Part shown: positions 1 through 64,000 of the stretch, one piece after another
Position numbering within the stretch: position 1 is the stretch's first letter
Layout: each line of letters begins with the position of its first letter
Source of the DNA: Lachnospiraceae bacterium
Lineage (GTDB): Bacteria > Bacillota > Clostridia > Lachnospirales > Lachnospiraceae
Length of the DNA: 64,000 nt
Direction of reading: 5' to 3'
Assembly: GCA_022791815.1 (NCBI GenBank)
Contig: JAAVZU010000006.1
Location: forward strand, 15,186 to 79,185
Notes under the pieces: model-generated
Told to the model about the DNA's origin: nothing
Database searches by the model: none
What the model saw: the letters and a program-made list of their open reading frames with translations, nothing else
Translations under genes and position numbers: made by a program

Positions 1-1388
1 GATGTAACATGAGATGTGGTCATTGTGGTTCCTCTTGTGCAGAACCCTTAGAGGGTGAACTTACAACTTCAGAAGCTTTAGATTTATGTGACCAGATTGC
101 CCAAATAGGTCTGAAATGGGTTACACTTTCAGGAGGAGAGCCTCTTACAAGGAAAGATATTTCAATGTTAATAGAACGGCTTTCTAAAAAAGGAGTCTCT
201 GTTAATATTATTACAAATGGATGGCTTCTTGACAAAAATATGGCAAAAAAACTAAAAGAAAGTGGTATTGCAACTGTTGCAATCAGCATTGACGGAACAA
301 GGGAAATCCATGATAAAATTCGTAAGAAAGATGCTTTTAGCCATGCAGAGCAAAGTTTTCAGATTATGAAAGAACTTGGTATTAAAACAGGTGCTGTAAC
401 AACTATAACAAATCAAAACATACATATACTTCGGGAGTTAAAAGAAGAACTGATACGTATGGGAGTTAAAACATGGCAGGTACAATTAGGACTTCCTATG
501 GGAAATTTAAAACAGAAACCTGACTGGCTTTTAGACCCCCAAAAGGTTCAGGATATTATAGACTTTTGTTATGAAACTGCGAAAGAAGGGCGGATCAAAA
601 TCTATCCAGCAGACTGTATTGGGTACTATACAAAAAAAGAAATGGAAATCAAAAAAATATCTTATGAGACAAATATGGTTTCTATATGGGATGGCTGTAA
701 TGCTGGTATCAGAGGTTTTGGAATTCTTCACAATGGAGATATTCTTGGATGTACTTCGATTCGTGATAAAAGCTATATAGAGGGAAATATTAGAGAACGT
801 TCCCTTCAGGATATCTGGGAGGATGAAAACAGTTTTTCATGGCGTAGGAAAATTAAAAAGGAACAACTGGAGGGTGAGTGTAAAACCTGCATATATGGCA
901 GTAAATGTCTGGGTGGGTGTCCAAATACCAGACTCACCATGAATGGAAGCATATATTCTGAAAACCAATATTGTGCCTACAATCTGAAATTAAAAGATAT
1001 GAAGGAAAAGCAGAAAACAAAAACAAAAGCAGAGGAACTATTTGAAACAGCGGATATTATGATAAAACAGGAAGTATATCAGGAAGCTGCCATTGTATTA
1101 TCACGATTGTTAGAGATAGATCCAAAACACAAAAGAGCATGGATTGCCAAGGCTTATGCAGAATATATGTGTGGTAATTATGAAACATGTAAAAGTGACA
1201 ATGAAAAAGCAATCAAGTTGGATGCTAACGATGCGGATGCACTGAGTGGATATGCCATTGCACTTTTTCGGATGGGAGATGTGCAGAATGGTATTGATAA
1301 TATGAAAAGGGCAGTATCTCTCTCAGGATGCAGGCAGGATATGTTAGAGGATTTATCCAGAATGCAGGCTATGGCAGAAAAGGCTTAA
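1..1388 (+). CDS. Radical SAM / SPASM-domain enzyme with C-terminal TPR repeats (5' end lies outside window)
   Basis: In frame from nt 3 the peptide reads CNMRCGHC (CxxxCxxC radical-SAM cluster motif), so the N-terminus is upstream of the window. It has a GGEPL motif and a Cys-rich SPASM region (CNAG...CKTCIYGSKCLGGCPN). The last ~120 aa look like TPR repeats (AWIAKAYAEYMCGNYETC, ALSGYAIALFRMGD). Confidence 0.85.
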   Translation, partial: CNMRCGHCGSSCAEPLEGELTTSEALDLCDQIAQIGLKWVTLSGGEPLTRKDISMLIERLSKKGVSVNIITNGWLLDKNMAKKLKESGIATVAISIDGTREIHDKIRKKDAFSHAEQSFQIMKELGIKTGAVTTITNQNIHILRELKEELIRMGVKTWQVQLGLPMGNLKQKPDWLLDPQKVQDIIDFCYETAKEGRIKIYPADCIGYYTKKEMEIKKISYETNMVSIWDGCNAGIRGFGILHNGDILGCTSIRDKSYIEGNIRERSLQDIWEDENSFSWRRKIKKEQLEGECKTCIYGSKCLGGCPNTRLTMNGSIYSENQYCAYNLKLKDMKEKQKTKTKAEELFETADIMIKQEVYQEAAIVLSRLLEIDPKHKRAWIAKAYAEYMCGNYETCKSDNEKAIKLDANDADALSGYAIALFRMGDVQNGIDNMKRAVSLSGCRQDMLEDLSRMQAMAEKA

Positions 1389-1444
1389 GAACAGAAAATA
1401 GTTTCTATAAAAGGAAAAAAGGAATGAAGAAATAAAAAGTAGAA

Positions 1445-1485
1445 AGCAGGGCTGCTACACGTTAGTGTAGTGGCTCTGCTTTTTT
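1445..1485 (+). terminator. Rho-independent terminator after the radical SAM gene
   Basis: 16-bp stem AGCAGGGCTGCTACAC / GTGTAGTGGCTCTGCT (three G-U pairs), GTTA loop, followed by TTTTT. Confidence 0.8.
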
Positions 1486-1493
1486 CATATCAC

Positions 1494-1516
1494 TAGGAAA
1501 GTGCTTTGCAATTGTG
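1494..1516 (+). repeat. Conserved 23-nt motif TAGGAAAGTGCTTTGCAATTGTG, copy 1
   Basis: Identical 23-mer recurs at 7174-7196, with weaker similarity for ~20 nt more. Both copies sit just after a terminator-like hairpin and before an operon promoter. Confidence 0.6.
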
Positions 1517-1547
1517 TTTGACATGTATAGATGTAGAAAATTTAGTA

Positions 1548-1594
1548 TTGACAAAACCGAGTATATACTGTATATATAATTATATACAGTATAT
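1548..1594 (+). promoter_or_regulatory. Sigma-A-type promoter overlapped by a 14-bp perfect inverted repeat (putative GntR/YtrA operator)
   Basis: TTGACA (1548-1553), 17-nt spacer, TATATA (1571-1576). Inverted repeat ATATACTGTATATA-TAAT-TATATACAGTATAT spans 1563-1594, 16 nt before the ABC gene start. Confidence 0.6.
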
Positions 1595-1610
1595 GAACGG
1601 AGGAACTGCC

Positions 1611-2465
1611 ATGTTAAAATTAGATCATGCATCAAAGGTTTTATCTGTTTTTCAGCTTCATGATGTAAGTTTTCATCTGCCGAAAGGATATATAATGGGG
1701 TTGGTAGGAGAAAATGGTGCAGGAAAAACGACTTTGTTAAATAATATTTTGGGATTGTATCAGCTTGATGCTGGAACTATAGAAATCAATGGAATGCATT
1801 ATAAAGAACAAGAAAAGGAAATTAAAAATCTATTAGGATATGTTTTAACAGATGAAGTATTTTGCGGGGAACTAACACTCATTCAAAATGCAGATATGTA
1901 TGGAAAATATTATGATAACTATGAGCAGAAGATTTTCTTAGAATATTGTGAGCGTTTTCATCTAAAGAAAAAGCAAAAGTTTAAAGAACTTTCCAAAGGG
2001 GAAAAATTAAAATTCCAATTTGCATTTGCTTTGTCTCATCAGCCGAAACTTTTAATTTTAGACGAACCTACTGCCAATTTTGATCCAGATTTTCGGAAAG
2101 AATTTCTAAAGATTTTATCAGACTTTGTTGCAGATAGTGAAAAAAGTGTACTTTTGGCAACACATATTACAGAGGATTTGGAGCGTATTGCTGATTATAT
2201 TACATTTTTACATAAAGGGAAGGTAAAATTTTCTATGGACAGAGAAACTTTAGAAAACAGCTATATGTTAATTAGTGGATTGGATTATAAAGTGAATCTG
2301 ATTAACAGAGAACAGATTATATATAAAGAAAAAGGAAAATATGCCACAAAAGCATTAGTAAAATATAGAAAACGGTATTTTGAGGAAGAGGGATTAACGG
2401 TAGAAGTGCCAAGCATTGAAGATATTATGTATTATATGTTGAAGGGGGAAGAAAAAATATGGTAA
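1611..2465 (+). CDS. ABC transporter ATP-binding protein
   Basis: Walker A GENGAGKTT, signature LSKGEKLK, Walker B LLILDEP. ATG at 1611 is preceded by GGAGG; the longer TTG-initiated ORF from 1506 runs through the promoter/operator and is not credible. Confidence 0.9.
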   Translation: MLKLDHASKVLSVFQLHDVSFHLPKGYIMGLVGENGAGKTTLLNNILGLYQLDAGTIEINGMHYKEQEKEIKNLLGYVLTDEVFCGELTLIQNADMYGKYYDNYEQKIFLEYCERFHLKKKQKFKELSKGEKLKFQFAFALSHQPKLLILDEPTANFDPDFRKEFLKILSDFVADSEKSVLLATHITEDLERIADYITFLHKGKVKFSMDRETLENSYMLISGLDYKVNLINREQIIYKEKGKYATKALVKYRKRYFEEEGLTVEVPSIEDIMYYMLKGEEKIW

Positions 2466-3121
2466 AAATGGTACTGCGTGACTGTATAAAAGGACGTAGA
2501 GAGGCATGGAAAAGAGTGTGGAGTAGTGGTAATAACTTTCTTATTCCAGAAATTGTTTTTTTAGGAGGAATAGCAGGTGGATATCATGGAACTATACAAT
2601 ACAATTTATTGTATTGGCTTGAAATTCTTTTACTAATGTTTCAGATTTTAATTTCTGTTATGTATCCGAATAGATTGTCTAAGCCTATGTTTCTGGTGCC
2701 TTTGGAGAATAAGGATAAGAAGAAATACCTATTGGCCATGTTTAGTTTAAAGTTAGGGATTTTTTCTGTGATGCATATTATAGTAACAGGAATTAGAGTA
2801 TGGACAGAATGCATCACTATGGAAAATGGGATTATATTTTTTTGGGTAGTAACTTTACTAAATATTATAATGGGATTACAAAATATAGGATTAGATGAAA
2901 CTAGTTTAAATTATAAGGTAACCTTTTGTGTATGTCTGTTTAATTGCTTTTTCTTTATGGGAATAGAAGAGAATTGGCAATGGTGGGAGTGTATTCTTGC
3001 TGCTATATGTTATATTACACAAATTATTTTATGTGTATTTTTCATAAAGAATGAGTGGACAATTTCAATGAAAAAAGCTATGAATTATGAACTGGTATAT
3101 GTAATCAATGAACAAAAGTAA
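2459..3121 (+). CDS. Integral membrane protein (putative permease partner of the ABC ATPase)
   Basis: Overlaps the upstream stop by 7 nt (translational coupling). Multiple hydrophobic helices; no recognisable catalytic motif. Confidence 0.65.
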   Translation: MVKMVLRDCIKGRREAWKRVWSSGNNFLIPEIVFLGGIAGGYHGTIQYNLLYWLEILLLMFQILISVMYPNRLSKPMFLVPLENKDKKKYLLAMFSLKLGIFSVMHIIVTGIRVWTECITMENGIIFFWVVTLLNIIMGLQNIGLDETSLNYKVTFCVCLFNCFFFMGIEENWQWWECILAAICYITQIILCVFFIKNEWTISMKKAMNYELVYVINEQK

Positions 3122-3133
3122 GAGGAGAACTAT

Positions 3134-3499
3134 ATGAAAATAGTAATAAAGACCCAAGGAACTTTGGCAATTTATGAACAAATCGTAAATCAACTGAAAA
3201 ATGCTATTGTGACAGGAGAGTTAAAAACAGGAGAGGCTTTGCCATCTATCCGAATGCTTGCAAATGACCTGCAGGTCAGCGTGATTACAACCAAAAGAGC
3301 CTATGAAGAACTAGAAAAAGAGGGATTGATACGATCTGTTGCCGGGAAGGGATTTTATGTGTGTGAGTATAATCAAGACTATTTAAAAGAAAAACAACTA
3401 ATGATGTTGGAGAAAAGACTTTCTGAGGTATTAAATGAATGCAGGGCGGCAGGATTGTCTAATGAAGAGATTGTGGAGATGGTAGAAACGCTATTATAG
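3134..3499 (+). CDS. GntR-family (YtrA-like, short) transcriptional regulator
   Basis: 121 aa. N-terminal winged HTH LPSIRMLANDLQVSVITTKRAYEELEKEGLI with only a short C-terminal helix region. RBS GAGGAG upstream. Confidence 0.88.
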   Translation: MKIVIKTQGTLAIYEQIVNQLKNAIVTGELKTGEALPSIRMLANDLQVSVITTKRAYEELEKEGLIRSVAGKGFYVCEYNQDYLKEKQLMMLEKRLSEVLNECRAAGLSNEEIVEMVETLL

Positions 3500-3541
3500 T
3501 TATGTTTAGGAAGTTAAAGTATTTAAGAAAAGAGTGATATA

Positions 3542-4198
3542 ATGCTGGAATTTAGAAATGTTACAGTAAAAAGAGGTAAGTTTACCCTTTCCAATATTAA
3601 TTTCCAATTGGAAGACGGATATCTTTTAGGTATTTTAGGGAAAAATGGTGCAGGAAAAACAACATTGTTAAACTCTATGATGGAAAGACATTCTAATTAT
3701 ACAGGAAACATATTTTATCAAGGAATAGATATACAGAAAGAACCTGAATGGTTTTTAGAGAAATGTGCTTACATTGCAGATGATAACAGATTTTTTTATA
3801 AGAAAACGGCAATGGAAAATATGGAGTTGTTAGGTGGATTTTATGAGAAAATGGACAAGGAAAAGTTTAAAACTTATATGGATGAAATGAAGTTAAGCTG
3901 TGGACAACAGATAAGTGCCATGTCCAGAGGACAATTTATCCGTTTTCAGATTGCTTTTGCAAGGGCACATTGTGCCAGATTGTATTTGTTAGATGAAGCA
4001 ACAGCAGGAATGGATCCAGTATTCCGAAGAGATTTCTATAATATACTACGACAGATCTTAGCAGAAGAAGCAACCATATTGATGACTACACATATACAAT
4101 CTGACATAGATAGAAACATGGATTATATTTGCAGGTTAGAGCAGGGAAAGATGGTTTCCTTTGGGGAGAATTTTGGTGAAGAAGGTTATCACGAATAG
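3542..4198 (+). CDS. ABC transporter ATP-binding protein (second ATPase of the module)
   Basis: Walker A GKNGAGKTT, signature-like MSRGQFIR, Walker B LYLLDEATAGMD. Confidence 0.88.
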   Translation: MLEFRNVTVKRGKFTLSNINFQLEDGYLLGILGKNGAGKTTLLNSMMERHSNYTGNIFYQGIDIQKEPEWFLEKCAYIADDNRFFYKKTAMENMELLGGFYEKMDKEKFKTYMDEMKLSCGQQISAMSRGQFIRFQIAFARAHCARLYLLDEATAGMDPVFRRDFYNILRQILAEEATILMTTHIQSDIDRNMDYICRLEQGKMVSFGENFGEEGYHE

Positions 4199-4218
4199 GA
4201 AAAACAAGGAGCAGAGTA

Positions 4219-4746
4219 ATGGAGATAAAAGATAATATAGAAGATAAGCAGAGAACGGGAATGGATAGAGTGAGAGAATTTGATGAAAAATTGCTTAGTA
4301 TGAACAGTGATAAAGTTTTAATTAGAAGAATAGTTGCATATTTTTTTGAATTTTTAATATGTATCATGTTTGTAGCATTTTGTGACGAAAGCAGTTGGCA
4401 AACTATGCATTGGGTGATAGCAATTTATTATTCGTTTGCAATAAAAATACATCTAGATGTTTACATGACAATATATGAAAATGATTTAGTGATAGGTGAG
4501 GAAAGGCATTCCATATCTATTTATCAGTTGTTAAAAAAGTTTCCTGTAAATCCAAGAGATATTTTTAAAGTAAGGTTATTTTATTTGTGGAAAATGTTAT
4601 ATAAAAGACTGATTATTCTTTATATTTTACAGTTACCTTTTATTGTATATCACAATAAACTGAAAGTTGTTAATATAGTGTATCCTGTATTTGTTATTGT
4701 AATGGCAGCAATCGTTTGTATGTTTTTGATTAGACCTAAAAAGTAA
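4219..4746 (+). CDS. Membrane protein of unknown function
   Basis: RBS AAGGAG upstream. Several hydrophobic helices after a charged N-terminus. Last gene of the module. Confidence 0.6.
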   Translation: MEIKDNIEDKQRTGMDRVREFDEKLLSMNSDKVLIRRIVAYFFEFLICIMFVAFCDESSWQTMHWVIAIYYSFAIKIHLDVYMTIYENDLVIGEERHSISIYQLLKKFPVNPRDIFKVRLFYLWKMLYKRLIILYILQLPFIVYHNKLKVVNIVYPVFVIVMAAIVCMFLIRPKK

Positions 4747-4772
4747 TGGCAATGATAAATATACAATTCATC

Positions 4773-4833
4773 GTAACTGTTCAGAACAATGAACAGTTAC
4801 TCTCAGGTCACACGCAAAGTAAATGCGTGTTTC
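4773..4833 (-). repeat. Family-1 intergenic repeat, partial copy (hairpin C + hairpin A, no B)
   Basis: GTAACTGTTCA-gaacaa-TGAACAGTTAC (4773-4800) then CACGCA-aagtaaa-TGCGTG..TTTC (to 4833). Same modules as at 28700, 38333 and 40751. Confidence 0.75.
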
Positions 4834-4997
4834 TACCTTAATAGTTACAATTTATCTATATTGCAAATCAATATTTTGTGCATTATTGATTGAAATATAA
4901 AGTATGATATATAAAATTAGAAAATGATAAAATTTCTCAATAAGGTGATGATTATTGAAAACAGTATGATAAAAATAATAGATAGGAGGTATGTGGT

Positions 4998-5078
4998 ATG
5001 AGAAATCACAAGTTTTGGGCATGGGCTACAGTGTTCTGTTTCTCCATGACGATTTATACTGGATATCAACACAAGTAG
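4998..5078 (+). CDS. Candidate 26-aa hydrophobic micropeptide (MRNHKFWAWATVFCFSMTIYTGYQHK)
   Basis: GGAGG at 4985-4989 lies 8 nt before the ATG. The ORF ends 20 nt before the next gene start. Below the ORF-track size cut-off; no homology evidence available. Confidence 0.3.
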   Translation: MRNHKFWAWATVFCFSMTIYTGYQHK

Positions 5079-5098
5079 AGAGAAAAGGAGGAGATATT

Positions 5099-5579
5099 AT
5101 GTTTAATTTTGTAGAAAAAATGGATACAAAGAAAATGGGAATATTTGCCGCAGGTGTTTTGTTTGGCACAGCAGGTATTAAAATTTTATTAAGTAAGGAT
5201 GCAAAGAAGGTGTATACAAACTCACAGCAGCAGTTTTTCGTGCAAAGACTGTGTTATGAAAACCGCAACAACGATGCAGAAAAATGCAGAGGATATTTAT
5301 GCAGAAGCACAGCAAATTAATCAAGACAGAGCCATGAAAGAAACAAAGGTTGTTAATAAAGATGAAAGGAAGGATAGAGGGAACGAGTCTGAACAGTATT
5401 GCACTACTGGACATTCTTTCGTCACAAAAGTAGCAGTGCAGAGCCAGACACAGGATATGATAATCTGTTATAAGGGGGATAGGGAAAGTATATTGGTACT
5501 GTTGCGTGATTTCCAATATGAAAAAGCAGAGGTTTTAGAATTTATTCTCGAAAATTTTTTGCTGTTGGGTTTATGGTAA
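5099..5579 (+). pseudogene. Small membrane-anchored protein gene, apparently frameshifted at a T5 run
   Basis: Strong RBS AAGGAGG precedes ATG 5099 (MFNFVEKMDTKKMGIFAAGVLFGTAGIKILLSKDAKKVYT...). The reading frame continues in the ORF 5199..5579. Removing one T from TTTTT (5234-5238) joins both into ~159 aa. Confidence 0.45.
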
Positions 5580-5634
5580 TGTTGGCACTGGATGTGTCAT
5601 TGGGATGATTTAATAATATGTAAAATGAATAAAA

Positions 5635-5663
5635 TTGCTTTTTATTATGCTTTTGGTTATAAT
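5635..5663 (+). promoter_or_regulatory. Sigma-A-type promoter for the lipoprotein gene
   Basis: TTGCTT, 17-nt spacer, TATAAT (5658-5663). Confidence 0.45.
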
Positions 5664-5763
5664 TACTATAAAAGTTCTGACAAAGGACTAGGCTTCTGAA
5701 GCTGCTGTAGCTTGGAAAGATAATATAAAAATAAAATGGATTGTAAAGAAAAGGGGTTTTAAA

Positions 5764-6732
5764 ATGAAAAAGAAAACAGGTTTTGTAGCAATTGTATGTA
5801 TGATGTTATTAGCAGCACAAGGGTGTGGATTTGAAGAACAAATGGAAATATTTTCAGATGGAAGCAGCCAGGTAACAGTTCATACATATTCGACAGAGGA
5901 AGAAGAGAATGAGTTAGTCAAGGAAGCTGGTTACCCAGGTGTCAGTTTTTCTGCAATGATGACAATATCTGGATTCACCTATGAAGGAGAAGAAACCATA
6001 AACGATAAGGTGCATCATAAATATACTTATACACAGAAGATGAGTGCAGAAGATACGAATTCCCAATTTGTAGTAAAAAATGGAGATAAGGCAGTTATGA
6101 ATTATGCTGGCTTAGATTCTCTTACAGAAATAGAAGAAGCAGGTGGAAAACTGGATTCTTGTGATTTTAACAGGGCAAGCATTAAATTTCCAAAGAATAT
6201 TGTGAAGTCAAATGTAGAAGTAGATGCTGATACCATTAAGATGGATTTAAACAGTAAGTTTAGTCAGGATAGAATATATGTTACATTTAAGGAAGGTGTA
6301 GCAGAAAAGAAGGATTTAACAGTGGCTGGTGTAAGTAATAATAAATATTACAAGAAGAATGTTACGGTAAAAGCGAAATCCAATGGTGTAATTACAAGAT
6401 TTAGAGTAAATAATAATCCACAGGAAAAAGACTCATATACAGCAACCAGTGATGGAGTATATAAAGTAAATATCCAGTTGGCATCTGGAGTAACCAAAAC
6501 AGTAAAATTTACAGTGGATAAGACAAAACCGACCACTAACATAAAAGCAAAAACCTATAAGAAAAGTGTGAAAATCACATTCAAAGATAAAGGTTCTGGT
6601 ATGAAGACAGCTACTCTTAATAAAAAGAAGATTAAGAGTGGAAAAACAGTAAGAAAAGCAGGGGCTTATACTCTTGTATTAAAAGATAAAGCAGGGAATT
6701 CAAAAACCATAAAGTTCAAGATAACAAAATAA
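5764..6732 (+). CDS. Putative lipoprotein with C-terminal Ig-like/beta-sandwich repeats
   Basis: Signal peptide ending LLAAQGC (lipobox-like). Lys/Thr-rich beta-strand C-terminus (YKVNIQLASGVTKTVKFTVDKTKP..., AYTLVLKDKAGNSKTIKFKI). Confidence 0.7.
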   Translation: MKKKTGFVAIVCMMLLAAQGCGFEEQMEIFSDGSSQVTVHTYSTEEEENELVKEAGYPGVSFSAMMTISGFTYEGEETINDKVHHKYTYTQKMSAEDTNSQFVVKNGDKAVMNYAGLDSLTEIEEAGGKLDSCDFNRASIKFPKNIVKSNVEVDADTIKMDLNSKFSQDRIYVTFKEGVAEKKDLTVAGVSNNKYYKKNVTVKAKSNGVITRFRVNNNPQEKDSYTATSDGVYKVNIQLASGVTKTVKFTVDKTKPTTNIKAKTYKKSVKITFKDKGSGMKTATLNKKKIKSGKTVRKAGAYTLVLKDKAGNSKTIKFKITK

Positions 6733-6746
6733 GGAGAATATACATT

Positions 6747-7055
6747 ATGATTCTTGATTTGGTATGCGAAGCAGTAGAAATCAAAATACACTTTGAGAAT
6801 TTTACTGGAGTAATACAGTCTAATTTTGAATTGGGATACGCTCTAGGAAAAATGAAGAAGAAACTTGGTATGGAACTAGAAAAGGAAGAAGAACTTGCTT
6901 TACTAAAAGAAAAAGTGGAGAAGCAAATGGAATCCTATACACCAGAAGATTTTATCGAAGAGAATCTAATGAAACTGATTCGGGAATATCGGATGCAGGA
7001 TAGATTTGGTTCAGAGATTTCAGAATTAATTCAAAGAGGATATGATTCAGAATAG
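6747..7055 (+). CDS. Small acidic hypothetical protein
   Basis: RBS AAGGAG 8 nt upstream, 14 nt after the lipoprotein stop. 102 aa with no recognisable motif. Confidence 0.55.
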   Translation: MILDLVCEAVEIKIHFENFTGVIQSNFELGYALGKMKKKLGMELEKEEELALLKEKVEKQMESYTPEDFIEENLMKLIREYRMQDRFGSEISELIQRGYDSE

Positions 7056-7173
7056 TGTTTCGGAACAAAAGGTTGTCCATTAAAAAGAAACACACAATAT
7101 ATAGTAATTGGAGAAACAATAATAAGCTATATATTATGTTATTTTTCTTTTGTGTGGCAGCCTTTTTATAGCA

Positions 7174-7196
7174 TAGGAAAGTGCTTTGCAATTGTG
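7174..7196 (+). repeat. Conserved 23-nt motif TAGGAAAGTGCTTTGCAATTGTG, copy 2
   Basis: Identical to 1494-1516. Preceded by a long imperfect hairpin/T-rich tract (7083-7150). Confidence 0.6.
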
Positions 7197-7382
7197 GTTA
7201 ATACATAAAGTGTATTTAGATATCTAAAATATTTGTGTAATAAATTAATTTTTTATAAGTGGAACGAAAAAGTAAAAACGAAGGATAAAAGTTTATAATG
7301 CTGAGTTGGCTTTAATTAGCTGTTTTGCTTGATAATAATAGGGAATAATAGGTTATTTTGTTTGAAATGTATGAAAAATAGA

Positions 7383-7411
7383 TTGTAAAAAAGTAAGAGT
7401 TTTGTTATAAT
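7383..7411 (+). promoter_or_regulatory. Sigma-A-type promoter for the SBP-MCP operon
   Basis: TTGTAA, 17-nt spacer, TATAAT (7406-7411). Confidence 0.45.
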
Positions 7412-7494
7412 TGTATACATGATAGGGCAACGTGTAAGAGAATTGCAATAAGTACACTAAAGGGGATTGTATTTTATTTTAAGGAGGGATTCTT

Positions 7495-8808
7495 ATGAAG
7501 GGTTTACGGTATGGGGTGGCTGCAGCTCTTACAGTTATCTTGCTAAGTGGTTGTGGTAACAGCAAGGACGAAGGTTCTGTGTATTACCTAAATTTTAAGC
7601 CGGAAGCCTCAGGTACATGGCAGAAAATTGCTCAGGAATATACAAAAGAAACAGGGGTGAAAGTGAAAGTTTTGACTTCTGCAAGTGGTAACTATGAGCA
7701 AACATTGAAGGCAGAGACTGCAAAGAGAGATATGCCGACTTTGTTTCAGATTAATGGACCTGTAGGGTATAGCAATTGGAAGAATTTTTGTGCAGATTTG
7801 AAAGACACAGAACTTTATAACTGGCTGCTTGATAAGGATATGGCAGTTCAGGATGAGAAAGGGGTATATGGTATTCCTTATGTGGTAGAAGGATACGGAA
7901 TTATTTACAACAATGCTATTATGAAAAAATATTTTTCATTGCCAAATAAGGCGGTATCCTATTCTAAAATGGAAGAAGTAAATAATTTTGATAAGTTAAA
8001 AGAAGTTGTAGAAGATATGACAGCACATGCAGAAGAACTTGGTATAGAAGGGGTTTTTGCTTCTACTTCTTTTAGTTCTGGAGAGGATTGGCGTTGGCAG
8101 ACACATCTTGCTAACCTTCCAGTTTATTATGAGTTTAAAGATAAAGGGATATCAGATAGTGATACATTGGACTTTACTTATGCAAATAATTTTCGTAATA
8201 TTTTTGACTTGTATATAGATAATTCTTGCACATCAAAGGCAGATCTTGCGAAAAAAACTGTAAACGATTCTATGGAAGAGTTTGCACTTGGAAAAGTTGC
8301 TATGGTACAGAATGGAAACTGGGCATGGGGACAGGTAAAAGACGTAGAAGGAAACAAAGTAACAGAAGAGGATATCAAGTTCCTGCCGATTTATACAGGG
8401 GTATCTGGAGAGGAAACACAAGGATTGTGTACAGGAACAGAGAATTATATTTGTGTTAATTCTATGGCATCTGAGGCAGACCAAAAGGCATCCATAGATT
8501 TTATGGAATGGGTATTTAGTTCTGATGTGGGAAAACAATATGTTACCAATGATTTGGGATTTATCTCTCCATTTAATACATTTACAGAAGAAGAGAGTCC
8601 AAGTGATCCATTGGCAAAACAGGTATTGGAATATATGAGTAATAAAGATTTGTATTCTGTAAACTGGAATTTTACTGCATTCCCAAGCCAGAAGTTTAAA
8701 GATGATTTTGGTGCAGATCTTTTGAATTATACCAAGGGAAAACGTGAATGGGAACAAGTGATGGAAGACGTAAAGAGTAAATGGGCTTCCGAAAAAGCAG
8801 GAGAGTAG
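7495..8808 (+). CDS. Extracellular solute-binding lipoprotein (ABC-type, family 1; sugar-type)
   Basis: Lipobox LLSGCGN. Length and sequence style fit carbohydrate SBPs. No permease or ATPase genes are adjacent. Confidence 0.85.
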   Translation: MKGLRYGVAAALTVILLSGCGNSKDEGSVYYLNFKPEASGTWQKIAQEYTKETGVKVKVLTSASGNYEQTLKAETAKRDMPTLFQINGPVGYSNWKNFCADLKDTELYNWLLDKDMAVQDEKGVYGIPYVVEGYGIIYNNAIMKKYFSLPNKAVSYSKMEEVNNFDKLKEVVEDMTAHAEELGIEGVFASTSFSSGEDWRWQTHLANLPVYYEFKDKGISDSDTLDFTYANNFRNIFDLYIDNSCTSKADLAKKTVNDSMEEFALGKVAMVQNGNWAWGQVKDVEGNKVTEEDIKFLPIYTGVSGEETQGLCTGTENYICVNSMASEADQKASIDFMEWVFSSDVGKQYVTNDLGFISPFNTFTEEESPSDPLAKQVLEYMSNKDLYSVNWNFTAFPSQKFKDDFGADLLNYTKGKREWEQVMEDVKSKWASEKAGE

Positions 8809-8820
8809 GGGGTGTGGAAT

Positions 8821-10545
8821 ATGAGAAAAGCTGAAAAGACGAAAAAAATAGAAAAGCAAAACCAGTCATTGAAAAAGGCAATGACAATTCGTTCAAAAGT
8901 AGCAGTACTTATGGCATCCACATCTATTCTTTTAATTGCTGGGCTTTTAATTGTTTCTTATGTGGTCAATAAGAAAAATATTGTGGAATTGTGTGAAAGT
9001 TATCTGTATGATACATGTATTTCTGCCTCAGATACCTTGTATGAAAGTTTTTATGGAGATACAGAGCGAAATGATATGGGAGTCCGTTTGGAATATATTC
9101 TTTATAGTGTTGGAATTGATACAATGGATTCCAGTAAGGGTTATCTGGTAGATAAGGATGGAAAATATCTTTACCATGAAGATAAAAATAAAGTAGGACA
9201 GGAGATAGAAGATAATCCAGTAATTGATAATGTATTGAAACGATTGCAGGAAGGTTATATTAGCACAGCAGATGTGCAGACTTGTACGATAGATGGGAAA
9301 AAAGTTTATGTTGCATTTATGTGTACAGTAAATGATTGGGTTATTTTTGTGCAGGCAGATGAGGCAGATGTATTAAAACCTGTATATACTATTAGAAACT
9401 ATTGTATTATTGTAGGACTAATATTGTTAGCAGTAATTCTTGCTATTGGATATTTTATTACTTTTGTAATTACAAAACCAATAGGCAGTTTAACTAAAGT
9501 TATTAACAATATTTCTGAATTAGATTTGGAGAGTGAAGTAAAACTTCTTAAGACCAATGACGAAATTGGTGTTATGGGAACAGCAGTTGCACAGATGAAA
9601 GGAAGGCTGACAGAGATTGTTTCAAAGCTAAACCAGATTTCTGAGCGTTTAGTGGAAGATTCCAATTCCCTATCTGATATTTCAGAGAAAGTGAATGTAG
9701 CTTCTGCAAATAACTCTAAAACAAGTGAACATCTTTCTGAAGGTATGGAGGCAACATCAAACTCTACAGTTGTAGTAAATGACAGCATTAAGAGTATGAA
9801 TGACAATGTAACGAATGTAGCAGATAAAATTGCAGAAGGAAGTAAGCTGACAACCAGTGTTATGAATAAGAGTTATGAGATTCGGAAGAAGACTAAAGAA
9901 GCCAGCCAGGAAACTTTAAAAGTGTATGAAAGTATTCGGAAGACTTCAGATGTGGCAATTGAGAAGGCAAAGGAAGCAGAGAAAATCAATGGACTTGCAA
10001 CTTCTATACAAAATATTGCAGAACAGACAACATTACTTTCACTAAATGCTTCTATTGAAGCAGCAAGAGCAGGAGAACAAGGAAAGGGATTTGCTGTTGT
10101 GGCAAGTGAAATTGCAAAACTTGCTTCAGAATCTACAGATACCAGTATTAGTATTTTAAATATTGTGGATGAAGTAAATGCTTCTGTAAAAACTTTGATT
10201 ACATGTTTAGTGGATGCATTGAATTTCCTAGAAGGAAAAGTTATGCAGGATTATTCGGATTTTTCAGAGTCTAGTGATGAATATAGTGATGCAGCTCGTT
10301 CTATTGAGCAATTTATGAAACTTGCAAATGAAGAAATTAGCCAATTAGAAGAAGGAATCTCTCATATTAGTGATGCAATGGAAAATATTAGCTCTACGAT
10401 CAATACTTCTGCTGAGGGTGTTGCAGATATTGCAGAGAAAACAACAGACGTGGTAGGATTAACATCAGAAACATTTGAGCGTACCATGAATTGTAAGGAT
10501 TTAGCAGAGAAATTAAGAGAGATTACAGTACAATTTAAACTGTAG
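8821..10545 (+). CDS. Methyl-accepting chemotaxis protein with periplasmic Cache-like sensor, HAMP and MA domains
   Basis: Two TM helices flank a ~140-aa extracellular domain. Highly conserved MCP hairpin region AEQTTLLSLNASIEAARAGEQGKGFAVVASEI. ATG 8821 follows AGGGGG; starts 12 nt after the SBP stop. Confidence 0.92.
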   Translation: MRKAEKTKKIEKQNQSLKKAMTIRSKVAVLMASTSILLIAGLLIVSYVVNKKNIVELCESYLYDTCISASDTLYESFYGDTERNDMGVRLEYILYSVGIDTMDSSKGYLVDKDGKYLYHEDKNKVGQEIEDNPVIDNVLKRLQEGYISTADVQTCTIDGKKVYVAFMCTVNDWVIFVQADEADVLKPVYTIRNYCIIVGLILLAVILAIGYFITFVITKPIGSLTKVINNISELDLESEVKLLKTNDEIGVMGTAVAQMKGRLTEIVSKLNQISERLVEDSNSLSDISEKVNVASANNSKTSEHLSEGMEATSNSTVVVNDSIKSMNDNVTNVADKIAEGSKLTTSVMNKSYEIRKKTKEASQETLKVYESIRKTSDVAIEKAKEAEKINGLATSIQNIAEQTTLLSLNASIEAARAGEQGKGFAVVASEIAKLASESTDTSISILNIVDEVNASVKTLITCLVDALNFLEGKVMQDYSDFSESSDEYSDAARSIEQFMKLANEEISQLEEGISHISDAMENISSTINTSAEGVADIAEKTTDVVGLTSETFERTMNCKDLAEKLREITVQFKL

Positions 10546-10680
10546 AACCTAATGTGTAGAGCCGCTAGAGCGACAGCTTGGATTGTGAATACATAGCAGG
10601 CGGTTATAAGAATATGCGGTGTGTAGTAACTGACACTTTTATTCATGATGGTGCTGACAAAGGCAGCATGTAGGTTTAAA
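10546..10680 (-). repeat. Family-2 nested-hairpin repeat, partial copy (first two thirds, inverted orientation)
   Basis: The reverse complement aligns with 21427-21560 (AAACCTACATGCTGCC...AAAGTGTCAGTTAC...CACATTAGGTTC). Abuts the MCP stop codon. Confidence 0.75.
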
Positions 10681-10707
10681 TATTTTTATAAAAGAAAGAC
10701 AAAGAAA

Positions 10708-10737
10708 AGACTCACATAGGAATTGTGAGTCTTTTTT
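10708..10737 (+). terminator. Rho-independent terminator of the SBP-MCP operon
   Basis: AGACTCACA-taggaat-TGTGAGTCT followed by TTTTT. Confidence 0.8.
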
Positions 10738-10937
10738 GTGAGTGTGGGAAACTTCTGCTTACACCTATAAAACATATTATTTCCGTGCTTTCAGATTTTT
10801 TTGATTCTGTTAGTTAAGGATAATATAAACTTGCCTTCCTCTGTATCTTGCCCAGTTTGTCCTTCTCAATTTTAGGAAAATATAGAAATCGACGAAACAG
10901 TATTTGGGTAAATTTTTAATAAATCCCATATTTCCTA

Positions 10938-10966
10938 TTGACATACTAGGTTATATAATGTATGAT
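10938..10966 (+). promoter_or_regulatory. Sigma-A-type promoter upstream of metY
   Basis: TTGACA, 17-nt spacer, TATGAT. Confidence 0.45.
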
Positions 10967-11073
10967 TATAACATGTTAAAATTCACCAGATGAATATGGC
11001 TGTTATCTGATATAGCTTTTAGTAAATAGCAGATGTGTGGAACAAATACAAATGTAGATAGGAGATTGATATT

Positions 11074-12381
11074 ATGAGTAAAAAAGTATATAAAGATAGA
11101 AATTTTAAATTTGAAACGTTACAATTACATGTGGGACAAGAAAGTCCGGATCCAGTTACTGATGCAAGGGCAGTACCAATTTATCAGACATCTTCTTTTG
11201 TATTTCATAATACCCAGCATGCAGCAGATCGTTTTGCGTTAAAAGATGCAGGAAATATTTATGGAAGACTAACCAATCCTACTGAGGATGTATTTGAACA
11301 AAGAATTGCAGCTTTAGAAGGTGGTGTAGCAGCACTTGCCGTAGCATCAGGAGCAGCTGCTGTTACATATACCATTCAAAATCTTGCACTAAGTGGTGAC
11401 CATATTGTTGCGGCAAAGAATATTTATGGTGGGACATATAACTTATTGGCACACACTTTGGTAGATTATGGGATTGAAACTACATTTGTAGATCCATTGG
11501 ATATAAGTAATTTTGAAAAAGCTCTCAAAGAGAATACCAAGGCAATTTATATAGAAACCCTTGGAAATCCTCATTCTGATGTAGTGGATATTGAAGCAAT
11601 TGCAAAAATTGCCCATGCCCATAATGTTCCATTAGTGGTTGATAGTACATTTGCAACTCCATATCTGGTTCGTCCAATTGAGTATGGTGCAGATATCGTG
11701 ATTCATTCTGCTACAAAATTCATTGGTGGACATGGTACAACGATTGGAGGAGTTATTATTGATAGTGGAAAATTTGACTGGAAAGCATCTGGTAAATTCC
11801 CACAGCTTACAGAACCAAATCCAAGTTATCATGGAATCAGTTTTGCGGATGCAGCAGGTCCTGCAGCATTTGTTACAAGAATTCGTGCAATTCTTCTTAG
11901 AGATACTGGGGCAACCCTTTCTCCATTCCACGCATTTATTTTCTTACAAGGATTAGAAACCCTTTCTCTTCGTGTGGAAAGACATGTGGAAAATGCTTTG
12001 AAAGTAGTAGAATACCTAAATAAACATCCATTAGTGGAAAAGGTAAATCATCCATCTGTTACTACAGATGAGAAACAGAAGAAACTTTATAAAAAATATT
12101 TTCCGAATGGTGGAGGTTCAATTTTTACTTTTGAATTGAAAGGAGACCAGAAGAAGACACAAGAATTTATTGATAACTTAGAATTATTCTCACTGCTTGC
12201 AAATGTAGCAGATGCAAAATCATTGGTAATACATCCATACACTACAACACATGCAGAATTGAATGCCAAAGAGGCGGCAGAGCAAGGAATTAAACCAAAT
12301 ACCGTTAGATTGTCAATTGGAATAGAAAATATTGATGATATTATTGAAGACTTAGACGAAGCATTTAGGGCAATTTCATAG
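11074..12381 (+). CDS. metY: O-acetylhomoserine aminocarboxypropyltransferase (sulfhydrylase), PLP-dependent
   Basis: N-terminus FETLQLHVGQ...AVPIYQTSSFVF. PLP-lysine context HSATKFIGGHG. 435 aa, typical of the OAH/OAS sulfhydrylase family. Confidence 0.92.
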   Translation: MSKKVYKDRNFKFETLQLHVGQESPDPVTDARAVPIYQTSSFVFHNTQHAADRFALKDAGNIYGRLTNPTEDVFEQRIAALEGGVAALAVASGAAAVTYTIQNLALSGDHIVAAKNIYGGTYNLLAHTLVDYGIETTFVDPLDISNFEKALKENTKAIYIETLGNPHSDVVDIEAIAKIAHAHNVPLVVDSTFATPYLVRPIEYGADIVIHSATKFIGGHGTTIGGVIIDSGKFDWKASGKFPQLTEPNPSYHGISFADAAGPAAFVTRIRAILLRDTGATLSPFHAFIFLQGLETLSLRVERHVENALKVVEYLNKHPLVEKVNHPSVTTDEKQKKLYKKYFPNGGGSIFTFELKGDQKKTQEFIDNLELFSLLANVADAKSLVIHPYTTTHAELNAKEAAEQGIKPNTVRLSIGIENIDDIIEDLDEAFRAIS

Positions 12382-12492
12382 TTTATACAAAAAAGTGTAT
12401 TCTTACTTTTACTTATTTGTGCTTGAGAAACAGGCATGTAAGTCTATAGTAGGAATGCACTTTTTGTATATTTTTTGGTAATTACTTAGGCA

Positions 12493-12517
12493 GAAACACG
12501 CATTTACAGCGTGTTTT
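12493..12517 (+). repeat. Family-1 repeat, solitary hairpin A
   Basis: GAAACACGC-atttaca-GCGTGTTTT between the convergent metY and tetR genes. Confidence 0.6.
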
Positions 12518-12557
12518 GTAAAAAAAGATTTGCAATGCTCAATTCCATAATAATTTA

Positions 12558-13163
12558 TTATAATGTCAGCTTATGGCTTTCTAAAATAATACGAATCGTA
12601 CGATAAAGATAAGGCTTGTACTCTACAATAGAAACTGGTTCGTTGGACAAAATACAGCTATAGGCAGAAGAACCTACCAGTTCAATAATAGTAAAGAGCA
12701 TAATTTCTGGTTCTTCATATTCATATTCATCTTCTTCTAATAAATTAAGATACATATCATAAAATTTTAAATCTTCTGTAACAATGCGGTTCTCTAAGGC
12801 CGACTTAAAGACTCCCCAACCAAGATTTTTAGAAATAAAAGTAAGAAGGGCCTTATTTCTAGTTAATTCATCTATAATATGGTCAATGATAAAAATAAAT
12901 CTATCTTGAAAGTGTTCAATATCAGTTTTTGTAACAGCATTTACAGCATTGGTAAACAAAGAACTTGTCTTTTTAGCTACCAGTTTATTTGAAATATCGT
13001 ATTTATCTGCAAAGTACAAATAAAAAGTACCTTTTGCAACCCCTGCTTTTTGGACGATATCGGAAATGGTTGTTTTATGGATTCCTTTTGTTGTGAAAAG
13101 TTCAAAGGCTGTATTATAAAGGGCTTCTTTCTTTTTTTGTTTATTGCTTTCTGCTTTTGCCAT
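12558..13163 (-). CDS. TetR/AcrR-family transcriptional regulator
   Basis: HTH TTISDIVQKAGVAKGTFYLYFADKYD. Start taken at MAKAESNKQ (13163) with AAAGGA upstream; the longer ORF to 13235 covers an operator palindrome. Confidence 0.88.
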   Translation of the reverse strand: MAKAESNKQKKKEALYNTAFELFTTKGIHKTTISDIVQKAGVAKGTFYLYFADKYDISNKLVAKKTSSLFTNAVNAVTKTDIEHFQDRFIFIIDHIIDELTRNKALLTFISKNLGWGVFKSALENRIVTEDLKFYDMYLNLLEEDEYEYEEPEIMLFTIIELVGSSAYSCILSNEPVSIVEYKPYLYRTIRIILESHKLTL

Positions 13164-13220
13164 AGCAGATTCACATCCTTTCGTAATTGGTAGGATTAAA
13201 TTATTTTCTATAAAACATAA

Positions 13221-13235
13221 ATGACCTTTAGTCAT
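13221..13235. promoter_or_regulatory. Perfect palindrome ATGACCTTTAGTCAT (TGAC-N5-GTCA), putative TetR autoregulatory operator
   Basis: Lies ~60 nt upstream of the tetR start on the minus strand. Same TGAC-N5-GTCA architecture as three sites at 13383-13466. Confidence 0.55.
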
Positions 13236-13382
13236 ATTTTATTATAGTTAGTGTGAAAAGGTATTGTCAAGGGGGATTTTCCTAGGAAGCATTTGTAATG
13301 ATACATTTAAAGACTTTTTCCTGCTATTCTTGTTGTATCTGTTAAGTGTGAGCAGTAACTAAAATGGTGCAACAAAAAAATA

Positions 13383-13466
13383 TTGACCAATAGTCAATTT
13401 AGGTATTGACTATTGGTCAGTTTTGGTGTATAACAATATCAGAAAGAAAAAATGACCAATCGTCAT
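13383..13466. promoter_or_regulatory. Three TGAC-N5-GTCA operator sites overlapping the MMPL promoter
   Basis: TTGACCAATAGTCAA (13383-13397), TTGACTATTGGTCA (13406-13419) and ATGACCAATCGTCAT (13452-13466). Candidate promoter is TTGACT (13406), 17-nt spacer, TATAAC (13429-13434). Confidence 0.6.
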
Positions 13467-13522
13467 AAAAGTGTTTTGAAAAGAAATAACACTTAATTGA
13501 AAGAAAAAGAGGAGGAAAGAAA

Positions 13523-15631
13523 ATGGTTAAAGTAGGAAGATGGATTGCAAAACACAAAAAACTGATTGTATTATTTTTTGTACTATTATTGATACCATCC
13601 GCACTAGGATATTTAAAAACACGGGTAAATTATGATGTACTTAGTTACCTTCCAGACACATTAGAGACAGTATCTGGACAGGATATTATGGTGGATGAGT
13701 TTGGTATGGGTGCATTTTCCATGGTAATTGTAGAAGATATGGAAATGAAAGATGTTAGTGAATTAAAGACACGTCTGGAAGAGGTAGAACATGTAAAGGA
13801 AGTCCTTTGGTATGACAGTGCTATGGACATTAGTGTACCAATAGAGCTGCTGCCATCTGATTTAAAGGATGCATTATTTAAAGGGAATGCCACTATGATG
13901 ATTGCATTATTTGATGATACCACTTCCTCTGATGCATCCATGAGTGCTATTACAGATATGAGAAAACTTGTAAATAAACAATGTTATATCAGTGGAATGG
14001 CAGGAATTGTTACAGATATCAAAGATTTATTTCTTGCAGAAATGCCAATCTATGTAACCATTGCAGCAGTTATGTGTTTCCTTGTACTATGTATTGCAAT
14101 GAACTCCTTTGTAGTTCCAGTACTTTTCCTTATGAGTATAGGAATGGGAATTGTCTATAACTTAGGAAGTAATATTTTCCTTGGAGAGATTTCCTATATT
14201 ACACAAGCACTTACAGCTATTTTGCAGTTGGGTGTAACAATGGATTATTCGATTTTCTTACTAAACAGTTATGAAGACAACAAAAAACGGTTTGACAATG
14301 ATAAAGAAAGAGCTATGGCACATGCCATTTCCAACACCTTTAAATCAGTGGTAGGAAGCTCTGTGACAACAATAGCAGGTTTTGCAGCATTATGTTTTAT
14401 GACCTTTGCCCTAGGAAAAGATTTGGGAATTGTTATGGCAAAAGGTGTTGTGGTAGGAGTGATTTGCTGTGTTACCTTACTTCCAGCAATGATTCTTCTT
14501 TGCGACAATTTAATTGAAAAGACAGAGCATAAACCATTTGTACCAGATTTGACATGGTTGTCTGATTTTATAACAAAACATTACAAATTGTGGCTGGTGA
14601 TTTTTATTATTATGTTAGTACCAGCTGTTTATGGGAATAATCATGTAAGTGTTTACTATAACATTGATAAGTCCCTTCCTAAAGATTTAGATAGTTCTGC
14701 TTCAAACAAAAAGTTAGAAGAAGTTTTTGAAATGAATAATGTACACATGGTGTTGCTAAAGAATGGATTGGACAGCAAAGAGAAACGTGCCATGCTGGAT
14801 GAAATTAAAAACGTAGATGGAGTAAAATGGACATTAGGAATTGATTCTATTGTAGGAGCGAATATACCAGAAGATTTAATACCAGAAGATATGACAAAAA
14901 GTCTTAAGAGTGATAATTACGAAGTGCAGTTTATATGTTCGGATTATAAGACAGGAACTGATGAAGTGAATGATCAGATTGCATCTATCAATGATATTAT
15001 CAAAGGATATAGCAAATCCTCTATGGTAATTGGGGAAGCACCATTAACAAAAGACTTGGCGGATGTAACAGACATTGATTTAAAAAATGTAAATATAGTT
15101 TCTATAGGAGCAATCTTTATTATTATTATGCTTGTGTTCCGTTCTATTTCACTTCCAGTATTATTAGTTGCGGTTATTGAATTTGCAATATGTGTGAATA
15201 TGGCAGTTCCATATTATATGGGTACAGAGTTGGTGTTTGTAGCAAGTATTGTGATTGGTACCATTCAGCTTGGAGCTACTGTGGATTATGCGATTCTTAT
15301 GACAAGCAGGTATCAGAAAGAACGGGGAAAAGGTAAGAGCAAGACAGAGGCAATAAAGATTGCCCATGAAACTTCCATGAAATCTATATTAGTAAGTGGA
15401 TTTAGCTTTTTTGCGGCAACTTTTGGTGTAGGTATGTATTCAAAAATAGATATGATTGGTTCAATTTGTACTTTATTAGCAAGAGGGTCAATTATCAGTA
15501 TGGTTGTAGTAATTTGTGTATTACCTGCCATGTTTATGGTATTTGATAAAGTTATATGTAAAACATCTATAGGTTTTTTGCCGAAAGAAGAGAAAATAGA
15601 TGTATCAAACAATGAGATCACAAGCATCTAA
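13523..15631 (+). CDS. MMPL/RND-superfamily membrane transporter
   Basis: 702 aa with a duplicated architecture: 1 TM + extracytoplasmic loop + 5 TM, twice. Divergent from a TetR gene. RBS GAGGAGG upstream. Confidence 0.85.
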   Translation: MVKVGRWIAKHKKLIVLFFVLLLIPSALGYLKTRVNYDVLSYLPDTLETVSGQDIMVDEFGMGAFSMVIVEDMEMKDVSELKTRLEEVEHVKEVLWYDSAMDISVPIELLPSDLKDALFKGNATMMIALFDDTTSSDASMSAITDMRKLVNKQCYISGMAGIVTDIKDLFLAEMPIYVTIAAVMCFLVLCIAMNSFVVPVLFLMSIGMGIVYNLGSNIFLGEISYITQALTAILQLGVTMDYSIFLLNSYEDNKKRFDNDKERAMAHAISNTFKSVVGSSVTTIAGFAALCFMTFALGKDLGIVMAKGVVVGVICCVTLLPAMILLCDNLIEKTEHKPFVPDLTWLSDFITKHYKLWLVIFIIMLVPAVYGNNHVSVYYNIDKSLPKDLDSSASNKKLEEVFEMNNVHMVLLKNGLDSKEKRAMLDEIKNVDGVKWTLGIDSIVGANIPEDLIPEDMTKSLKSDNYEVQFICSDYKTGTDEVNDQIASINDIIKGYSKSSMVIGEAPLTKDLADVTDIDLKNVNIVSIGAIFIIIMLVFRSISLPVLLVAVIEFAICVNMAVPYYMGTELVFVASIVIGTIQLGATVDYAILMTSRYQKERGKGKSKTEAIKIAHETSMKSILVSGFSFFAATFGVGMYSKIDMIGSICTLLARGSIISMVVVICVLPAMFMVFDKVICKTSIGFLPKEEKIDVSNNEITSI

Positions 15632-15666
15632 ATGATGATTAAGATTTTTGACAGGAGGTTTTTATT

Positions 15667-17913
15667 ATGAATCAGAATAGAAGATATAAAAAAGCAGGAG
15701 TAGCAGGGGTATCTGCAGCATTGGTAATGGCACTTAGTGTGGGAGGCGTTATGTCATACGCAAATGAAGCAAAAAATGCACTTGTAAACGAAACCATTAT
15801 GAACGATAACAATAGTATAGTAAAAGAAGAAAAGAAAAAAGCAAAGAAAAAAACAGAGAATACAAACCAGGTATTTAAAGATGAAGTAGTGTACGCTTAT
15901 ACAGATGCCAATGGAAAAGTAAATAAAGTAACAGTTAGTGAATGGTTAAAAAATTCTGCTGGGAAGAATACTTTAAAGGATAAAACAACATTACAGGATA
16001 TAAAAAATGTAAAAGGAGAGGAAACTTTTACACAAGGAAGTAATGATGCCATTTCTTGGAATACAGCTGATAGTGATATTTATTATCAAGGAACTGCCAG
16101 CGAGGAATTGCCAGTAGCCATGGAAGTAACTTATTATCTGGATGGGAAAAAAGTTACACCACAGGAATTAGTTGGAAAAAGTGGTAAGTTTAAAATGCAT
16201 GTAACTTACAAAAATAATTCCAAGCAAACAGTACTTGTTGATAAAGAAGAGGTGGAAGTAAATACTCCATTTGCCATGGTTACTGCAATGATTTTACCAG
16301 AAGAAAAATTCGCAAATGTAAATATTGACCACGGAAAAGTATTGTCTGATGGAAACCGTACCATTGCAATTGGTCTTGGTATGCCAGGAATGCAGGAAAG
16401 TTTAAATATTGGTGAAGATATGGATGTGGAAATTCCAGAATCCTTTGTTATGACAGCAGATGTTACTGACTTTGAGATGTCTTCCACATTTACTGTTGCA
16501 ACTTCGGATCTGTTTGAAGATTTTAATATGGATAGTGACACAATAGATGACTTAAAAGACTCCTTAAATGAGCTTACTGACGCTTCTTTAGAATTGGTAG
16601 ATGGTTCTAGTGATTTGTCAACGGGAATTAAAACCTTAAAAGACAGTACAGGAGAATTTACAGAAGGAATTAAAACCCTTTCCCAAGGTGTTGGTAAATT
16701 ATCAGAGGGTGCAAATGATTTACAGAGTGGTACAAAGGAATATACAGACGGAGTGGAAACTTTAGCCGGAGGCGTGAAACAGTATGTAGATGGAACAACG
16801 ACCTTGGCAGATGGTGTGACTTCTTATACAAATGGTGCAAAGAAATTACAACAGGGAATACAAAGTCTAAGTGATGGAACAAAGGACCTGCCAAACAGTC
16901 TGGACACTTTATCAAAGGGGATTGAAACTTATGGAACAGGAGTAAATAAACTGGTAAGTGAAGAAAATATGAATTCTCTGACAACTGGAACTAGTTCACT
17001 GGCAGCAGGAATTGAAAAAGTAAATCAAGGTTTGGATGCAGTATCTGCAGGTGTAGAAACGATTCATCAGAATCTTGCAAATTTAGAAGCAAGCTATAGT
17101 AATAATGAACAGTTGATTGCTGGTTTAAAATCTGTTATGGAAACAATGGAAGAGGGACAGCAAAAGGCACAGATACAGGCAATGGTAACAAATTTAGAAA
17201 CTATTACCACAACACAAAAGGCAGGAATTGCAGCATTAAAGGAATCCACCTCAAAAAATAGCCAGCTTGGTACGGGATTAAATAGCTTAATCGGAAGTAC
17301 AGATGAAAATGGTGCATTATTACAAGGAGCAAAGTCATTATCAAATGCAGCCCAGACTATGTCATCTGCTGGGGCACAGCTTAGAGAAGCATATCCTAGC
17401 TTGAGTCAGGGAGCAGCTAAGTTAGCAGAAGCAGGAAAAAGTCTTCCTGCTGCAATGAAACAATTAACAACTGGAGCAAAAGAATTAGTTTCTAATAACA
17501 AAGATTTACAAACAGGGGCAAAGCAATTAAAAACATCTGGAAAGACTTTGAATAGTGGAGCAAAAAACCTGAAAGGAAATAGCAGTGCTTTACTTAATGG
17601 AGTAAAGACATTAAATAATGGTATAAGTACATTATTAACTGGTACTGGTAAGTTAGAAAGTGGCACTGGCAGGCTGACAGAAGGGGTGGATAAGTTGTTT
17701 AATGGCTCTGTTGATTTAAAGGAGGGCATGGATAAGTTTAATAAAGAAGGTATTGAAAAATTAACAGGAACTGTAGAAGATGATTTAGAGATTTTAGTGA
17801 AACATATTGAGGCAATTGCTGAGGCAGGTAAGGGTTATAAATCTTATGCAGGTATCCATAAAGACATGGATGGCAGTGTAAAATTTATTATTAAATCAGA
17901 TGAGGTAAAATAA
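15667..17913 (+). CDS. Secreted protein with long xxxLxxG heptad-repeat region (YhgE/Pip N-terminal-like), no C-terminal membrane domain
   Basis: Signal peptide (AGVAGVSAALVMALSVGGVMSYANE). About 350 aa of repeats such as LVDGSSDLSTGIKTLKDSTGEFTEGIKTLSQGVGKLSEGANDLQSG. Starts 35 nt after the MMPL gene. Confidence 0.8.
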   Translation: MNQNRRYKKAGVAGVSAALVMALSVGGVMSYANEAKNALVNETIMNDNNSIVKEEKKKAKKKTENTNQVFKDEVVYAYTDANGKVNKVTVSEWLKNSAGKNTLKDKTTLQDIKNVKGEETFTQGSNDAISWNTADSDIYYQGTASEELPVAMEVTYYLDGKKVTPQELVGKSGKFKMHVTYKNNSKQTVLVDKEEVEVNTPFAMVTAMILPEEKFANVNIDHGKVLSDGNRTIAIGLGMPGMQESLNIGEDMDVEIPESFVMTADVTDFEMSSTFTVATSDLFEDFNMDSDTIDDLKDSLNELTDASLELVDGSSDLSTGIKTLKDSTGEFTEGIKTLSQGVGKLSEGANDLQSGTKEYTDGVETLAGGVKQYVDGTTTLADGVTSYTNGAKKLQQGIQSLSDGTKDLPNSLDTLSKGIETYGTGVNKLVSEENMNSLTTGTSSLAAGIEKVNQGLDAVSAGVETIHQNLANLEASYSNNEQLIAGLKSVMETMEEGQQKAQIQAMVTNLETITTTQKAGIAALKESTSKNSQLGTGLNSLIGSTDENGALLQGAKSLSNAAQTMSSAGAQLREAYPSLSQGAAKLAEAGKSLPAAMKQLTTGAKELVSNNKDLQTGAKQLKTSGKTLNSGAKNLKGNSSALLNGVKTLNNGISTLLTGTGKLESGTGRLTEGVDKLFNGSVDLKEGMDKFNKEGIEKLTGTVEDDLEILVKHIEAIAEAGKGYKSYAGIHKDMDGSVKFIIKSDEVK

Positions 17914-18020
17914 ACATTTACAGTTATGCTGTACATTTAATTAGAAATTTTATGTAGATTAGTTAAGAGTCATTTTTATTAACTAGGAAAACTCTGGATA
18001 AGTAAACTAAACAGAAAACA

Positions 18021-18061
18021 CAAGAAAGAGCTATGTATCTTACAAACATGGCTCTTTCTTG
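18021..18061 (+). terminator. Hairpin terminator candidate after the MMPL operon
   Basis: CAAGAAAGAGC...GCTCTTTCTTG 11-bp stem. The downstream T-run is weak. Confidence 0.5.
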
Positions 18062-18434
18062 CGTAAAATATATAAAAAAGAATGAAAAAAATTGTAAAAG
18101 AATACTATATATGATGAAAAATTTCATTAAAAAAATGAGTTCATAATTTTTCTTTTAGAGTTTGATTTTTGAAATGTGAGATTTAAAATAATAGGCAGTC
18201 AACTATTTAATAAGTAATTGCGATACTCTTCTCAATATTTTAAATTATTTTGTGCAGATTTACATATGAAAGCTGGTGCTTTTGAAATTAGGTGTGCTGT
18301 ATTTTAGCACCTAGTTAATATAGTATAGAAGGTATATGATGGTGTTACAAAAAATGGGATGTAAGTTTATGGTAACAGTTTAGTCTATGGGCGGAATTGT
18401 TGCCCGTTTACTATGTGGGAAATAGCACCAAGTC

Positions 18435-18464
18435 TTGACAACCTGTTTGTATAAAGAGTATACT
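18435..18464 (+). promoter_or_regulatory. Sigma-A-type promoter upstream of leuB
   Basis: TTGACA, 18-nt spacer, TATACT. Confidence 0.4.
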
Positions 18465-18584
18465 GAGAAGAAAAGAAAACATTGCTATTCGGAGAATACA
18501 TTAGTAAGAAAGAATTGTCTGGGATAAGAGTATTTGAATGGAGAATAACAATGAAAAATGATACATAGAAAGAGGAGATTGTAC

Positions 18585-19667
18585 ATGAATTATAAAGTGG
18601 CAGTGATTAAAGGGGACGGGATAGGTCCTGAAATTGTAACAGAAGCACAAAAAGTACTGGATAAGGCAGGAGAGAAGTTTGGATTTTCTTTGGATTATAA
18701 AGAGGTATTAATGGGTGGAGCATCTATAGATGTACACGGAATACCTTTAACCGACGAGGCAATTGCTGATTGTAAAGCAAGTGATGCGGTTCTTATGGGA
18801 TCAATTGGCGGAAATACTAGTACATCTCCGTGGTACAAATTAGAACCTTCCAAGAGACCAGAAGCAGGTTTGCTTGCCCTTAGAAAAGCACTAAATTTAT
18901 TTGCTAATCTTAGACCAGCATATCTTTATGAGGAATTAAAAGGAGCTTGTCCATTAAAAGAGGAAATCACTGAAGGTGGTTTTGATATGATGATTATGCG
19001 TGAACTTACTGGAGGATTATATTTCGGTGAGAGAAAAACCATAGAAGAGGATGGAGTACGAAAAGCGTATGATTCCCTTACTTATGATGAAAATGAGATT
19101 CGCAGAATAGCAAAGCGTGGATTTGATATAGCCATGAAACGGAATAAGAAGGTTACTAGTGTGGATAAGGCAAATGTACTGGATTCTTCCCGCCTTTGGA
19201 GAAAGGTAGTAGAAGAAGTAGCGAAAGATTATCCAGAAGTATCTTATGAACACATGTTAGTAGATAACTGTGCGATGCAGTTAGTCCGCGATCCAAAGCA
19301 ATTTGACGTGATTTTAACAGAGAATATGTTTGGAGATATATTATCAGATGAAGCAAGTATGGTAACAGGCTCAATAGGTATGTTATCTTCTGCAAGTTTG
19401 AATGAGACAAAGTTTGGATTATACGAACCAAGTCATGGTTCTGCACCAGATATTGCGGGACAGAATATAGCAAATCCAATTGCAACCATTTTATCTGCAG
19501 CAATGATGCTTCGTTTCTCTTTTGATTTAGATGAAGCAGCAGACGCTATTGAGGCAGCAGTAAAGAAAGTATTAGAGGATGGATACCGTACCGTTGATAT
19601 TATGTCAGATAATATGACAAAAGTAGGAACTAAGGAAATGGGAGATTTAATCTGCGAAAGATTATAG
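18585..19667 (+). CDS. leuB: 3-isopropylmalate dehydrogenase
   Basis: [19 protein letters not shown]-terminus. [25 protein letters not shown] and [18 protein letters not shown] motifs. ATG 18585 follows AGGAG. Confidence 0.95.
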
Positions 19668-19752
19668 TTACTGTTTTTATCTTATGTGTGAACAGCAACA
19701 GATTGTAGCCAGATTAGAATATCATGAGATATACAAAGAAAGGAAGAGAATC

Positions 19753-21414
19753 ATGAAGAGTGATGCAGTAAAAAAAGGGATGCAGACAGCACCTCAGAGA
19801 TCATTATTTAACGCATTAGGATTAACAGAGGAAGAATTACAAAAACCATTAGTAGGTATTGTAAGTTCCTATAATGAAATTGTGCCAGGACACATGAACA
19901 TTGATAAAATTGTAGAAGCAGTAAAAATGGGAGTTGCCATGGCAGGCGGTACACCAATTGTATTTCCAGCAATTGCTGTTTGTGATGGTATTGCTATGGG
20001 ACATCAGGGAATGAAATATTCTTTAGTAACTAGAGATTTGATTGCAGATTCTACAGAATGTATGGCAATGGCACATGCATTTGATGCATTGGTTATGGTG
20101 CCAAACTGTGATAAAAATGTACCAGGACTTTTGATGGCAGCAGCTAGAGTAAATGTTCCTACTGTATTTGTCAGTGGTGGACCAATGCTTGCAGGGCATG
20201 TACAGGGACATAAGACCAGTCTTTCCAGCATGTTTGAAGCGGTAGGTGCTCATGCAGCTGGCAAATTAGACGAAGAAGGTGTTAATGAATATGTAAATAA
20301 AGCATGTCCTACCTGTGGTTCTTGCTCTGGTATGTATACAGCAAATAGTATGAACTGTTTAACAGAAGTTCTTGGAATGGGACTACCAGGAAATGGAACA
20401 ATTCCAGCTGTATATTCAGAAAGATTAAAACTTGCAAAACATGCAGGTATGAAAGTTATGGAGATGTTAGAAAAAAACATCCGTCCAAGAGATATTATGT
20501 CCAAGGATGCCATAATTAATGCATTAACTGTGGATATGGCACTTGGATGTTCCACAAACAGTATGTTGCATTTGCCTGCAATTGCCCATGAAATTGGATT
20601 TGATTTTGATATAGCTTATGCAAATGAAATTAGTGAAAAAACACCAAATCTTTGTCACTTAGCACCAGCAGGTCCTACATATATGGAAGACCTCAATGAG
20701 GCAGGCGGAGTTTATGCAGTAATGAATGAACTAGATAAGAAGGGCTTGCTAAATAAAGATTGTATTACTGTTACAGGCAAGACCGTTGGAGAAAATATTG
20801 CTGGATGTGAAATCCGTAATCCAGAAGTAATCCGCCCAATTGATAATCCATATAGTGTAACAGGAGGTCTTGCTGTATTAAAAGGTAATCTTGCTCCTGA
20901 TGGAAGTGTGGTAAAACGTTCGGCAGTAGTAGCAGAGATGATGGTACATGAAGGACCTGCAAGAGTCTTTGAATCGGAGGAAGATGCTATTGCCGCAATC
21001 AAAGGTGGAAAAATTGTAGAAGGAGATGTTGTGGTTATTCGTTATGAAGGACCAAAAGGCGGACCTGGTATGAGAGAAATGTTAAATCCTACCTCTGCAA
21101 TTGCAGGTATGGGTCTTGGATCTTCTGTAGCATTGATTACAGATGGACGTTTTTCAGGAGCATCAAGAGGTGCTTCTATTGGACACGTTTCCCCAGAGGC
21201 AGCAGTAGGAGGTCCGATTGCATTAATTGAAGAGGGAGATATTATTCAGATTGACATTTCAGGATTAAGCCTGAATGTAAAACTTTCTGATGAGGAATTA
21301 GCAAAGAGAAAAGAAAAATGGCAGCCAAAAGAGCCAAAAGTAACCACAGGATATTTGGCAAGATATGCAAATATGGTTACTTCTGGAAACCGTGGTGCGA
21401 TATTAGAGAAATAA
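19753..21414 (+). CDS. ilvD: Dihydroxy-acid dehydratase
   Basis: QRSLFNALG..., [40 protein letters not shown] (Fe-S ligands) and [14 protein letters not shown] motifs. ATG 19753 chosen as MKSDAVKKG. Confidence 0.95.
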
Positions 21415-21426
21415 GATAACAGTAGT

Positions 21427-21635
21427 AAACTATATGCTGCCTTCGGCAGCACCACTATAAATGAAAGTGTCGGTTACTTCGCACTACATGCTCTTGTAAC
21501 CGCCTAATGTGTATTCGCAATCCAGGCTATCGCCTTACATGCTCATACACATTAGGTTCTACGATAGATATATCAATTGGTTCTTATGCAAGCACAAACC
21601 AATTGATTATCTATCGATAACACTTTCAGAGTAAA
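21427..21635 (+). repeat. Family-2 nested-hairpin repeat, full copy (fills the ilvD-ilvB spacer)
   Basis: 5' hairpin TGCTGCC-ttc-GGCAGCA, then outer stem GAAAGTGT/ACACTTTC enclosing three hairpins (CGGTTAC/GTAACCG; CCTAATGTGTAT/ATACACATTAGG; GATAGATA..CAATTGGTT/AACCAATTG..TATCTATC). Ends 15 nt before the ilvB ATG. Near-identical copy at 59971-60181. Confidence 0.85.
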
Positions 21636-21650
21636 TAAGGAGAGGGTAGA

Positions 21651-23342
21651 ATGCAGTTAAATGGTTCACAGATTGTAGTGGAATGTTTAAAAGAACAGGG
21701 TGTGGATACTGTATTTGGGTATCCAGGCGGAGCAATTTTAAATATTTATGATGAATTATATAAACATCAAAATGAGATTACTCATATTTTAACATCACAT
21801 GAACAGGGGGCTTCTCATGCCGCAGATGGATATGCAAGAGCAACCGGAAAAGTAGGTGTCTGTATGGCTACCAGTGGTCCTGGAGCAACTAACCTAGTAA
21901 CAGGAATTGCAACTGCATATATGGACTCAGTGCCAATGGTGGCAATTACTGCCAATGTTACCAACCAGCTTCTTGGAAAAGACAGCTTTCAGGAAGTAGA
22001 TATCGCAGGTGTGACAATGCCAATTACAAAGCATAGTTTTATTGTAAAGGATATAAAAAAATTAGCTGGAACTATCCGCCGTGCTTTTGCCATTGCAGCA
22101 ACTGGCAGACCAGGACCAGTTCTTGTAGATATCACAAAAGATGTTACAGCAGCGAAAACAGAGTATAAAAAAGTTGTACCAAAGCTGATTAACCGTGTTA
22201 CAGAGACTATTCGTGAAGAAGATATAGAGAAAGCAGTTTCCATGATTAAGGCATCAAAGAAACCTATGGTGTTTGTAGGTGGAGGAGCTGTAATTTCTGG
22301 GGCTTCTAGAGAATTAGCAGAGTTTGTAGAGAAAGTAGATGCACCTGTTACAGATACCTTAATGGGAAAGGGTGCGTTTAATGGAGAACATAAATATTAT
22401 GTAGGTATGCTTGGCATGCATGGAACCAAAGCAGCAAATTTAAGTGTAACCGACTGTGATTTGCTGGTTACCATCGGTGCAAGATTTTCTGACAGAGTTA
22501 CAGGAAATGCAAAGAAATTTGCCAACAAGGCAAAAATTTTACATATCGATGTAGATCCTGCAGAAGTAAATAAAAATATTCATGTAAATGCCAGCATTAT
22601 TGGAGATTGTAAAGCGGTATTAGAAATCTTAAACAGCAAATTGGAACAGCAAAACCATAGTGCATGGGTTAATGAAGTGATGGAGAAAAAAGAGAAATTT
22701 CCGCTTACTTACCCAGAAGACCGTCTGACAGGACCTTATGTAATTGAAAAGATTCATGAAATTACTGGCGGAGATGCGATTATTACAACAGATGTAGGAC
22801 AGCATCAAATGTGGGCAGCACAATATTTCAAATATCAGAAACCAAGAACTTTCCTATCATCTGGTGGTCTTGGAACAATGGGATACGGTTTAGGCGCATC
22901 CATAGGAGCACAGGTTGGAATGCCCGAAAAGAGAGTATTTAATATTGCAGGAGATGGATGTTTCCGTATGAATATGAATGAAATTGCAACAGCAACTCGT
23001 TATAATATTCCAATTATCCAAGTAATATTAAATAACCATGTACTTGGTATGGTTCGCCAGTGGCAGACTTTGTTCTATGAGAAACGTTACTCACAAACTA
23101 TTTTAGAGGATAAAGTAGATTTTGTAAAAGTGGCAGAAGCTATGGGAGCAAAAGCATATCGTATTACAAAGAGAGAAGAAGTAGAACCTGTTTTGCGTGA
23201 AGTTCTTTCTTTGAAGGAACCTGTTTTGATTGATTGTGTTATCGATCCTGACGAAAAGGTATGGCCAATGGTTGCTCCAGGAGCAGCAATTGGAGAAGTA
23301 TTTACAGAGGAAGATTTGAAGAAGAAAGAATCAGGAAAATAA
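21651..23342 (+). CDS. ilvB: Acetolactate synthase (biosynthetic type) large/catalytic subunit
   Basis: ThDP enzyme: GYPGGAILNIYD, TSGPGATNLVTG and GDGCFRMNMNEIATA motifs. 563 aa. No small-subunit (ilvN/ilvH) gene follows. Confidence 0.93.
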   Translation: MQLNGSQIVVECLKEQGVDTVFGYPGGAILNIYDELYKHQNEITHILTSHEQGASHAADGYARATGKVGVCMATSGPGATNLVTGIATAYMDSVPMVAITANVTNQLLGKDSFQEVDIAGVTMPITKHSFIVKDIKKLAGTIRRAFAIAATGRPGPVLVDITKDVTAAKTEYKKVVPKLINRVTETIREEDIEKAVSMIKASKKPMVFVGGGAVISGASRELAEFVEKVDAPVTDTLMGKGAFNGEHKYYVGMLGMHGTKAANLSVTDCDLLVTIGARFSDRVTGNAKKFANKAKILHIDVDPAEVNKNIHVNASIIGDCKAVLEILNSKLEQQNHSAWVNEVMEKKEKFPLTYPEDRLTGPYVIEKIHEITGGDAIITTDVGQHQMWAAQYFKYQKPRTFLSSGGLGTMGYGLGASIGAQVGMPEKRVFNIAGDGCFRMNMNEIATATRYNIPIIQVILNNHVLGMVRQWQTLFYEKRYSQTILEDKVDFVKVAEAMGAKAYRITKREEVEPVLREVLSLKEPVLIDCVIDPDEKVWPMVAPGAAIGEVFTEEDLKKKESGK

Positions 23343-23370
23343 AATTGGGAAATTGAATTATTTAAGTATG

Positions 23371-23411
23371 ACTAAGTCTTATGTAAGCTTTTGGTTTGCA
23401 TAAGACTTAGT
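23371..23411 (+). terminator. Hairpin terminator after ilvB; arms shared with the 46511-46682 element
   Basis: ACTAAGTCTTATG...CATAAGACTTAGT, 13-bp perfect stem. The arm plus loop start ACTAAGTCTTATGTAAGC also occurs at 46536-46553. Confidence 0.65.
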
Positions 23412-23508
23412 TTATTCCCTAAGACTATAATTTTGAATAAATAATAGGGGGATAATAGAATATGAAAAAATAACATGGAAAAAATATGAAACTGATTTTA
23501 TTGATATT

Positions 23509-23820
23509 ATGAAAGGAAATGATGGAGGATATCCAGATATTTGTACATTTAAATTGTTAGATGATGAGAGTTGTATTAACAATTTATTATCTTTTGACGA
23601 ATCAAATAAACAATCTATTGTGTTTGCATATAGTGTCTTGTGCAGACATGGAATAAAAAATCTAATTCCCATTGCAAGAGATCCTTTTGGAAATTATATA
23701 TGCTATAAAAAAATGGAGTTAAATAAAAGCAAAATTGTATTTTGGGCTCATGAGGTACCAGATGAGATTATAGACTTATGTGATAGTTTTTCCGAGTTTT
23801 TAAATATGTTATACAGCTAA
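23509..23820 (+). CDS. SMI1/KNR4 (SUKH-1)-like immunity-family protein, possibly N-terminally truncated
   Basis: The C-terminal half matches the family pattern (IPIARDPFGNYICY...IVFWAHE...LCDSFSEFLNML). The frame is open back to 23437 with no ATG or RBS, and the usual N-terminal LP.dY..F segment is not evident. Confidence 0.6.
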   Translation: MKGNDGGYPDICTFKLLDDESCINNLLSFDESNKQSIVFAYSVLCRHGIKNLIPIARDPFGNYICYKKMELNKSKIVFWAHEVPDEIIDLCDSFSEFLNMLYS

Positions 23821-23997
23821 AAATTGAGCTAATATATGGTACTAACAGTAACAAGTTCGTTACAGTTTGCAACATAGGTGTGGACTGTAACACAAGTTCA
23901 TTGACTTGCAGATAGAAAAAGAAAATAGAAAACTACTACAAGATATGCTATACTAAACAAAACAAAGAACCTTATGAGGAAAATAGGAGGGGAAATT

Positions 23998-25683
23998 ATG
24001 GCAAGAACAGTTTCCATAGGAAATCAGGACTTTGAAAGTATACAGAAGAATAATTATTTTTATGTTGACAAAACAAATATAATAAAAGAATGGTGGGAGA
24101 GTGGAGATGCAGTCACTTTGATTACACGTCCAAGACGTTTTGGAAAGACACTGACCATCAGCATGTTGGAGCAGTTCTTTTCCAATCGTTATGTAGACAG
24201 GAGCGATTTGTTTGAGGGTCTGTCTATCTGGGAATATCCGAAGTATCAGGAGTTGCAGGGGACTTATCCAGTCATCAGCCTATCTTTTGCCAGAGTAAAA
24301 GAGAAGGATTATATTACAACCAGAGAGAAAATTTGTGAGATAATTACCAATCTGTATATTAAATACTATTTTTTGAGAAATAGTGAAGTTTTAACAGAGA
24401 AAGACAGGGAATATTTTGACAGAGTGTCAACAGATATGCGTGACAGTGATGCTACATCTGCATTATACCAGTTGTCTGATTATCTGTGCCGTTACTATGG
24501 AAAAAAAGTCATTATCTTATTAGATGAGTATGACACCCCTATGCAGGAAGCTTATGTACACGGCTATTGGGAGGAACTTGTGGTATTTACCAGAAGTCTG
24601 TTTAATGCAACTTTCAAAACAAACCCCTATCTGGAACGTGCCATTATGACAGGGATTACAAGAGTAAGCAAGGAGTCAATTTTTTCCGATTTGAATAATC
24701 TTGAGGTAGTTACTACGACTTCTGAAAAGTATGCAGACTGTTTTGGGTTTACAGAACAAGAGATATTTGAATCACTTGATGAGTTTGGGCTGTCCGATAA
24801 AAAAGAAGAGATAAAGCATTGGTATGATGGTTTTACTTTTGGCAACCTGAGCGATATTTATAATCCATGGTCGATCATAAATTATCTAGACAAGAAACAG
24901 TTCAGACCCTATTGGGCAAATACCAGTCCCAACAGTTTGGTGGGGAAACTGATAAAAGAAGGAAGTCCGGAAATTAAGAAAGCTATGGAAGATCTCATAG
25001 AGGGGAAATCTTTGACAGCAGAGATTGATGAACAGATTGTTTTTAACCAGCTTGGACAAAGGGAATCTGCCATCTGGAGCCTGCTTCTTGCCAGCGGTTA
25101 TTTAAAAGTAAAAAATTATGTTTTTGATGATGCAAGAGATGGATTTTTTTATAAAATGGTATTAACAAACAGGGAAGTAATGTTTATGTTCCGAAATATG
25201 ATTAAGGACTGGTTTTCTCAGTATACATCGGACTATAATGAATTTATTAAGGCTCTGCTTCTGGGAAATGTAAAAGCTATGAACACTTATATGAACCGGG
25301 TGGCACTGCAGACCTTCAGCTTTTTTGATACAGGAAAACATCCATCAGAATATACAGAGCCAGAGCGGTTTTACCATGGTTTTGTGTTAGGTTTGATGGT
25401 AGACCTGCAGAACCGCTATCGCATTTTATCCAATAGGGAAAGTGGTTTTGGCAGATATGATGTGGTGTTGGAACCAAAGAACAGAGAAGATGACGGAATT
25501 ATTTTGGAATTTAAGGTTCAGGATGAGGAAGATGAAAAAACTCTTTCTGATACAGTATCAGCGGCACTGAAACAGATTGAGGAGAAACAGTATGCAGCAG
25601 ATTTGGTATCAAAGGGAATACCAGAAGAGAAAATCAAAAAGTATGGATTTGCTTTTCAGGGAAAGAAAGTACAGATTGGATAG
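23998..25683 (+). CDS. AAA-ATPase-like N-terminal domain protein with C-terminal PD-(D/E)XK nuclease-like domain
   Basis: FESIQKNNYFYVDKTNIIKEW...ITRPRRFGKTL (P-loop-like) at the N-terminus. C-terminal SNRESGFGRYDVVLEP...GIILEFKV (D...E.K). ATG 23998 follows GGAGGGG. Confidence 0.8.
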   Translation: MARTVSIGNQDFESIQKNNYFYVDKTNIIKEWWESGDAVTLITRPRRFGKTLTISMLEQFFSNRYVDRSDLFEGLSIWEYPKYQELQGTYPVISLSFARVKEKDYITTREKICEIITNLYIKYYFLRNSEVLTEKDREYFDRVSTDMRDSDATSALYQLSDYLCRYYGKKVIILLDEYDTPMQEAYVHGYWEELVVFTRSLFNATFKTNPYLERAIMTGITRVSKESIFSDLNNLEVVTTTSEKYADCFGFTEQEIFESLDEFGLSDKKEEIKHWYDGFTFGNLSDIYNPWSIINYLDKKQFRPYWANTSPNSLVGKLIKEGSPEIKKAMEDLIEGKSLTAEIDEQIVFNQLGQRESAIWSLLLASGYLKVKNYVFDDARDGFFYKMVLTNREVMFMFRNMIKDWFSQYTSDYNEFIKALLLGNVKAMNTYMNRVALQTFSFFDTGKHPSEYTEPERFYHGFVLGLMVDLQNRYRILSNRESGFGRYDVVLEPKNREDDGIILEFKVQDEEDEKTLSDTVSAALKQIEEKQYAADLVSKGIPEEKIKKYGFAFQGKKVQIG

Positions 25684-25700
25684 TAAAATTATTTGTAAAT

Positions 25701-25734
25701 ATTCAGATAGAAACAAACATTTACTGCATGTTTC
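25701..25734 (+). repeat. Family-1 repeat, degenerate solitary hairpin A with conserved ATTCAGATAGAAACA lead-in
   Basis: ATTCAGATAGAAACAAAC-atttact-GCATGTTTC. The stem is degraded relative to the 40760 copy. Confidence 0.5.
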
Positions 25735-25874
25735 GTAAAAAAGGTATATCAATATTATTTTAAAAGTTCAGGTGGGGCAGTCACTTTGTTGTGTAAATCT
25801 AATAATATAAAGGTGAGTAAAGGATTTGAAAAATAACCATTTCATATTTGGTATAGAAGTTAGATTTTTTAAGG

Positions 25875-25903
25875 TTGACGAAAAAAAGACAAAGTTTTAT
25901 AAT
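25875..25903 (+). promoter_or_regulatory. Sigma-A-type promoter for serC-serA
   Basis: TTGACG, 17-nt spacer, TATAAT. Confidence 0.5.
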
Positions 25904-26049
25904 AAAAGCTAGGTCTATTATAAAGACAACATAGAATTAAGATTTTATAGTCAATTAAGATTTTTGTTATATTTTTTTTTGATTATATAATCTTTAGGGA
26001 ATATTATATTAAACATACACAGAGAGTGAAATCAAAGGAGGATTTACAA

Positions 26050-27132
26050 ATGGGAAGAGTTTATAACTTTTCAGCAGGTCCGGCAGTATTACCGGAAGAA
26101 GTATTAAAAGAAGCCGCAGAGGAGATGTTAGATTATAAAGGAACAGGAATGTCCGTAATGGAGATGAGTCACAGATCGAAAGCTTTTGATACTATTATCA
26201 AAGAAGCAGAGCAGGATTTGAGAGACTTAATGAACATTCCAGAGAATTATAAAGTATTGTTCTTACAAGGGGGAGCTTCCCAACAATTTGCAGCAATTCC
26301 AATGAACCTTATGAAGAATAAAGTTGCAGATTATATTATCACAGGACAGTGGGCAAAAAAGGCATATCAGGAAGCACAGAAATATGGAAAAGTGAATGCA
26401 ATTGCATCTTCTGAAGATGAGACATATTCTTATATTCCAGATTGTTCTGATTTACCAATCAGTGAAGATGCAGATTATGTATATATCTGTGAAAATAATA
26501 CCATTTATGGTACAAAATATAAAACTTTACCAAACACAAAAGGTAAGACTTTAGTAGCGGATGTATCTTCCTGCTTTTTATCTGAACCAGTAGATGTAAC
26601 AAAATATGGCATTATCTATGGCGGTGTACAAAAGAACGTTGGACCTGCAGGTGTAGTGATTGCAATTATTCGTGAAGATTTGATTTCTGATGATGTGTTA
26701 GAAGGAACTCCTACTATGTTAAAATACAAAACCCAGGCAGATAATGATTCCTTGTATAATACACCACCTTGCTATGGTATCTATATTTGTGGAAAAGTAT
26801 TTAAGTGGTTAAAGAACATGGGTGGTCTTGAAGTTATGAAACAGAAGAATGAAGAGAAAGCCAAAATTCTTTATGATTTCTTAGACCAGAGTAAGATGTT
26901 TAAGGGAACTGTACGTAAAGAAGACCGTTCTCTTATGAATGTACCATTTGTAACTGGTGACAAAGACTTAGATGCGAAATTTGTTGCAGAGGCAAAAGAA
27001 GCGGGATTTGAAAATTTAAAAGGACACAGAACCGTTGGTGGTATGAGAGCAAGTATTTACAATGCTATGCCTAAAGAAGGAGTAGAAAAGTTAGTTGCTT
27101 TCATGAAGGAATTTGAAGAGAAGAACGCATAG
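26050..27132 (+). CDS. serC: 3-phosphoserine / phosphohydroxythreonine aminotransferase
   Basis: YNFSAGPAVLPEEVL, MEMSHRSK and GGVQKNVGPAG (PLP lysine) motifs. ATG 26050 follows AAGGAGG. Confidence 0.95.
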   Translation: MGRVYNFSAGPAVLPEEVLKEAAEEMLDYKGTGMSVMEMSHRSKAFDTIIKEAEQDLRDLMNIPENYKVLFLQGGASQQFAAIPMNLMKNKVADYIITGQWAKKAYQEAQKYGKVNAIASSEDETYSYIPDCSDLPISEDADYVYICENNTIYGTKYKTLPNTKGKTLVADVSSCFLSEPVDVTKYGIIYGGVQKNVGPAGVVIAIIREDLISDDVLEGTPTMLKYKTQADNDSLYNTPPCYGIYICGKVFKWLKNMGGLEVMKQKNEEKAKILYDFLDQSKMFKGTVRKEDRSLMNVPFVTGDKDLDAKFVAEAKEAGFENLKGHRTVGGMRASIYNAMPKEGVEKLVAFMKEFEEKNA

Positions 27133-27143
27133 AAAGGTGAAGA

Positions 27144-28310
27144 ATGATGATTAAAGTAAATTGCTTGAATCCAATTGCAGCCTGTGGTTTGGATTTATTG
27201 ACAGATAATTATGAGAAAACGGATAACTTTGCAGATGCTAATGCAGTATTAGTAAGAAGTGTTGCAATGCATGATTTGGAATTATCCGATAATTTACAGG
27301 CAGTAGCAAGAGCTGGTGCAGGTGTAAATAACATACCTTTGGATAAATGTGCAGATAAGGGAATTGTAGTATTTAATACACCTGGAGCAAATGCAAATGG
27401 TGTAAAAGAATTAGTGATTGCAGGTCTTATGCTTGCTTGCCGTGATATCAAAGGCGGAATGAACTGGGTAGATGAGAACAAAGATAATGACAATATTGGA
27501 AAAGACATGGAGAAGGCAAAAAAAGCTTTTGCTGGAAAAGAAATCCAGGGCAAGAAACTTGGAGTAATTGGTCTTGGAGCAATTGGAGTTTTAGTTGCCA
27601 ATGCAGCAACACACTTAGGCATGGACGTAATCGGATGTGACCCATATTTATCTGTACAGCATGCATTGAATCTATCCAGAAGTGTAAAGATTGTAAAATC
27701 TAATGAGGAAATATTTAAAGAGTGTGATTTTATCACTGTACATGTTCCCGCACTTGATAGTACAAAAGGTATGATTAACAAAGCCGCAATGGATATGATG
27801 AAAGATGGAGCAATTGTTCTAAATTTTGCGAGAGATATATTAGTAAATGATGATGATATGATTGCAGCTTTGGAAAGTGGGAAAATAGCAAAATATGTAA
27901 CAGATATTCCAACTGCTAAAACAGCTAAAGCAAAGAATGTTATTGCATTCCCTCATTTAGGTGCATCAACAGCAGAATCAGAAGATAACTGTGCTGTTAT
28001 GGCAGTAAATGAATTAATGGATTTCTTTGAGAATGGAAATATTAAAAATTCTGTAAATTATCCAGCATGTGATGCAGGAGTTTGTGATTCAGCGGGCCGT
28101 ATTTCTATTTGTCACAAGAATGTGCCAAATATGTTGACACAATTTACAGCAGTATTTTCTGATGCAGGTATTAACATTGATAATATGATTGACAAGACAA
28201 GAGGAGATTATGCATATTCTATTATTGATATAGCAACAACAGCATCAGATGAGATTGTAGGCAAGATTTCTGCGATTGATGGAGTTTTAAAAGTTAGAGT
28301 AATTAAGTAA
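27144..28310 (+). CDS. serA: D-3-phosphoglycerate dehydrogenase with C-terminal ACT domain
   Basis: NAD-binding GVIGLGAIG, catalytic-region PHLGASTAESEDN, and an ACT-like C-terminus. Adjacent to serC. Confidence 0.9.
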   Translation: MMIKVNCLNPIAACGLDLLTDNYEKTDNFADANAVLVRSVAMHDLELSDNLQAVARAGAGVNNIPLDKCADKGIVVFNTPGANANGVKELVIAGLMLACRDIKGGMNWVDENKDNDNIGKDMEKAKKAFAGKEIQGKKLGVIGLGAIGVLVANAATHLGMDVIGCDPYLSVQHALNLSRSVKIVKSNEEIFKECDFITVHVPALDSTKGMINKAAMDMMKDGAIVLNFARDILVNDDDMIAALESGKIAKYVTDIPTAKTAKAKNVIAFPHLGASTAESEDNCAVMAVNELMDFFENGNIKNSVNYPACDAGVCDSAGRISICHKNVPNMLTQFTAVFSDAGINIDNMIDKTRGDYAYSIIDIATTASDEIVGKISAIDGVLKVRVIK

Positions 28311-28328
28311 ATAATAAAGTAGGAATAC

Positions 28329-28378
28329 GGACTTCCATTTGATAATAGTTTGTTTTATATCAATGGAAGTCCATTTTT
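28329..28378 (+). terminator. Rho-independent terminator after serA
   Basis: GGACTTCCATT(T)GATA...TATCAATGGAAGTCC followed by ATTTTT. Confidence 0.8.
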
Positions 28379-28699
28379 ATACCATAGGTATAAAAGAAAT
28401 AAATATTGTTTCGTGATTTTGTTTGGTATGTGAAGAGTCTAATACCCTTCAAATTGATGGAGAAGGAGAGTTAATTTGAACTTGTTCACTGTGTTTACAT
28501 AATATCATAAAGAATAAAATTGCTGTCTTTTACAGTTTTATAAAAATATAAAGTTGCAATTGTGAAAGAACCTTCTTTCTGTTTGGCAGAGGGGAGTTTT
28601 TTATATAATATCATTAAAATGCCAAAAAAGAAATTTTGCTGTTTCAAAATAGTACTATAATAGCCCGCAGTTATGGTATAATATAATAAAATTCAGATA

Positions 28700-28830
28700 A
28701 TTTTTTAGATAGAAACATGCATTTAACGCGTGTTTCGAAAGAAAACTTAAATTGTATAGTGTTTAAACCCTTTCGCCGAAGGCAGATTATTATGGGCTTA
28801 AACGTAGCTGTTCATGGTTCTGAACAGTTA
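28700..28830 (+). repeat. Family-1 three-hairpin repeat, full copy (A-B-C) in the 5' region of the lipid kinase gene
   Basis: A is GAAACATGC-atttaac-GCGTGTTTC (28712-28736). B is GTTTAAACCC...GGGCTTAAAC with inner TTCGCC/GGCAGA (28761-28803). C is TAGCTGTTCA-tggttc-TGAACAGTTA (28804-28830). Confidence 0.85.
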
Positions 28831-28865
28831 AAAATTCAGAAACTATATGGAGATGGTGGAAGATA

Positions 28866-29852
28866 ATGGGAAAAAGAAAAAAGATGTTATTTTTGTTTAA
28901 TCCCTGTTCTGGGAAAGAACAAATAAAAAATAAATTAGCAGATATTCTGGATATTTTTGCAAAAGCTGATATGGAGATTGTAGTACGGCCAACCCAACAT
29001 GCAAAAGATGCCTACGAAACAATTGCGAAAACAGGGCATGAATATCATATGATAGTGTCTGCTGGTGGGGATGGAACCCTAAATGAAAGTTTTAATGGGC
29101 TGATGGAGGTAGCCAAAGAACAAAGACCATATTTTGGATATATTCCTACAGGGACCACTAATGATTTTGCAAATACATTAAAAATTTCTAAGAATCCACT
29201 AGAAGCAGCACAAGGGATTTTAGAGGGTGAAAAATTCTGGTGCGATGTTGGAAAAGCAAACACAGGATATTTTGCCTATGTAGCAGCTTTTGGTGTGTTT
29301 ACAAATGTAGCATACGATACACCCCAAGGCACAAAGAATATGCTAGGACATCTGGCATATATTCTTGAGGGAATCAAAGGAATTGTAAATATAGAAAGTT
29401 ATGATATGAAAGTGGAATATCAGGACAAATCTGGAAATAAGCAGGAGTATGAAGATAGTTTTATCTTTGGCATGGTATCTAATACCCGTTCTGTTGGAGG
29501 AATGAATCTAAAAAATACGGAAACTATAGATTTGCAGGATGGGTATTTTGAAGTAATATTAGTGAAAAAACCGAATAATCCTATTGAATTACAGCTTACT
29601 ATCAATGCGTTATTAACTAGGGATTTGCAATCAGAACGATTATATTTTTTCCATACAGATGCTGTTCGGTTTAATTGTGAGAAAGAAGTTTCTTGGACTT
29701 TAGATGGGGAATATGGTGGAACACAGAAAAAAATGAATGTGATTAATCTGCCCAAAGAAATACTTATGAAGGTAAAACCAGTAAAAAAGGGATTAATGAA
29801 TGCACTATTATCAGTAATTGAAGGTTCTAATAAGCAAGATGAAGATTCATGA
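28866..29852 (+). CDS. Diacylglycerol-kinase-family lipid kinase (YegS/BmrU type)
   Basis: LFLFNPCSGK..., SAGGDGTLNE and PTGTTNDFA motifs. Confidence 0.88.
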   Translation: MGKRKKMLFLFNPCSGKEQIKNKLADILDIFAKADMEIVVRPTQHAKDAYETIAKTGHEYHMIVSAGGDGTLNESFNGLMEVAKEQRPYFGYIPTGTTNDFANTLKISKNPLEAAQGILEGEKFWCDVGKANTGYFAYVAAFGVFTNVAYDTPQGTKNMLGHLAYILEGIKGIVNIESYDMKVEYQDKSGNKQEYEDSFIFGMVSNTRSVGGMNLKNTETIDLQDGYFEVILVKKPNNPIELQLTINALLTRDLQSERLYFFHTDAVRFNCEKEVSWTLDGEYGGTQKKMNVINLPKEILMKVKPVKKGLMNALLSVIEGSNKQDEDS

Positions 29853-29968
29853 TTGTTCAGAATAATTTTTTATATGTATAGAGACTGATATATATTTGAG
29901 TATATTATGAACTAAAAAACGGTTATTGTATAGGATTAAATACAATATTTACATGGGGGATGATTCCT

Positions 29969-30859
29969 ATGGAAATCAGGGTTCTTCGGTATTTTCTTAC
30001 TGTAGTAAGAGAAGAAAGCATAACAAAAGCGGCAGAGGTACTTCACATTACACAACCCACGCTAAGTCGTCAGTTGGCACAATTAGAAGAAGATATAGGA
30101 GTTAAATTATTTTATAGAGGTAATCGTAAAATTAGTCTGATAAATGAGGGAATATTGCTACGGAGGCGGGCTGAGGAGATTTTGCAACTTGTAGACAAAA
30201 CAGAAAGAGAATTGGTGGAACAGGAAGAACAGATTGAGGGAAAGATTACAATTGGTTGTGGAGAAATTGCTGCTGTTCAACTGTTGCCAGAATTATTTGA
30301 GTCTTTTAGTAGAAAATATTCCCATGTCAGTTATGATATTTATACAGCAACCGCTGATTTGGTAAAAGAACATATGGATCAGGGCTTGATTGATGTAGGA
30401 CTGTTGTTGGAACCAATTGACATTGAAAAGTATGATTTTATTCGACTTGACAAAAAAGAAAAATGGGTTGCTTTGATGAGACTAGATGATAAACTGGCAA
30501 AACACGATTATGTTACACCTTGTGAATTGGCAGAATATCCAGTTATTTTACCACGCTGTCTAAAAGTACAGAGTGAGCTTGCCAGTTGGTTTGGAGATTA
30601 TTATGAAAATCTGCATGTATTGTTTACAAGTAACTTAAGTTCCAATTCTGCCGTAATGGTAGAGAAAGGATTAGCACGTTCCTTGGTAATTGAAGGGTTT
30701 ACTCCTTTCTGGGATCAGACAAAGATAACATACAGACCGCTGTACCCAGAGTTGACAGCAACTTGTGTGTTTGCGTGGAAAAGGCAGCAACCTTTTAGTC
30801 TGGCAGCAACAAAATTTATTGAACATGCTAAATGCTTTTTGAGCATGGGTAAACCATAA
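29969..30859 (+). CDS. LysR-family transcriptional regulator
   Basis: MEIRVLRYFLTVVREESITKAAEVLHITQPTLSRQLAQLEEDIGVKLF HTH, followed by a substrate-binding domain. Confidence 0.92.
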   Translation: MEIRVLRYFLTVVREESITKAAEVLHITQPTLSRQLAQLEEDIGVKLFYRGNRKISLINEGILLRRRAEEILQLVDKTERELVEQEEQIEGKITIGCGEIAAVQLLPELFESFSRKYSHVSYDIYTATADLVKEHMDQGLIDVGLLLEPIDIEKYDFIRLDKKEKWVALMRLDDKLAKHDYVTPCELAEYPVILPRCLKVQSELASWFGDYYENLHVLFTSNLSSNSAVMVEKGLARSLVIEGFTPFWDQTKITYRPLYPELTATCVFAWKRQQPFSLAATKFIEHAKCFLSMGKP

Positions 30860-30901
30860 AAACTAAGTATTTGATATACTATTGAAATATAGTTAAAATG
30901 T

Positions 30902-30948
30902 AAGTGTACACAGAATAGAAATTTTATTCTGGATACACTTATTTTTTT
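30902..30948 (+). terminator. Rho-independent terminator after the LysR gene
   Basis: AAGTGTACACAGAATA...TATTCTGGATACACTT followed by TTTTTTT. Confidence 0.7.
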
Positions 30949-31122
30949 CTTTTCCTTCACTATATATGAAGTGAAATGATTTGTATTTAATACTATGTTG
31001 AATAAGGAAATAGGGATGTATGGGTTGGGTTTTGAATATGTGTTGTATAATATCAGATTGTTGATTTTAGAAATAGATGATTGTTATGGTTGAGAGCAAT
31101 GCAAGTATAGCTTGAGGTGATA

Positions 31123-31743
31123 TGTGAATTTTGGTACTATGTCAAGTTTTAGTACAAATTAAATCGGGAAGATTTTTAATAATCCATTATCCGAAAACGG
31201 TTTATCCACTCACTTTTTAATATAGCATGGAAATATTCTATACACGCATTGTCCCATGGATACGCTTTTTTGGAATAACTTAACTTCCATCCTTCCGCTG
31301 CTTCCCTGTATGCATCACATGTATACTGGATTCCACGGTTACTGTGCATGACTTTGGGCTTATCCATATGTCTCTCTTTTTTCACTTTTTCAATTGCTTC
31401 CACAACCCATTGTGCTTTCAATGTATCCCTTAATTCCCTCTTCAGTCTGGCTATTTCCTTTGCCTCATCACTGGAATAATTACCTGAACCTCTTACTGGC
31501 ACTTCACCATGATTCTCTTTGGCAGCTTTTGCCCATGTGCCTAAAGCTGTTTTGCTGATACCAAGATTCCCAGCACATTTTAATAACCCAAGTTCTTTGT
31601 GTTCTAAATAATATTTTATCGTATCTTCTTTAAATTGTTTATCATAATGTTTACTCATGAAAAATCTCCATCCTTTCTGTTTTTTATTGTAACTTATTTT
31701 AGGAATTTTTCCACTTTTAACTTGTACCATTTTTATTCTAACA
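31123..31743 (-). mobile_element. IS3-family insertion sequence remnant with internal deletion (~620 bp)
   Basis: Imperfect terminal repeats both begin TGT and share GAAT..TGGTAC..CAAGTT..AGT (31123-31155 versus the reverse complement of 31711-31743). Encodes a fused OrfA/OrfB-tail ORF. A full IS3 element would be ~1.2-1.5 kb. Confidence 0.7.
31176..31658 (-). pseudogene. IS3 transposase remnant: OrfA HTH fused to the extreme C-terminus of OrfB
   Basis: MSKHYDKQFKEDTIKYY...SDEAKEIARLKRELRD (IS3 OrfA) runs directly into HSNRGIQYTCDAYRE...YPWDNACIEYFHAILKSEW (the end of the DDE domain). The catalytic core is missing. Confidence 0.8.
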
Positions 31744-31747
31744 CTAG

Positions 31748-32332
31748 ATAGACAAGGCATATTATATCTGTCAAACATATAACCGTTTAGGCAAAAATGC
31801 CTGCACAAGCCATAAAATCGAGGCGAGGGATTTATACAATCTTGTGCTTTCGGACATACAGGAAGTCGGGGCTATGGCACTGAAGGACAAAGAAACGTTT
31901 TATGGCAGACTAAACCAAAAGATAGAAAAACAGTACCTTGCGGATACGGACAGTCTGAAAAAGGAATACGAGAACCTTGCACAGCGTAATCAGGAGATTG
32001 ATGATACCTTTATCAGCCTGTATGCGGACAAGGCAAAAGGAATACTTACGGAAAAGCGTTTTCTGAAGCTGACAGATGCAATGGAAAAGGAGCAGGAAAG
32101 CAACCAGAAACGTATGCAGGAGATAGCATCACTTATCAGTGAGGAGGAACAGTCAGAGGGAGATGTGCAGATGTTTATGGGGGAAATCAGGCGATATGCT
32201 GCCATTACAGAACTTGATGAAACAGTGTTGAACCGACTGATTAACCGCATATTGATAGGAGAGCCTAAGAAAGTGGACGGGGTAAAGACACAGGAAGTAC
32301 GGATTGTATATAATTTTGTCGGGGAATTGTAA
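31748..32332 (+). pseudogene. C-terminal fragment of a large serine recombinase (zinc-ribbon + coiled-coil/DUF4368-like tail)
   Basis: The open frame begins right at the IS end with no start codon: YYICQTYNRLGKNACTSHKIEARDLYNLV (recombinase Zn-ribbon pattern) ... EVRIVYNFVGEL. The N-terminal resolvase catalytic domain is absent. Confidence 0.75.
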
Positions 32333-33214
32333 AATAGTAGGGTATTGTGCTATGTAACTGAAAATAATAACCAAGAGAGCAGGGATTTGAGAGAGTCCTT
32401 GCTAAGAGTGTTTCCGACACTCCTAAAAGGTGTGTCGGTATCTGTTAAAATTGTTTCGGATTAAGTAAGCATAGATAGTATAATATTATTGGAATTTATT
32501 TAATGAAATTGATTAAATATAATATCCTTAATAAAATATCCTTAATAAGTTTTTAAGATACTGAAAAATGCATTATAACAGGGTGTAATTGAAGATTCTG
32601 AATTGAATTGTTAATAAAAAATGAGGAATTAGTAAAAATATACAAAGATTTACTTTGTATTTCTGTTTGATAATAAATTTTTTATATTATAAAATTAAAA
32701 TATATTATTTATGCTAGTAAGGTTCAACAAGAATAAAATTAAAATTTTTAAGAGCAGGGAGGGGATAATACAGGAAAAGGAAAGGAAGGAAAAGCTAATG
32801 TTATGTGAGACGATTTTCTTACATGATAATTACTAAGGATAAAAATACTCAACTGAATATGGGTAATAGAAATACATATAAAATTAAGCTATTAAGTGAA
32901 ATTTGTTGAAAAATATAGGGACTGATATAGCAGGTTGGTTTCTTTATTATTAAAAATGAAACAATAGAAGCATTGGCTTTAATGGATAAAAGTACATAAA
33001 AATACAACGATTATTGTCTGGCAGTGCTATCTGGTTTTGAAAAATGGAAGTGCTGTATAAAATGGCAAAGAGAGAAAAATTAAGGGACTATGGATAAAGC
33101 ATTTTCTAACAATCAGGTAGAAAGAAAATGAGAAATGAATCTACGAAACCTTAAAGAAAATAGTCATAATTATTAGGAGATAAAAGTGGCTATGATGTGA
33201 TTGGAGGTATTTTT

Positions 33215-36200
33215 ATGCGTAATTATTCAATAAATAAACAAGTGAAAAGAATATTAGCAGGTATTTTGACCATAATTATGGTTTTTGTGAGCATTGACCT
33301 GAGCCAATTTGTATCTGTTCAGGCGGCAACCGAGTATGATACATTATATTTGATTGATAATACTGCTGAAAAGTGGGTAAAAAATGACAATGCTAAAATC
33401 AAAGCAATTGATAACAGCAATGGACATACGGCATATTGGATGACAAAAAAGAACGAAACTACATGGAGTGTTAAAGTTCCTAAAAGTGCATATAACATTA
33501 CTTTTAATCGTTATGCCGAGGATAAAACGACACAATGGAATTCGTGGAGTGCCGGAGGAAGAGATAAAAACAATGCATATTATGTGGACGGAAGTGAATA
33601 TGGTCATTGGGGTATTAGCGATGAAGAAGAAGAATATTTCCATGCAGGAGATATTATATATCTTGATGTATCAGAGTTTACACAATGGGAAAATGATGAT
33701 GCAGTGATGTATGCTAATTTTACCAATGCATCTAAGGAAGAAAATAGTGGAAAAGATGTATTGATATCTGGTGCAAATAAAGAGATTTACAATCCTAATA
33801 AAGTCAAAAATAAGGTAGAAAAAGGTATATATCAGTATATTGTTACACAAGAAGATGAAGAGGCAACTATGTTGAGGTTCTGGAGGGGGAATGATACAAC
33901 TTTATGGAATTGTTCGGTGGTTCTCTCTTATGATGACTATTTAAAAGGGTTAAATTGTGTAAAAATTACAAAATGGGAAAATACTGGGGATATTTACCAT
34001 TATAAATATAATATTGATAAAGAAAAAGATACCGATAATGACAATGTTCCTGATTATATTGAAAATCTTTTAGGAACAGATATAACTTCAGATGATACAG
34101 ATGGGGATGGACTTTCTGATTATATTGAGATATATATAACAGGAACAGACCCAATCTATGTTGATACAGACGAAAATGGTGTAAATGATGGCGATGAAGA
34201 TGCTGATGCTGATGGACTTACAAACTTAGAAGAAATTACATATGGAACAAATGCAGCATTAAAAGATACAGACGGAGATTCTTTAACAGATTATGATGAA
34301 ATCAACATTTATGGAACAGATCCGCTTTCTGCAGATACGGATAAAGATGGAGCCAATGATGGTATTGAAGTTTCTATGGGAACAGATCCACTTGTGGCTG
34401 AATCAAGCTTTAAGGTTCATGCAACATCAAGTGATATAGATACAGTAAAAGCATCTGTTGACATAGAACTTTCAGCAAAACAGCTTACAACATTATCGGT
34501 CGAGCGATATGAAGATGAATTCATGTTTCCTAAGGAAATCCCAGGATATATTGGTGGATGTTATGAATTTAGTGTTGATGGAAGCTTTGATGAAGCAACA
34601 ATCAATTTTGAATTTGATGAGACACTTTTAGAGGATAGTGATTTTAATCCTGTAATATATTATTTTAACGAAAGTGAGCAGGAGCTTGAGGCACTTGATA
34701 CAACAGTAAAAGGAAATGTGGCAAGTGCAACAACATGTCATTTTTCTAAATATATCCTTTTAAACAGAATTGTTTATGAGGAGTCCTTCACATGGCAGGA
34801 TGTGTGGACAAGCAATAACTATACAGATGTTGAAATTGTATTAGTGATTGATGATTCAGGAAGTATGACTCAAAATGATAAGACAAATCAAAGACTTTTA
34901 GTAGCCCAGACTTTGATTGATCATTTACCAAGAAATAGTAAGGTAGGTGTTCTTAAGTTTACAAACTCAACTACTCGTCTTACATCAAAGATTACTTCTG
35001 ACAAGGATGCAGCAAAATCTTATCTCACAACATCATATTTTAAGTCATCTGGCGGTACTTATATGTATAGTGCTGTAAATTCGGCTCTTGGGCTGTTTGA
35101 GTCACCTGCTGATACAACTCTAAGAATGATGGTAGTATTAAGCGATGGTGAAACATCTGACAAATCAAGTCATTCGACAACAGTGACAGCAGCAAATAAT
35201 AGTGGTGTGAAGATTTATTCTATAGGTCTTGGATCAGGGAGTTCCTCATATTTTACAAATTACATGAAACCGCTTGCAGTAAATACAGGTGGAATGTTTT
35301 ATCTTGCTTCAAATGCAACACAGCTTTCTGATATCTATAAGGATATTACAGAAAAAATTGATATTGAAACAGATAGTGATAGTGATGGGATTCCAGATTA
35401 CTATGAAGATAATATGATCATGTTCAACGGAATGAGGTTGACTCTGGATAAGAACAATCCGGATACAGATAATGATGGCTTAAAGGACGGCGAAGAAGTT
35501 TGTGAGCTTAAGTATGAGTACAATTCGGATAAGACTAAGGTCAAGGTTACAGGAAAAATCATAGCTGATCCAACAGTGAAGGATACAGATTACGATGGAA
35601 TCAATGATGATATAGATGAAAATCCATTGTTAGGCAAATTTACAGGAAAAATGATTAGTTACTATGATGCATCTGATGCAAGCTATACTTTTGATTATCG
35701 TCAGTTCTTTGAGAATAGCACAACGTTTAATAAGGCTATAAGCACATCTTCAATTATATTTGCTAATACAATATACGATAACTGGGGATTCTCATATGAA
35801 ACAGGAAATAGTGGAGAAATCAAAGACATTAAAACTCTTATGGAACTTCATGGTTTTGAAAACGTAGAGAATTATGATCTAAAAATTAACTATGATGATG
35901 ACGATGTATCTGAAATTGGAATTGGATTTCATAATGTGACCTATAAGGATGAGACATTAACTGTTTTAGCAGTAATTGTTAGAGGCACAAATGGTACTAT
36001 CAAGGAGTGGAGTAGTAATGTAAATTTGGGAGATCCAGATAGCTGGTCGTCTGATTGTCATAAGGGATTTTATACTGCAGAGCAGAGAATTATGAAGTAT
36101 CTTAAGGAATATCTTGATGCAAATGAGGAACTGTTTGAATCAAATATTGTATATTGGGTAACAGGTCATTCAAGAGGAGCTGCTATTGCCAATCTCTTAT

Positions 36201-36910
36201 CAGCAGAGTTAATTGACAATGGAAAGAATGTATATGGATATACGTATGCTTCACCAGGAACTACTATTAGCTCAGAGAAAACTGCAGCTAAGTATAATTC
36301 TATATTTAATTTAAAAAACAGTAGTGATGTTATAACATATGTGCCACTTCCGCAGTGGGATTTTGGAACATTTGGAGTAACAATCCATACAGATATTACA
36401 GCATTGAAACTTGATTATGTGTGGTGTAAACAGACAGGTCGGTCACAATATAACGCATTCAGTAGTAGTGTGTTGAATGTTGCAACAAATCGTCTTTACA
36501 AAAGCTGTGCATCTTCATGGGCTGAGGCTTATGATTATGCTGGGGTTCAAAATATTTCGGATGACCAATATGCAATGATTTCAGAACGTGCAAAGAGATA
36601 CTGTAAGATTGAAGAGAGAAAGACTTTATTTGGAAATCATAAAGGATATAAACTTTATCCTTCAACTATATTTATGTTCCAGATTTGTATGGAGATTTAT
36701 GCTGGTTCTAAGACAGAACAGGCTAATTCATTAGAATTATTGAAAGAATTTATTAACAGTAAATTTGCAGGAGCTTTGATTCTTTTAATAGGAGAAGTTT
36801 TAATAACTGGTATTCCTGAAGAACTTGATGAATCAATGGTGGGAGACGGACATTCTCCTTCAACTTACTATGTGTTGAATAACAAATTTATAGAGACCGA
36901 GGGGGTTTAA
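33215..36910 (+). CDS. Large secreted multidomain protein: two beta-sandwich modules, TSP3-type Ca-binding repeats, vWA domain, second TSP3 block, C-terminal class-3 lipase domain
   Basis: Signal peptide ending VSVQA-AT. DxDxDGxxDxxE repeats at ~34015-34395 and ~35370-35630. MIDAS DDSGS at 34850-34864. Lipase triad candidates are GHSRG (36164-36178), DVITYVPLP (36326) and DGHSPSTYY (36851). ATG 33215 follows GGAGG. Confidence 0.85.
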   Translation: MRNYSINKQVKRILAGILTIIMVFVSIDLSQFVSVQAATEYDTLYLIDNTAEKWVKNDNAKIKAIDNSNGHTAYWMTKKNETTWSVKVPKSAYNITFNRYAEDKTTQWNSWSAGGRDKNNAYYVDGSEYGHWGISDEEEEYFHAGDIIYLDVSEFTQWENDDAVMYANFTNASKEENSGKDVLISGANKEIYNPNKVKNKVEKGIYQYIVTQEDEEATMLRFWRGNDTTLWNCSVVLSYDDYLKGLNCVKITKWENTGDIYHYKYNIDKEKDTDNDNVPDYIENLLGTDITSDDTDGDGLSDYIEIYITGTDPIYVDTDENGVNDGDEDADADGLTNLEEITYGTNAALKDTDGDSLTDYDEINIYGTDPLSADTDKDGANDGIEVSMGTDPLVAESSFKVHATSSDIDTVKASVDIELSAKQLTTLSVERYEDEFMFPKEIPGYIGGCYEFSVDGSFDEATINFEFDETLLEDSDFNPVIYYFNESEQELEALDTTVKGNVASATTCHFSKYILLNRIVYEESFTWQDVWTSNNYTDVEIVLVIDDSGSMTQNDKTNQRLLVAQTLIDHLPRNSKVGVLKFTNSTTRLTSKITSDKDAAKSYLTTSYFKSSGGTYMYSAVNSALGLFESPADTTLRMMVVLSDGETSDKSSHSTTVTAANNSGVKIYSIGLGSGSSSYFTNYMKPLAVNTGGMFYLASNATQLSDIYKDITEKIDIETDSDSDGIPDYYEDNMIMFNGMRLTLDKNNPDTDNDGLKDGEEVCELKYEYNSDKTKVKVTGKIIADPTVKDTDYDGINDDIDENPLLGKFTGKMISYYDASDASYTFDYRQFFENSTTFNKAISTSSIIFANTIYDNWGFSYETGNSGEIKDIKTLMELHGFENVENYDLKINYDDDDVSEIGIGFHNVTYKDETLTVLAVIVRGTNGTIKEWSSNVNLGDPDSWSSDCHKGFYTAEQRIMKYLKEYLDANEELFESNIVYWVTGHSRGAAIANLLSAELIDNGKNVYGYTYASPGTTISSEKTAAKYNSIFNLKNSSDVITYVPLPQWDFGTFGVTIHTDITALKLDYVWCKQTGRSQYNAFSSSVLNVATNRLYKSCASSWAEAYDYAGVQNISDDQYAMISERAKRYCKIEERKTLFGNHKGYKLYPSTIFMFQICMEIYAGSKTEQANSLELLKEFINSKFAGALILLIGEVLITGIPEELDESMVGDGHSPSTYYVLNNKFIETEGV

Positions 36911-36917
36911 TCAGATT

Positions 36918-37223
36918 TTGAGAAACTATATAAAAATTTTTTCGATAACCATATCCATACAAATTGTTGCAGTAGCATTGGGCTTCGTTCTGGCTTTTGA
37001 TTCGGGACGTGGCTACAGTGCACTTCCGATGTTGATTGTTGTTGGATATGTTATTTCTTTGATAACAGACATCTATCTGGCAGTGAAGATTGATACCATT
37101 TGGTATAAAAAAATGATTTACATATTCTTGATGCCAACAAACTATACACCAATCGGATTGCTATGGTTTGCAATGTATTGTTTGGGGAAATTTTTTGAGA
37201 TGCTACCACCTAATCTTGGTTGA
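36918..37223 (+). CDS. Small three-helix membrane protein immediately downstream of the lipase gene
   Basis: TTG start 7 nt after the lipase stop, with GAGGGGG 12 nt upstream. About 100 aa, three hydrophobic segments. The start codon is uncertain (internal ATG at codon 38). Confidence 0.45.
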   Translation: MRNYIKIFSITISIQIVAVALGFVLAFDSGRGYSALPMLIVVGYVISLITDIYLAVKIDTIWYKKMIYIFLMPTNYTPIGLLWFAMYCLGKFFEMLPPNLG

Positions 37224-37394
37224 AAGATTTAAGTCAATAACTTAATAATTCAAACTGTCTATATCAATAGGGTGTATTTGAATTTTATACTTTATATATT
37301 TCTAACATAAGTGATTTAAATAGTTGCTTTGAGTATTAATAACAACATAATACAAAGGATATGGGATTTAACTATATATAATAATTATTTTACA

Positions 37395-37423
37395 AAAGAG
37401 AGCTAATTAATTGCTCTCTTTTT
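37395..37423 (+). terminator. Rho-independent terminator after the lipase/membrane-protein pair
   Basis: AAAGAGAGC-taattaatt-GCTCTCTTT followed by TT. Confidence 0.65.
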
Positions 37424-37873
37424 CTTATAAAAATAATCAATTTTTTTAATTTTAATCAGAAAACTTAATATGTCCGAAAATAAATTTTTCTAACAAGAGA
37501 TAAAACAGTTTTTATATCAGATAAAAGAAATGTCGTAAGCGATGAATAACCTACCGTTCCCGTACCTCTCTTTTTATGAGATAATCATCTTACATGGATC
37601 ACAACCTAAAGGACGAATTAAGTGATATTCCTCTTTTTTATGGAAGGGGTTGCATCCCATCACTTCTGTTATTAAACAATATTTGTAATGAAATGGGTAA
37701 TGGAAGGTTATCGGAGGAGATAATGCAAATTGTAGCAGATCTTAATCCAAATGCAATAGTGTAAGTTGTGTTTTACAGCCAGCCTTCCAGCTGGCTGATA
37801 TTATGTCATAGTTTTTGAGCATGGGGTAACAAACAAAATAAGTATTAGACTTTTGTGGAAGGAAGTTAGTACA

Positions 37874-38150
37874 ATGAAAAAAAGTAAATTTTTTTGTCCT
37901 ATACTTGACAGATGTAGGATTTCCAGTTTGGTGGGGGAAAGAACCAATGATTATACGGACTTTTTTGGAATCCTACAAACTAAAAGGAAAAAAGATTGTA
38001 CCATTTTGCACTAGTGGTGGAAGTGGTATCTCTGGAAGCATGAAAGGCATAAAAAAGGCAGCAAAAGGTGCAAAAGTGGTAAAAGGAAAAGATTTAACAG
38101 ATTTGTCTTACAAGAGTGTAAAAAAATGGGCGAAAAAGAAAGTGAAATAA
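37874..38150 (+). pseudogene. Flavodoxin-like gene remnant (signal-peptide start fused out of frame to the C-terminal half)
   Basis: ATG 37874 gives MKKSKFF..., then a frame change. The ORF 37905..38150 encodes only the C-terminal flavodoxin segment (GFPVWWGKEPMIIRTFLESYKLKGKKIVPFCTSGGSG). About 100 aa of the N-terminal FMN-binding part are missing. Confidence 0.6.
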
Positions 38151-38185
38151 AAAATTTTTCTTACATTTTGTTTAATAGGGAGTAT

Positions 38186-38230
38186 AAGAAGTCCTTTTGG
38201 CAATACCCTTAGCCAAAGGGACTTCTTTTT
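38186..38230 (+). terminator. Hairpin terminator
   Basis: AAGAAGTCCTTTTGGC...GCCAAAGGGACTTCTT followed by TTT. Confidence 0.7.
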
Positions 38231-38332
38231 GCAGAAGAGGGGGAAATTTTAAGTTGTAGTGGGAAAGGAAAAAACTACCAATTACCTCATGACAACAGGT
38301 AAGTTTATAAATTTGGCTTTTTATAACTATTT

Positions 38333-38460
38333 GTAACTGTTTGGAACCATGAACAGTTACGTTTAAGCCCATAATAATTCGCCTTCGGCGAAGGGGCTTA
38401 AACATTACAGAATTTACTTTTTCTTACGAAACACGCAGTAAATGCGTGTTTCTTGAATAG
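38333..38460 (-). repeat. Family-1 three-hairpin repeat, full copy in inverted orientation (C-B-A on + strand), just 3' of parC
   Basis: GTAACTGTTTG-gaacca-TGAACAGTTAC (38333-38360). GTTTAAGCCC...[TTCGCC-ttcg-GCGAA]...GGGCTTAAAC (38361-38403). GAAACACGC-agtaaat-GCGTGTTTC (38428-38452). Confidence 0.88.
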
Positions 38461-38466
38461 TTAAGA

Positions 38467-40710
38467 TTATTTTACAGATAAATCCGTCTTCTGACCTTTT
38501 GCACAGCGTCTTCGGTTTTTAACCTTTTTGGCATTATAAGATATATCATTGTAAATAAAAGTTTCTGTATCTGGAGATAGGGCAGTACCGAATACAACGT
38601 AGTCCTCTCCAGTAAGTGTAATTGCTTTTACACCACGGCTGCTACGTTTTAGCTGGGATACCTCATTTAGTTGGAAACCAAGAGATAAACCATCTTTTGT
38701 TAGAATAATAACCTTTCTGTCATCAGCAAGAATATCATTGGCAGATAACTGGGTGATAGAAACAATCTTATCCCCCTGTTCTAATTTTGTTGAGGCAATT
38801 ACGGAACGATTCGTTTCAAATTCTGCTCCAGATACTAGTTTTATAAATCCATTTTTCGTAGTAAATAAGAGCATACTGTCAAATAATTCTTCAAAACTAA
38901 AATAAGCAAGTACTTCTTCTCTTTCCAATTTACATAAGGAATGGATTAAGGTTCCTTTATCTTTTGCTCGGCATTTTGGAAGGTTCATGCCTTTTACCTG
39001 ATACATATTTCCTTCTGTGGTAAACACACAAAGCTTATCTGTATTTTTCATGGAAATAGTAAAAGAATGTTCTGCTTTTGTCGTTTCACTGGTCCTTCCA
39101 TAAGTGGTAGCATCTAATTTTTTTGTATAACCAAATCGGTCAATTAAAATATAAAGTTCTTCTTCTTTTACCTCTTCCACATAACTTTCATTTTTGGTAT
39201 TTGTAAGAAGTGTTTTTCTTGGGGCAGCAAATAATTTCTTATATTCACGAAGACGGCTTTTGATTACTTTGTAAAGTTCTTTTTTATTGGATAAAATAAT
39301 TTCATATTTTTGAATATTTTCTGCAAGAGAGTCTCCTTCTTCATGAAGTTTTAAAACTTCTAAACCAATTAATTTGCTAAGCTGCATAGAAAGAATAGCA
39401 TCTGCCTGTCGTTCTGTAAAATCAAGAGTCTGGGCAGTTTTGGAAGATGCTTTGCTTTTGAAATTAATATCTGTGATATCTCCATGCATAAGGCAGGCTT
39501 TTGCCTGTTTGATGGAGGTACTTCCACGAAGAATTTCAATAATCAAGTCAATTAAATCTGTAGCACGAATTAAACCATTTACAATTTCAAGCCGTTGTTT
39601 TGCTTTTTGAAGAAGATGTGTATACTCTTTTGTATATAATTCTTCTTGAAAAAGTACGAACTCCTCAATCAGAGATTTTAGATTAAATGTAATTGGTTGT
39701 TGCTCCTTGACTGCAAGAAGATTTACCGAATAAGTATCTTCTAAGCTTGTCTTTTTGTAAAGACCATTTAGCAGGTTTGTAATATTACGGTCTTTTTTTA
39801 CCTCTATAACAATACGGATACCCTCCTTAGAAGATTCATCTCTTACATCATAGATTTCATCAAATACCCTGTCTTTCATGAGAGTAGCAAGATTTTCTAC
39901 AAGTTTTGACTTATTTCCTGCTACCGTATAAGGAATTTCAGAAATAACAATGTTTTCTCTTCCGGCATCACCTTTTTCGATATTCACTTTCCCACGAATT
40001 TTTAATTTGCCTTCCCCAGTACGGTAAATGTTGGGAATATCGGATTGGTTTACAATAATACCCCCTGTTGGAAAATCTGGAGCAGGAATATATTCCATAA
40101 GTTTCTCAATAGAAATAGAAGGTCTGTCCATATAGGCAATCACTCCATCAATAACTTCAGATGGATTGTGAGGCGGTATATTAGTAGCCATGCCTACTGC
40201 AATACCTGTAGTTCCATTAATAAGTAAATTAGGAAGTATAGCAGGCAGAACAGAGGGTTCTTTTTCGCTTTCATCAAAATTGGGTATAAATTCTACCAAA
40301 TCCTTATCCAGATTGTCAAGCATAGTCTTTGCACCAAGAGAAAGACGGGCTTCCGTATATCGCATTGCGGCTGCACCATCTCCATCAATAGAGCCAAAGT
40401 TACCATGCCCATCCACAAGAGGAATAGATAAAGAATATTCTTCTGTCATGTGTACCAAAGCATCATAAATGGAACTGTCACCATGTGGGTGATATTTACC
40501 CATAGTATCACCCACAATACGGGCACTTTTTCTATGTGGGCGGTCAGGAGCAAGACCTAACTCACTCATAGCATACAAAATCCTTCGTTGTACTGGTTTT
40601 AAACCATCCCTTACATCTGGTAAGGCACGGGCAATAATTACACTCATAGCGTAATCACGGTAAGAATTTTTCATCTCTTCTGAAAAATCAATTTGAATAA
40701 TATTTTCCAT
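38467..40710 (-). CDS. parC: Type IIA DNA topoisomerase subunit A (topoisomerase IV ParC-like; a second GyrA paralogue cannot be excluded)
   Basis: [21 protein letters not shown] and active-site [10 protein letters not shown]. 747 aa, shorter than typical GyrA. No GyrA-box (QRRGGKG) seen in the C-terminal beta-pinwheel. Confidence 0.85.
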
Positions 40711-40750
40711 AATCTATACCAAAACTATAAAAGTATCCTTTCTTGTAATT

Positions 40751-40880
40751 ATTCAGGTAGAAACACGCATTTACTGCGTGTTTACGTAGCAAAATGTAAA
40801 TTTTGATTGTTCTAAGCCCTTCGCTGAAAGCGAATTTCCATGGGCTTAGAACGTAAGTGTTCATGGTTCTGAACAGTTAC
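40751..40880 (+). repeat. Family-1 three-hairpin repeat, full copy (A-B-C) between parE and parC
   Basis: ATTCAGGTA-GAAACACGC-atttact-GCGTGTTT (40751-40783). TCTAAGCCC...[TTCGCT-gaa-AGCGAA]...GGGCTTAGA (40811-40850). GTAAGTGTTCA-tggttc-TGAACAGTTAC (40853-40880). Confidence 0.88.
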
Positions 40881-40930
40881 CCTTTCTTAATAAATATTTA
40901 ACAACAGAAATATAATTGCCAAGATTTTTA

Positions 40931-42898
40931 TTAAACATCCAGATTTGCATATTTTGCTTCTTCCATAATAAATGCACGACGAGGTGGAACATTACTGCTC
41001 ATAAGAGTTGTAGTGATTTCATCTGCTTCCACAGTATCACTAATGGAAACTTGTGCAAGGATTCTGGTTTCTGGATTTAAGGTAGTTTCCCAAAGCTGTT
41101 CTGCGTCCATTTCACCAAGACCTTTGTACCGTTGGACATTAAGAAGTTTATTTCCTGGAATTTTTTTGAATTTTTCCAGTTCAAAATCATTAAAAATATA
41201 TTGAGACTTTTTGGTCTTTTTACGTCCTGTTTTCTTTTTTGATGAATCAGTCTTTTTCGTATCATTTGTTGTCTCATATTCTACACGATACAGAGGTGGA
41301 AGACCACGGTAAATCTTACCTTCTGTAATTAGCTGCGGCATAAAACGATAGAAAAAGGTAAGAAGTAAAGTGCTAATGTGTGCCCCATCTACATCGGCAT
41401 CTGTAAGAATAATAATTTTATCATATCGAAGTTTGGTAATATCAAATTCATCTCCAATTCCACATCCAAAAGAAGCAATCATGGATTTGATCTCATTGTT
41501 TAGAAGAATTTTTTCAAGGGAAGCTTTCTCCACATTTAAAATCTTGCCCCTAAGAGGAAGAACGGCTTGTGTCTTACGGTTTCTTGCTGTTTTTACGGTA
41601 CCACCTGCGGAATCTCCCTCCACAATATAAACTTCACATTCTTCTGCTTTTTTGGAAGAGCAGGAAGCAAGTTTACTGCGGGTATCCACATCATGAAGCT
41701 GCTTTAATACAGCATTTCTCGCTTTATCGCTGGCTTTTCTGGCATTATATGATTTCATGGAATTTTCTAAGATGCAGCGAAGAACTTCAATATTTTTATC
41801 AAAATACCGCTGGACTTCTGTAGAGAATACATCATCTACTGCACTTTTTGCGTCTGTATTGCCAAGTTTTGTTTTGGTCTGTCCCTCAAACTGTGGGTCA
41901 GGATGTTTGATAGAAATAATGGCGAAAATGCCATTACGAATATCTTTGCCATCAAAGTTTTCGTCTTTATCCTTTAATATGCCAAGTTCCCTTGCATAAA
42001 GATTCATTACTCGGGTAAGTGCAGTTTTAAAACCAGTAACCAGAGTACCACCATCTACCACATTGATGCGGTTGCAAAAGGCATTAATTTGTTCTGAATA
42101 ATTATTGGTATATTGAAAAGCAACCTCTACCTCAATATCACCACTTTTCCCCTCTATGTAAATAGCATCTTCATGTAAAACTGTTTCTTCACGGGTCAGG
42201 TAACGGACAAAACTCTGTATACCAAATTCTTCCTGATAAGTAATCTCTTCATCTGTATATTCATTTTTGAAAGTAATCTGTAGATTTTTATTCAAATATG
42301 CAATTTCTTTTAATTTTTTCTTTATAATTTCACTTTTAAAAACTACAGTTTCAAAAATACTATCATCTGGATAGAACGTAACAGTAGTACCAGTGTCTGA
42401 CTTTTTGCAGGTGCCAATTATTGGTAATTGTCCTTTTACCAGTTTGGTAACAGGATGACCACCGTTTTCATAAATATCCTGATATATATTCCCATCTCTT
42501 CGGATCTCTACTTTCATTTTGGAAGAAAGAGCATTCACAACGGAAGAACCTACACCATGCAGACCACCAGATACCTTATAAACGGTGTTATCAAATTTTC
42601 CGCCAGCATGAAGAATGGTATAAACCACACGTACAGTTGGAATTTTCTTAGTTGGGTGTAAATCCACTGGTACACCACGACCATTATCTTTAATGGTGAT
42701 ACCTCCATCTTTTTGCAGGGTAATATTTATTTTTGAACAGAATCCTGCCAAATGTTCATCAATACTATTATCTAAAATTTCCCAAATTAAATGATGCAAA
42801 CCCCGTTTGCCAGTACTTCCAATATACATACCTGGTCTCTTACGGACAGCTTCTAAACCTTCTAAAACCACAATCTGGCTTCCATCATATTGTCCCAT
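40931..42898 (-). CDS. parE: Type IIA DNA topoisomerase subunit B (ParE/GyrB family ATPase)
   Basis: GLEAVRKRPGMYIGST, HHLIWEILDNSIDE (GHKL ATPase) and Toprim EVYIVEGDSAGG...DADVDGAHI motifs. RBS GGAGG upstream. Confidence 0.88.
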   Translation of the reverse strand: MGQYDGSQIVVLEGLEAVRKRPGMYIGSTGKRGLHHLIWEILDNSIDEHLAGFCSKINITLQKDGGITIKDNGRGVPVDLHPTKKIPTVRVVYTILHAGGKFDNTVYKVSGGLHGVGSSVVNALSSKMKVEIRRDGNIYQDIYENGGHPVTKLVKGQLPIIGTCKKSDTGTTVTFYPDDSIFETVVFKSEIIKKKLKEIAYLNKNLQITFKNEYTDEEITYQEEFGIQSFVRYLTREETVLHEDAIYIEGKSGDIEVEVAFQYTNNYSEQINAFCNRINVVDGGTLVTGFKTALTRVMNLYARELGILKDKDENFDGKDIRNGIFAIISIKHPDPQFEGQTKTKLGNTDAKSAVDDVFSTEVQRYFDKNIEVLRCILENSMKSYNARKASDKARNAVLKQLHDVDTRSKLASCSSKKAEECEVYIVEGDSAGGTVKTARNRKTQAVLPLRGKILNVEKASLEKILLNNEIKSMIASFGCGIGDEFDITKLRYDKIIILTDADVDGAHISTLLLTFFYRFMPQLITEGKIYRGLPPLYRVEYETTNDTKKTDSSKKKTGRKKTKKSQYIFNDFELEKFKKIPGNKLLNVQRYKGLGEMDAEQLWETTLNPETRILAQVSISDTVEADEITTTLMSSNVPPRRAFIMEEAKYANLDV

Positions 42899-42930
42899 TT
42901 TATAACCTCCATATTATTTCATGCTATTTG

Positions 42931-42978
42931 TACTGTTCATAATTCTAAACAGGTAACTGTTCAACCATGAACAGTTAC
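42931..42978. repeat. Family-1 repeat: tandem hairpin-C modules just upstream of parE
   Basis: Degenerate TACTGTTCA-taattc-TAAACAGGTA followed by the perfect GTAACTGTTCA-acca-TGAACAGTTAC (42954-42978). Confidence 0.7.
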
Positions 42979-43151
42979 AATATTACTATTATTCCAGATT
43001 ATTTACAACTGTTAGCATAACATAAAAAAAGAAAAAATGCAAACGAATGTTCGTTATTTTTTTTATTTTTTTGTATAACAGTAGTTACTGTTCACTCACA
43101 AGCTTGACACTTGCTGTAAAGCTATGTGCCGAGAATATAATACGGTAACTA

Positions 43152-43196
43152 ACAGTATAAAACAGTTGACAACAGTTATATGCTGTTATATACTGT
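43152..43196 (+). promoter_or_regulatory. Promoter with ACAGTATA/TATACTGT operator half-sites (second GntR/ABC module)
   Basis: TTGACA (43166-43171), 17-nt spacer, TATACT (43189-43194). ACAGTATA at 43152 and TATACTGT at 43189 are inverted, and ACAGTTATAT-GC-TGTTATATACTGT lies in between. The half-site matches the operator at 1563-1594. Confidence 0.55.
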
Positions 43197-43217
43197 TTAT
43201 AGATGGAGGGAAAGAAT

Positions 43218-43589
43218 ATGCATATTATAATTAATCACTCGTCCATGGTGCCAATTTATGAACAAATTATGGATCAGATAAAAAAATCAATAGTAAATGG
43301 AACTCTTAAGGCAGATGAGATTCTGCCATCGGTAAGAAGTTTATCAAAAGAGTTAAAAATTAGTGCCCTTACCGTAAAGAAGGCATATGACAATTTAGAA
43401 GCAGAAGGATTTACCGTTACAGTTCATGGAAAAGGGACTTTTGTCGCAGCTGCCAATACACAATTTTTAAAGGAAGAACAGATAAAAGAGGTGGAACAAG
43501 ACTTAGAGAGAGCAGTTTCAAAAGGAAAGAGATATGGAATGGATAACAAAGAAATCCGAGAATTATTTAATATGATTATGGAGGGATAA
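43218..43589 (+). CDS. GntR-family (YtrA-like, short) transcriptional regulator, paralogue of 3134..3499
   Basis: MVPIYEQIMDQIKKSIVNGTLKADEILPSVRSLSKELKISALTVKKAYDNLEAEGF HTH. 123 aa from ATG 43218 (GGAGGG upstream). Confidence 0.88.
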   Translation: MHIIINHSSMVPIYEQIMDQIKKSIVNGTLKADEILPSVRSLSKELKISALTVKKAYDNLEAEGFTVTVHGKGTFVAAANTQFLKEEQIKEVEQDLERAVSKGKRYGMDNKEIRELFNMIMEG

Positions 43590-43590
43590 T

Positions 43591-44442
43591 ATGCTTGAAG
43601 TAACAAAATTAAAGAAAAATTATGAAGGATTTTCTCTTGATTGTACTTTACAAGTAGAATCTGGATGTATTACAGGATTGGTTGGGAAAAATGGGGCAGG
43701 TAAATCAACAGCATTTAAAGGTATTTTAGGATTGATTTCTAAAGATAGTGGAGAAATTAAAATTTTTGGAAAAGATATAACAAATCTTACAATAGAGGAT
43801 AAACAAAAAATAGGTGTTGTTTTATCTAATTCCAGTTTTAGCGGCTATCTTGACATAAGGGCTATTATAAATATTTTAAAAGCAGAGTATAAAGAATTTG
43901 ACAAACAAGAATTCTTAAATCGTTGTAAGCATTTTGAATTGCCAATGAAAAAACAAATCAAAGAGTTTTCTACAGGAATGAAAGCAAAATTAAATGTTCT
44001 TATAGCCTTATCACATAAGGCAGAATTATTGATATTAGATGAGCCAACTTCTGGATTAGATGTAATTGCAAGGGAAGAAGTACTGGATATGTTGCGGGAG
44101 TATATGGAAAGGAATGAGAATTGTTCTATTTTGATTAGTTCCCATATTGCCTCAGATTTAGAGAAGTTATGTGACCAGATATATATGATTCACAATGGAA
44201 CAATAATTTTGCAGGAAGATACAGATGTGCTGCTTGACAGTTACGCTTTGTTAAAAACTACAAAAGAAGAATACCAAAAATTGGATAAGCAATATCTGTT
44301 AAAAGTAAAAGAGGAAAGTTGGGGGTATAGTTGTCTGACAAATCAAAAACAATTTTACACAGAGAATTATCCGAATATTGCCATTGAAAAAGGTAATATT
44401 GACGATTTGATTTTTATGATGAATGGAGGGGAAAGCGCATGA
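43591..44442 (+). CDS. ABC transporter ATP-binding protein
   Basis: Walker A GKNGAGKST, signature FSTGMKAKL, Walker B LLILDEPTSGLD. Start overlaps the GntR stop region. Confidence 0.9.
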   Translation: MLEVTKLKKNYEGFSLDCTLQVESGCITGLVGKNGAGKSTAFKGILGLISKDSGEIKIFGKDITNLTIEDKQKIGVVLSNSSFSGYLDIRAIINILKAEYKEFDKQEFLNRCKHFELPMKKQIKEFSTGMKAKLNVLIALSHKAELLILDEPTSGLDVIAREEVLDMLREYMERNENCSILISSHIASDLEKLCDQIYMIHNGTIILQEDTDVLLDSYALLKTTKEEYQKLDKQYLLKVKEESWGYSCLTNQKQFYTENYPNIAIEKGNIDDLIFMMNGGESA

Positions 44443-45083
44443 AGGGGTTATTTATAAAGGATTTAGAAATAGCAAGAATGCAAAAGAAGTTTTTTGTAAT
44501 ACTTTTAGTAATGGCAATATTTCTTAGTAGTATTTCTGGTGCTGATTTTGCCATAGGATATTTGACTGCCTTATGTGCCATGTTTGTGATTACTACGGTG
44601 AGTTATGATGAATTTGATAATGGTTATGGCTATTTAATGACACTGCCAATACAACGGAAGGATTATGTAAAAGAAAAATATTTGTTTGGTCTGGTACTTA
44701 CTCTTTTTGGATGGTTTTTAGGCACTGCAATTGAGTTTATTCATAACCAGAAACAGACATCTGGAACAGAAATATTGTGTGCATCTATAATAATGCTTTC
44801 TGTAGGACTTGGTATGGCTGCGGTGATGCTTCCTTGTGTTTTTAAATTTGGTCAGGAAAAAGGCAGGTATATGTTTTTTGGAATAGGTGGCGGAATTTTT
44901 GGGATTGCATATTTTTTAAGAAAGGCAGTTCCCGAAGCTGGAAATATTTTTTCTGATATTATAAATAAATTGTCAAATATGAAAATGACAACGATATCTT
45001 TCTTTATATTGCTTGTGGTGCTTTTCATTTATATGATTTCCTGCAGAATAAGTATAAGAATAATGGAGAAGAAAGAATTTTAG
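44439..45083 (+). CDS. ABC-2-type integral membrane protein
   Basis: ATGA start/stop overlap with the ATPase gene. Six predicted hydrophobic helices. Confidence 0.7.
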   Translation: MKGLFIKDLEIARMQKKFFVILLVMAIFLSSISGADFAIGYLTALCAMFVITTVSYDEFDNGYGYLMTLPIQRKDYVKEKYLFGLVLTLFGWFLGTAIEFIHNQKQTSGTEILCASIIMLSVGLGMAAVMLPCVFKFGQEKGRYMFFGIGGGIFGIAYFLRKAVPEAGNIFSDIINKLSNMKMTTISFFILLVVLFIYMISCRISIRIMEKKEF

Positions 45084-45106
45084 TAAGTAAAACAGAATTT
45101 GTTAGG

Positions 45107-45135
45107 ATTGACAAACGAAAATCTGTGATGTATAT
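45107..45135 (+). promoter_or_regulatory. Sigma-A-type promoter upstream of dapL
   Basis: TTGACA, 17-nt spacer, TATATT. Leaves a ~140-nt leader containing two stable hairpins (45167-45213 and 45215-45237). Confidence 0.45.
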
Positions 45136-45283
45136 TTTTATAAAAGAGAAAGGCATATCAATGGCAGGCACACAGAATTGTATTTTGTCAGCGAAGCTGA
45201 CCTGTGTGGTGCCACAAGAATGCTAAAGGCGTTCTTGAATTTGTTAAGAAACCCAGAGAAAAGTCAAATATCAGGAGGACATT

Positions 45284-46501
45284 ATGTTTCAGATTAATGA
45301 GAATTATTTAAAATTACCTGGAAGTTATTTATTTTCCAATATTGCTAAAAAAGTAGCAGCATACAAAGAAGCGAACCCAGATAAAGATGTAATTTCTTTA
45401 GGAATTGGAGATGTTACACAGCCATTAGTTCCTGCTATTATTAAAGCACTTCATAGTGCCGTAGATGAGATGGCAGCAGCAGAGACTTTCCGTGGATATG
45501 CACCAGATTTAGGATATGAATTTTTAAGAAATGCTATTGCTGAGAATGATTACAAGGCAAGAGGATGTAATATTAGTGCAGACGAGATTTTTGTCAGTGA
45601 TGGTGCAAAATGTGATTCTGGTAATATTCAGGAAATTTTTGCAAAGGATAGTAAGATTGCAGTATGTGATCCTGTCTATCCAGTATATGTGGATACTAAT
45701 GTAATGGCAGGCAGAACAGGTACTTATGATAAGAATACAGAGACATGGAGTGATGTTATTTATATGCCATGTACTGCAGACAATGGATTTGCACCAGAAC
45801 TTCCAAAAGAAAAAACACCAGATATTATTTATTTATGTTTCCCTAATAATCCAACAGGATCTACGATTACAAAGAGCCAATTACAGGAATGGGTAGATTA
45901 TGCAAATAATAATGGAGCTGTAATTATTTATGATGCAGCTTATGAAGCATATATTTCAGAGAGTGATGTTCCACATTCTATTTATGAGTGTGAAGGAGCA
46001 AGAACATGTGCAATTGAACTTAGAAGTTTTTCAAAAAATGCAGGATTTACTGGGGTAAGACTTGGATTTACTGTTATTCCAAAGGAATTAAAAGCAGGCG
46101 AAACTAGTTTACATGCATTGTGGGCAAGACGTCATGGCACAAAATATAATGGAGCTCCATATATTATCCAACGTGCTGGTGAAGCAGTTTATTCTGAAGA
46201 AGGAAAAACACAGCTTAAAGATCAGGTTGGTTATTATATGAATAACGCAAAGGTTATCAAAGAAGGTTTGGCAAATGCAGGTTTTACCGTTTTTGGCGGG
46301 GTAAATGCCCCATATATCTGGTTAAAAACACCAGATAAAATGAATTCATGGGAATTTTTTGATTACTTATTAGAGAATGGCAATGTAGTAGGAACTCCTG
46401 GATCTGGATTTGGACCAAGTGGAGAAGGATATTTCCGTCTTACCGCTTTTGGCAGTTATGAAAATACTTTAAAAGCAATGGAGCGTATTCAAAAATTATA
46501 A
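45284..46501 (+). CDS. dapL: LL-diaminopimelate aminotransferase
   Basis: [25 protein letters not shown]-terminus and PLP lysine in [15 protein letters not shown]. 405 aa, typical of DapL. Confidence 0.9.
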
Positions 46502-46510
46502 TTTAACCGA

Positions 46511-46682
46511 GAGTATTCACGGCCTTAAGCATGAACTAAGTCTTATGTAAGCCGAAGGCTTAGAAATAAAGACTTAGTCATGCTTAATAGGTCAATGGAC
46601 GATGATTGCAGACAGATGACACTGTCAAGCGGTTCCTAGCTGCAATAGCAACGGTCTGCAATATAAGTCGTGAATAATTGAG
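46511..46682. repeat. Nested palindromic intergenic element (outer stem TATTCACG/CGTGAATA enclosing two long hairpins)
   Basis: Hairpin 1 is TTAAGCATGA(A)CTAAGTCTT...AAGACTTAGTCATGCTTAA with inner TAAGCC-gaa-GGCTTA. Hairpin 2 is ATTGCAGAC...GTCTGCAAT. The arms recur at 23371 (ACTAAGTCTTATG) and 59398 (ATGATTGCAGA). Confidence 0.7.
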
Positions 46683-46841
46683 ATTTATATAGATTTTATA
46701 AAGAAAAAAGGACATGCTGTTATACAAAAGTATATAGTAATGTCTTTTTTTTCTTTAAAGGAACAACTTGAAAAATACTGGGAATTCAGTATAATAATTC
46801 AATAGAGATAGTGAATATGAAATTTGCATGGAGGAGAAAGA

Positions 46842-47357
46842 ATGGGAAATAGCCAAGAGAATGTAGGTAAGACGCAGGAAAAGAAGGCGGAAATACCTAA
46901 AAAAAAAGAATTGAATGATGTGGCAAAAGAAAAAATATATCAAAAGATTCTGGAGTTGGATAAAAGTGTAAAATCTATTGAACAATATGAATTATATGTG
47001 TTTGTATACAAAAATATCATACAGAAAGCAAAAAGGCTAGAGGGGTATAAAGACTCTGCTGCGTATCAGGAAAAGTATGAAAAGCTGTTAGAAAAAATGC
47101 AAGAGACAGGAAGAGAAGAAATTTATCAAAAAGCTTTAGAACTAAAAAAGAATGCAAAAAAAGCAGAAGATTTGCAATGGATCCGAAAAGAGGTGCGTCG
47201 TATACCTGGTTACAAGGATATAGATACCATTGGTGAATGGTGTAATACAATGCAGGAGAGTATGGAAAAGAGAGAAAAAAGAAACGCATGGATCCGGTTA
47301 TTTATAATTGCTCTTGTAGCTTCTATAATTGTTTTAATTGGAAAATTATTACTATAA
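46842..47357 (+). CDS. Tail-anchored coiled-coil protein of unknown function
   Basis: Lys/Glu-rich helical body with repeated (E/P)GYKD(S/I) motif and a single C-terminal TM (LFIIALVASIIVLIGKLLL). ATG 46842 follows GGAGGAG. Confidence 0.65.
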   Translation: MGNSQENVGKTQEKKAEIPKKKELNDVAKEKIYQKILELDKSVKSIEQYELYVFVYKNIIQKAKRLEGYKDSAAYQEKYEKLLEKMQETGREEIYQKALELKKNAKKAEDLQWIRKEVRRIPGYKDIDTIGEWCNTMQESMEKREKRNAWIRLFIIALVASIIVLIGKLLL

Positions 47358-47450
47358 ATATGGTAATTTTAGTTAAAACAAAGGGTTGTATTCTATAAAA
47401 AAAACATTTAGAATAAAAGCAGGAAGTTTGGATATGGAAGGAGTAGCAGA

Positions 47451-47744
47451 ATGGCAAATATTATTTCAGATGAAACAATAGAATATGTAGGTATTCTGGC
47501 AAAGCTGGAATTGTCAGAAGAAGAAAAAAAACAAGCAAAAGAAGATATGGGAAGTATGCTGGATTATATCGATAAATTGAATGAATTAGATACTTCAGCA
47601 GTGGAGCCAATGTCTCATGTATTTCCAGTGCATAATGTATTCCGTGAAGATGTAGTGGTAAATGAAGATGACAGAGAAAATATATTAAAGAATGCACCAG
47701 AGCAAAAAGATGGTAGTTTTGAGGTGCCAAAGACTGTGGAATAA
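47451..47744 (+). CDS. gatC: Asp-tRNA(Asn)/Glu-tRNA(Gln) amidotransferase subunit C
   Basis: 97 aa: [16 protein letters not shown]...[13 protein letters not shown]. Lies upstream of gatA/gatB. Confidence 0.9.
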
Positions 47745-47786
47745 TAAAGGAATGCATTCTTTTCAATGGGAAAGGAGTGGGGTTAT

Positions 47787-48248
47787 ATGGGTAAAAGAGA
47801 TGAATTAGCAGTAAATCGGCCTTGGTTTTGTCCAGTATGTGGTGGTGAGATGAAACCGTTGTATGCAGGAATTTATGAATGTAAAGAGTGCAAAAAACAA
47901 GAATATGATGATTTCGGAAAAGTACGTGCATATATTGAAGAACATGGAAAACAACCTGCTGCTATATTAGCAGAGGAAACAGGTGTGGCAGTGGAGACTA
48001 TTGAAATGTTTCTTCGGACTGGAAGATTGGAAATTCCAGAAGGTTCAGATATCTATATTTCTTGTGAACGTTGTGGATGTGATATTCGTTATGGAAGGTT
48101 TTGCAGTGATTGTATGAAGGTTTTGACAGGGGATATGAAGAGAGCTTTTTTTAATGAGGCAGTTGGTGAGAAACCAAAGTTATCATCAGGTAAAAAAACA
48201 ACTGGAAAGATGCATACCATAGATTGGATAGAGAAAAGAAAAAATTAA
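47787..48248 (+). CDS. Double zinc-ribbon protein with central HTH-like segment (YvyF/TIGR03826-like), inserted between gatC and gatA
   Basis: CPVCGG...CKECKK and CERCGCDIRYGRFCSDC flank VRAYIEEHGKQPAAILAEETGVAVETIEMFLRTGRL. ATG 47787 follows AGGAG; an alternative ATG is at 47766. Confidence 0.7.
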   Translation: MGKRDELAVNRPWFCPVCGGEMKPLYAGIYECKECKKQEYDDFGKVRAYIEEHGKQPAAILAEETGVAVETIEMFLRTGRLEIPEGSDIYISCERCGCDIRYGRFCSDCMKVLTGDMKRAFFNEAVGEKPKLSSGKKTTGKMHTIDWIEKRKN

Positions 48249-48295
48249 GCGACTATGTCTCGTAAGCGAGGCATCATCATGTAGGAGGAAAAAAA

Positions 48296-49753
48296 GTGGA
48301 TTTGTTAAGTTTAACTGCCGTGGAGTTGTCAAAAAAGATTAAGGCGAAAGAAGTAACTGTAATGGAAGCAACAAAAGCGGTAATTAACCAGATTGAAAAA
48401 ATAGAAGACAAGATAAATAGTTATGTAACTGTAGATAAAGAAGGAGCCTTAAGACGGGCAGAAGAGGTGCAAAAACTAATAGAGGAAGGCAGTCTTACTG
48501 GACCTTTGGCAGGTGTACCTGTTGCAATTAAGGATAATATGTGTACAAAAGGAATATTGACTACTTGCAGTTCTAAGATCCTTGAGAATTTTTATCCTAC
48601 GTATACTGCACAAGCAGTTTTAAATTTGGAAGAAGCAGGAGTGGTAATTATTGGCAAAACAAATATGGATGAGTTTGCTATGGGAAGTACCACAGAGACT
48701 TCTGCCTATGGACCAACTAAGAATCCTTGGAATATAGAACATGTTCCAGGAGGGTCTTCTGGAGGTTCTTGTAGTGCAGTTTCTGCCAATGAATGTTTTT
48801 TTGCATTAGGTTCTGATACAGGTGGTTCTATCCGCCAGCCAAGTTCCTTTTGTGGAGTAACAGGTATCAAGCCAACTTATGGTACAGTGTCCCGTTACGG
48901 ATTGATTGCGTATGGTTCTTCTCTTGACCAGATTGGACCGATTGCAAAAGATGTAACTGATTGTGCAGTTATTTTAGAGACAATTGCATCTTATGATAAG
49001 AAAGACAGTACATCTGTAGCAAGGGAAGATTATAATTTTACAGAAGCATTAGTAGATGATGTGTCAGGTATGAAGATTGGTATTCCAAAAGACTATTTTG
49101 GAGAAGGATTGGAAGAAGAGGTTAAAGAAGCTGTCTTTGCAGCTGCTAAGGAATTAGAGAAAAAGGGAGCCATTATAGAAGAATTTGATTTAGGGCTTGT
49201 AGATTATGCAATACCTGCTTACTATGTAATAGCAGCAGCAGAGGCAAGTTCTAATCTGGCACGCTTTGACGGGGTAAAATATGGATATCGTTCCGAAGAT
49301 TATAATGGACTACATTCTATGTATAAGAAGACCCGTTCAGAAGGATTTGGACAAGAAGTAAAACGTCGTATAATGCTTGGCTCATTTGTGCTTAGTTCTG
49401 GTTATTATGATGCATATTATTTGAAAGCACTTAGAACGAAAGCACTCATTAAACAGGAATTTGATAAAGCATTTGAGAAGTATGATGTGATTCTTGGACC
49501 AGCAGCCCCAACTACTGCACCTAAAATTGGTGATAGTCTGTGTGATCCGATTAAAATGTATTTAGGAGATATTTATACTATTTCCGTAAATCTGGCAGGA
49601 CTTCCTGGTATCAGTATACCATGTGGTATAGATAGCAAAGGACTTCCAATTGGTCTGCAATTAATTGGAGACTGTTTTAAGGAGAAGAATATCATTCGTG
49701 CTGCTTATGCATTTGAGCAGACCAGAGATTATATATCCCCTTTTGATAAATAG
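48296..49753 (+). CDS. gatA: Glutamyl-tRNA(Gln)/aspartyl-tRNA(Asn) amidotransferase subunit A
   Basis: Amidase signature GGSSGGSCSAVSANECFFALGSDTGGSIRQPSSFCG. GTG start after AGGAGG. Confidence 0.95.
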   Translation: MDLLSLTAVELSKKIKAKEVTVMEATKAVINQIEKIEDKINSYVTVDKEGALRRAEEVQKLIEEGSLTGPLAGVPVAIKDNMCTKGILTTCSSKILENFYPTYTAQAVLNLEEAGVVIIGKTNMDEFAMGSTTETSAYGPTKNPWNIEHVPGGSSGGSCSAVSANECFFALGSDTGGSIRQPSSFCGVTGIKPTYGTVSRYGLIAYGSSLDQIGPIAKDVTDCAVILETIASYDKKDSTSVAREDYNFTEALVDDVSGMKIGIPKDYFGEGLEEEVKEAVFAAAKELEKKGAIIEEFDLGLVDYAIPAYYVIAAAEASSNLARFDGVKYGYRSEDYNGLHSMYKKTRSEGFGQEVKRRIMLGSFVLSSGYYDAYYLKALRTKALIKQEFDKAFEKYDVILGPAAPTTAPKIGDSLCDPIKMYLGDIYTISVNLAGLPGISIPCGIDSKGLPIGLQLIGDCFKEKNIIRAAYAFEQTRDYISPFDK

Positions 49754-49824
49754 GAGAGAAGTAGCAATTACCTAATAGTTTAAGTGGCTAAAAGGAAAAG
49801 ACAAAAAGATAGATGGAGGTAGTC

Positions 49825-51261
49825 ATGAGTAAACAGTACGAAACAGTCATTGGACTTGAAGTCCATGTGGAATTAGCTACAAAAACAAAGATATTTTGTT
49901 CTTGCAGCACAGAATTTGGAGGAGCACCCAATACCCATACATGTCCTGTATGTACAGGTATGCCAGGATCCCTTCCTGTTTTGAATAAACAAGTGGTAGA
50001 ATATGCAATAGCAGTAGGATTGGCTACAAATTGTACCATTACACAAAATTGTAAATTTGATCGTAAGAATTATTTTTATCCAGATAATCCTCAAAATTAT
50101 CAGATATCCCAGTTGTATTTGCCAATTTGCAGAAATGGAAGTGTGGAAATTGAAACAGAAGAAGGAAAGAAAGCTATAGGGATTCATGAGATTCATATGG
50201 AAGAGGATGCAGGAAAGCTGGTTCATGATGACTGGGATGATTGTTCTTTAGTTGACTTCAACCGTTCTGGAGTTCCTTTGATAGAGATTGTTTCTGAACC
50301 AGATATGCGTTCTTCGGAGGAGGTAATTGCTTACCTTGAGAAACTTAGAATGATTATCCAATATCTTGGAGCATCCGATTGTAAACTAAACGAAGGATCT
50401 ATGCGTGCAGATGTAAATCTATCTGTAAGAGAAGTAGGAGCTAAGGAGTTTGGAACCAGAACAGAGATGAAAAATCTGAACTCTTTTAAAGCAATTGCCA
50501 GAGCAATTGAATCCGAAAGAGAACGACAGATTGACTTAATCGAATCTGGTGAAGAGGTAGTGCAGGAAACTAGACGTTGGGATGATACTAAGGAATATTC
50601 TTATGCAATGCGTTCTAAAGAAGATGCACAGGATTACCGTTATTTTCCTGATCCAGATTTAGTACCAGTAGTAATTAGTGATGAATGGCTAGAAGAAGTG
50701 AGAAAACGCCAACCAGAACTTCGTGATGAAAAAATGGCAAGATATGCAAAAGAGTTTGAGATTCCTGAATATGATATTTCTATTATAACATCCTCTAAGC
50801 ATTTAGCTGATATCTTTGAAGAAACAGTTGCAATATGTAATAATCCAAAGAAAGTATCCAATTGGCTTATGGTGGAGACCATGCGTTTGTTAAAGGAGCA
50901 TGATATGGAACCAGAAGATATTCGTTTTTCTCCTGCTAATTTGGCAAAATTAATTGAGTTAGCAGAGTCTAAGGCAATTAATAGCAGTGTGGCAAAGGAA
51001 GTTTTTGAAAAAGTCTTTGACGAAGACATTGATCCAGAAGAATATGTGGAAAGACATGGATTAAGGGCAGTTAATGATGAAGGGGCTTTAAGAGCAACTA
51101 TAGAAAAAATTGTAGAAGCAAATCCTCAGTCAGTAGAAGACTATAGAAATGGGAAAAAGAAAGCGATTGGATTCTTGGTTGGACAAACTATGAAAGAAAT
51201 GAAGGGCAAGGCAGATCCAGGAATGATAAATCAGATATTAACAGATATTTTAGAAGGATAA
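49825..51261 (+). CDS. gatB: Glutamyl-tRNA(Gln)/aspartyl-tRNA(Asn) amidotransferase subunit B
   Basis: YETVIGLEVHVEL, HMEEDAGK and NRSGVPLIEIVSEPD motifs. ATG 49825 follows GGAGG. Confidence 0.95.
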   Translation: MSKQYETVIGLEVHVELATKTKIFCSCSTEFGGAPNTHTCPVCTGMPGSLPVLNKQVVEYAIAVGLATNCTITQNCKFDRKNYFYPDNPQNYQISQLYLPICRNGSVEIETEEGKKAIGIHEIHMEEDAGKLVHDDWDDCSLVDFNRSGVPLIEIVSEPDMRSSEEVIAYLEKLRMIIQYLGASDCKLNEGSMRADVNLSVREVGAKEFGTRTEMKNLNSFKAIARAIESERERQIDLIESGEEVVQETRRWDDTKEYSYAMRSKEDAQDYRYFPDPDLVPVVISDEWLEEVRKRQPELRDEKMARYAKEFEIPEYDISIITSSKHLADIFEETVAICNNPKKVSNWLMVETMRLLKEHDMEPEDIRFSPANLAKLIELAESKAINSSVAKEVFEKVFDEDIDPEEYVERHGLRAVNDEGALRATIEKIVEANPQSVEDYRNGKKKAIGFLVGQTMKEMKGKADPGMINQILTDILEG

Positions 51262-51321
51262 TATATAACAACCATTAGGATATCTGAAAAAGAAAAGAGA
51301 ATAGAAAGGACAAGATGTATT

Positions 51322-51702
51322 ATGAAAAAAATTATCAGTACAGAAAAGGCACCAGCAGCAATAGGACCATACTCTCAGGCAATTGAAGTAAATAATATGG
51401 TATTTACTTCAGGAGTAATTCCAATTATTCCAGAGACTGGAGAGTTAGTGAGTGGAGGAATTGAAGAACAGGCAGATCAGGCAATTGGCAATCTTGCAGC
51501 TTTGCTTTCTGAGGCTGGTGTGAGCATGGAGAATGTAATTAAAACTACTGTATTTATTAAAGACATGAATGATTTTGCAAAAGTGAATGAAGTTTATGCA
51601 AAATATTTTACATCCCAATTTCCGGCTCGTTCTTGTGTGGAAGTTGCAAGACTTCCTAAAGATGTATTGATTGAAATAGAAGCAATTGGTATGAAAGGTT
51701 AG
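51322..51702 (+). CDS. ridA: RidA/YjgF-family reactive enamine/imine deaminase
   Basis: 126 aa: [12 protein letters not shown]...[20 protein letters not shown]. Confidence 0.9.
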
Positions 51703-51709
51703 GTAATAT

Positions 51710-52711
51710 ATGGGGAACTATGACAAGACTGAAAAAAATTTAGAAGTTATGGAACCCGGTTATGAAAAAGCAGATAGTTTAGTAGAAACTACCAGGGTAC
51801 AAGGGAACAATTGGTTGCTCCTAATTACCCTGGTAAGTTATTTTTTCTGCTCTTTTGTATGGAAAGAAGCAGCGAATCTATTTGGCAGCCGGATTCCTTT
51901 TTTACAAAGTACCATGTGTAGTGTATTAGTATCTCAGACGGGGCTAATTGTGCCTACAATTTGTTATTTGTGGAAAAATAAATACAATCCAGTTCATTTT
52001 TTAAAGTTACACTTTTTGCATCCACTTACCATAGTTTTATTGGTAGTGTTTGCGTATGCTAGTTATCCTATTATCGTTTTTTGCAATTATCTATCTCTTC
52101 AAGTATCAGAAAATATAGTGGGAAGTTCTCTAGGCAGCTTATATACAGAATATCCTGTATGGGTATGTGTGGTTGTGATTGCAGGTATTCCATGTATCGT
52201 TGAAGAAATTATCTTTCGAGGATCATTGTATCAAACATACCAGAATGCAGGACTGATAAAAGCAGGTGTGGTTACTGCTATTCTATTTGGCTTTTTCCAC
52301 TTAAATATTAATCAGATGTCTTATGCGATTGTGCTTGGTCTGTTTTTTGTTATCTTAAATGAGATAACAGGATCTATTTTAAGTTCGATGATTGTACATT
52401 TCTTGATAAATGGAACATCTGTATACTTAAGTAGTAAAACATATTCTGCAGCAAATAATATTTCTGTGGATACAGCAAATGCAATGCTGCCAAATGAACT
52501 TGTTATTCTGGTATTAGCATTTATGTCATTGGTATCTTTGGTTATTCTTGCTGTATTACTATATTCTATTGCTTGTTTGGAAAAACGGCAGGAGAAAGTA
52601 AAAGAAATATGGGAGGCAAAGGGGCAGCAAACAGGAAAGATTATATCACCTTCTCTTATTGGAACATTGATAGTTTGTGTAGGTATGATGATATGGAATC
52701 AAATAAATTAA
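51710..52711 (+). CDS. CPBP-family intramembrane glutamic endopeptidase (CAAX protease/Abi-like)
   Basis: Motif 1 is EEIIFRGSLY, motif 2 is FGFFH and motif 3 is HFLIN. Multiple TM helices. Confidence 0.85.
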   Translation: MGNYDKTEKNLEVMEPGYEKADSLVETTRVQGNNWLLLITLVSYFFCSFVWKEAANLFGSRIPFLQSTMCSVLVSQTGLIVPTICYLWKNKYNPVHFLKLHFLHPLTIVLLVVFAYASYPIIVFCNYLSLQVSENIVGSSLGSLYTEYPVWVCVVVIAGIPCIVEEIIFRGSLYQTYQNAGLIKAGVVTAILFGFFHLNINQMSYAIVLGLFFVILNEITGSILSSMIVHFLINGTSVYLSSKTYSAANNISVDTANAMLPNELVILVLAFMSLVSLVILAVLLYSIACLEKRQEKVKEIWEAKGQQTGKIISPSLIGTLIVCVGMMIWNQIN

Positions 52712-52893
52712 GAAGTTTTGTGGCATAGAGAAATAGTAATTTTTATAAATAGCTTGAAAGTAGATTAAAACTATAGTTGTATAAAATTCTACTATTGTAG
52801 AAAAATAAAAATTATATAATAAAAACAATCCTTGATAATAGGGCGTTTTTTTCTGAAAAATGATATCAGAATTTAACAATTTATTTCGTGGAC

Positions 52894-52922
52894 TTGACAA
52901 AAAGTGAAATCTTCGGTATAAT
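52894..52922 (+). promoter_or_regulatory. Consensus sigma-A promoter for the NlpC/P60 gene
   Basis: TTGACA, 17-nt spacer, TATAAT (both hexamers perfect). Confidence 0.6.
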
Positions 52923-52983
52923 GTGTCTGTGTTGTTGTAACAAATAATTAACAATTTAGAAAAAGAAAGGTCGTGATTGACGA

Positions 52984-54333
52984 ATGAAGAAGCGTTCAAT
53001 AGCTAAAGTGACTCTGTGTTGTGGAGCAGTATTAGCTATCGTTGCAACTACAAAGGCACCTGTCGTTTCATCGGCAACACTTTGTGGAGAAAAAGGACTT
53101 GCAGGTATATCCATTACCTTAGATAAATATTGTGCAACAGAGGGAGAAACAGTTACTGGCGAAAACCAAATACCAGGAGGCAGTGTAGTGTCTCAGTCAG
53201 CGGTATCCCAGTCAGCAGTATCTCAATCAGCAGTTGATGAGAATACTCAGTTTGATAATATTGGTATTTCTATTGCGGATAACTATGTAAATATTCGTAA
53301 AAAGGCCAGTGAAGAAAGTAAAGTAATTGGTAAATTATATAAGGGTGCAGCAGCAACTATTTTAGGAACAGATGGACAGTGGGTAAAGGTTGAATCTGGC
53401 AGCTGTACTGGTTATATTAATCAGGAATTTCTTGCAATGGGATTACGTGCAGAGGAACTGGCAGATGAATATGGGAAAAAAGTTGCAACTGTAACAGCAA
53501 CGACTTTGAAAGTAAGAGAGAAAGCAAATATAGAAGCTTCATGTCTTACTATGATCCCAATTGGTGAGACTTATGAAGTTGTAAAAGAAACTGATGAGTG
53601 GGTTAAGATTAAAGTAGAAGATGAAGAAATTAAAGGCTTTGTATCTAAAGAATATGTAGATATAGATGTAAAGTTTGAAAAAGCGATTTCTATTAAAGAA
53701 GAGAAAGAACAGCTTCGTAGAGAAGCAGAAGCAGCAAGAGCGGCAGAAGAAGCAGCGAGAGCAGCAGAGGAGGCAGCAAGAGCAGAAGAGGAGTCAAGAA
53801 ATTCAGTAACAAGCAATAGCTCTACTTCAAGCAATTCTGGAACTTCAAGCAGTTCAAGTTCATCGGGAAGTTCAAGTTCTTCAGGAAGTTCAAGTTCTTC
53901 AAAGAAACCTTCTTCAAGTAGCAGTTCAAGTTCATCGGGAAGTTCTGATAGTGGTACTGTAAAAGGAAGTGGAACAGGTTCAGAAGTTGCATCTTATGCA
54001 TTGCAATTTGTTGGTAATCCTTATGTATGGGGAGGAAGCAGTTTAACAGGAGGAGCAGATTGCTCTGGATTTGTTATGGCTGTATATTCTCATTTTGGAG
54101 TGTCACTACCACATTCATCTTCTTCACAATCTTCTTATGGAACAAGTGTAAGCTTGTCTAATGCCCAGCCAGGTGATTTAGTATTCTATGGTAATAGTGG
54201 AGTTAATCACGTTGGAATTTACATAGGTGGAGGAAGAATCGTACACGCAAAAGGAAGAAAATATGGAATTACAACAGACGCTGTAGGTTATAGCTCTAAG
54301 AGAATAATTTGTGTGAAACGTATTTTGAAATAG
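52984..54333 (+). CDS. Secreted cell-wall hydrolase: SH3-like repeats, low-complexity linker, C-terminal NlpC/P60 domain
   Basis: Signal peptide, then two SH3b-like modules (YVNIRKKASEESKVIGKLYKG..., TLKVREKANIEAS...). NlpC/P60 core is GADCSGFVMAVYSHFG...HVGIYIGGGRIVHA. Confidence 0.88.
   Translation: MKKRSIAKVTLCCGAVLAIVATTKAPVVSSATLCGEKGLAGISITLDKYCATEGETVTGENQIPGGSVVSQSAVSQSAVSQSAVDENTQFDNIGISIADNYVNIRKKASEESKVIGKLYKGAAATILGTDGQWVKVESGSCTGYINQEFLAMGLRAEELADEYGKKVATVTATTLKVREKANIEASCLTMIPIGETYEVVKETDEWVKIKVEDEEIKGFVSKEYVDIDVKFEKAISIKEEKEQLRREAEAARAAEEAARAAEEAARAEEESRNSVTSNSSTSSNSGTSSSSSSSGSSSSSGSSSSSKKPSSSSSSSSSGSSDSGTVKGSGTGSEVASYALQFVGNPYVWGGSSLTGGADCSGFVMAVYSHFGVSLPHSSSSQSSYGTSVSLSNAQPGDLVFYGNSGVNHVGIYIGGGRIVHAKGRKYGITTDAVGYSSKRIICVKRILK
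53682..53945 (+). repeat. In-frame low-complexity repeats within the NlpC/P60 gene (EAARAAE x3, then poly-Ser/Gly tract)
   Basis: AEAARAAEEAARAAEEAARAEEE followed by ~45 residues that are almost all Ser (SSSSSSGSSSSSGSSSSS...). A separate SQSAV x3 repeat lies at ~53190-53235. Confidence 0.85.
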
Positions 54334-54366
54334 TTTGAATCGTATTGTGAATATTGAATAATATAA

Positions 54367-54399
54367 ATTGCACCAATAAGCTCGCTTATTTGGTGCAAT
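54367..54399 (+). terminator. Rho-independent terminator after the NlpC/P60 gene
   Basis: ATTGCACCAATAAG...CTTATTTGGTGCAAT followed by a T-rich tail. Confidence 0.75.
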
Positions 54400-54588
54400 T
54401 TTCTGTTTGATTTTAATAAAAGAGAGAAATGAATAAGAGGGATATTTGCACATTGTGCCTAAATATGATATAATAAATAAGAAGTAAGAATTATATCATT
54501 ATTTATAAGCAGATTCTAGTTGGGGTGACAGTGGACTATAATGTGAAGTGTGAATAATGGAAAATAAATCTAAGAAGGAGGAAAGCAT

Positions 54589-54960
54589 ATGCAAGAGAGA
54601 AGACAGTATAAAAGGTTGCCAATAGAACTTGATTTAGAGATTAAGAAAGTGTATAAGCAAGATTATGTAGTGATTGAAGATGTGGATGCTGAGATTTCGG
54701 TTTTTGATATATCAAAATCTGGAATTGGATTTGTCTCAAAGGCAAAATTGCCAATAGATTTTTATTTTGATGGAAAGATTAAACTTGGAGATATAGACTA
54801 TTTTTATGCAGTTATACATATTGTACGTGGCGAAGTAAATGCAAATGGTGAAGGTAATGCTTACGGTGCGGAGTTTGTAGGATTGGCACCATTTTTGGCA
54901 AATAAGATTGATGATTATGAAAAAAATATGACATTAAATAAAAGAAGGATTGGCGTGTAA
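54589..54960 (+). CDS. Stand-alone PilZ-domain protein (putative c-di-GMP receptor)
   Basis: RRQYKR (RxxxR) and DISKSGIGF (DxSxxG) motifs at the expected spacing. 123 aa. Confidence 0.8.
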   Translation: MQERRQYKRLPIELDLEIKKVYKQDYVVIEDVDAEISVFDISKSGIGFVSKAKLPIDFYFDGKIKLGDIDYFYAVIHIVRGEVNANGEGNAYGAEFVGLAPFLANKIDDYEKNMTLNKRRIGV

Positions 54961-54974
54961 TTCAATGATGAAGA

Positions 54975-55016
54975 AAAATGCTGTTATACAGAGAATTTCT
55001 GTTTGACAGCATTTTT
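54975..55016 (+). terminator. Rho-independent terminator after the PilZ gene
   Basis: AAAATGCTGT...ACAGCATTTT with an inner ACAGA/TCTGT stem and a T-run. Confidence 0.7.
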
Positions 55017-55234
55017 TGCTTTATAAAAAGTTCTAAATGTATTAAGTAAGACTGTTTTTTTACGTTGTTTTGGATATATTAAAATAGATGAATTACAAAG
55101 GAAATAATAGCAATTAGATGTCACAAATTGTCGAAAAATGAGAAAATTAACTTATTATGCCAATGTGTACAATATGCACAATAATTTTAAGGGAGAAAAC
55201 CTGTTTAGGTGTCTGAGATAGGAATTGATAAAAG

Positions 55235-55319
55235 TTATCCACGTTTATCCACATATATAAGTGAATAAAAAACGTGAAAAATAAGTTATACACCGAGTTA
55301 TCCACAAGTGTGTGGATAA
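55235..55319. promoter_or_regulatory. Cluster of DnaA boxes
   Basis: TTATCCACG (55235-55243), TTATCCACA (55245-55253), degenerate TTATACACC (55286-55294), TTATCCACA (55298-55306), and TGTGGATAA (55311-55319, inverted). A very AT-rich tract follows at ~55340-55470. Confidence 0.7.
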
Positions 55320-55542
55320 CTTTGACGAAAAAAATGTGTCAAGCACGAAATTTTGTTTTGTCATATCTGTAAAAATGTAGAAAAAAAGAGAAAAAATATA
55401 ATCTGACAAATATAGAAAATAACAGATAATTATTGTTATTTTGCTTGAAATTTATAATACTGATAAAGTTTGGTTGTTTGACACGAAATGGCAGTTTGTT
55501 GGTAATTGATATGATAAAAGCATGGAAAAGAAAGTTTTCAAG

Positions 55543-55571
55543 TTGCACGAGAGGACAAGACATGGTATAAT
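55543..55571 (+). promoter_or_regulatory. Sigma-A-type promoter for hpf (extended -10)
   Basis: TTGCAC, 17-nt spacer ending in TGG, then TATAAT. Confidence 0.55.
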
Positions 55572-55679
55572 ATGGATAGAGCGTTAGGTGTGCGAAATGG
55601 CATTTGGGGCTTATAAGGGGAAGGCTTTCAGTTGGGGTTATTGGAACCTTTCAATAATACAGTAAAGGAGTTGGACATT

Positions 55680-56207
55680 ATGCGTTATATTATTAGTGGA
55701 AAGAACATTGACGTGACAGAAGGACTGAAAGAGGCTATCTATGAAAAAATAGGTAAGCTGGAGAGATATTTCACAGATGACACAGAAGTTCATGTTACAT
55801 TTGGTGTGGAGAAGGAGAGACAGAAGATTGAAGTAACAATTCCGATGAAAGGGAATATTATTCGTGCAGAACAGGAGAGTACGGATATGTATGTTTCTAT
55901 TGATTTAGTGGAAGAGATTATCGAACGTCAGCTTCGTAAGTATAAAAATAAAATTGTAGAAAAGAAACAATCAGGAAGTGGATTGAATCAGGCTTTTATT
56001 GAAGAAGATATACCAGATGATGAACAGATTGAGATTATTCGTTCTAAACGTTTTGCAGTAAAACCAATGGATGCAGAAGAGGCTTGTGTGCAGATGGAAT
56101 TGCTTGGACATGATTTTTATGTATTCCGCAATGCAGAAACGGATGAAGTGAATGTGGTTTATAAGAGAAAGAAGAATTCTTATGGATTGATTGAGCCAGA
56201 ATGTTAG
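55680..56207 (+). CDS. hpf: Ribosome hibernation-promoting factor (long HPF)
   Basis: MRYIISGKNIDVTEGLKEAIYEKIGKLERYF N-terminal S30AE domain plus a C-terminal dimerisation domain (FYVFRNAETDEVNVVYKRKKNSYGLIEP). ATG 55680 follows AAGGAG. Confidence 0.92.
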   Translation: MRYIISGKNIDVTEGLKEAIYEKIGKLERYFTDDTEVHVTFGVEKERQKIEVTIPMKGNIIRAEQESTDMYVSIDLVEEIIERQLRKYKNKIVEKKQSGSGLNQAFIEEDIPDDEQIEIIRSKRFAVKPMDAEEACVQMELLGHDFYVFRNAETDEVNVVYKRKKNSYGLIEPEC

Positions 56208-56233
56208 GAAAATGTTGAGTGTTATTTAATTAT

Positions 56234-56276
56234 AGAGTTATTGTTTTTTTGTTTAAGAAAACAATAACTCTTTTTC
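56234..56276 (+). terminator. Rho-independent terminator after hpf
   Basis: AGAGTTATTGTTTT...AAAACAATAACTCT, 14-bp stem followed by TTTTT. Confidence 0.85.
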
Positions 56277-56737
56277 TATATAAGATAAATAGATAATTCT
56301 TTTATTGAATTAAAAAAGAGAAGCTATGGAAAATTTTAAGAAAACTAAAGAAAGAGAAAAACAGAGGTATAATTAGTGTAAAAAATATCGAAATAAATCA
56401 GAATATATCTTACAAATTTATAAATGTGCAAGAAATTTAAGAAAAACTTGTTGAATCCTAGGTTTAGTAATGTTACAATAAAAGACAGTAGCTTTTCTGA
56501 AATAATAGAAAGGTTTTAAGACTTGATGATATACAGCTTGTGATAATGTGAAGGCTGTTATATGCTAAATGGGAAAGACTCTCTCCTTTATAGTATAGGT
56601 GGTGAGTGATAAATCTGTATCAGTGGTAAGATTGTATATACAACTTGATATAGCTCCCATCAGGTGTGCGGATTTATATTTTTTAGGAAAACTGACCCGT
56701 ACATTGCTGTAAGATTGTCGATGACATTCTTAAAAGT

Positions 56738-56781
56738 AAACAACTATGCCTGCTTTGCAGGTACTACTATGAATGAAAGGG
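56738..56781 (+). repeat. Family-2 repeat fragment (5' hairpin + CTATGAATGAAAG) 35 nt before the secA start
   Basis: AAACAACTATGCCTGC-ttt-GCAGGTACTACTATGAATGAAAGGG. The hairpin keeps pairing with a different stem sequence (CCTGC/GCAGG versus CTGCC/GGCAG). Confidence 0.6.
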
Positions 56782-56815
56782 AAAATGCATAAAAACAAAA
56801 TGCAGAGGTGTTAAA

Positions 56816-59383
56816 ATGGGATTTTTTACAAAAATATTTGGAACGCATAGTGAACATGAGTTGAAACGTATTTATCCAATTGTGGATAAGATTGAAGCGT
56901 TAGAACCAGATTATGAGAAGCTGTCAGATGAAGAACTTCAGCATAAGACAGTGGAATTTAAAGAAAGATTAGAAAAAGGAGAGACATTGGACGACCTTTT
57001 AATTGAGGCTTTTGCGACAATTCGTGAAGCTTCCAAGCGTGTCCTTGGAATGCGTCACTACCGTGTACAGTTAATTGGTGGTGTAATATTACATCAGGGA
57101 CGTATTACAGAGATGCGTACAGGTGAAGGTAAGACATTAGTATCTACACTTCCTGCATATTTGAACGCATTGGCAGGAGATGGCGTGCATATCGTAACTG
57201 TCAATGATTATCTGGCAAAGCGTGATGCAGAGTGGATGGGTAAGGTACATGAATTTTTAGGGTTGACAGTAGGTGTAATTTTAAATAGCATGGATAATGA
57301 TGAACGCCGTGCAGCGTATGCTTGTGATATTACATACGCTACAAATAATGAACTGGGATTTGATTATCTAAGAGATAACATGGTAATATATAAAGAACAG
57401 CTTGTTATGCGTGGGTTAAATTATGCGATTGTGGATGAGGTTGACTCTGTTTTAATTGACGAAGCAAGAACACCACTTATTATTTCTGGACAAAGCGGAA
57501 AGTCTACAAAGCTCTATGAAGCTTGTGACAATCTGGCAAGAACTTTGGAGAGAGGTACTGAGACGGAACTTTCCAAGATGGATGTTATTATGAAGGAAGA
57601 AACCGAAGAAACTGGTGACTTCGTTGTAAATGAAAAAGATAAAAATGTTAATCTTACGGAACAAGGTGTCCATAAGGTTGAAAAATATTTCCATATAGAG
57701 AATCTGGCAGATCCAGAGAATTTAGAGATTCAGCATAATATTATTTTAGCATTGCGTGCCCATAACTTAATGTTTAAAGATAAAGATTATGTGGTAAAAG
57801 ATGATGAAGTTTTAATTGTAGATGAGTTTACTGGACGTATTATGCCAGGAAGACGTTATTCAGATGGTTTGCATCAGGCAATTGAAGCAAAAGAAAGAGT
57901 AAAGGTTCGTAGAGAAAGTAAAACTCTTGCAACTATTACATTCCAGAACTTCTTTAATAAGTATGCAAAGAAGAGTGGTATGACAGGTACTGCATTAACA
58001 GAAGAAAAGGAATTCCGTGAAATTTATGGAATGGATGTTATTGAAGTACCTACCAACAAGCCAGTGCAGCGTGTAGATTATCAGGATGCGGTATATAAAA
58101 CGAAGAGAGGTAAGTTGAATGCTGTTGCAGATGAAATTGAAGAGGCACATGCAAAGGGACAACCTGTCTTAGTAGGTACAATTACTATTGAAGGTTCAGA
58201 GGAATTAAGTGCAATTTTAAAGAAACGTGGTATTCCTCATAATGTTTTAAATGCAAAGTTCCATGAAAAGGAAGCTGAGATTGTGGCAGATGCAGGACAG
58301 CTTGGTGCGGTTACCATTGCAACGAATATGGCAGGACGTGGTACAGATATTAAACTTGGGGACGGTGTAGTAGAGCTTGGTGGTTTAAAGATTATTGGTA
58401 CAGAGAGACATGAATCCCGCCGTATTGATAATCAGTTACGCGGTCGTGCTGGTCGTCAGGGAGATCCAGGAGAATCCCGTTTCTATATTTCACTGGAAGA
58501 TGATTTGATGCGTTTATTTGGTTCGGAGAGACTAATGAGTATGTTTAACTCTTTAGGACTTGGAGAAGACGAATTGATTGAGCATAAGATGTTATCTAAT
58601 GCAATTGAGAAAGCACAGATGAAGATAGAAGGGAATAACTTTGGTATCCGTAAGAATCTGTTAGAATATGATAGAGTAAATAATGACCAAAGAGAGATTA
58701 TTTACGAAGAAAGACGCCGGGTGTTAGATGGAGAAAGTATGCGGGATACCATTTACCGTATGATTACAGATAATGTGGAACGTTGTGTAGATACTGTAAT
58801 TGGAGAAGACCAGAATCCAGATGAATGGGATTTACATGAATTAAACCAATTGCTTCTTCCTATTGTGCCATTAGAGAAGATTGTATTGACTGAGGAAGAA
58901 AAGTCAAGTATTAAGAAAGCGCAGCTTATGCAGACTTTAAAAGAGGAAGCAACAAAATTATATGAAGCAAAAGAAGCGGAATTTCCTGAAGCAGAGCAGA
59001 TTCGTGAAGTGGAGCGTGTAATTCTTCTGAAAGTAATTGACAGTAAGTGGATGGATCATATTGACGATATGGATCAATTGCGTCAGGGTATTGGTTTACA
59101 GGCCTATGGACAGCGTAATCCAGTTGTAGAATATACCAACAGCGGTTTTGAAATGTTTGGCGAGATGATCAATGCAATTGAAGAAGAGACAGTAAGAGCA
59201 TTGATGCATATTCGTGTAGAACAGCAGGTGGAAAGAGAACAAGTGGCTAAGGTTACTGGAACCAATAAAGATGAAACTTCTGTCCGTACACCAAAGAGAC
59301 GTGCAGAAAAGAAGATTGGACCAAATGAACCTTGTCCATGCGGAAGTGGTAAGAAATACAAATTCTGCTGTGGAAAATCATAA
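56816..59383 (+). CDS. secA: Preprotein translocase ATPase SecA
   Basis: MRTGEGKTL Walker [24 protein letters not shown]-like motif, [13 protein letters not shown], and the C-terminal Zn-binding tail [14 protein letters not shown]. Confidence 0.97.
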
Positions 59384-59397
59384 ATAGATTGAATTAA

Positions 59398-59443
59398 CAA
59401 TGATTGCAGATGGAGGATATAAATCTTCTATCTGCAATCATTG
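59398..59443 (+). terminator. 14-bp perfect hairpin after secA (no strong T-run)
   Basis: CAATGATTGCAGAT...ATCTGCAATCATTG. The arm shares ATGATTGCAGA with 46610-46620. Confidence 0.5.
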
Positions 59444-59517
59444 TATCTGGATATAATAGTTTAGCTTATAGTCTAAATTGTTGCATTTGAATAATTGGAG
59501 AACATGGAGGATAAGAT

Positions 59518-59844
59518 ATGAAGAAATTTGATGCTGACTATATATTGCTTGAGGATATATATAAAGATGGGTATTTTCCAGATTTTTTGGTAGATAAAGT
59601 AAAAGAATTGATACAAGATATCATCGAGTTGTTAGAAACAGGAGAAAGAGATTTAGAGAAAATACAAGACAAATGTGATAAAATGACACAGGCAATTAAT
59701 GAACTGCAGGAAGAATTTGAAGATAATGATAGTGAAATAGAAACTGTTGCAAGAGATAGTATCGGTGAAACAATTGAGTATATTTTAAAATGGTTTGAGA
59801 TTGACATGGATGTAGAGGATGCTATCCGTGAAAGAGACTGGTAG
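59518..59844 (+). CDS. Small acidic hypothetical protein
   Basis: 108 aa. RBS GGAGGA upstream. Helical, Asp/Glu-rich, with no recognisable catalytic motif. Confidence 0.6.
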   Translation: MKKFDADYILLEDIYKDGYFPDFLVDKVKELIQDIIELLETGERDLEKIQDKCDKMTQAINELQEEFEDNDSEIETVARDSIGETIEYILKWFEIDMDVEDAIRERDW

Positions 59845-59875
59845 TCAAGGATAAATTTCATTTATTTATCAAGAG

Positions 59876-59903
59876 AAAGAAAGGTGATTTCACCTTTCTT
59901 TTT
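59876..59903 (+). terminator. Rho-independent terminator
   Basis: AAAGAAAGGTG-attt-CACCTTTCTTT followed by TT. Confidence 0.8.
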
Positions 59904-59930
59904 GCCTTTTTTGTAAAAAAGTGGTATACT
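59902..59930 (+). promoter_or_regulatory. Candidate prfB promoter (extended -10)
   Basis: TTGCCT, 17-nt spacer containing TGG, then TATACT (59925-59930). This places the family-2 repeat inside the prfB 5' UTR. Confidence 0.45.
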
Positions 59931-59970
59931 AATTAACAATAGAGTAATCTGTTGGTTAGGATATAATATA

Positions 59971-60181
59971 AAACTTACATGCTGCCTCTGGCGGCAATAC
60001 TATGAATGAAAGTGTCGGTTACTCCGCACTATGTGCTCCCGTAACCGCCTAATGTGTATTCGCAGTCCGAGCTATCGCTCGGTGGCTCATACACATCAGG
60101 TTCTACGATAGATATAGCAATTGGTCTTTGTGCAGGCACAAACCAATTGCTATATCTATCGATAACACTTTCAGAGTAAAT
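59971..60181 (+). repeat. Family-2 nested-hairpin repeat, full copy, ending 22 nt before the prfB ATG
   Basis: Collinear with 21427-21635. The third hairpin is perfect here (GATAGATATAGCAATTGGT/ACCAATTGCTATATCTATC) and carries paired substitutions relative to the ilvB copy. Confidence 0.85.
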
Positions 60182-60203
60182 TAAAATAGAAAGAGGTGAT
60201 TAA

Positions 60204-61314
60204 ATGGTTGAGTTAGATAATTTTAAAAGTACATTAGGTACTTATAAGCAGCCATTAAAAGAAGTGGGGGATTCACTTTGACTTAGCTGTAAAGAAGCTA
60301 AGAATAGAAGAGTTAGAGAGGATTATGGAAGAACCAGGTTTCTGGAATGATCAAGAAAAGTCCCAACAATCCATGAAGGAATTAAAAGGACTGAAAGAGG
60401 TAGTGGAAGGATTTGCAAAACTTACAGGTGCTTATGAAGATATTGAGACTCTATTGGCTATGGGATATGAGGAACAGGACGAGAGTCTGGTTCCAGAAAT
60501 TGAACAGGAATTAAATGAATTTATAGAGAAATTTGAATCATTAAGAATCCGTACTTTATTGTCAGAAGAATATGATAAGGATAATGCAATATTAACACTT
60601 CATGCAGGAGCAGGTGGAACAGAAAGTTGTGACTGGGCAAGTATGCTTTGCCGTATGTATCAAAGATGGGCAGATAAGCATGGTTTCCAGACAGAGATGA
60701 TTGACTTTCTGGATGGAGAAGAGGCAGGACTTAAGTCTGTTACATTGGAGATTAAGGGTGAAAATGTCTATGGATATTTAAAATCAGAGCATGGAGTACA
60801 TCGCTTGGTAAGAATTTCACCTTTTAATGCAGCAGGGAAGAGACAGACATCTTTTGTTTCTTGTGATGTAATGCCCGATATTGAAGAGGATTTAGATGTA
60901 GAGATTAACGAAGATGATATCAGGGTGGATACTTATCGTTCTAGCGGGGCAGGTGGACAGCATATTAACAAGACATCTTCTGCCATTCGTATTACTCATT
61001 ATCCCACTGGGATTGTGGTACAGTGCCAGAATGAACGTTCCCAGCACATGAATAAAGATAAGGCTATGCAGATGTTAAAGGCAAAGTTATATCTGTTGAA
61101 ACAGCAGGAGAATATGGAGAAGGAGTCTGGTATACGAGGTGAAGTAAAAGAAATTGGTTGGGGAAATCAGATTCGTTCTTATGTTATGCAGCCTTATACT
61201 ATGGTAAAAGATCATCGTACCAGTGAGGAAATAAGTAATGTTAATGCCGTATTAGATGGTGATATCGACGGATTTATCAATGCATACTTAAAGTGGAAGA
61301 ATACCAAGAAATAA
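60204..61314 (+). CDS. prfB: Peptide chain release factor 2, requiring programmed +1 frameshift (join 60204..60278, 60280..61314)
   Basis: ORF0 is MVELDNFKSTLGTYKQPLKEVGDSL, ending CTT TGA C. The +1 frame continues DLAVKKLRIEELERIMEEPGFWND...SPF...GGQHINKT (SPF and GGQ motifs). Confidence 0.93.
60266..60282 (+). promoter_or_regulatory. prfB +1 frameshift site with internal Shine-Dalgarno-like element
   Basis: GGGGGA TTC A CTT TGA C. The SD-like GGGGGA lies 4 nt before the slippery CTT followed by the in-frame UGA. Confidence 0.9.
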
Positions 61315-61327
61315 AGGGGGAATTATT

Positions 61328-61789
61328 GTGAAAAGAATAAAACAAGTTTTGTGTGATGTAGGCGGAAATACTTATGGTATTGATATTGCACATGTACAGG
61401 GGATTGAGAAACAATTGAATATTACACAAGTACCCAATGTACCAAGGTTTATTGAAGGAATTGCAAAATTACGGGATAGTGTAATTCCAGTATTTAGCCT
61501 TCATAAAAAGTTTGGTGTAGAAATAAAGCAAGAAACAGGGGACAGTAAGTATATTATTGTTAAATTAGATGATTTATTACTGGCATTTCAAGTAGATATG
61601 GTTGCAGAGATTGTTGAATTATCAGAAGACAAATTTATGCCTGCACCACAAGTTGTATTTTCAGAGGAAACAGGTTACATTGAATCCATTATTTCTGTAG
61701 ATGGCAAATTGGTTGTTGTTCTGGATATAAATGGTGTGTTAACAGAAAAGGAAAAAGAGAAACTTACCAAAGTAGTGAATGAGTGTTAA
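61328..61789 (+). CDS. cheW: Chemotaxis coupling protein CheW
   Basis: 153 aa CheW-like domain (YGIDIAHVQGIEK...VPNVPRFIEGIAKLRDSVIPVFSLHKKFG). GTG start after AAGGGGG. Confidence 0.85.
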   Translation: MKRIKQVLCDVGGNTYGIDIAHVQGIEKQLNITQVPNVPRFIEGIAKLRDSVIPVFSLHKKFGVEIKQETGDSKYIIVKLDDLLLAFQVDMVAEIVELSEDKFMPAPQVVFSEETGYIESIISVDGKLVVVLDINGVLTEKEKEKLTKVVNEC

Positions 61790-61915
61790 TGCTTCTTCTT
61801 TTCAACTCTTGCATTTAAGAGAAATTTATGTTAGTATATCTTTCGTGGGTAAACAAGTGTATTTCCTGTGCATACACAGAAATGTAATTCCATAGGCATA
61901 ATGGAGGAATATATA

Positions 61916-62365
61916 ATGAGTGCTACAGAAGAAGAACAATATTTTCTTGTGAAAAAAAGTGCTTTGCCAGAAGTGTACCATAAAGTTGTGGAAGCTAAAC
62001 GTTTACTGGATTCCCAAAGAAATGTTACAATACAGGAAGCAACGGATGCAGTAGGGATTAGCCGCAGTTCTTTCTATAAGTATAAAGATGATATTTTTCC
62101 TTTTCATGATAATGCAAGGGGGAAGACGGTTACATTTATGATGCAAGTGGATGATGAGCCTGGATTATTATCAAAGATTTTAAGTCTGGTAGCAAAATAT
62201 CAGGCAAATATTTTGACTATACATCAGAGTATACCTGTGAACCGCATTGCTATGCTTACGATTAGTGTGGAGATTGCAACTGAAACAGGAGAAGTAACAC
62301 AGATGATTCAGGAGATAGAAGCTTTGTCAGGAATGCATTTTTTAAAGATTATAGCAAGGGAATAA
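61916..62365 (+). CDS. ACT-domain protein (UPF0735/PheB-like) upstream of hom
   Basis: N-terminal HTH-like segment (TIQEATDAVGISRSSFYKYKD) plus a C-terminal ACT fold (TFMMQVDDEPGLLSKILSLVAKYQANILTIHQS). ATG 61916 follows GGAGG. Confidence 0.8.
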   Translation: MSATEEEQYFLVKKSALPEVYHKVVEAKRLLDSQRNVTIQEATDAVGISRSSFYKYKDDIFPFHDNARGKTVTFMMQVDDEPGLLSKILSLVAKYQANILTIHQSIPVNRIAMLTISVEIATETGEVTQMIQEIEALSGMHFLKIIARE

Positions 62366-62458
62366 AAGTTGTTATAATTATACAAGAAAATGGGATCTTT
62401 ATTTTTAAAACATAATTAGAGAAAAAGACTTGTCTGTAAAGACAGAATGGAGGACAAT

Positions 62459-63673
62459 ATGTTAAATGTCAGTGTGTTAGGTTATGGTACAGTTGGTTCA
62501 GGTGTGGTCGAGGTATTGACTACCAATAAGGAAAGTATTTCAAAAAAAGCAGGACAAGAAGTTAATGTAAAGTATATTCTTGACTTAAGGGACTTTCCAG
62601 GAGATCCTCATGAAGACAAAGTGGTGCATGACTTTAACATAATTGTAAATGATCAAGATGTGCAGATTGTTGTAGAAACTATGGGTGGGGTAAAGCCTGC
62701 TTATGATTTTGTAAAAGCTTGTTTAGAGGCTGGAAAGAGTGTATGTACGTCCAATAAAGAATTAGTTGCAAAACATGGTGCTGAACTTCTTGCTATTGCA
62801 AAAGAGAAATCAATTAACTTCTTTTTTGAAGCCAGCGTTGGAGGAGGAATTCCAGTAATCCGTCCTATGGTTCAATGTTTGAATGGAGATGTAATAGAGG
62901 AGATTTCAGGTATTTTAAATGGTACTACAAATTATATTTTATCAAAAATGACCACAGAAGGTTCTGACTTTGATTCTGTATTAAAGGATGCACAAGATAA
63001 AGGTTATGCAGAGAGAAATCCTGAGGCAGATGTAGAAGGATATGATGCCTGCAGAAAAATCGCAATTTTAACATCCCTTGCATATGGTAAACAGGTGGAT
63101 TATGAAGATATTTATACAGAAGGTATAACAAAGATTACAGATGTGGACATTAAATATGCGAAGTCACTTGGTGCAGCAATTAAGATATTCGGAAGTAGCA
63201 GAAAAGTTGGAGACAAAATTTTTGCAAAAGTTGCACCAGTTATGATTAATGATGCACATCCATTATTTAGTGTAAATGATGTGTTTAATGGTATTTTTGT
63301 AAAAGGAAATATGGTCGGTGATATTATGTTCTACGGCAGCGGAGCAGGAAAATTACCTACAGCTAGTGCTGTAGTAGCGGATGTTGTAGAAGCTGCAAAG
63401 AACTTAAATACAAATATCCCAGTTATTTGGGACAGTGAGAAGTTGGCAATCTCAGATATTAAAGATGCCAGCCAGCGTTTCTTTGTTCGTTTATCAGGAA
63501 ATGCTACAGAAAATGCAGATAAAGTAGCAAAACTATTTGAAAAAGTTGAAGTAGTAGATGCTGGTATTACTGGAGAATATGCATTTATTACTGATGAGAT
63601 AAAAGAATGTGAATTTGTAGCAAAGGCAGAAGAACTTGGTAATGTAATAAGTAGAATTCGTGTAGATTTCTAA
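62459..63673 (+). CDS. hom: Homoserine dehydrogenase
   Basis: VLGYGTVGSGV NAD(P) fold, TSNKELVA, GILNGTTNYILS, and a C-terminal ACT-like domain. Confidence 0.93.
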   Translation: MLNVSVLGYGTVGSGVVEVLTTNKESISKKAGQEVNVKYILDLRDFPGDPHEDKVVHDFNIIVNDQDVQIVVETMGGVKPAYDFVKACLEAGKSVCTSNKELVAKHGAELLAIAKEKSINFFFEASVGGGIPVIRPMVQCLNGDVIEEISGILNGTTNYILSKMTTEGSDFDSVLKDAQDKGYAERNPEADVEGYDACRKIAILTSLAYGKQVDYEDIYTEGITKITDVDIKYAKSLGAAIKIFGSSRKVGDKIFAKVAPVMINDAHPLFSVNDVFNGIFVKGNMVGDIMFYGSGAGKLPTASAVVADVVEAAKNLNTNIPVIWDSEKLAISDIKDASQRFFVRLSGNATENADKVAKLFEKVEVVDAGITGEYAFITDEIKECEFVAKAEELGNVISRIRVDF

Positions 63674-63704
63674 TATCATTTTCTATGAATTTGTAATTCA
63701 CATG

Positions 63705-63745
63705 AAAAGAGAGGTGCGTTTAAAATACCTCTCTTTTTGTTTTTG
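63705..63745 (+). terminator. Rho-independent terminator after hom
   Basis: AAAAGAGAGGT...ACCTCTCTTTT followed by TGTTTTT. Confidence 0.85.
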
Positions 63746-63753
63746 ATAATGAT

Positions 63754-63973
63754 ATTGAATATGATGCTAGGGTCAAAAGTAGATAACAATGCATGTTTAC
63801 ATGCAAATTGTTATCTACTGGCTTGACCCGCCAAACACCGACAAGAAGCAGATTTGCTTGCAAATATGCGGGATTGGAGGTGTTTGTAGGATTGCGGGAA
63901 TTGCATAGCAATGTAGCAATCCGTAGCATCAGTTGGGGGCAAAATAACTTTTGACCCCAACATCATTGAATAT
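63754..63973. mobile_element. MITE-like element: 202 bp (63763-63964) with 18-bp imperfect terminal inverted repeats, flanked by a perfect 9-bp direct repeat
   Basis: The left TIR is GATGCTAGGGTCAAAAGT. The reverse complement of the right end is GATGTTGGGGTCAAAAGT (16/18 match). ATTGAATAT occurs at 63754-63762 and again at 63965-63973. The interior folds into three hairpins and has no ORF. Confidence 0.75.
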
Positions 63974-64000
63974 AAAATGGAGATAATAATATGAAATGTG

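Follow-up and report, generated by a model that had tools for sequence, protein, structure and literature searches.

Repeats before ilvB and prfB in a Lachnospiraceae genome: copies of the Clostridiales-1 RNA family, probably carried by a mobile element

The repeats before ilvB and prfB and their relatives in the window

The window studied here is a stretch of 64,000 nucleotides from a Lachnospiraceae bacterium (assembly GCA_022791815.1, contig JAAVZU010000006.1, positions 15,186 to 79,185) that contains the genes ilvD, ilvB, secA and prfB, whose identities were confirmed with NCBIfam. Its genome, hereafter G000, amounts to 3.56 Mb in 120 contigs with 34% G+C. The original prediction had pointed to two full, collinear copies of a repeat lying 15–22 nt before the start codons of ilvB and prfB, and repeat search, BLAST and coordinates agree with this. 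The repeat search pairs 21431-21533 with 59976-60078 at 85% identity and 21541-21605 with 60085-60149 at 91% identity, and BLAST gives E=1e-62 for the ilvB copy against the prfB copy. Both share the terminus ...GATAACACTTTCAGAGTAAAT, after which the ATG of ilvB (21651) follows at 15 nt and that of prfB (60204) at 22 nt. In each copy the outer stem GAAAGTGT/ACACTTTC encloses three hairpins, forming a four-way junction, and an extra hairpin, GCTGCCTTCGGCAGC, stands outside it. The 5' hairpin and the outer stem closing a three-hairpin junction, as first described, are thereby recovered by folding of both strands; the z-scores against 200 shuffles are -7.7 for the plus strand, which is the mRNA sense, and -9.0 for the minus strand. 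The paired T>G and A>C substitution that had been noticed in the third hairpin is also present when both copies are compared: it lies in the long hairpin.

Scanning the window against Rfam gave three matches to RF01699, the Clostridiales-1 RNA (gathering score 48 bits), with 93.8 bits (minus strand), 91.9 bits (minus) and 113.1 bits (plus). The first is the body of the ilvB copy at 21462-21628 (minus strand, E=9.5e-20) and the second that of the prfB copy at 60007-60173, within a repeat that occupies 59971-60181 of the prfB leader on the minus strand; both cover model positions 1-166. The four-stem architecture of the family (an outer stem and three hairpins) is found by CM alignment, by alifold for each subfamily and by single-sequence MFE. 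Both copies are like the catalogued family in their full 166-position match, their four stems and their conserved unpaired nucleotides, and the repeats before ilvB and prfB are copies of this already catalogued RNA family. They differ from its description in being antisense to the genes that they precede, as the model fits the opposite strand in both cases, and from the model itself in having conserved sequence outside it, namely an extra 3' hairpin and TTTAC-type ends. For the ilvB copy, this 3' extension covers 21425-21461 (minus strand), with the hairpin GCTGCCTTCGGCAGC at 21436-21450 between TATA..TATA and, in the minus-strand reading, a GTTTAC end. The same hairpin is kept in most copies of two of the subfamilies described below (A and B), it occurs alone too, and its stem covaries.

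The Clostridiales-1 RNA motif was reported by Weinberg et al. 2010 (PMC2864571) as very common in gut Clostridiales; it is scored there as not cis-regulatory and no function is proposed. Rfam types RF01699 as Gene; sRNA, with function unknown. Mobility is not mentioned in those parts of the literature on the motif that our search returned.

The repeat between ilvD and ilvB, which had been placed at 21427-21635, is real, but the inserted DNA is larger. It is a 224-bp insertion (21416-21639, element on the minus strand) between the ilvD stop codon (21412-21414) and the RBS of ilvB, and it comprises a subfamily-B copy and one copy of a 7-nt duplication, AAATAAG, which flanks the element at 21409-21415 and 21633-21639. 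A sequence scan of the ilvD-ilvB interval shows no terminator-like site. Upstream of the prfB copy, on the plus strand (59874-59930), the scan finds a terminator-like hairpin (59874-59903) and a promoter-like TTGCCT-17-TGgTATACT (59902-59930). The candidate prfB promoter of the original prediction is thereby recovered, and it is conserved in the relatives G003 and G004. The prfB gene also has the classical programmed +1 frameshift site, CTT TGA C, at 60276-60282, the first frame starting at 60204 and the main ORF being called from 60325.

Further members are found elsewhere in the window. The inverted partial copy of the earlier inventory is present at 10542-10676 (plus strand) as a 5'-truncated subfamily-B copy in which two hairpins remain, together with the extra one and the 3' half of the outer stem; it and the ilvB copy are 79% identical. 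A solo hairpin module (GTAAAC..GCCTGCTTTGCAGGT..) with a stub of the outer stem lies at 56736-56779 (minus strand), about 35 nt before the secA ATG (56816); as had been stated for this fragment, its stem differs while the pairing is kept (GCCTGC...GCAGGT). That inventory counted the inverted partial copy as the fourth; its copies are confirmed, but there is also a fifth related element at 63763-63964 (plus strand), which is a subfamily-C MITE of 202 bp with the TIRs GATGCTAGGGTC / GACCCCAACATC and a flanking 9-bp duplication, ATTGAATAT, at 63754-63762 and 63965-63973. It gives the 113.1-bit cmscan match (63762-63931). A second repeat family, called here family 1, is built of three hairpins with the modules TGAACAGTTAC, TTCGCCTTCGGCGAA and AGAAACACGCATTTACTGCGTGTTTC, and is found at 28700-28835, 38329-38460 and 40751-40880, besides partial copies. 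Genome-wide it has 22 copies with a conserved spacer, ATTACAGAATTTACTTTTTCTTACG; in G003 it carries the Clostridiales-1 body as a composite, and it replaces the B copy upstream of prfB in G003 and G004.

Copy number, subfamilies and conservation of the fold

In the genome G000, 44 RF01699 matches were counted, 38 of them above the cut-off, besides many fragments. Several matches are located at contig ends; a mobile repeat would explain such assembly breaks at copies. The element is non-coding, measures about 160-225 bp and is intergenic according to a crude ORF map, in which two copies are overlapped by probably spurious ORFs. Copies per genome range from 0 to >52 among 41 relatives and from 1 to >52 within the genus. 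Of the 41 relatives, 23 have the family, the 14 control genomes lack it, and matches above the cut-off occur only within this taxonomic family, with one weak sub-threshold match in 16 sampled genomes from other families of the order. The genes that adjoin the copies are unrelated to each other and the element is present in both orientations. Between co-directional genes, the Rfam orientation is antisense in 18 copies and sense in 10 when all copies are counted, and 7:1 in subfamily B, neither ratio being significant. Orientation relative to GC skew, which is an approximation of the replication strand in draft genomes, is 23:14, not significant either.

Alignment of all copies with their flanks separates three subfamilies, starting with TGAAAGTCC... 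(A), TGAAAGTGTTATC... (B) and TGATGCTAGGGTC... (C); the ilvB and prfB copies belong to B. The 3' hairpin of C is unlike that of A and B. Outside the Rfam model, A and B have in common (T)TTAC-T(A/C) on the 5' side and, on the 3' side, TTYATRGTGGTG, a GC hairpin and then ATGTAAGTTTA(C/T). The stem of this 3' hairpin exists as GCTGCC/GGCAGC (the ilvB and prfB type), GCCTGC/GCAGGT (near secA) and GCCTCGC/GCGAGGC (in G003). The A/B repeats form modular combinations with other small hairpin repeats and also head-to-tail arrays, and there are internally deleted mini copies and solo hairpin modules. No conserved sequence was found upstream of the 5' end of the element in the aligned copies with flanks, and therefore there is no shared promoter. 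Among 20 copies sampled from other genera (genomes G019, G017, G010, G013, G002, G008 and G005), most are C-like; relative to these 20, the TGAAAGT type with 5' TTTAC is restricted to this genus. Many A-type copies (L081-L097 in G003; C85:55200-55280 in G000) continue into a second 3' hairpin (TATAGGAAAGTTCGTCCTATA) with more conserved sequence behind it, therefore their full unit is longer than the ~210 bp of the window copies. Beside one B copy of G000 (contig C78 near 83,500), a stretch of ~70 nt has >15 matches at 91-97% identity in G003 and G004; it is probably another short dispersed repeat.

A further issue is whether the fold is under selection, as the original prediction had suggested. 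Covariation is real: when A, B and C are aligned by sequence only, 14 pairs can be recovered, of which 12 have changed on both sides, compared to 1-3 in slid controls, and one position of the long hairpin has three different Watson-Crick pairs among the B copies. The consensus fold by alifold is more stable on the Rfam strand than on the opposite one for both A (-46.8 vs -18.6 kcal/mol) and B (-67.4 vs -50.5 kcal/mol). G.U pairs exceed A.C mismatches by 100 to 29 on pairs taken from a one-strand structure, although this count is biased by that choice of strand; on pairs predicted on both strands the figures are 28 and 22, which is not significant. Private departures of single copies from the Watson-Crick consensus are also strand-symmetric (G.U 17 vs A.C 12, p = 0.46), and therefore no selection is detectable on individual copies, those before ilvB and prfB included.

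The covariation lies between founder lineages and not at the ilvB and prfB loci, and the founders carry a strand-specific fold, only the consensus being strand-specific. Both the compensatory changes and the one-strand fixation of G.U pairs show that the fold matters to something, for which a reading of the element as pure junk does not account. Templated "quasipalindrome" correction in long perfect hairpins could yield paired changes at the DNA level. We think it possible, though doubtful, that the four-way junction is a functional module of the mobile element, one that the element needs in cis to propagate, either as RNA or as single-stranded DNA. Such a module would explain the compensatory changes, the one-strand G.U fixation and the presence of the same body on at least three chassis, which are a MITE with TIRs and TSDs, a form next to TTTAC that lacks a duplication, and a composite within the other repeat family. 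These data raise the question why a fold borne by a transposon should be conserved in structure.

The same observations bear on the Rfam description, according to which each copy would be the gene of a trans-acting small RNA encoded on the Rfam strand. The strong covariation across subfamilies and the better consensus fold on that strand agree with such a gene, and the 3' hairpin, with a short U-rich run behind it, looks like a weak terminator. However, no terminator-like site was scored there, no conserved promoter lies upstream, and at least 38 copies in one genome, plus truncated and internally deleted ones, are not what a small RNA gene leads one to expect. Moreover, where the flanking genes are co-directional most copies run antisense to them, the stems of single copies decay neutrally, and close relatives differ in whether a copy is present. 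In our opinion, these features make a set of small RNA genes improbable.

Occupied and empty sites, ends and the search for an enzyme

Related strains that lack the element, a comparison proposed at the outset, do exist for both genes. The insert between ilvD and ilvB is present in G000 and G004 (94% identical), and the site is empty in G003 (92-95% identical) as well as in G006, G008, G009 and G001. The G003 junction leads from the ilvD stop straight into the ilvB RBS (GGAGAAGTAAGGAGAGGGTATAATG), with a spacer of 12 nt; elsewhere the spacer is 17-22 nt in four more congeners, and four other genomes hold unrelated inserts. The junction (21412-21651) is an insertion hotspot, as unlike inserts are found in G007 (287 nt), G005 (140 nt), G010 (132 nt) and G002 (86 nt), at loci L034, L036, L038 and L041. 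At the prfB site of G003 and G004, the terminator and promoter region is conserved and another repeat stands in place of the B copy. A joined-flank search of 27 loci revealed further sites at which relatives have no element, internally deleted remnants of it or a solo hairpin, and loci 17 and 26 also differ in occupancy between relatives. When young G003 copies were compared with G000 flanks, clean empty sites were few, because several repeat families occupy the same intergenic hotspots.

These sites speak against the proposal that the element was co-opted as an mRNA leader, namely that, as a structured piece of the 5' leader or of an intercistronic stretch, it tunes how ilvB and prfB transcripts are stabilised, processed or translated. 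Both copies end close to a start codon within likely transcripts, given the promoter upstream of the prfB copy and the lack of a terminator between ilvD and ilvB, and their mRNA-sense fold is stable (z = -7.7). Besides, about 10 of the 18 antisense copies between co-directional genes have their 5' end at most 41 nt from the downstream start codon. Such closeness is, however, expected from an original spacer of ~12 nt and from the survival of intergenic insertions only, and the element is absent from the ilvB and prfB loci of close relatives. Nor do the copies behave as a cis-regulatory leader would: they are tied neither to one gene family, having unrelated neighbours, nor to orthologous loci, nor to the sense orientation, since they occur in both orientations and the curated fold of the ilvB and prfB copies lies on the opposite strand, and single copies drift neutrally. 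We therefore abandon the leader proposal as highly improbable; there is no evidence here for control of ilvB or prfB by a conserved leader.

The mobile structured element that had been offered as another possibility fares much better, with its 38 copies plus fragments, the insertion polymorphism at ilvD-ilvB and the TIRs and TSDs of a sister subfamily. Copies of subfamily C are 201-202 bp long, with TIRs of 12-18 nt and TSDs of 7-9 bp, which include AGATTAT, GTAATAT and ATTGAATAT, and one internally deleted copy of 80 bp has its own TSD. C-like copies with TIRs and 7-bp TSDs also occur in G019, G010 and G013, with duplications ending in AT. In subfamilies A and B, the ends of the aligned copies are asymmetric and show no outer TIR, only the internal outer stem being inverted. 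A clean TSD in B, of 7 nt, is seen at ilvD-ilvB only; in A there is either a 4-nt duplication or none at locus 17, and the composites with family 1 lack one.

The ends of A and B allow for a different route, in which their body would be moved as single-stranded DNA by a transposase of the IS200/IS605 type (HUH, Y1), inserting 3' of TTAC or TTTAC like a PATE, the fold being the structure that the enzyme needs. TTAC stands directly 5' of the body in 19/19 young copies of G003 and in almost every G000 copy, and the lack of an outer TIR and the fixation of G.U pairs on one strand would fit as well. About half of the young G003 copies lie within a family-1 repeat. The uninterrupted family-1 element (22 copies) reads ATTACAGAATTTAC|TTTTTCTTACG, and five composites read ...AATTTAC|TATGAAAGT...ACTTTCA|TTTTTCTTACG, so that the body is inserted exactly 3' of TTTAC with zero duplication, which is a hallmark of IS200/IS605 elements. 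New copies also begin right after the ...TTTA(C/T) end of another one, and the left end of a G003 IS200 has TTAC, thus TTAC-directed elements exist in the genus. On the other hand, the TTTAC is inside the insert and a duplication of 4-7 nt is present at ilvD-ilvB and in two other empty-site comparisons; ilvD-ilvB and locus 26 contradict a duplication-free insertion behind a fixed tetra- or pentanucleotide. The five composites may all go back to a single event with later amplification, and their source could also be microhomology-mediated recombination. The left and right hairpins of the element are unlike each other, the IS200 ends are unrelated to it, G000 has no intact Y1 gene, Y1 does not track copy number across genomes and the orientation relative to GC skew is not significant. 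Considering both sides, we regard a single-strand route as unlikely.

A helper enzyme was sought for the preferred reading of the element as a mobile repeat. Across 41 genomes, copy number is not mirrored by the profiles of IS1182, Y1 or IS110, and 20-22 loci of these three types have neither an RF01699 match nor element-like ends. A TnpB guide RNA (omega/reRNA) is out, as the genome search of G000 found no TnpB domain. The only Y1 match in G000 is a decayed IS200-type transposase with frameshifts and deletions (C104:12200-12400), and with this relic and the 41-genome profile a Y1 (IS200/RAYT) partner is discarded. An IS1182 parent is discarded for this lineage too: IS1182 is absent in G000, G005 and G013 and weak, below threshold, in G004, yet these genomes have 20 to >52 copies, and its ends do not match. 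The same holds for IS110 with a bridge RNA, since G000, G013 and G017 have none despite 17-43 copies, and 0/12 IS110 loci have an RF01699 match. A 19-nt match beside the G003 IS200 is no more than a solo hairpin module next to the IS. The place is L119 (G003 C112), where the solo GC-hairpin module is ~50-200 nt from the intact IS200 left end and adjoins a family-1 repeat; that left end consists of TTAC, 21 nt and the hairpin CCCGTGACTTCAGTCATGGG, and several small repeats cluster around it. Extra DNA of 1.4-2.3 kb found in relatives (L078 of G003; C141 of G004) at the site orthologous to G000 C1:12699, which adjoins a B copy, carries a predicted AAA-ATPase-type gene and was rejected as parent element, being an ordinary AAA-ATPase gene. 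Pairs of termini at IS-like spacing, searched in G000 with a loose regex, gave noise only.

Interpretation and comparison with known systems

We think, with a probability of about 0.8, that the repeats before ilvB and prfB are members of a known family and of a mobile repeat and not dedicated leaders. The family body would ride on a non-autonomous, insertion-polymorphic, MITE-like dispersed repeat. Its common form, represented by subfamily C and most copies sampled in other genera, is a classical MITE that moves by its TIRs and makes 7-9-bp TSDs. Subfamily B and its sister A would be a genus-specific derivative, which keeps the junction body but has asymmetric ends of another kind, TTTAC-T(A/C)-TGAAAGT on the 5' side and the GC hairpin followed by ...GTTTA(C/T) on the 3' side. 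These derivatives presumably spread by transposition, probably with the help of a trans-acting enzyme that this assembly lacks or that went unrecognised in it. The body insertion into family 1 without duplication speaks against this explanation, as it is unlike the behaviour of a TIR/DDE element.

The copies before ilvB and prfB would then be passenger insertions into a short A/T-rich stretch just upstream of the RBS. The geometry of insertion would leave the RBS intact, so that the genes still work, and the element abuts the ilvB start codon because the original ilvD-ilvB spacer was only 12 nt. In the mRNAs, the curated fold would be present as its reverse complement, which should still be very stable. 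A dedicated regulatory role of these two copies is not to be expected; an effect of the element on mRNA stability or processing is possible, of which conservation gives no indication.

Beyond the two loci, what Rfam lists as an orphan sRNA family, abundant in gut Clostridia, seems to be the body of a mobile repeat. Whereas RF01699 is described as an sRNA gene, here it forms the body of a dispersed, insertion-polymorphic repeat, and therefore RF01699 matches should be annotated as repeats and not as sRNA genes.

The bacterial MITEs and mosaic repeats with which the element can be compared include Correia/NEMIS in Neisseria, BOX and RUP in Streptococcus pneumoniae, Bcr1 in Bacillus cereus and the BIMEs of E. 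coli. It resembles them in being small and non-coding, with tens of copies that are intergenic and often inside transcription units, in its strong secondary structure, modular build and internal deletions, and, for subfamily C, in its TIRs and TSDs. It also shows presence/absence polymorphism at orthologous sites. It differs from bacterial MITEs in that subfamilies A and B have no recognisable outer TIRs, no autonomous partner with matching ends was found at the 20-22 transposase loci, and the conserved four-way junction with compensatory changes goes beyond what is needed for the binding of a transposase to the ends. IS608, of the IS200/IS605 family, inserts 3' of TTAC without duplication. 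With the IS200/IS605 elements and PATEs, the A/B repeats share the 5' TTAC, one duplication-free insertion 3' of TTTAC, subterminal hairpins and the lack of a TIR; they depart from them in the unlike left and right hairpins, in the failure of our searches to find a cognate TnpA/TnpB and in other insertions that have an internal TTTAC and a short duplication.

Follow-up and report, generated by a model that had tools for sequence, protein, structure and literature searches.

What is the role of a Lachnospiraceae protein of 1231 amino acids that joins adhesion-type modules to a lipase, and whose gene is followed after only 7 nt by that of a small membrane protein? We addressed this in a 64 000-nucleotide stretch of DNA (the window; GCA_022791815.1, JAAVZU010000006.1:15186-79185), whose relevant features are listed in Table 1. 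A preliminary description had found the arrangement reminiscent of effector/immunity pairs. Sequence comparisons and structural models point the same way, and the two genes are likely to form a toxin/immunity module from a family of polymorphic toxins that Bacillota export through Sec.

The large gene begins with an ATG at 33215, with a GGAGG ribosome-binding site 8 nt 5' of it; an alternative in-frame GTG at 33197 would extend the product to 1237 amino acids. NCBI holds a 100% identical protein from a Lachnospiraceae MAG (P0001, 'VWA domain-containing protein'), and the proposed fusion protein was confirmed. TSP3_bac, VWA and Lipase_3 all matched above the Pfam gathering scores, and the modules run in the order signal peptide, variable N-module, TSP3, ZU5-like, VWA, TSP3 and lipase. 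The signal peptide had been recognized from the start: a K/R-rich beginning (MRNYSINKQVKR) is followed by a hydrophobic core and VQA↓A. Only one other segment of the protein is as strongly hydrophobic, and this N-terminal pattern is common to the homologues (consensus). A sequence scan agreed with the preliminary description that there is no LPXTG motif. A T7SS LXG toxin was ruled out by the Sec signal peptide at the N-terminus, the absence of an LXG match and the absence of Esx neighbours.

Table 1. Features of the locus, numbered from the first nucleotide of the window.
Feature	Residues	Nucleotides	Strand	Basis
IS3-type transposase fragment		31176-31808	-	Pfam HTH_Tnp_1
DUF4368 recombinase C-terminal fragment		31844-32332	+	Pfam DUF4368
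AT-rich non-coding leader, presumed promoter site		32333-33196	.	Base composition
Large gene, predicted toxin	1-1231	33215-36910	+	ORF, Pfam domains, identical NCBI protein, modular breakpoints
Sec-type signal peptide	1-37	33215-33325	+	Sequence, hydropathy, homologue consensus
Variable N-terminal module	38-265	33326-34009	+	Swapped among homologues
TSP3 calcium-binding repeat block 1 (6 repeats)	272-385	34028-34369	+	Regex, Pfam TSP3_bac
ZU5-like beta-sandwich domain (predicted)	393-535	34391-34819	+	AF2 model, Foldseek, motif
VWA domain with intact MIDAS	541-709	34835-35341	+	Pfam, conservation
TSP3 repeat block 2 (3 repeats)	720-801	35372-35617	+	Regex
C-terminal domain, class-3 lipase fold (predicted toxin)	800-1231	35612-36907	+	Pfam, PDB, AF2
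Candidate immunity gene, membrane protein with ~3 helices	1-101	36918-37223	+	ORF, homologues, adjacency

As judged from sequence and model, the C-terminal domain is a class-3 lipase with an alpha/beta-hydrolase fold, in which His1213 is placed by conservation. HMM and structure searches both recovered the anticipated lipase fold, and conservation bears out the Ser/Asp/His triad. Pfam Lipase_3 (PF01764) covered residues 920-1046 (45.2 bits versus a cut-off of 22), a phmmer search of the PDB matched fungal lipases and aligned S986 (in GHSRG) and D1038 with the catalytic pair Ser146/Asp201 of Thermomyces lipase, and the AF2 model (pLDDT 91.8) retrieved feruloyl esterase A, fungal lipases and plant PLA1 in Foldseek (E 5e-7 and weaker). 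Ser986, Asp1038 and His1213 (codons 36170-36172, 36326-36328 and 36851-36853) show 100% conservation across 61 homologues. An insert of ~130 amino acids, mostly helical (1081-1205), contains a hydrophobic helix (1179-1204; 36749-36826) that hydropathy places just N-terminal of His1213. The lipase is predicted to attack membranes; its toxicity and substrate, like the cleavage and protection discussed below, are in silico predictions.

Homologues of the large protein amounted to more than 4556 database matches, and the family is present in more than 456 species genomes. Residues ~267-800 form a conserved core that is joined to interchangeable ends at sharp breakpoints (~265 and ~799, the C-terminal one at ~799-806), both ends being shuffled, and many homologues are 60-64% identical through residue 799 and unrelated beyond it. 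The C-termini found on this core comprise lipase, AHH, EC869-like (CDI_toxin_EC869_like), Ntox35, XOO_2897 deaminase, DUF3289 (a reported T6SS effector domain), DUF4474, Amidase_6 and PT-HINT. In silico, the protein resolves into three exchangeable parts: a targeting module at the N-terminus, the conserved carrier and, at the C-terminus, a toxin. A same-strand ORF lay within 100 nt downstream at 36 of ~44 family loci; proximity alone is weak evidence for immunity, since a close downstream ORF is common in bacterial operons. The real argument is co-variation of toxin and downstream gene: C-terminal clusters co-vary with downstream-ORF clusters, and the partners of the nuclease-type alleles are soluble, not membrane proteins. 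One AHH member is followed 14 nt downstream by Imm11, a textbook pairing as it matches the Tox-AHH/Imm11 couple described previously (Zhang et al., 2012; PMC3482391). The family thus shows two hallmarks of polymorphic toxins in the sense of Zhang et al. (2012), a core that is kept while the toxin domains differ beyond ~799, and an immediately downstream gene that co-varies with the toxin domain. Relatives of the carrier also occur in Bifidobacteriaceae, methanogens and haloarchaea. Distant relatives lie on plasmids of Vibrio nigripulchritudo.

The small downstream ORF, which starts with TTG, encodes a genuine conserved protein with ~3 hydrophobic helices, much as the preliminary description had it. 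Homologues form 16 clusters (61-84% identity), one half of the protein being conserved (WYKK..YIxLMPTNYTP..FFEMLPxNLG), and the family is narrow, with 45 clusters among 1.84 billion representatives. A survey of its co-occurrence with the lipase found it adjoining the same lipase subtype in six of six independent lineages, 6-21 nt after the stop codon (the window, L011, L097, L099-102, L014 and L106-107). Orphan copies occur in at least four contexts without the toxin, a truncated copy is located in an immunity array, and a diverged lipase subtype has other small multi-helix membrane ORFs as neighbours. In silico, these distributions link the membrane protein specifically to the lipase subtype. 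Two observations count against a toxin/immunity pair: P0080 (L108), one lipase-type relative, has no obvious adjoining membrane ORF, and the hydrophobic helix 1179-1204 is missing in P0006, yet the partner of P0006 belongs to the same immunity family.

The same evidence bears on other explanations of the pair. It could be a secreted or surface adhesin-lipase for nutrition or colonization, acting on dietary or host lipids, with the small ORF unrelated and merely co-transcribed; the nearest folds (fungal lipases, feruloyl esterases and plant PLA1), the CBM2, SLH and Big_2 modules of relatives, typical of polysaccharide-degrading surface enzymes, and the presence of ZU5 in lipase/glycohydrolase surface proteins for matrix remodelling (Zhang et al., 2012; PMC3482391) would all suit such a role. 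We regard it as improbable, given that nucleases, a deaminase and an amidase, which have no nutritional role, are mounted on the same carrier, with cognate downstream genes that include Imm11, and that the small ORF accompanies the lipase subtype in six lineages with varied contexts and has orphan copies as well. There is likewise little probability of a toxin directed at eukaryotic cells (gut epithelium, protozoa or fungi), the membrane protein guarding the producer during export: orphan immunity genes in other bacteria make sense only with bacterial targets, and antibacterial domains of CDI and T6SS type, with immunity genes, are found on sister alleles, although eukaryotic membranes are a frequent target of phospholipase effectors, VWA and TSP3 resemble eukaryotic adhesion modules and the distant relatives mentioned above reside on V. 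nigripulchritudo plasmids. A role of the small protein as a holin-like factor or a helper in release or export, rather than in immunity, is highly improbable in spite of its small size, polytopic nature, translational closeness to the toxin gene and the precedent of release factors at some toxin loci (colicin lysis genes and the holin-like TcdE), as the toxin itself carries a Sec signal peptide, the scaffold does not always come with the membrane protein (nuclease-type alleles having soluble partners) and orphan copies lack any toxin.

The effector/immunity reading is supported by the exchange of C-termini for antibacterial toxin domains with co-varying downstream genes, AHH/Imm11 among them, and by the small ORF at the lipase subtype in six lineages, with orphan copies besides. 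What speaks against a toxin is that a protein of ~130 kDa, or its lipase, must pass the wall of a Gram-positive target to reach its membrane. What the earlier phrase 'adhesion modules driving a lipase' describes is better read as a toxin-delivery scaffold.

That scaffold holds a domain, between TSP3 block 1 and VWA, that was overlooked in the preliminary description (residues 393-535). In Foldseek its AF2 model (pLDDT 88.7) best matched ankyrin ZU5A-ZU5B (E about 4e-3, i.e. 3.8e-3; prob 1.0; TMq 0.48-0.50), followed by NLRP1 FIIND and GAIN, and no sequence-profile link to ZU5 was found in Pfam or the PDB. In the model, H509-F510-S511 (HFS; 34739-34747) occupies the turn preceding the last beta strand, and the motif is near-universal (~160 of 167 family members, archaeal ones included) and invariant in family alignments A1 and A5. 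HFS is the autocleavage motif of PIDD and Nup98, and SFS that of CARD8 and NLRP1; after autocleavage of FIIND, PIDD, Nup98 and GAIN domains the two fragments stay non-covalently associated (PMC3210808). An existing proposal makes ZU5 an autopeptidase that processes polymorphic toxins (PMC3482391). Since HFS is near-universal and the model matches ZU5, NLRP1 FIIND and GAIN, the domain is probably autoproteolytic, with a predicted cut between F510 and S511. The ZU5 assignment is tentative, as it combines a moderate structural match (E ~4e-3, TM ~0.5) with the motif. The modelled domain shares with FIIND, PIDD, Nup98 and GAIN a beta-sandwich with (H/S)-F-S on a loop that leads into a beta strand; those are, however, eukaryotic intracellular or receptor proteins, to which residues 393-535 have no sequence-profile link.

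P0042 and P0113 are 81-82% identical to the protein over the N-module (38-265) while their cores are only 33-40% identical, and other homologues have CBM_2, Flg_new (Listeria-Bacteroides repeats), Big_2, SLH or DUF11 in its place. The two CBM-like beta-sandwich modules suggested earlier for this region were not confirmed, there being no match in Pfam or the PDB and no significant similarity between its two halves; we infer a surface- or glycan-binding targeting module. The two TSP3 blocks were present as described, but not the ~11 repeats, a regex on the canonical DxDxDxxxDxxE giving 6 + 3 = 9; the Asp/Glu columns of block 1 are invariant in the homologue alignment. The VWA domain (Pfam, 59 bits versus a cut-off of 23.8, E 9e-16) does retain an intact MIDAS site, composed of D546-x-S548-x-S550 (DDSGS), T615 and D644, of which D546 and D644 are invariant and S548, S550 and T615 at least 90% conserved in the same alignment.

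In the mechanism we propose, the signal peptide would direct the protein to Sec for export across the membrane, and the ZU5-like domain would cleave itself between F510 and S511 into an N-fragment (targeting module, TSP3 and ZU5) and a C-fragment (VWA, TSP3 and lipase), held together non-covalently via the beta strand that follows HFS, as in FIIND, GAIN and Nup98. Calcium-loaded TSP3 repeats would make the stalk stiff, and the N-module, the VWA MIDAS site or both may bind a ligand on the surface of a neighbouring cell, whose membrane phospholipids the lipase would then hydrolyse from outside; helix 1179-1204, just before His1213, may have a role in interfacial activation. The small polytopic membrane protein would shield the producer and its kin, possibly by intercepting the lipase at the membrane. 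We suggest only tentatively, the balance being somewhat against it, that the carrier is an undescribed form of Sec-only toxin delivery, that HFS forms a two-piece latch and that the small PTNY-motif protein represents a new class of intramembrane immunity to a lipase. If so, receptor binding by the MIDAS site or N-module, or mechanical pull, could free the toxin fragment onto the neighbouring cell, prokaryotes would have their own equivalent of the 'cleave-and-hold' switch of FIIND and GAIN, and a Sec-only carrier would serve thousands of gut Clostridia and other Bacillota.

WapA/WapI of Bacillus subtilis is a Sec-dependent, wall-associated contact-dependent inhibition toxin with an RHS/YD carrier and a tRNase toxin. 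It resembles the present pair in its Gram-positive host, signal peptide, N-terminal wall- or surface-binding modules, long repeat carrier, polymorphic C-terminal toxin and immunity gene directly downstream, but differs in its RHS/YD carrier and tRNase, as opposed to a TSP3/ZU5-like/VWA/TSP3 carrier and a lipase. An RHS/WapA-type Sec-dependent toxin was ruled out, the protein lacking an RHS/YD repeat shell (no RHS/YD Pfam match at E <= 0.1). Lipase effectors are also known from the T6SS (Tle/Tli) and the T7SS (TslA of Staphylococcus aureus), with immunity proteins that are periplasmic or of lipoprotein type. These too are antibacterial alpha/beta-hydrolases with a GxSxG serine that target membrane phospholipids, with immunity encoded beside the toxin and sited in the compartment where it acts. 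They are delivered by T6SS or T7SS machines, whereas here there is a Sec signal peptide and no secretion-system partner, and the candidate immunity protein is small and polytopic. Cai/Cei-type colicin immunity proteins (~100-180 amino acids, 3-4 helices) neutralize pore-forming colicins within the inner membrane and are likewise small multi-helix membrane proteins opposing a membrane-acting toxin; they have no sequence relationship to the 101-aa protein, the toxin here is predicted to be an enzyme rather than a pore former, and intramembrane neutralization is only proposed. TSP3 repeats combined with VWA also recall the Myxococcus adhesion and motility proteins CglD and MtsD, the best NCBIfam matches, which have no toxin C-terminus or immunity gene; both equivalogs were rejected, with scores far under the curated cut-offs (NF033765, 53.5 versus 400; NF047639, 26.5 versus 800).

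The polymorphic toxins surveyed by Zhang, de Souza, Anantharaman, Iyer and Aravind (2012; PMC3482391) share a conserved carrier, interchangeable C-terminal toxins and linked immunity genes with the present family, and include AHH/Imm11, PT-HINT and class-3-lipase-like toxins (Tox-ABhydrolase-3). The survey makes no mention of vWA or thrombospondin-type repeats, and the toxins with ZU5 that it covers are RHS proteins linked with the TcdB/TcaC pathway, while the ZU5-like domain here lies between TSP3 and VWA in a purely Sec-dependent protein. No description of this very large carrier family of gut Clostridia was found in the literature searched, and the preliminary statement that no characterized protein has this architecture stands as far as those searches reach. 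Most likely, a known kind of system, polymorphic toxin/immunity, is built here on a new TSP3/ZU5-like/VWA/TSP3 carrier scaffold.

The genomic setting agrees with the decayed mobile island and the ~0.8 kb of AT-rich DNA reported upstream: the flanks hold IS3-type transposase and DUF4368 recombinase fragments, and GC content in 32250-33000 is 23-29%, versus ~34% in the surroundings. Promoter or terminator signals at the locus did not rise above chance. Relatives are found on mobilisable elements with relaxases and integrases, and a mobile element, now decayed, probably brought the module in. The flanks also contain a truncated flavodoxin, and the neighbouring genes comprise LysR, IS fragments and parC/parE-like genes.

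The probable toxin/immunity locus is one lipase allele of a new scaffold variant within the polymorphic-toxin kind. ORF calls recovered both genes of the preliminary description, a long ORF and a small one starting just behind its stop, with an in-frame GTG at 33197 as a possible alternative start for the toxin; NCBI has identical entries for the two proteins, both of them from a Lachnospiraceae MAG, under no fuller names than 'VWA domain-containing protein' and 'hypothetical protein'. The toxin has the Sec-type signal peptide that had been read from its N-terminus (ending VQA/A) and, as described, no LPXTG motif was found in its sequence. TSP3_bac, VWA (541-709) and Lipase_3 (920-1046) domains all exceeded Pfam gathering scores, and the MIDAS residues, previously noted as intact, are conserved in the alignment of homologues. 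The TSP3 repeats do fall into two blocks, but the canonical ones number nine (6 + 3, by regular expression) rather than about 11. The two carbohydrate-binding-like beta-sandwiches proposed for the N-terminal module found no confirmation: residues 38-265 had no Pfam match, yielded only noise in phmmer searches of the PDB, and their two halves are not significantly alike. The toxin lacks the defining features of the RHS and LXG families, and the CglD/MtsD, BatA and sortase-target VWA families, considered as its identity, all scored far below cut-offs.

Coordinates and features of the toxin locus, its surroundings and its relatives (nucleotides of the window, toxin residues or positions in the named locus)
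Feature	Position	Strand	Remarks
Toxin ORF	33215..36910	+	Single 1231-aa ORF; ATG start with GGAGG 8 nt upstream
Small ORF	36918..37223	+	101 aa; TTG start; 7 nt past toxin stop
N-terminal module	Residues 1 to ~265		Shared by P0042 and P0113 at 81-82% identity, with cores only 33-40% identical
Conserved core	Residues ~267-800
C-terminus	Residues ~800-1231		Many relatives 60-64% identical to residue 799, unrelated beyond
EC869-like C-terminus			Followed by ~320-aa proteins
DUF4474 C-terminus with DUF5104 partner	L018:8663-9631 / L018:10191-10724; L019:9517-10170		Downstream ORF a DUF5104 protein, in many cases as a tandem duplicate
DUF3289 C-terminus			Followed by ~175-aa proteins
Locus L011 (toxin P0002)			Toxin 73% identical; different genomic context; PTNY ORF downstream
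Locus L097 (P0006)			PTNY ORF downstream; found via metagenome scan
Loci L099-102 (P0007)			PTNY ORF downstream; integrative mobilisable element in at least three insertion contexts
Locus L014			PTNY ORF downstream of lipase-subtype toxin
Loci L106-107 (P0021)			PTNY ORF downstream
Orphan PTNY gene	L005:8735-9709 (context)		After GerE regulator, beside Abi_2 abortive-infection gene
Orphan PTNY gene	L001:7540-8004 (context)		Overlaps 154-aa ORF by 4 nt
Tandem pair of family toxins	L017: 3621-6842 and 7957-10698
Amidase_6 member WP_013483403.1 (L109)	NC_014824.1 133065-136250		R. albus 7 pRUMAL01; cultured, sequenced strain, convenient for experiments; HFS and DxSGS motifs
183-aa ORF (L109)	NC_014824.1 132517-133068		Overlaps stop of WP_013483403.1 gene by 4 nt
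569-aa protein	23974-25683	+	AAA-ATPase_like and PDDEXK_9 nuclease domains; upstream of serine-pathway genes
Truncated flavodoxin fragment	37905-38150
ParC/GyrA-like and ParE/GyrB-like pair	38467-42898	-	Directly downstream of toxin island
Clostridiales-1 RNA (Rfam RF01699), 92-113 bits	21462-21628	-
Clostridiales-1 RNA (as above)	60007-60173	-
Clostridiales-1 RNA (as above)	63762-63931	+

The class-3 lipase assignment and its proposed Ser/Asp/His triad were upheld by several lines of evidence. By phmmer the C-terminal domain matches fungal class-3 lipases in the PDB, Ser146 and Asp201 of Thermomyces lipase aligning with the GHSRG serine and the SSDVITYVP aspartate of the toxin, and S986, D1038 and H1213 are each 100% conserved in 61 lipase-type relatives. 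The AF2 model of residues 800-1231 (pLDDT 91.8, pTM 0.92) matches feruloyl esterase A, fungal lipases and plant phospholipases A1 (E 5e-7 and weaker). Between the Asp and His of the triad lies a mostly helical insert of ~130 residues (1081-1205), at which the lipase subtypes diverge. The mature toxin has a single strongly hydrophobic segment (1179-1204), which immediately precedes His1213 and is found in most, not all, relatives of the same subtype; we infer that it may take part in membrane insertion or in docking of the immunity protein.

Searched against 5.8 billion proteins, the toxin gave >4556 significant relatives among the scored candidates, and >456 species-level genomes encode a relative in a scan of one genome per species. 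BLASTP of the toxin against its best 120 relatives delimited three modules with sharp breakpoints. The N-terminal module is swapped in many relatives for CBM_2, Listeria-Bacteroides repeats, Big_2, SLH or DUF11. Alternative C-termini identified by Pfam are an AHH nuclease, CDI_toxin_EC869_like, Ntox35, an XOO_2897-type deaminase, DUF4474 and DUF3289 (a reported T6SS effector domain), together with a PT-HINT pre-toxin domain in a Paenibacillus relative and Amidase_6 in the relative on the Ruminococcus albus 7 plasmid pRUMAL01. Among the hosts are Lachnospiraceae, Oscillospiraceae, Roseburia faecis, R. albus, Paenibacillus, Priestia, Neobacillus and Bifidobacteriaceae, as well as the archaea Methanosarcina and Methanoperedens. 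Such an exchange of modules and spread of hosts is what characterises polymorphic toxin families.

The TSP3/HFS-domain/VWA core, with HFS intact, occurs in Methanosarcina sp. 2.H.T.1A.6 (L063) and Ca. Methanoperedens nitroreducens (L066), and weaker relatives (27-33% identity) are located on haloarchaeal megaplasmids (matches H1, H3-H5, H9-H12) and Vibrio nigripulchritudo plasmids (H6-H8). A phage origin of the core is not supported, since the phage collection contained no relative of it. The nuclease and deaminase alleles (P0014, P0015, P0059, P0061 and P0104) have in common a region of ~250 aa (residues ~800-1050) between the core and a ~100-aa toxin domain, containing additional TSP3 repeats along with a hydrophobic stretch rich in Gly and missing from the lipase allele. 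This region, which showed no PT-TG or other known pre-toxin domain at E ≤ 1 and no Pfam match, may be a membrane-translocation or pre-toxin domain.

Downstream ORFs were called for 47 family members, and a same-strand ORF lies ≤100 nt downstream in 36 of the ~44 with enough sequence. In all-against-all BLAST the C-terminal clusters coincide with the downstream-ORF clusters. The pairing of DUF4474 with DUF5104 suggests that the former would be a toxin domain and the latter its cognate immunity family; open-access text yielded no literature on either domain. The AHH allele P0059 is followed 14 nt downstream by an Imm11 protein, and Imm11 is listed as a partner of Tox-AHH by Zhang et al. (2012; PMC3482391). 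The resemblance to effector/immunity pairs first remarked in the window is thus supported by swapped C-termini and co-varying downstream ORFs.

The small ORF, of the family of PTNY membrane proteins, has 16 clusters (61-84% identity) with one near-invariant half (WYKK..YIxLMPTNYTP..FFEMLPxNLG), and is a real, constrained protein. As for its co-occurrence with the lipase domain, a PTNY-family ORF lies 6-21 nt past the toxin stop in every examined lineage with this lipase subtype, the window included. The diverged subtype (L015, L016) adjoins small multi-helix membrane ORFs of a different kind, and the lipase relative P0080 has no obvious neighbouring membrane ORF. The family is narrow: of 1.84 billion representatives, 45 clusters (50% identity) belong to it, and all are ~100 aa long. 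Toxin-free copies were found in at least four contexts: one copy follows purL, one follows a GerE regulator, another adjoins an integrase, and one is a fragment; the 154-aa ORF of L001 and the GerE regulator of L005 were considered as toxin remnants and rejected. In L017 the second toxin is followed by two 80%-identical ORFs of ~317 aa and then a 64-aa truncated PTNY-family copy, an order that resembles an immunity array in which a PTNY remnant has been displaced. A metagenome scan with the immunity profile gave 5 loci only, too few for statistics. P0007, which has a CBM_2 N-module, is the commonest lipase-type relative, and the collection index has it in 1368 blocks. Its element (L099-L102) encodes a MobA/MobL relaxase, an integrase, an excisionase-like HTH protein and a DDE transposase, has different neighbouring genes in different assemblies and carries an additional 84-aa membrane ORF after the immunity gene.

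The preliminary description had missed a beta-sandwich (393-535; AF2 pLDDT 88.7) that separates TSP3 block 1 from the VWA domain. Its model best matches ankyrin ZU5A-ZU5B in the PDB (E ~4e-3, probability 1.0, TM ~0.5), followed by NLRP1 FIIND and a GAIN domain. Zhang et al. (2012; PMC3482391) place ankyrin ZU5, FIIND and GAIN in one superfamily, the autoproteolytic ZU5 superfamily. The triplet H509-F510-S511 is invariant in the alignments, present in ~160 of 167 family members (including archaeal ones and those with 29-33% core identity) and placed by the model on the turn before the last strand. The autocleavage motifs HFS of PIDD and Nup98 and SFS of CARD8 and NLRP1 likewise lie on a loop that leads directly into a long beta strand (PMC3210808). 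The ZU5 link is drawn only from structure and motif, because no sequence-profile link was found: hmmsearch of the PDB with a 25-sequence profile of the domain had no match at E ≤ 10, and Pfam, run on each of the 25 members, matched only here and there, at chance level. The motif is stronger evidence than the fold. By analogy, we predict cleavage between F510 and S511, after which the fragments would stay associated.

Only architecture, polymorphism, co-variation and residue conservation were observed; we infer every functional step of the best-supported model. The toxin would be exported by Sec, undergo ZU5-type self-cleavage, present a TSP3 stalk stiffened by Ca2+ and bind its target with the variable N-module, the VWA MIDAS site or both; the lipase would then attack the target membrane, and the small membrane protein would protect the producer. 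In its mode of working the pair would resemble WapA/WapI and CdiA/CdiI as well as the Tle/Tli lipase effector pairs. A nutritional surface lipase and a toxin directed at eukaryotes are disfavoured, as is a release factor as the identity of the small ORF; against all three stand the alleles that pair a nuclease, deaminase or amidase with a cognate partner, the orphan small-ORF copies and the toxin's own signal peptide. The earlier impression that the architecture corresponds to no characterised protein agrees with the literature, in that no description of the scaffold was found in open-access text (where absence is not proof of absence) and Zhang et al. (2012; PMC3482391) mention neither vWA nor thrombospondin-type repeats.

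The Gram-positive interbacterial weapons known so far amount essentially to the LXG toxins of the T7SS and a small number of RHS proteins that depend on Sec, WapA for example. The present locus indicates that the dominant gut Clostridia (Lachnospiraceae, Oscillospiraceae, Ruminococcus, Roseburia) have a far larger family of Sec-dependent toxins, with exchangeable targeting modules and toxins and spread on mobilisable elements. With it, the ecology of the gut microbiome would gain a major class of genes for antagonism and immunity. Candidate functions would follow for the DUF4474/DUF5104 pairs and the PTNY membrane protein. Besides its size and the lack of an open-access description, the family is of interest for its conserved candidate autoproteolytic switch, which could offer a bacterial model for ZU5/FIIND-type autoproteolysis, and it is testable in cultured carriers (Ruminococcus albus 7 with RUMAL_RS17330/RS17325 on pRUMAL01, Roseburia faecis JCM 17581 with L020, and Eubacterium plexicaudatum ASF492 with L033).

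The pair had been described as lying in a decayed mobile island behind AT-rich DNA, and both features were found: GC content is 23-29% in the 0.8 kb upstream of the toxin gene versus ~34% around, and the flanks contain fragments of an IS3-type transposase and of a DUF4368 recombinase as well as a flavodoxin gene that is truncated. A promoter/terminator scan of 32300-37900 returned counts equal to chance. The 569-aa AAA-ATPase_like/PDDEXK_9 protein appears unrelated to the toxin/immunity finding. The flavodoxin fragment suggests a gene disrupted by insertion of the island.

Follow-up and report, generated by a model that had tools for sequence, protein, structure and literature searches.

A repeat of three hairpins lies on both sides of the genes for the two type IIA topoisomerase subunits in a Lachnospiraceae genome, raising the questions of what kind of element it is, how it came to be there and whether it has anything to do with the topoisomerases. 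The first-pass annotation of the window (the whole 64,000-nucleotide stretch of DNA analysed here) took the repeat for a dispersed, non-coding, intergenic family of modular hairpins (A, B and C), likened it to REP/BIME or BOX elements and drew attention to its bracketing of the topoisomerase genes. As set out below, the sequence makes it very probable that the repeat is a family of MITEs whose ends match those of an IS66-family (ISBst12-group) insertion sequence. MITEs are small, AT-rich, non-coding elements with terminal inverted repeats, a target duplication of fixed length and strong secondary structure; they are intergenic and multicopy, and their ends match an IS that could move them in trans (PMC3049150). 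MITEPsy1 of P. syringae is a bacterial example (PMC3189936).

Anatomy of the element

The seven copies noted in the first pass all lie where they had been placed, with shifts of a few bases and slightly wider limits for the full copies (Table 1). A full unit of 133-136 bp ends in terminal inverted repeats of 12 bp (GTAACTRTTCAG), with target-site duplications of 8 bp on either side. Read from the left, it comprises the terminal repeat GTAACTATTCAG, the trinucleotide GTA, hairpin A, a 24-nt A-rich linker, the nested hairpin B and the palindrome C. The start of the unit, GTAACTATTCAGGTA, lies 15 bp upstream of module A and corresponds, inverted, to the last 12 bases, hence the terminal inverted repeats; the right-hand repeat is the outer arm of C, which reads GTAACTGTTCAG inwards and pairs with the left end at 11 of 12 positions. 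When 33 full copies are aligned with their flanks, conservation runs from GTAACTATTCAGG to CTGAACAGTTAC and stops exactly there.

In palindrome C, two perfectly matching inverted arms of 11 bp enclose a 6-bp spacer. The right end of the MITE is a complete palindrome of the terminal repeat: module C is two transposon ends back to back, a mirror of the likewise hairpin-forming end of the likely parent IS. Among the conserved A and B hairpins is a C-GAA-G inner loop, and loops of this type form very stable DNA mini-hairpins. The modules had been thought to be shuffled independently; modular variants do exist, but they always keep to the sequence left end, A, B, C, and look like products of deletion or truncation.

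Table 1. Copies of the repeat and the topoisomerase genes, in window coordinates
Feature	Position	Strand	Length and details	Flanking 8-mers
Internally deleted copy (left end, A, palindrome C)	4773-4848	-	76 bp; linker and B gone	AATTCATC / AATTTATC, 7/8 duplication
Truncated copy	12478-12517	+	Left terminal repeat and hairpin A, then linker remnants	
Truncated copy	25695-25734	+	Left terminal repeat and hairpin A, then linker start	
Full MITE copy (left end, A, B, C)	28697-28831	+	135 bp; left terminal repeat degenerate	AAATTCAG / AAATTCAG, 8/8 (28689-28696 and 28832-28839)
Full MITE copy	38333-38464	-	132 bp; 3-nt deletion after left terminal repeat	AACTATTT / GATTATTT, 6/8, decayed duplication
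Type IIA topoisomerase subunit A gene (GyrA/ParC-like)	38467-40710	-	NF004044, 736 bits, above cut-off; outside element	
Full MITE copy, subtype b	40745-40880	+	136 bp; B stem TTCTAAGCCC/GGGCTTAGAA	CCTTTCTT / CCTTTCTT, 8/8, perfect (40737-40744 and 40881-40888)
Type IIA topoisomerase subunit B gene (GyrB/ParE-like)	40931-42898	-	NF004189, 870 bits, above cut-off; outside element	
Two C palindromes in tandem	42932-42978	.	First palindrome degenerate; divergent spacer upstream of subunit B gene	
Sister family F3 MITE, truncated	43084-43140	+	GTTACTGTTCAC end and hairpin CTTGACA..TGTAAAG; same spacer as 42932-42978	

One of the full copies (38333-38464) sits exactly where the coding sequence for topoisomerase subunit A ends, its left-hand duplication (AAATAATC, minus strand, 38472-38465) including the TAA stop at 38469-38467, and another (40745-40880) lies antisense to the genes in the spacer between subunits B and A. 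Elsewhere in the window, the third full copy is 34 nt upstream of a lipid/diacylglycerol kinase gene (28866-29852), and the truncated copy at 25695-25734 lies 12 nt past an ORF (23974-25683).

Target-site duplications and empty sites

An 8-bp direct repeat flanks every well-preserved copy and is perfect in two of the three full copies in the window. Genome-wide, the 8-mer is perfect in 13 of 31 full copies and matches at six or more of its eight positions in 25 (offset control 0), while the other duplication lengths between 4 and 12 give 0-1 perfect matches each, about the level of the offset control. Solo C units have duplications of their own, perfect in eight of 66 and matching at six or more positions in 39 (control 0). 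The target-site duplication is exactly 8 bp long.

Related genomes contain the corresponding empty sites. The target of a solo C unit (C70:85575) is present as a single copy in the congeners G003 and G004, and the parE-parC spacer, 220 bp here, measures ~20-30 bp in sister species and is free of the element in G002, G006, G008 and G009. Insertions are thus polymorphic between species, as is typical of MITEs. The family has a patchy, genus-restricted distribution, being found in six of 11 species of the genus; identity to the consensus is 97-99% in G003 and G004, against a median of 92.6% here, and G003 is the genome with the most and youngest copies.

Do these insertions have anything to do with the topoisomerase genes? 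The window holds seven loci where 3.7 would be expected (Poisson P = 0.08), and the topoisomerase sites of other species in the genus are empty or differently occupied. The bracketing on which the first-pass annotation had remarked is therefore not significant: the repeat has no special link to the topoisomerase genes, and there is no sign of a role specific to them.

Copy number and position

A profile search with each module (E<=1) returned 72 matches for the left end plus A, 73 for B and 153 for C, compared with one, none and one, respectively, in the reversed genome. These resolve into ~205 loci in the 3.56-Mb genome, comprising 35 full copies, 97 solo 28-bp C palindromes and deletion derivatives, the 28-bp two-end unit being the commonest form. 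The family is indeed dispersed and intergenic (199 of 205 loci, in a genome that is 84% coding). Palindrome C is often found directly 3' of stop codons, at a median distance of 19 nt, and solo C units are nearer the upstream stop in 47 cases and nearer the downstream start in 20. At least three further MITE families with the same class of end are present in the same genome.

Copies are co-oriented with flanking transcription by 49:24, one third being antisense to their neighbours, and show a bias of ~2:1 towards the leading strand. Between convergent or divergent genes the bias is still present (17:5), so it goes with replication, not with transcription. Three sequence-diverged families likewise place their top strand on the leading-strand side by ~2.5:1, also where flanking transcription is directionless.

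A candidate parent insertion sequence

The likely parent is an IS66-family (ISBst12-like) element of 1.8 kb with a single ORF, ends GTAACTATTCAGCC or GTAACAGTTCAGCC and 8-bp duplications, which we located in a congener (G010), in G221 and in gut metagenomes. G010 carries two such 1.8-kb elements, each with a single ORF of 485-487 aa and with both ends GTAACAGTTCAGCCTT. The ORFs contain DUF6444 and DDE_Tnp_IS66 (PF03050) domains (69-73 bits, cut-off 23.1) and align end to end with NF033517 (1-384 of 387 positions) at 134-146 bits; this is below the curated NCBIfam cut-off for IS66 of 180, so the transposases form a divergent branch. Among 80 metagenome relatives there are ends GTAACTATTCAGCC, the first 12 bases of which are identical to the left end of the MITE. 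Perfect 8-bp duplications flank the IS loci L166, L167, L169, L173 (twice), L180, L224 and L239, and 1.8-kb elements such as L132, L133 and L167 fit the description of the ISBst12 group.

In ISDge4 of Deinococcus geothermalis, a member of that group, the ends are GTAACTGCTCAGCA, the direct repeat is 8 bp and there is a single transposase ORF (PMC12898284). ISBst12-group ends and those of the MITE both begin GTAAC..(T/C)TCAGC (the MITE's GTAACTGTTCAG against GTAACTGCTCAGCA of ISDge4), and the GTAA-type ends, the 8-bp repeat and the single-ORF DDE_Tnp_IS66 transposase all agree with an origin in this group. The first-pass annotation had allowed that the modules might be parts of a known IS end, and this is partly so, in that module C is the type of palindrome that forms the ends of an IS66-family insertion sequence.

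The interior of the MITE tells a different story. Modules A and B match nothing in 85 sampled IS loci, where the terminal palindrome (12-14 bases) alone finds a match, so the MITE is not a simple internal-deletion derivative of the sampled IS; unlike ISBst12-group elements, it has no transposase gene, and its A and B hairpins have no counterpart in those sampled. No IS66-family transposase was detected in the window's own assembly or in G003, and G004 and G007 have remnants only, which means that no resident gene can be linked to mobilisation in trans. Contigs with multi-copy IS often drop out of draft assemblies and MAGs; this would excuse the lack of a transposase here but is no evidence for one.

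Relation to known repeats and alternative explanations

The family shares its defining features with other bacterial MITEs (Correia of Neisseria, RUP of S. pneumoniae, Nezha of cyanobacteria and MITEPsy1): terminal inverted repeats, a duplication of fixed length, small non-coding multicopy units and an autonomous element with matching ends. It differs from them in that its ends, like its 8-bp duplication, indicate the IS66 family (ISBst12 group), in that its right end is a complete palindrome and in that 28-bp two-end units are its commonest form. We found no MITE attributed to the IS66 family in the searchable literature. The comparison with BOX of S. pneumoniae (boxA-boxB-boxC) drawn in the first pass is apt, both being modular A-B-C repeats of similar size with ~100-200 intergenic copies, hairpins and partial combinations. 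The likeness is architectural only, however: the lineages differ, and BOX varies in the number of boxB copies whereas the present repeat varies by deletion. BOX is itself considered MITE-like, and its ends have been proposed to resemble a resident IS, with weak similarity between BOX and ISSpn2 (PMC3049150); the present repeat is linked to its IS far more closely, by 12 identical terminal bases and an equal duplication length.

The other half of the earlier comparison fares less well. REP/BIME elements are short extragenic palindromes that owe their spread to a domesticated Y1 transposase (RAYT, IS200-like), which works on hairpins in single-stranded DNA, and the present repeat resembles them in its abundance (palindrome C occurs ~100-fold outside genes, often just 3' of stop codons), in its mosaics and in a leading-strand bias of the kind seen for single-strand transposons. 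Y1 transposition (IS200/IS605, REP/RAYT), however, yields neither duplications nor terminal inverted repeats. The repeat has both, the duplications being of fixed length, and it is on these that a REP/RAYT origin fails, leaving it extremely unlikely; IS200/IS605-derived palindrome elements, which have subterminal hairpins, were rejected on the same grounds. Nor is there an intact Y1 gene: the RAYT/IS200-like transposase that had been envisaged is represented by a single PF01797 signal, a decayed, frame-broken fragment on a contig (C104) without a copy of the repeat. That palindrome C is the operator of a DNA-binding regulator, and its copies a regulon, would suit a perfect, intergenic inverted repeat with a short spacer. 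We regard this as extremely improbable given ~150 copies, most of them nearer the upstream stop than the next start, with flanking target duplications and polymorphism between species, and given that a larger mobile unit, and an IS too, physically end in C palindromes.

A functional structured RNA (a 3'-UTR stabiliser, processing site, attenuator or small RNA), with mobility secondary, would account for the retention of the three-hairpin architecture despite stem differences in F1, F2, F3, L082, a G010 copy and the Butyrivibrio plasmid pNP243. Both sides of the stem have changed in 20 of 42 pairs against 7.7 in shuffles, none of 500 shuffles reaching the observed value; the co-orientation with transcription and a weak terminator-like inner hairpin on the top strand also fit. 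Within the genome, however, stem mismatches are G-T in 66 cases, A-C in 56 and other in 65, a symmetrical decay that shows no strand-specific (RNA-type) tolerance and looks neutral, contrary to the earlier view that stems are kept through G-U pairs. The antisense third of the copies and an orientation bias that follows replication also count against an RNA, as do promoter- and terminator-like matches no commoner than in shuffles and the lack of an Rfam match (no copy reached a gathering threshold in a scan of the whole window, and none E<=10 over 38300-43000). Compensatory changes between subfamilies would, moreover, arise just as readily if transposition were confined to master copies with an intact structure, and a primary RNA function is very unlikely. 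No description of the family was found in Rfam or in the searchable literature, bearing out the earlier suggestion that it is undescribed.

Mobilisation and implications

If the repeat is a MITE family of the IS66/ISBst12 type, a DDE transposase acting in trans would bind both terminal repeats and make a staggered cut in AT-rich DNA for insertion of the unit; repair of the cut would duplicate 8 bp of the target. Surviving copies would lie almost only between genes, nearer the stop codon of the upstream gene, and decay and internal deletion would then give rise to partial forms. Judging from the evidence, all of it comparative, an ISBst12-like transposase or a close relative probably moved these copies; the partial forms probably arose by deletion, and the hairpins presumably serve propagation of the element rather than the host. 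For solo C units, the single test of a deletion origin was negative. At 28 bp such a unit seems too short for a DDE transposase to synapse two ends, and yet these units carry their own duplications.

An ISBst12-type transposase might act on hairpin-forming ends that become single-stranded at the replication fork. This is unlikely, even if it fits the hairpin ends of the parent IS, the insertion of a 28-31-bp palindrome (one duplex "end") with its own 8-bp duplication and the ~2.5:1 leading-strand placement in three diverged families. Were it true, hairpins A and B would be cis-acting DNA structures needed for propagation.

Together with the three sister families, these repeats account for several hundred loci in some gut Clostridia genomes, two congeners having 550-670 candidate matches. 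They break assemblies and seed false "structured RNA" or "operator" calls; at gene ends their GTAA termini can supply a stop codon, and they are found inside operons, such as the topoisomerase subunit B/subunit A pair. For the poorly studied IS66/ISBst12 group, the MITE family would provide a large natural set of non-autonomous substrates that defines minimal ends (11-12 bp) and an 8-bp target duplication, along with the testable puzzle of two-end units as short as these and of an orientation bias linked to replication.

Anatomy, census and genomic position of the unit

Direct reading of the sequence shows that every copy that the first-pass annotation claimed in the window is present, but the unit extends beyond the limits that were drawn for it. 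The window corresponds to C6:15186-79185 of the 3.56-Mb draft genome G000 (34% G+C), in which an nhmmer search seeded with the copy at 38333 returned 109 matches. Boundaries were set from an alignment of 33 near-full copies with 50-nt flanks, where conservation begins 15 nt 5' of module A, at GTAACTATTCAGGTA, and closes with CTGAACAGTTAC. The consensus reads, in order, GTAACTATTCAGGTA, module A (GAAACACGCATTTACTGCGTGTTTC), a linker (GTAAGAAAAAGTAAATTTTGTAAT), module B (GTTTAAGCCCCTTCGCCGAAGGCGAATTATTATGGGCTTAAAC) and module C (GTAACTGTTCATGGTTCTGAACAGTTAC). The first and last 12 bases form inverted repeats (11/12), whilst the left end occurs a third time, as a direct copy that makes up the inner arm of C.

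At E<=1, module profiles match G000 72 (left end plus A), 73 (B) and 153 (C) times, with 1, 0 and 1 matches in a reversed-genome control. Clustering of the matches gives 205 loci: 35 full (left end-A-B-C), 97 solo C (the 28-bp palindrome alone), 27 left end-A, 23 B, 11 B-C, six left end-A-C, four left end-A-B and two C-C. Module order is not permuted at any of these loci, contradicting the earlier proposal that the modules are shuffled independently.

Gene positions were taken from a simple, crude ORF map (2966 ORFs, 84% coding). On this map intergenic DNA holds 199 of the 205 loci (binomial P about 1e-150), with tandem, convergent and divergent spacers occupied roughly in proportion to spacer length. 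Solo C units lie a median of 19 nt downstream of the preceding stop codon; of 67, 47 are nearer to that stop than to the following start (P = 0.001). Nine elements run 3–4 nt into the end of the preceding ORF, whose stop codon thereby falls within the element's terminal GTAA. The suggested bracketing of both topoisomerase genes is not significant, since the window holds 7 loci where 3.7 are expected (P = 0.08); the repeat is not tied to these genes. A truncated copy at 25695 follows closely on the ORF at window 23974-25683. Contig C70 of G000 encodes a paralogue of this ORF (C70:77151-78386, at least 70% identity), with another fragment comprising left end and A about 640 bp away, at C70:79025. 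The window also contains three copies of the Clostridiales-1 RNA, which was considered and set aside as a separate dispersed structured repeat without GTAAC ends.

Table. Locations of the repeat's window duplications, candidate parent elements, sister families and the separate RNA repeat
Feature	Location	Strand	Remarks
Window duplication			AAATTCAG, 8/8
Window duplication	within 40737-40888		CCTTTCTT, 8/8
Window duplication			AACTATTT/GATTATTT, 6/8
Window duplication			AATTCATC/AATTTATC, 7/8
Single-ORF IS66-family IS	L132 (G010:C87) 589-2418		
Single-ORF IS66-family IS	L133 (G010:C47) 1352-3166		
Single-ORF IS66-family IS	L167 1183-3002		
Single-ORF IS66-family IS	L239 1454-3070		
Sister MITE family, example	C101:10290-10422 (G000)		
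Sister MITE family, example	C14:17513-17657 (G000)		
Sister MITE family, example	C19:39505-39650 (G000)		
Sister MITE family, example	window 43084-43140		
Clostridiales-1 RNA (RF01699)	window 21462-21628	-	Rfam, 92-113 bits across three copies
Clostridiales-1 RNA (RF01699)	window 60007-60173	-	Rfam, as above
Clostridiales-1 RNA (RF01699)	window 63762-63931	+	Rfam, as above

Target-site duplications and empty sites

Flanking direct repeats of 8 bp are identical at 13 of 31 full copies and agree at 6 or more of the 8 positions in 25 of 31, the corresponding figures for solo C being 8 and 39 of 66. Control flanks offset by 20 nt gave 0 at the same 6/8 threshold, and duplication lengths of 4–12 other than 8 gave 0–1 perfect matches each, about the control level. 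The reading of the two copies beside the subunit A gene as a composite transposon was rejected: the outer flanks, AACTATTT and CCTTTCTT, mismatch, and both copies have duplications of their own.

Related genomes supply the orthologous sites. The spacer between the topoisomerase subunit B and subunit A genes measures 220 bp in the window genome, including the 136-bp unit, and about 20–30 bp in G002, G006, G008 and G009; in G010 it holds another family member, located elsewhere in the spacer. In G003 (locus L136, contig C142) a full copy of another subtype occupies exactly the site of the window copy within 40737-40888, with the same duplication, and this combination of shared site and differing subtype suggests either copy-to-copy conversion or that a single target was used more than once. 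At C70:85575 a solo C is flanked by the duplication GATTTTAC, and the orthologous site in G003 and G004 carries a single G[T/A][C/T]TTTAC without the palindrome. As far as sequence comparison can tell, the orthologous sites confirm that the units have inserted.

A probable IS66-type source

The first-pass annotation had likened the repeat to REP/BIME- or BOX-type mosaic elements and proposed a search for a RAYT/IS200-like transposase, but the search found only a decayed, frame-broken Y1 remnant (G000 C104:12206-12399), and the repeat is not of the REP/RAYT type. GTAA-type ends combined with an 8-bp duplication led us to suspect the IS66 family as the source. No IS66 transposase was detected in G000, G003 or G004, either with the Pfam profile PF03050 or by protein search, no multi-copy transposase ORFs were found in the G000 assembly and no long elements bounded by MITE ends with a duplication were seen in G000. 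Across 114 public loci the sole long-element candidate was an RtcB RNA-ligase gene between two solo C palindromes in a public MAG (L089, 4446-5914), with outer 8-mers matching at 7/8; this arrangement is formally composite-like, is probably a coincidence and was rejected as a parent.

In G010, PF03050 gave five matches, two of them within 1.8-kb units that have GTAACAGTTCAGCCTT at both ends. Each unit contains one ORF of 485–487 aa carrying DUF6444 and DDE_Tnp_IS66, which matches NF033517 end to end with a score under the curated cut-off. Among 80 gut-metagenome relatives the ends are GTAACAGTTCAGCC, GTTACAGTTCAGCC or GTAACTATTCAGCC, the last agreeing with the left end of the MITE at all of 12 bases, and perfect 8-bp duplications were found at seven insertions and at one more in G221. 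Each IS end is a hairpin in its own right (GTAACAGTTCAGCC-TTCC-GGCTGAACTG), so module C amounts to an IS-end-type palindrome that runs on to the final base; matches of the MITE profiles to the IS loci are confined to this module C-type terminal palindrome. An independent tie of end type and duplication length to the ISBst12 group comes from ISDge4, a published single-ORF member that has ends GTAACTGCTCAGCA and direct repeats of 8 bp (PMC12898284). The repeat family is genuine, and it is a MITE family with IS66/ISBst12-type ends. Reference genomes seldom carry the transposase branch: full copies with at least 60% identity occur in roughly 2 of 200 genera of the bacterial family. In gut metagenomes, by contrast, this branch of single-ORF IS66-family elements of about 1.82 kb, which have hairpin-forming ends (GTAACAGTTCAGCC-TTCC-GGCTGAAC), is common; its transposases score below the IS66 cut-off of NCBIfam.

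Sister families and distribution

At least three sister families accompany the unit (F1) in G000: F2 (GTAACAGTTCAGGTAG...; 22 near-full copies, 81 matches), F3 (GTTACTGTTCAC...; 27 and 67) and F4 (7 and 23). The genome also holds 31-bp palindromes, GTAACAGTTCAGCC-N3-GGCTGAACTGTTAC, with 8-bp duplications, and together these families, F1 and the palindromes account for several hundred loci. F2, F3, F4 and the 31-bp palindromes all have 8-bp duplications and ends of the GTAAC(A/T)GTTCAG class. F1, F2 and F3 share one layout (end, hairpin A, a "CGTA.GAAA" linker, nested hairpin B and end palindrome) with differing stem sequences, and this layout recurs in public-locus variants.

A consensus BLAST search against 60 relatives detected the family in 6 of the 11 species that make up the genus in this set, with a single weak partial match beyond the genus. 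In an exact-pattern scan of public genomes the C palindrome occurs many times in the MAGs "uncultured Clostridiaceae bacterium SRR14411333_bin.4" and "Clostridiales bacterium Mgla_MAG_39-bin_2", and singly in several Lachnospiraceae. The sole match in plasmid and phage collections lies on Butyrivibrio fibrisolvens pNP243; it is distantly related to the element and also has the F1–F3 layout. This relative (L134, about 2985-3125) has the A loop CATTTACTG as in the element, a linker CGTAAGAAAA and a nested B hairpin, whereas its terminal palindrome differs (ATGACTTTTTG...); it lies upstream of a YoaK-family gene, and there are three such places in the record.

Orientation, hairpins and decay

Of 88 near-full F1–F3 copies, 63 have their top strand on the leading strand (P = 6e-5, direction being taken from GC skew on draft contigs); the corresponding ratios are 17:5 for copies in convergent and divergent spacers and 41:21 for public MAG loci. 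Formation of the solo C by recombination between the left-end and internal-end copies was rejected, as position 7 shows no enrichment of the diagnostic A on the left arm (11/66, against 12/66 on the right).

When 38 diverse F1 members are aligned, 90.7% of cells are paired, with both-side changes at 20 of 42 pairs vs 7.7 in shuffles (0 of 500 shuffles as high). A pseudoknot joining the A loop (ATTTAC) to the linker (GTAAAT) is not supported: only 83% of cells are paired and the key pair is broken in 12 of 37. No Rfam family matched the element, and outward promoter- and terminator-like matches show no excess over shuffles. Stem mismatches within G000 (G-T 66, A-C 56, other 65) point to neutral decay without the strand asymmetry that an RNA would impose.

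Two congeners carry 550–670 candidate matches at 97–99% identity to the consensus, whereas the G000 copies have a median identity of 92.6% (range 80–97%), which marks G000 as holding an older, decaying population. We infer that propagating copies need intact hairpins and that most of the resident copies are dead.
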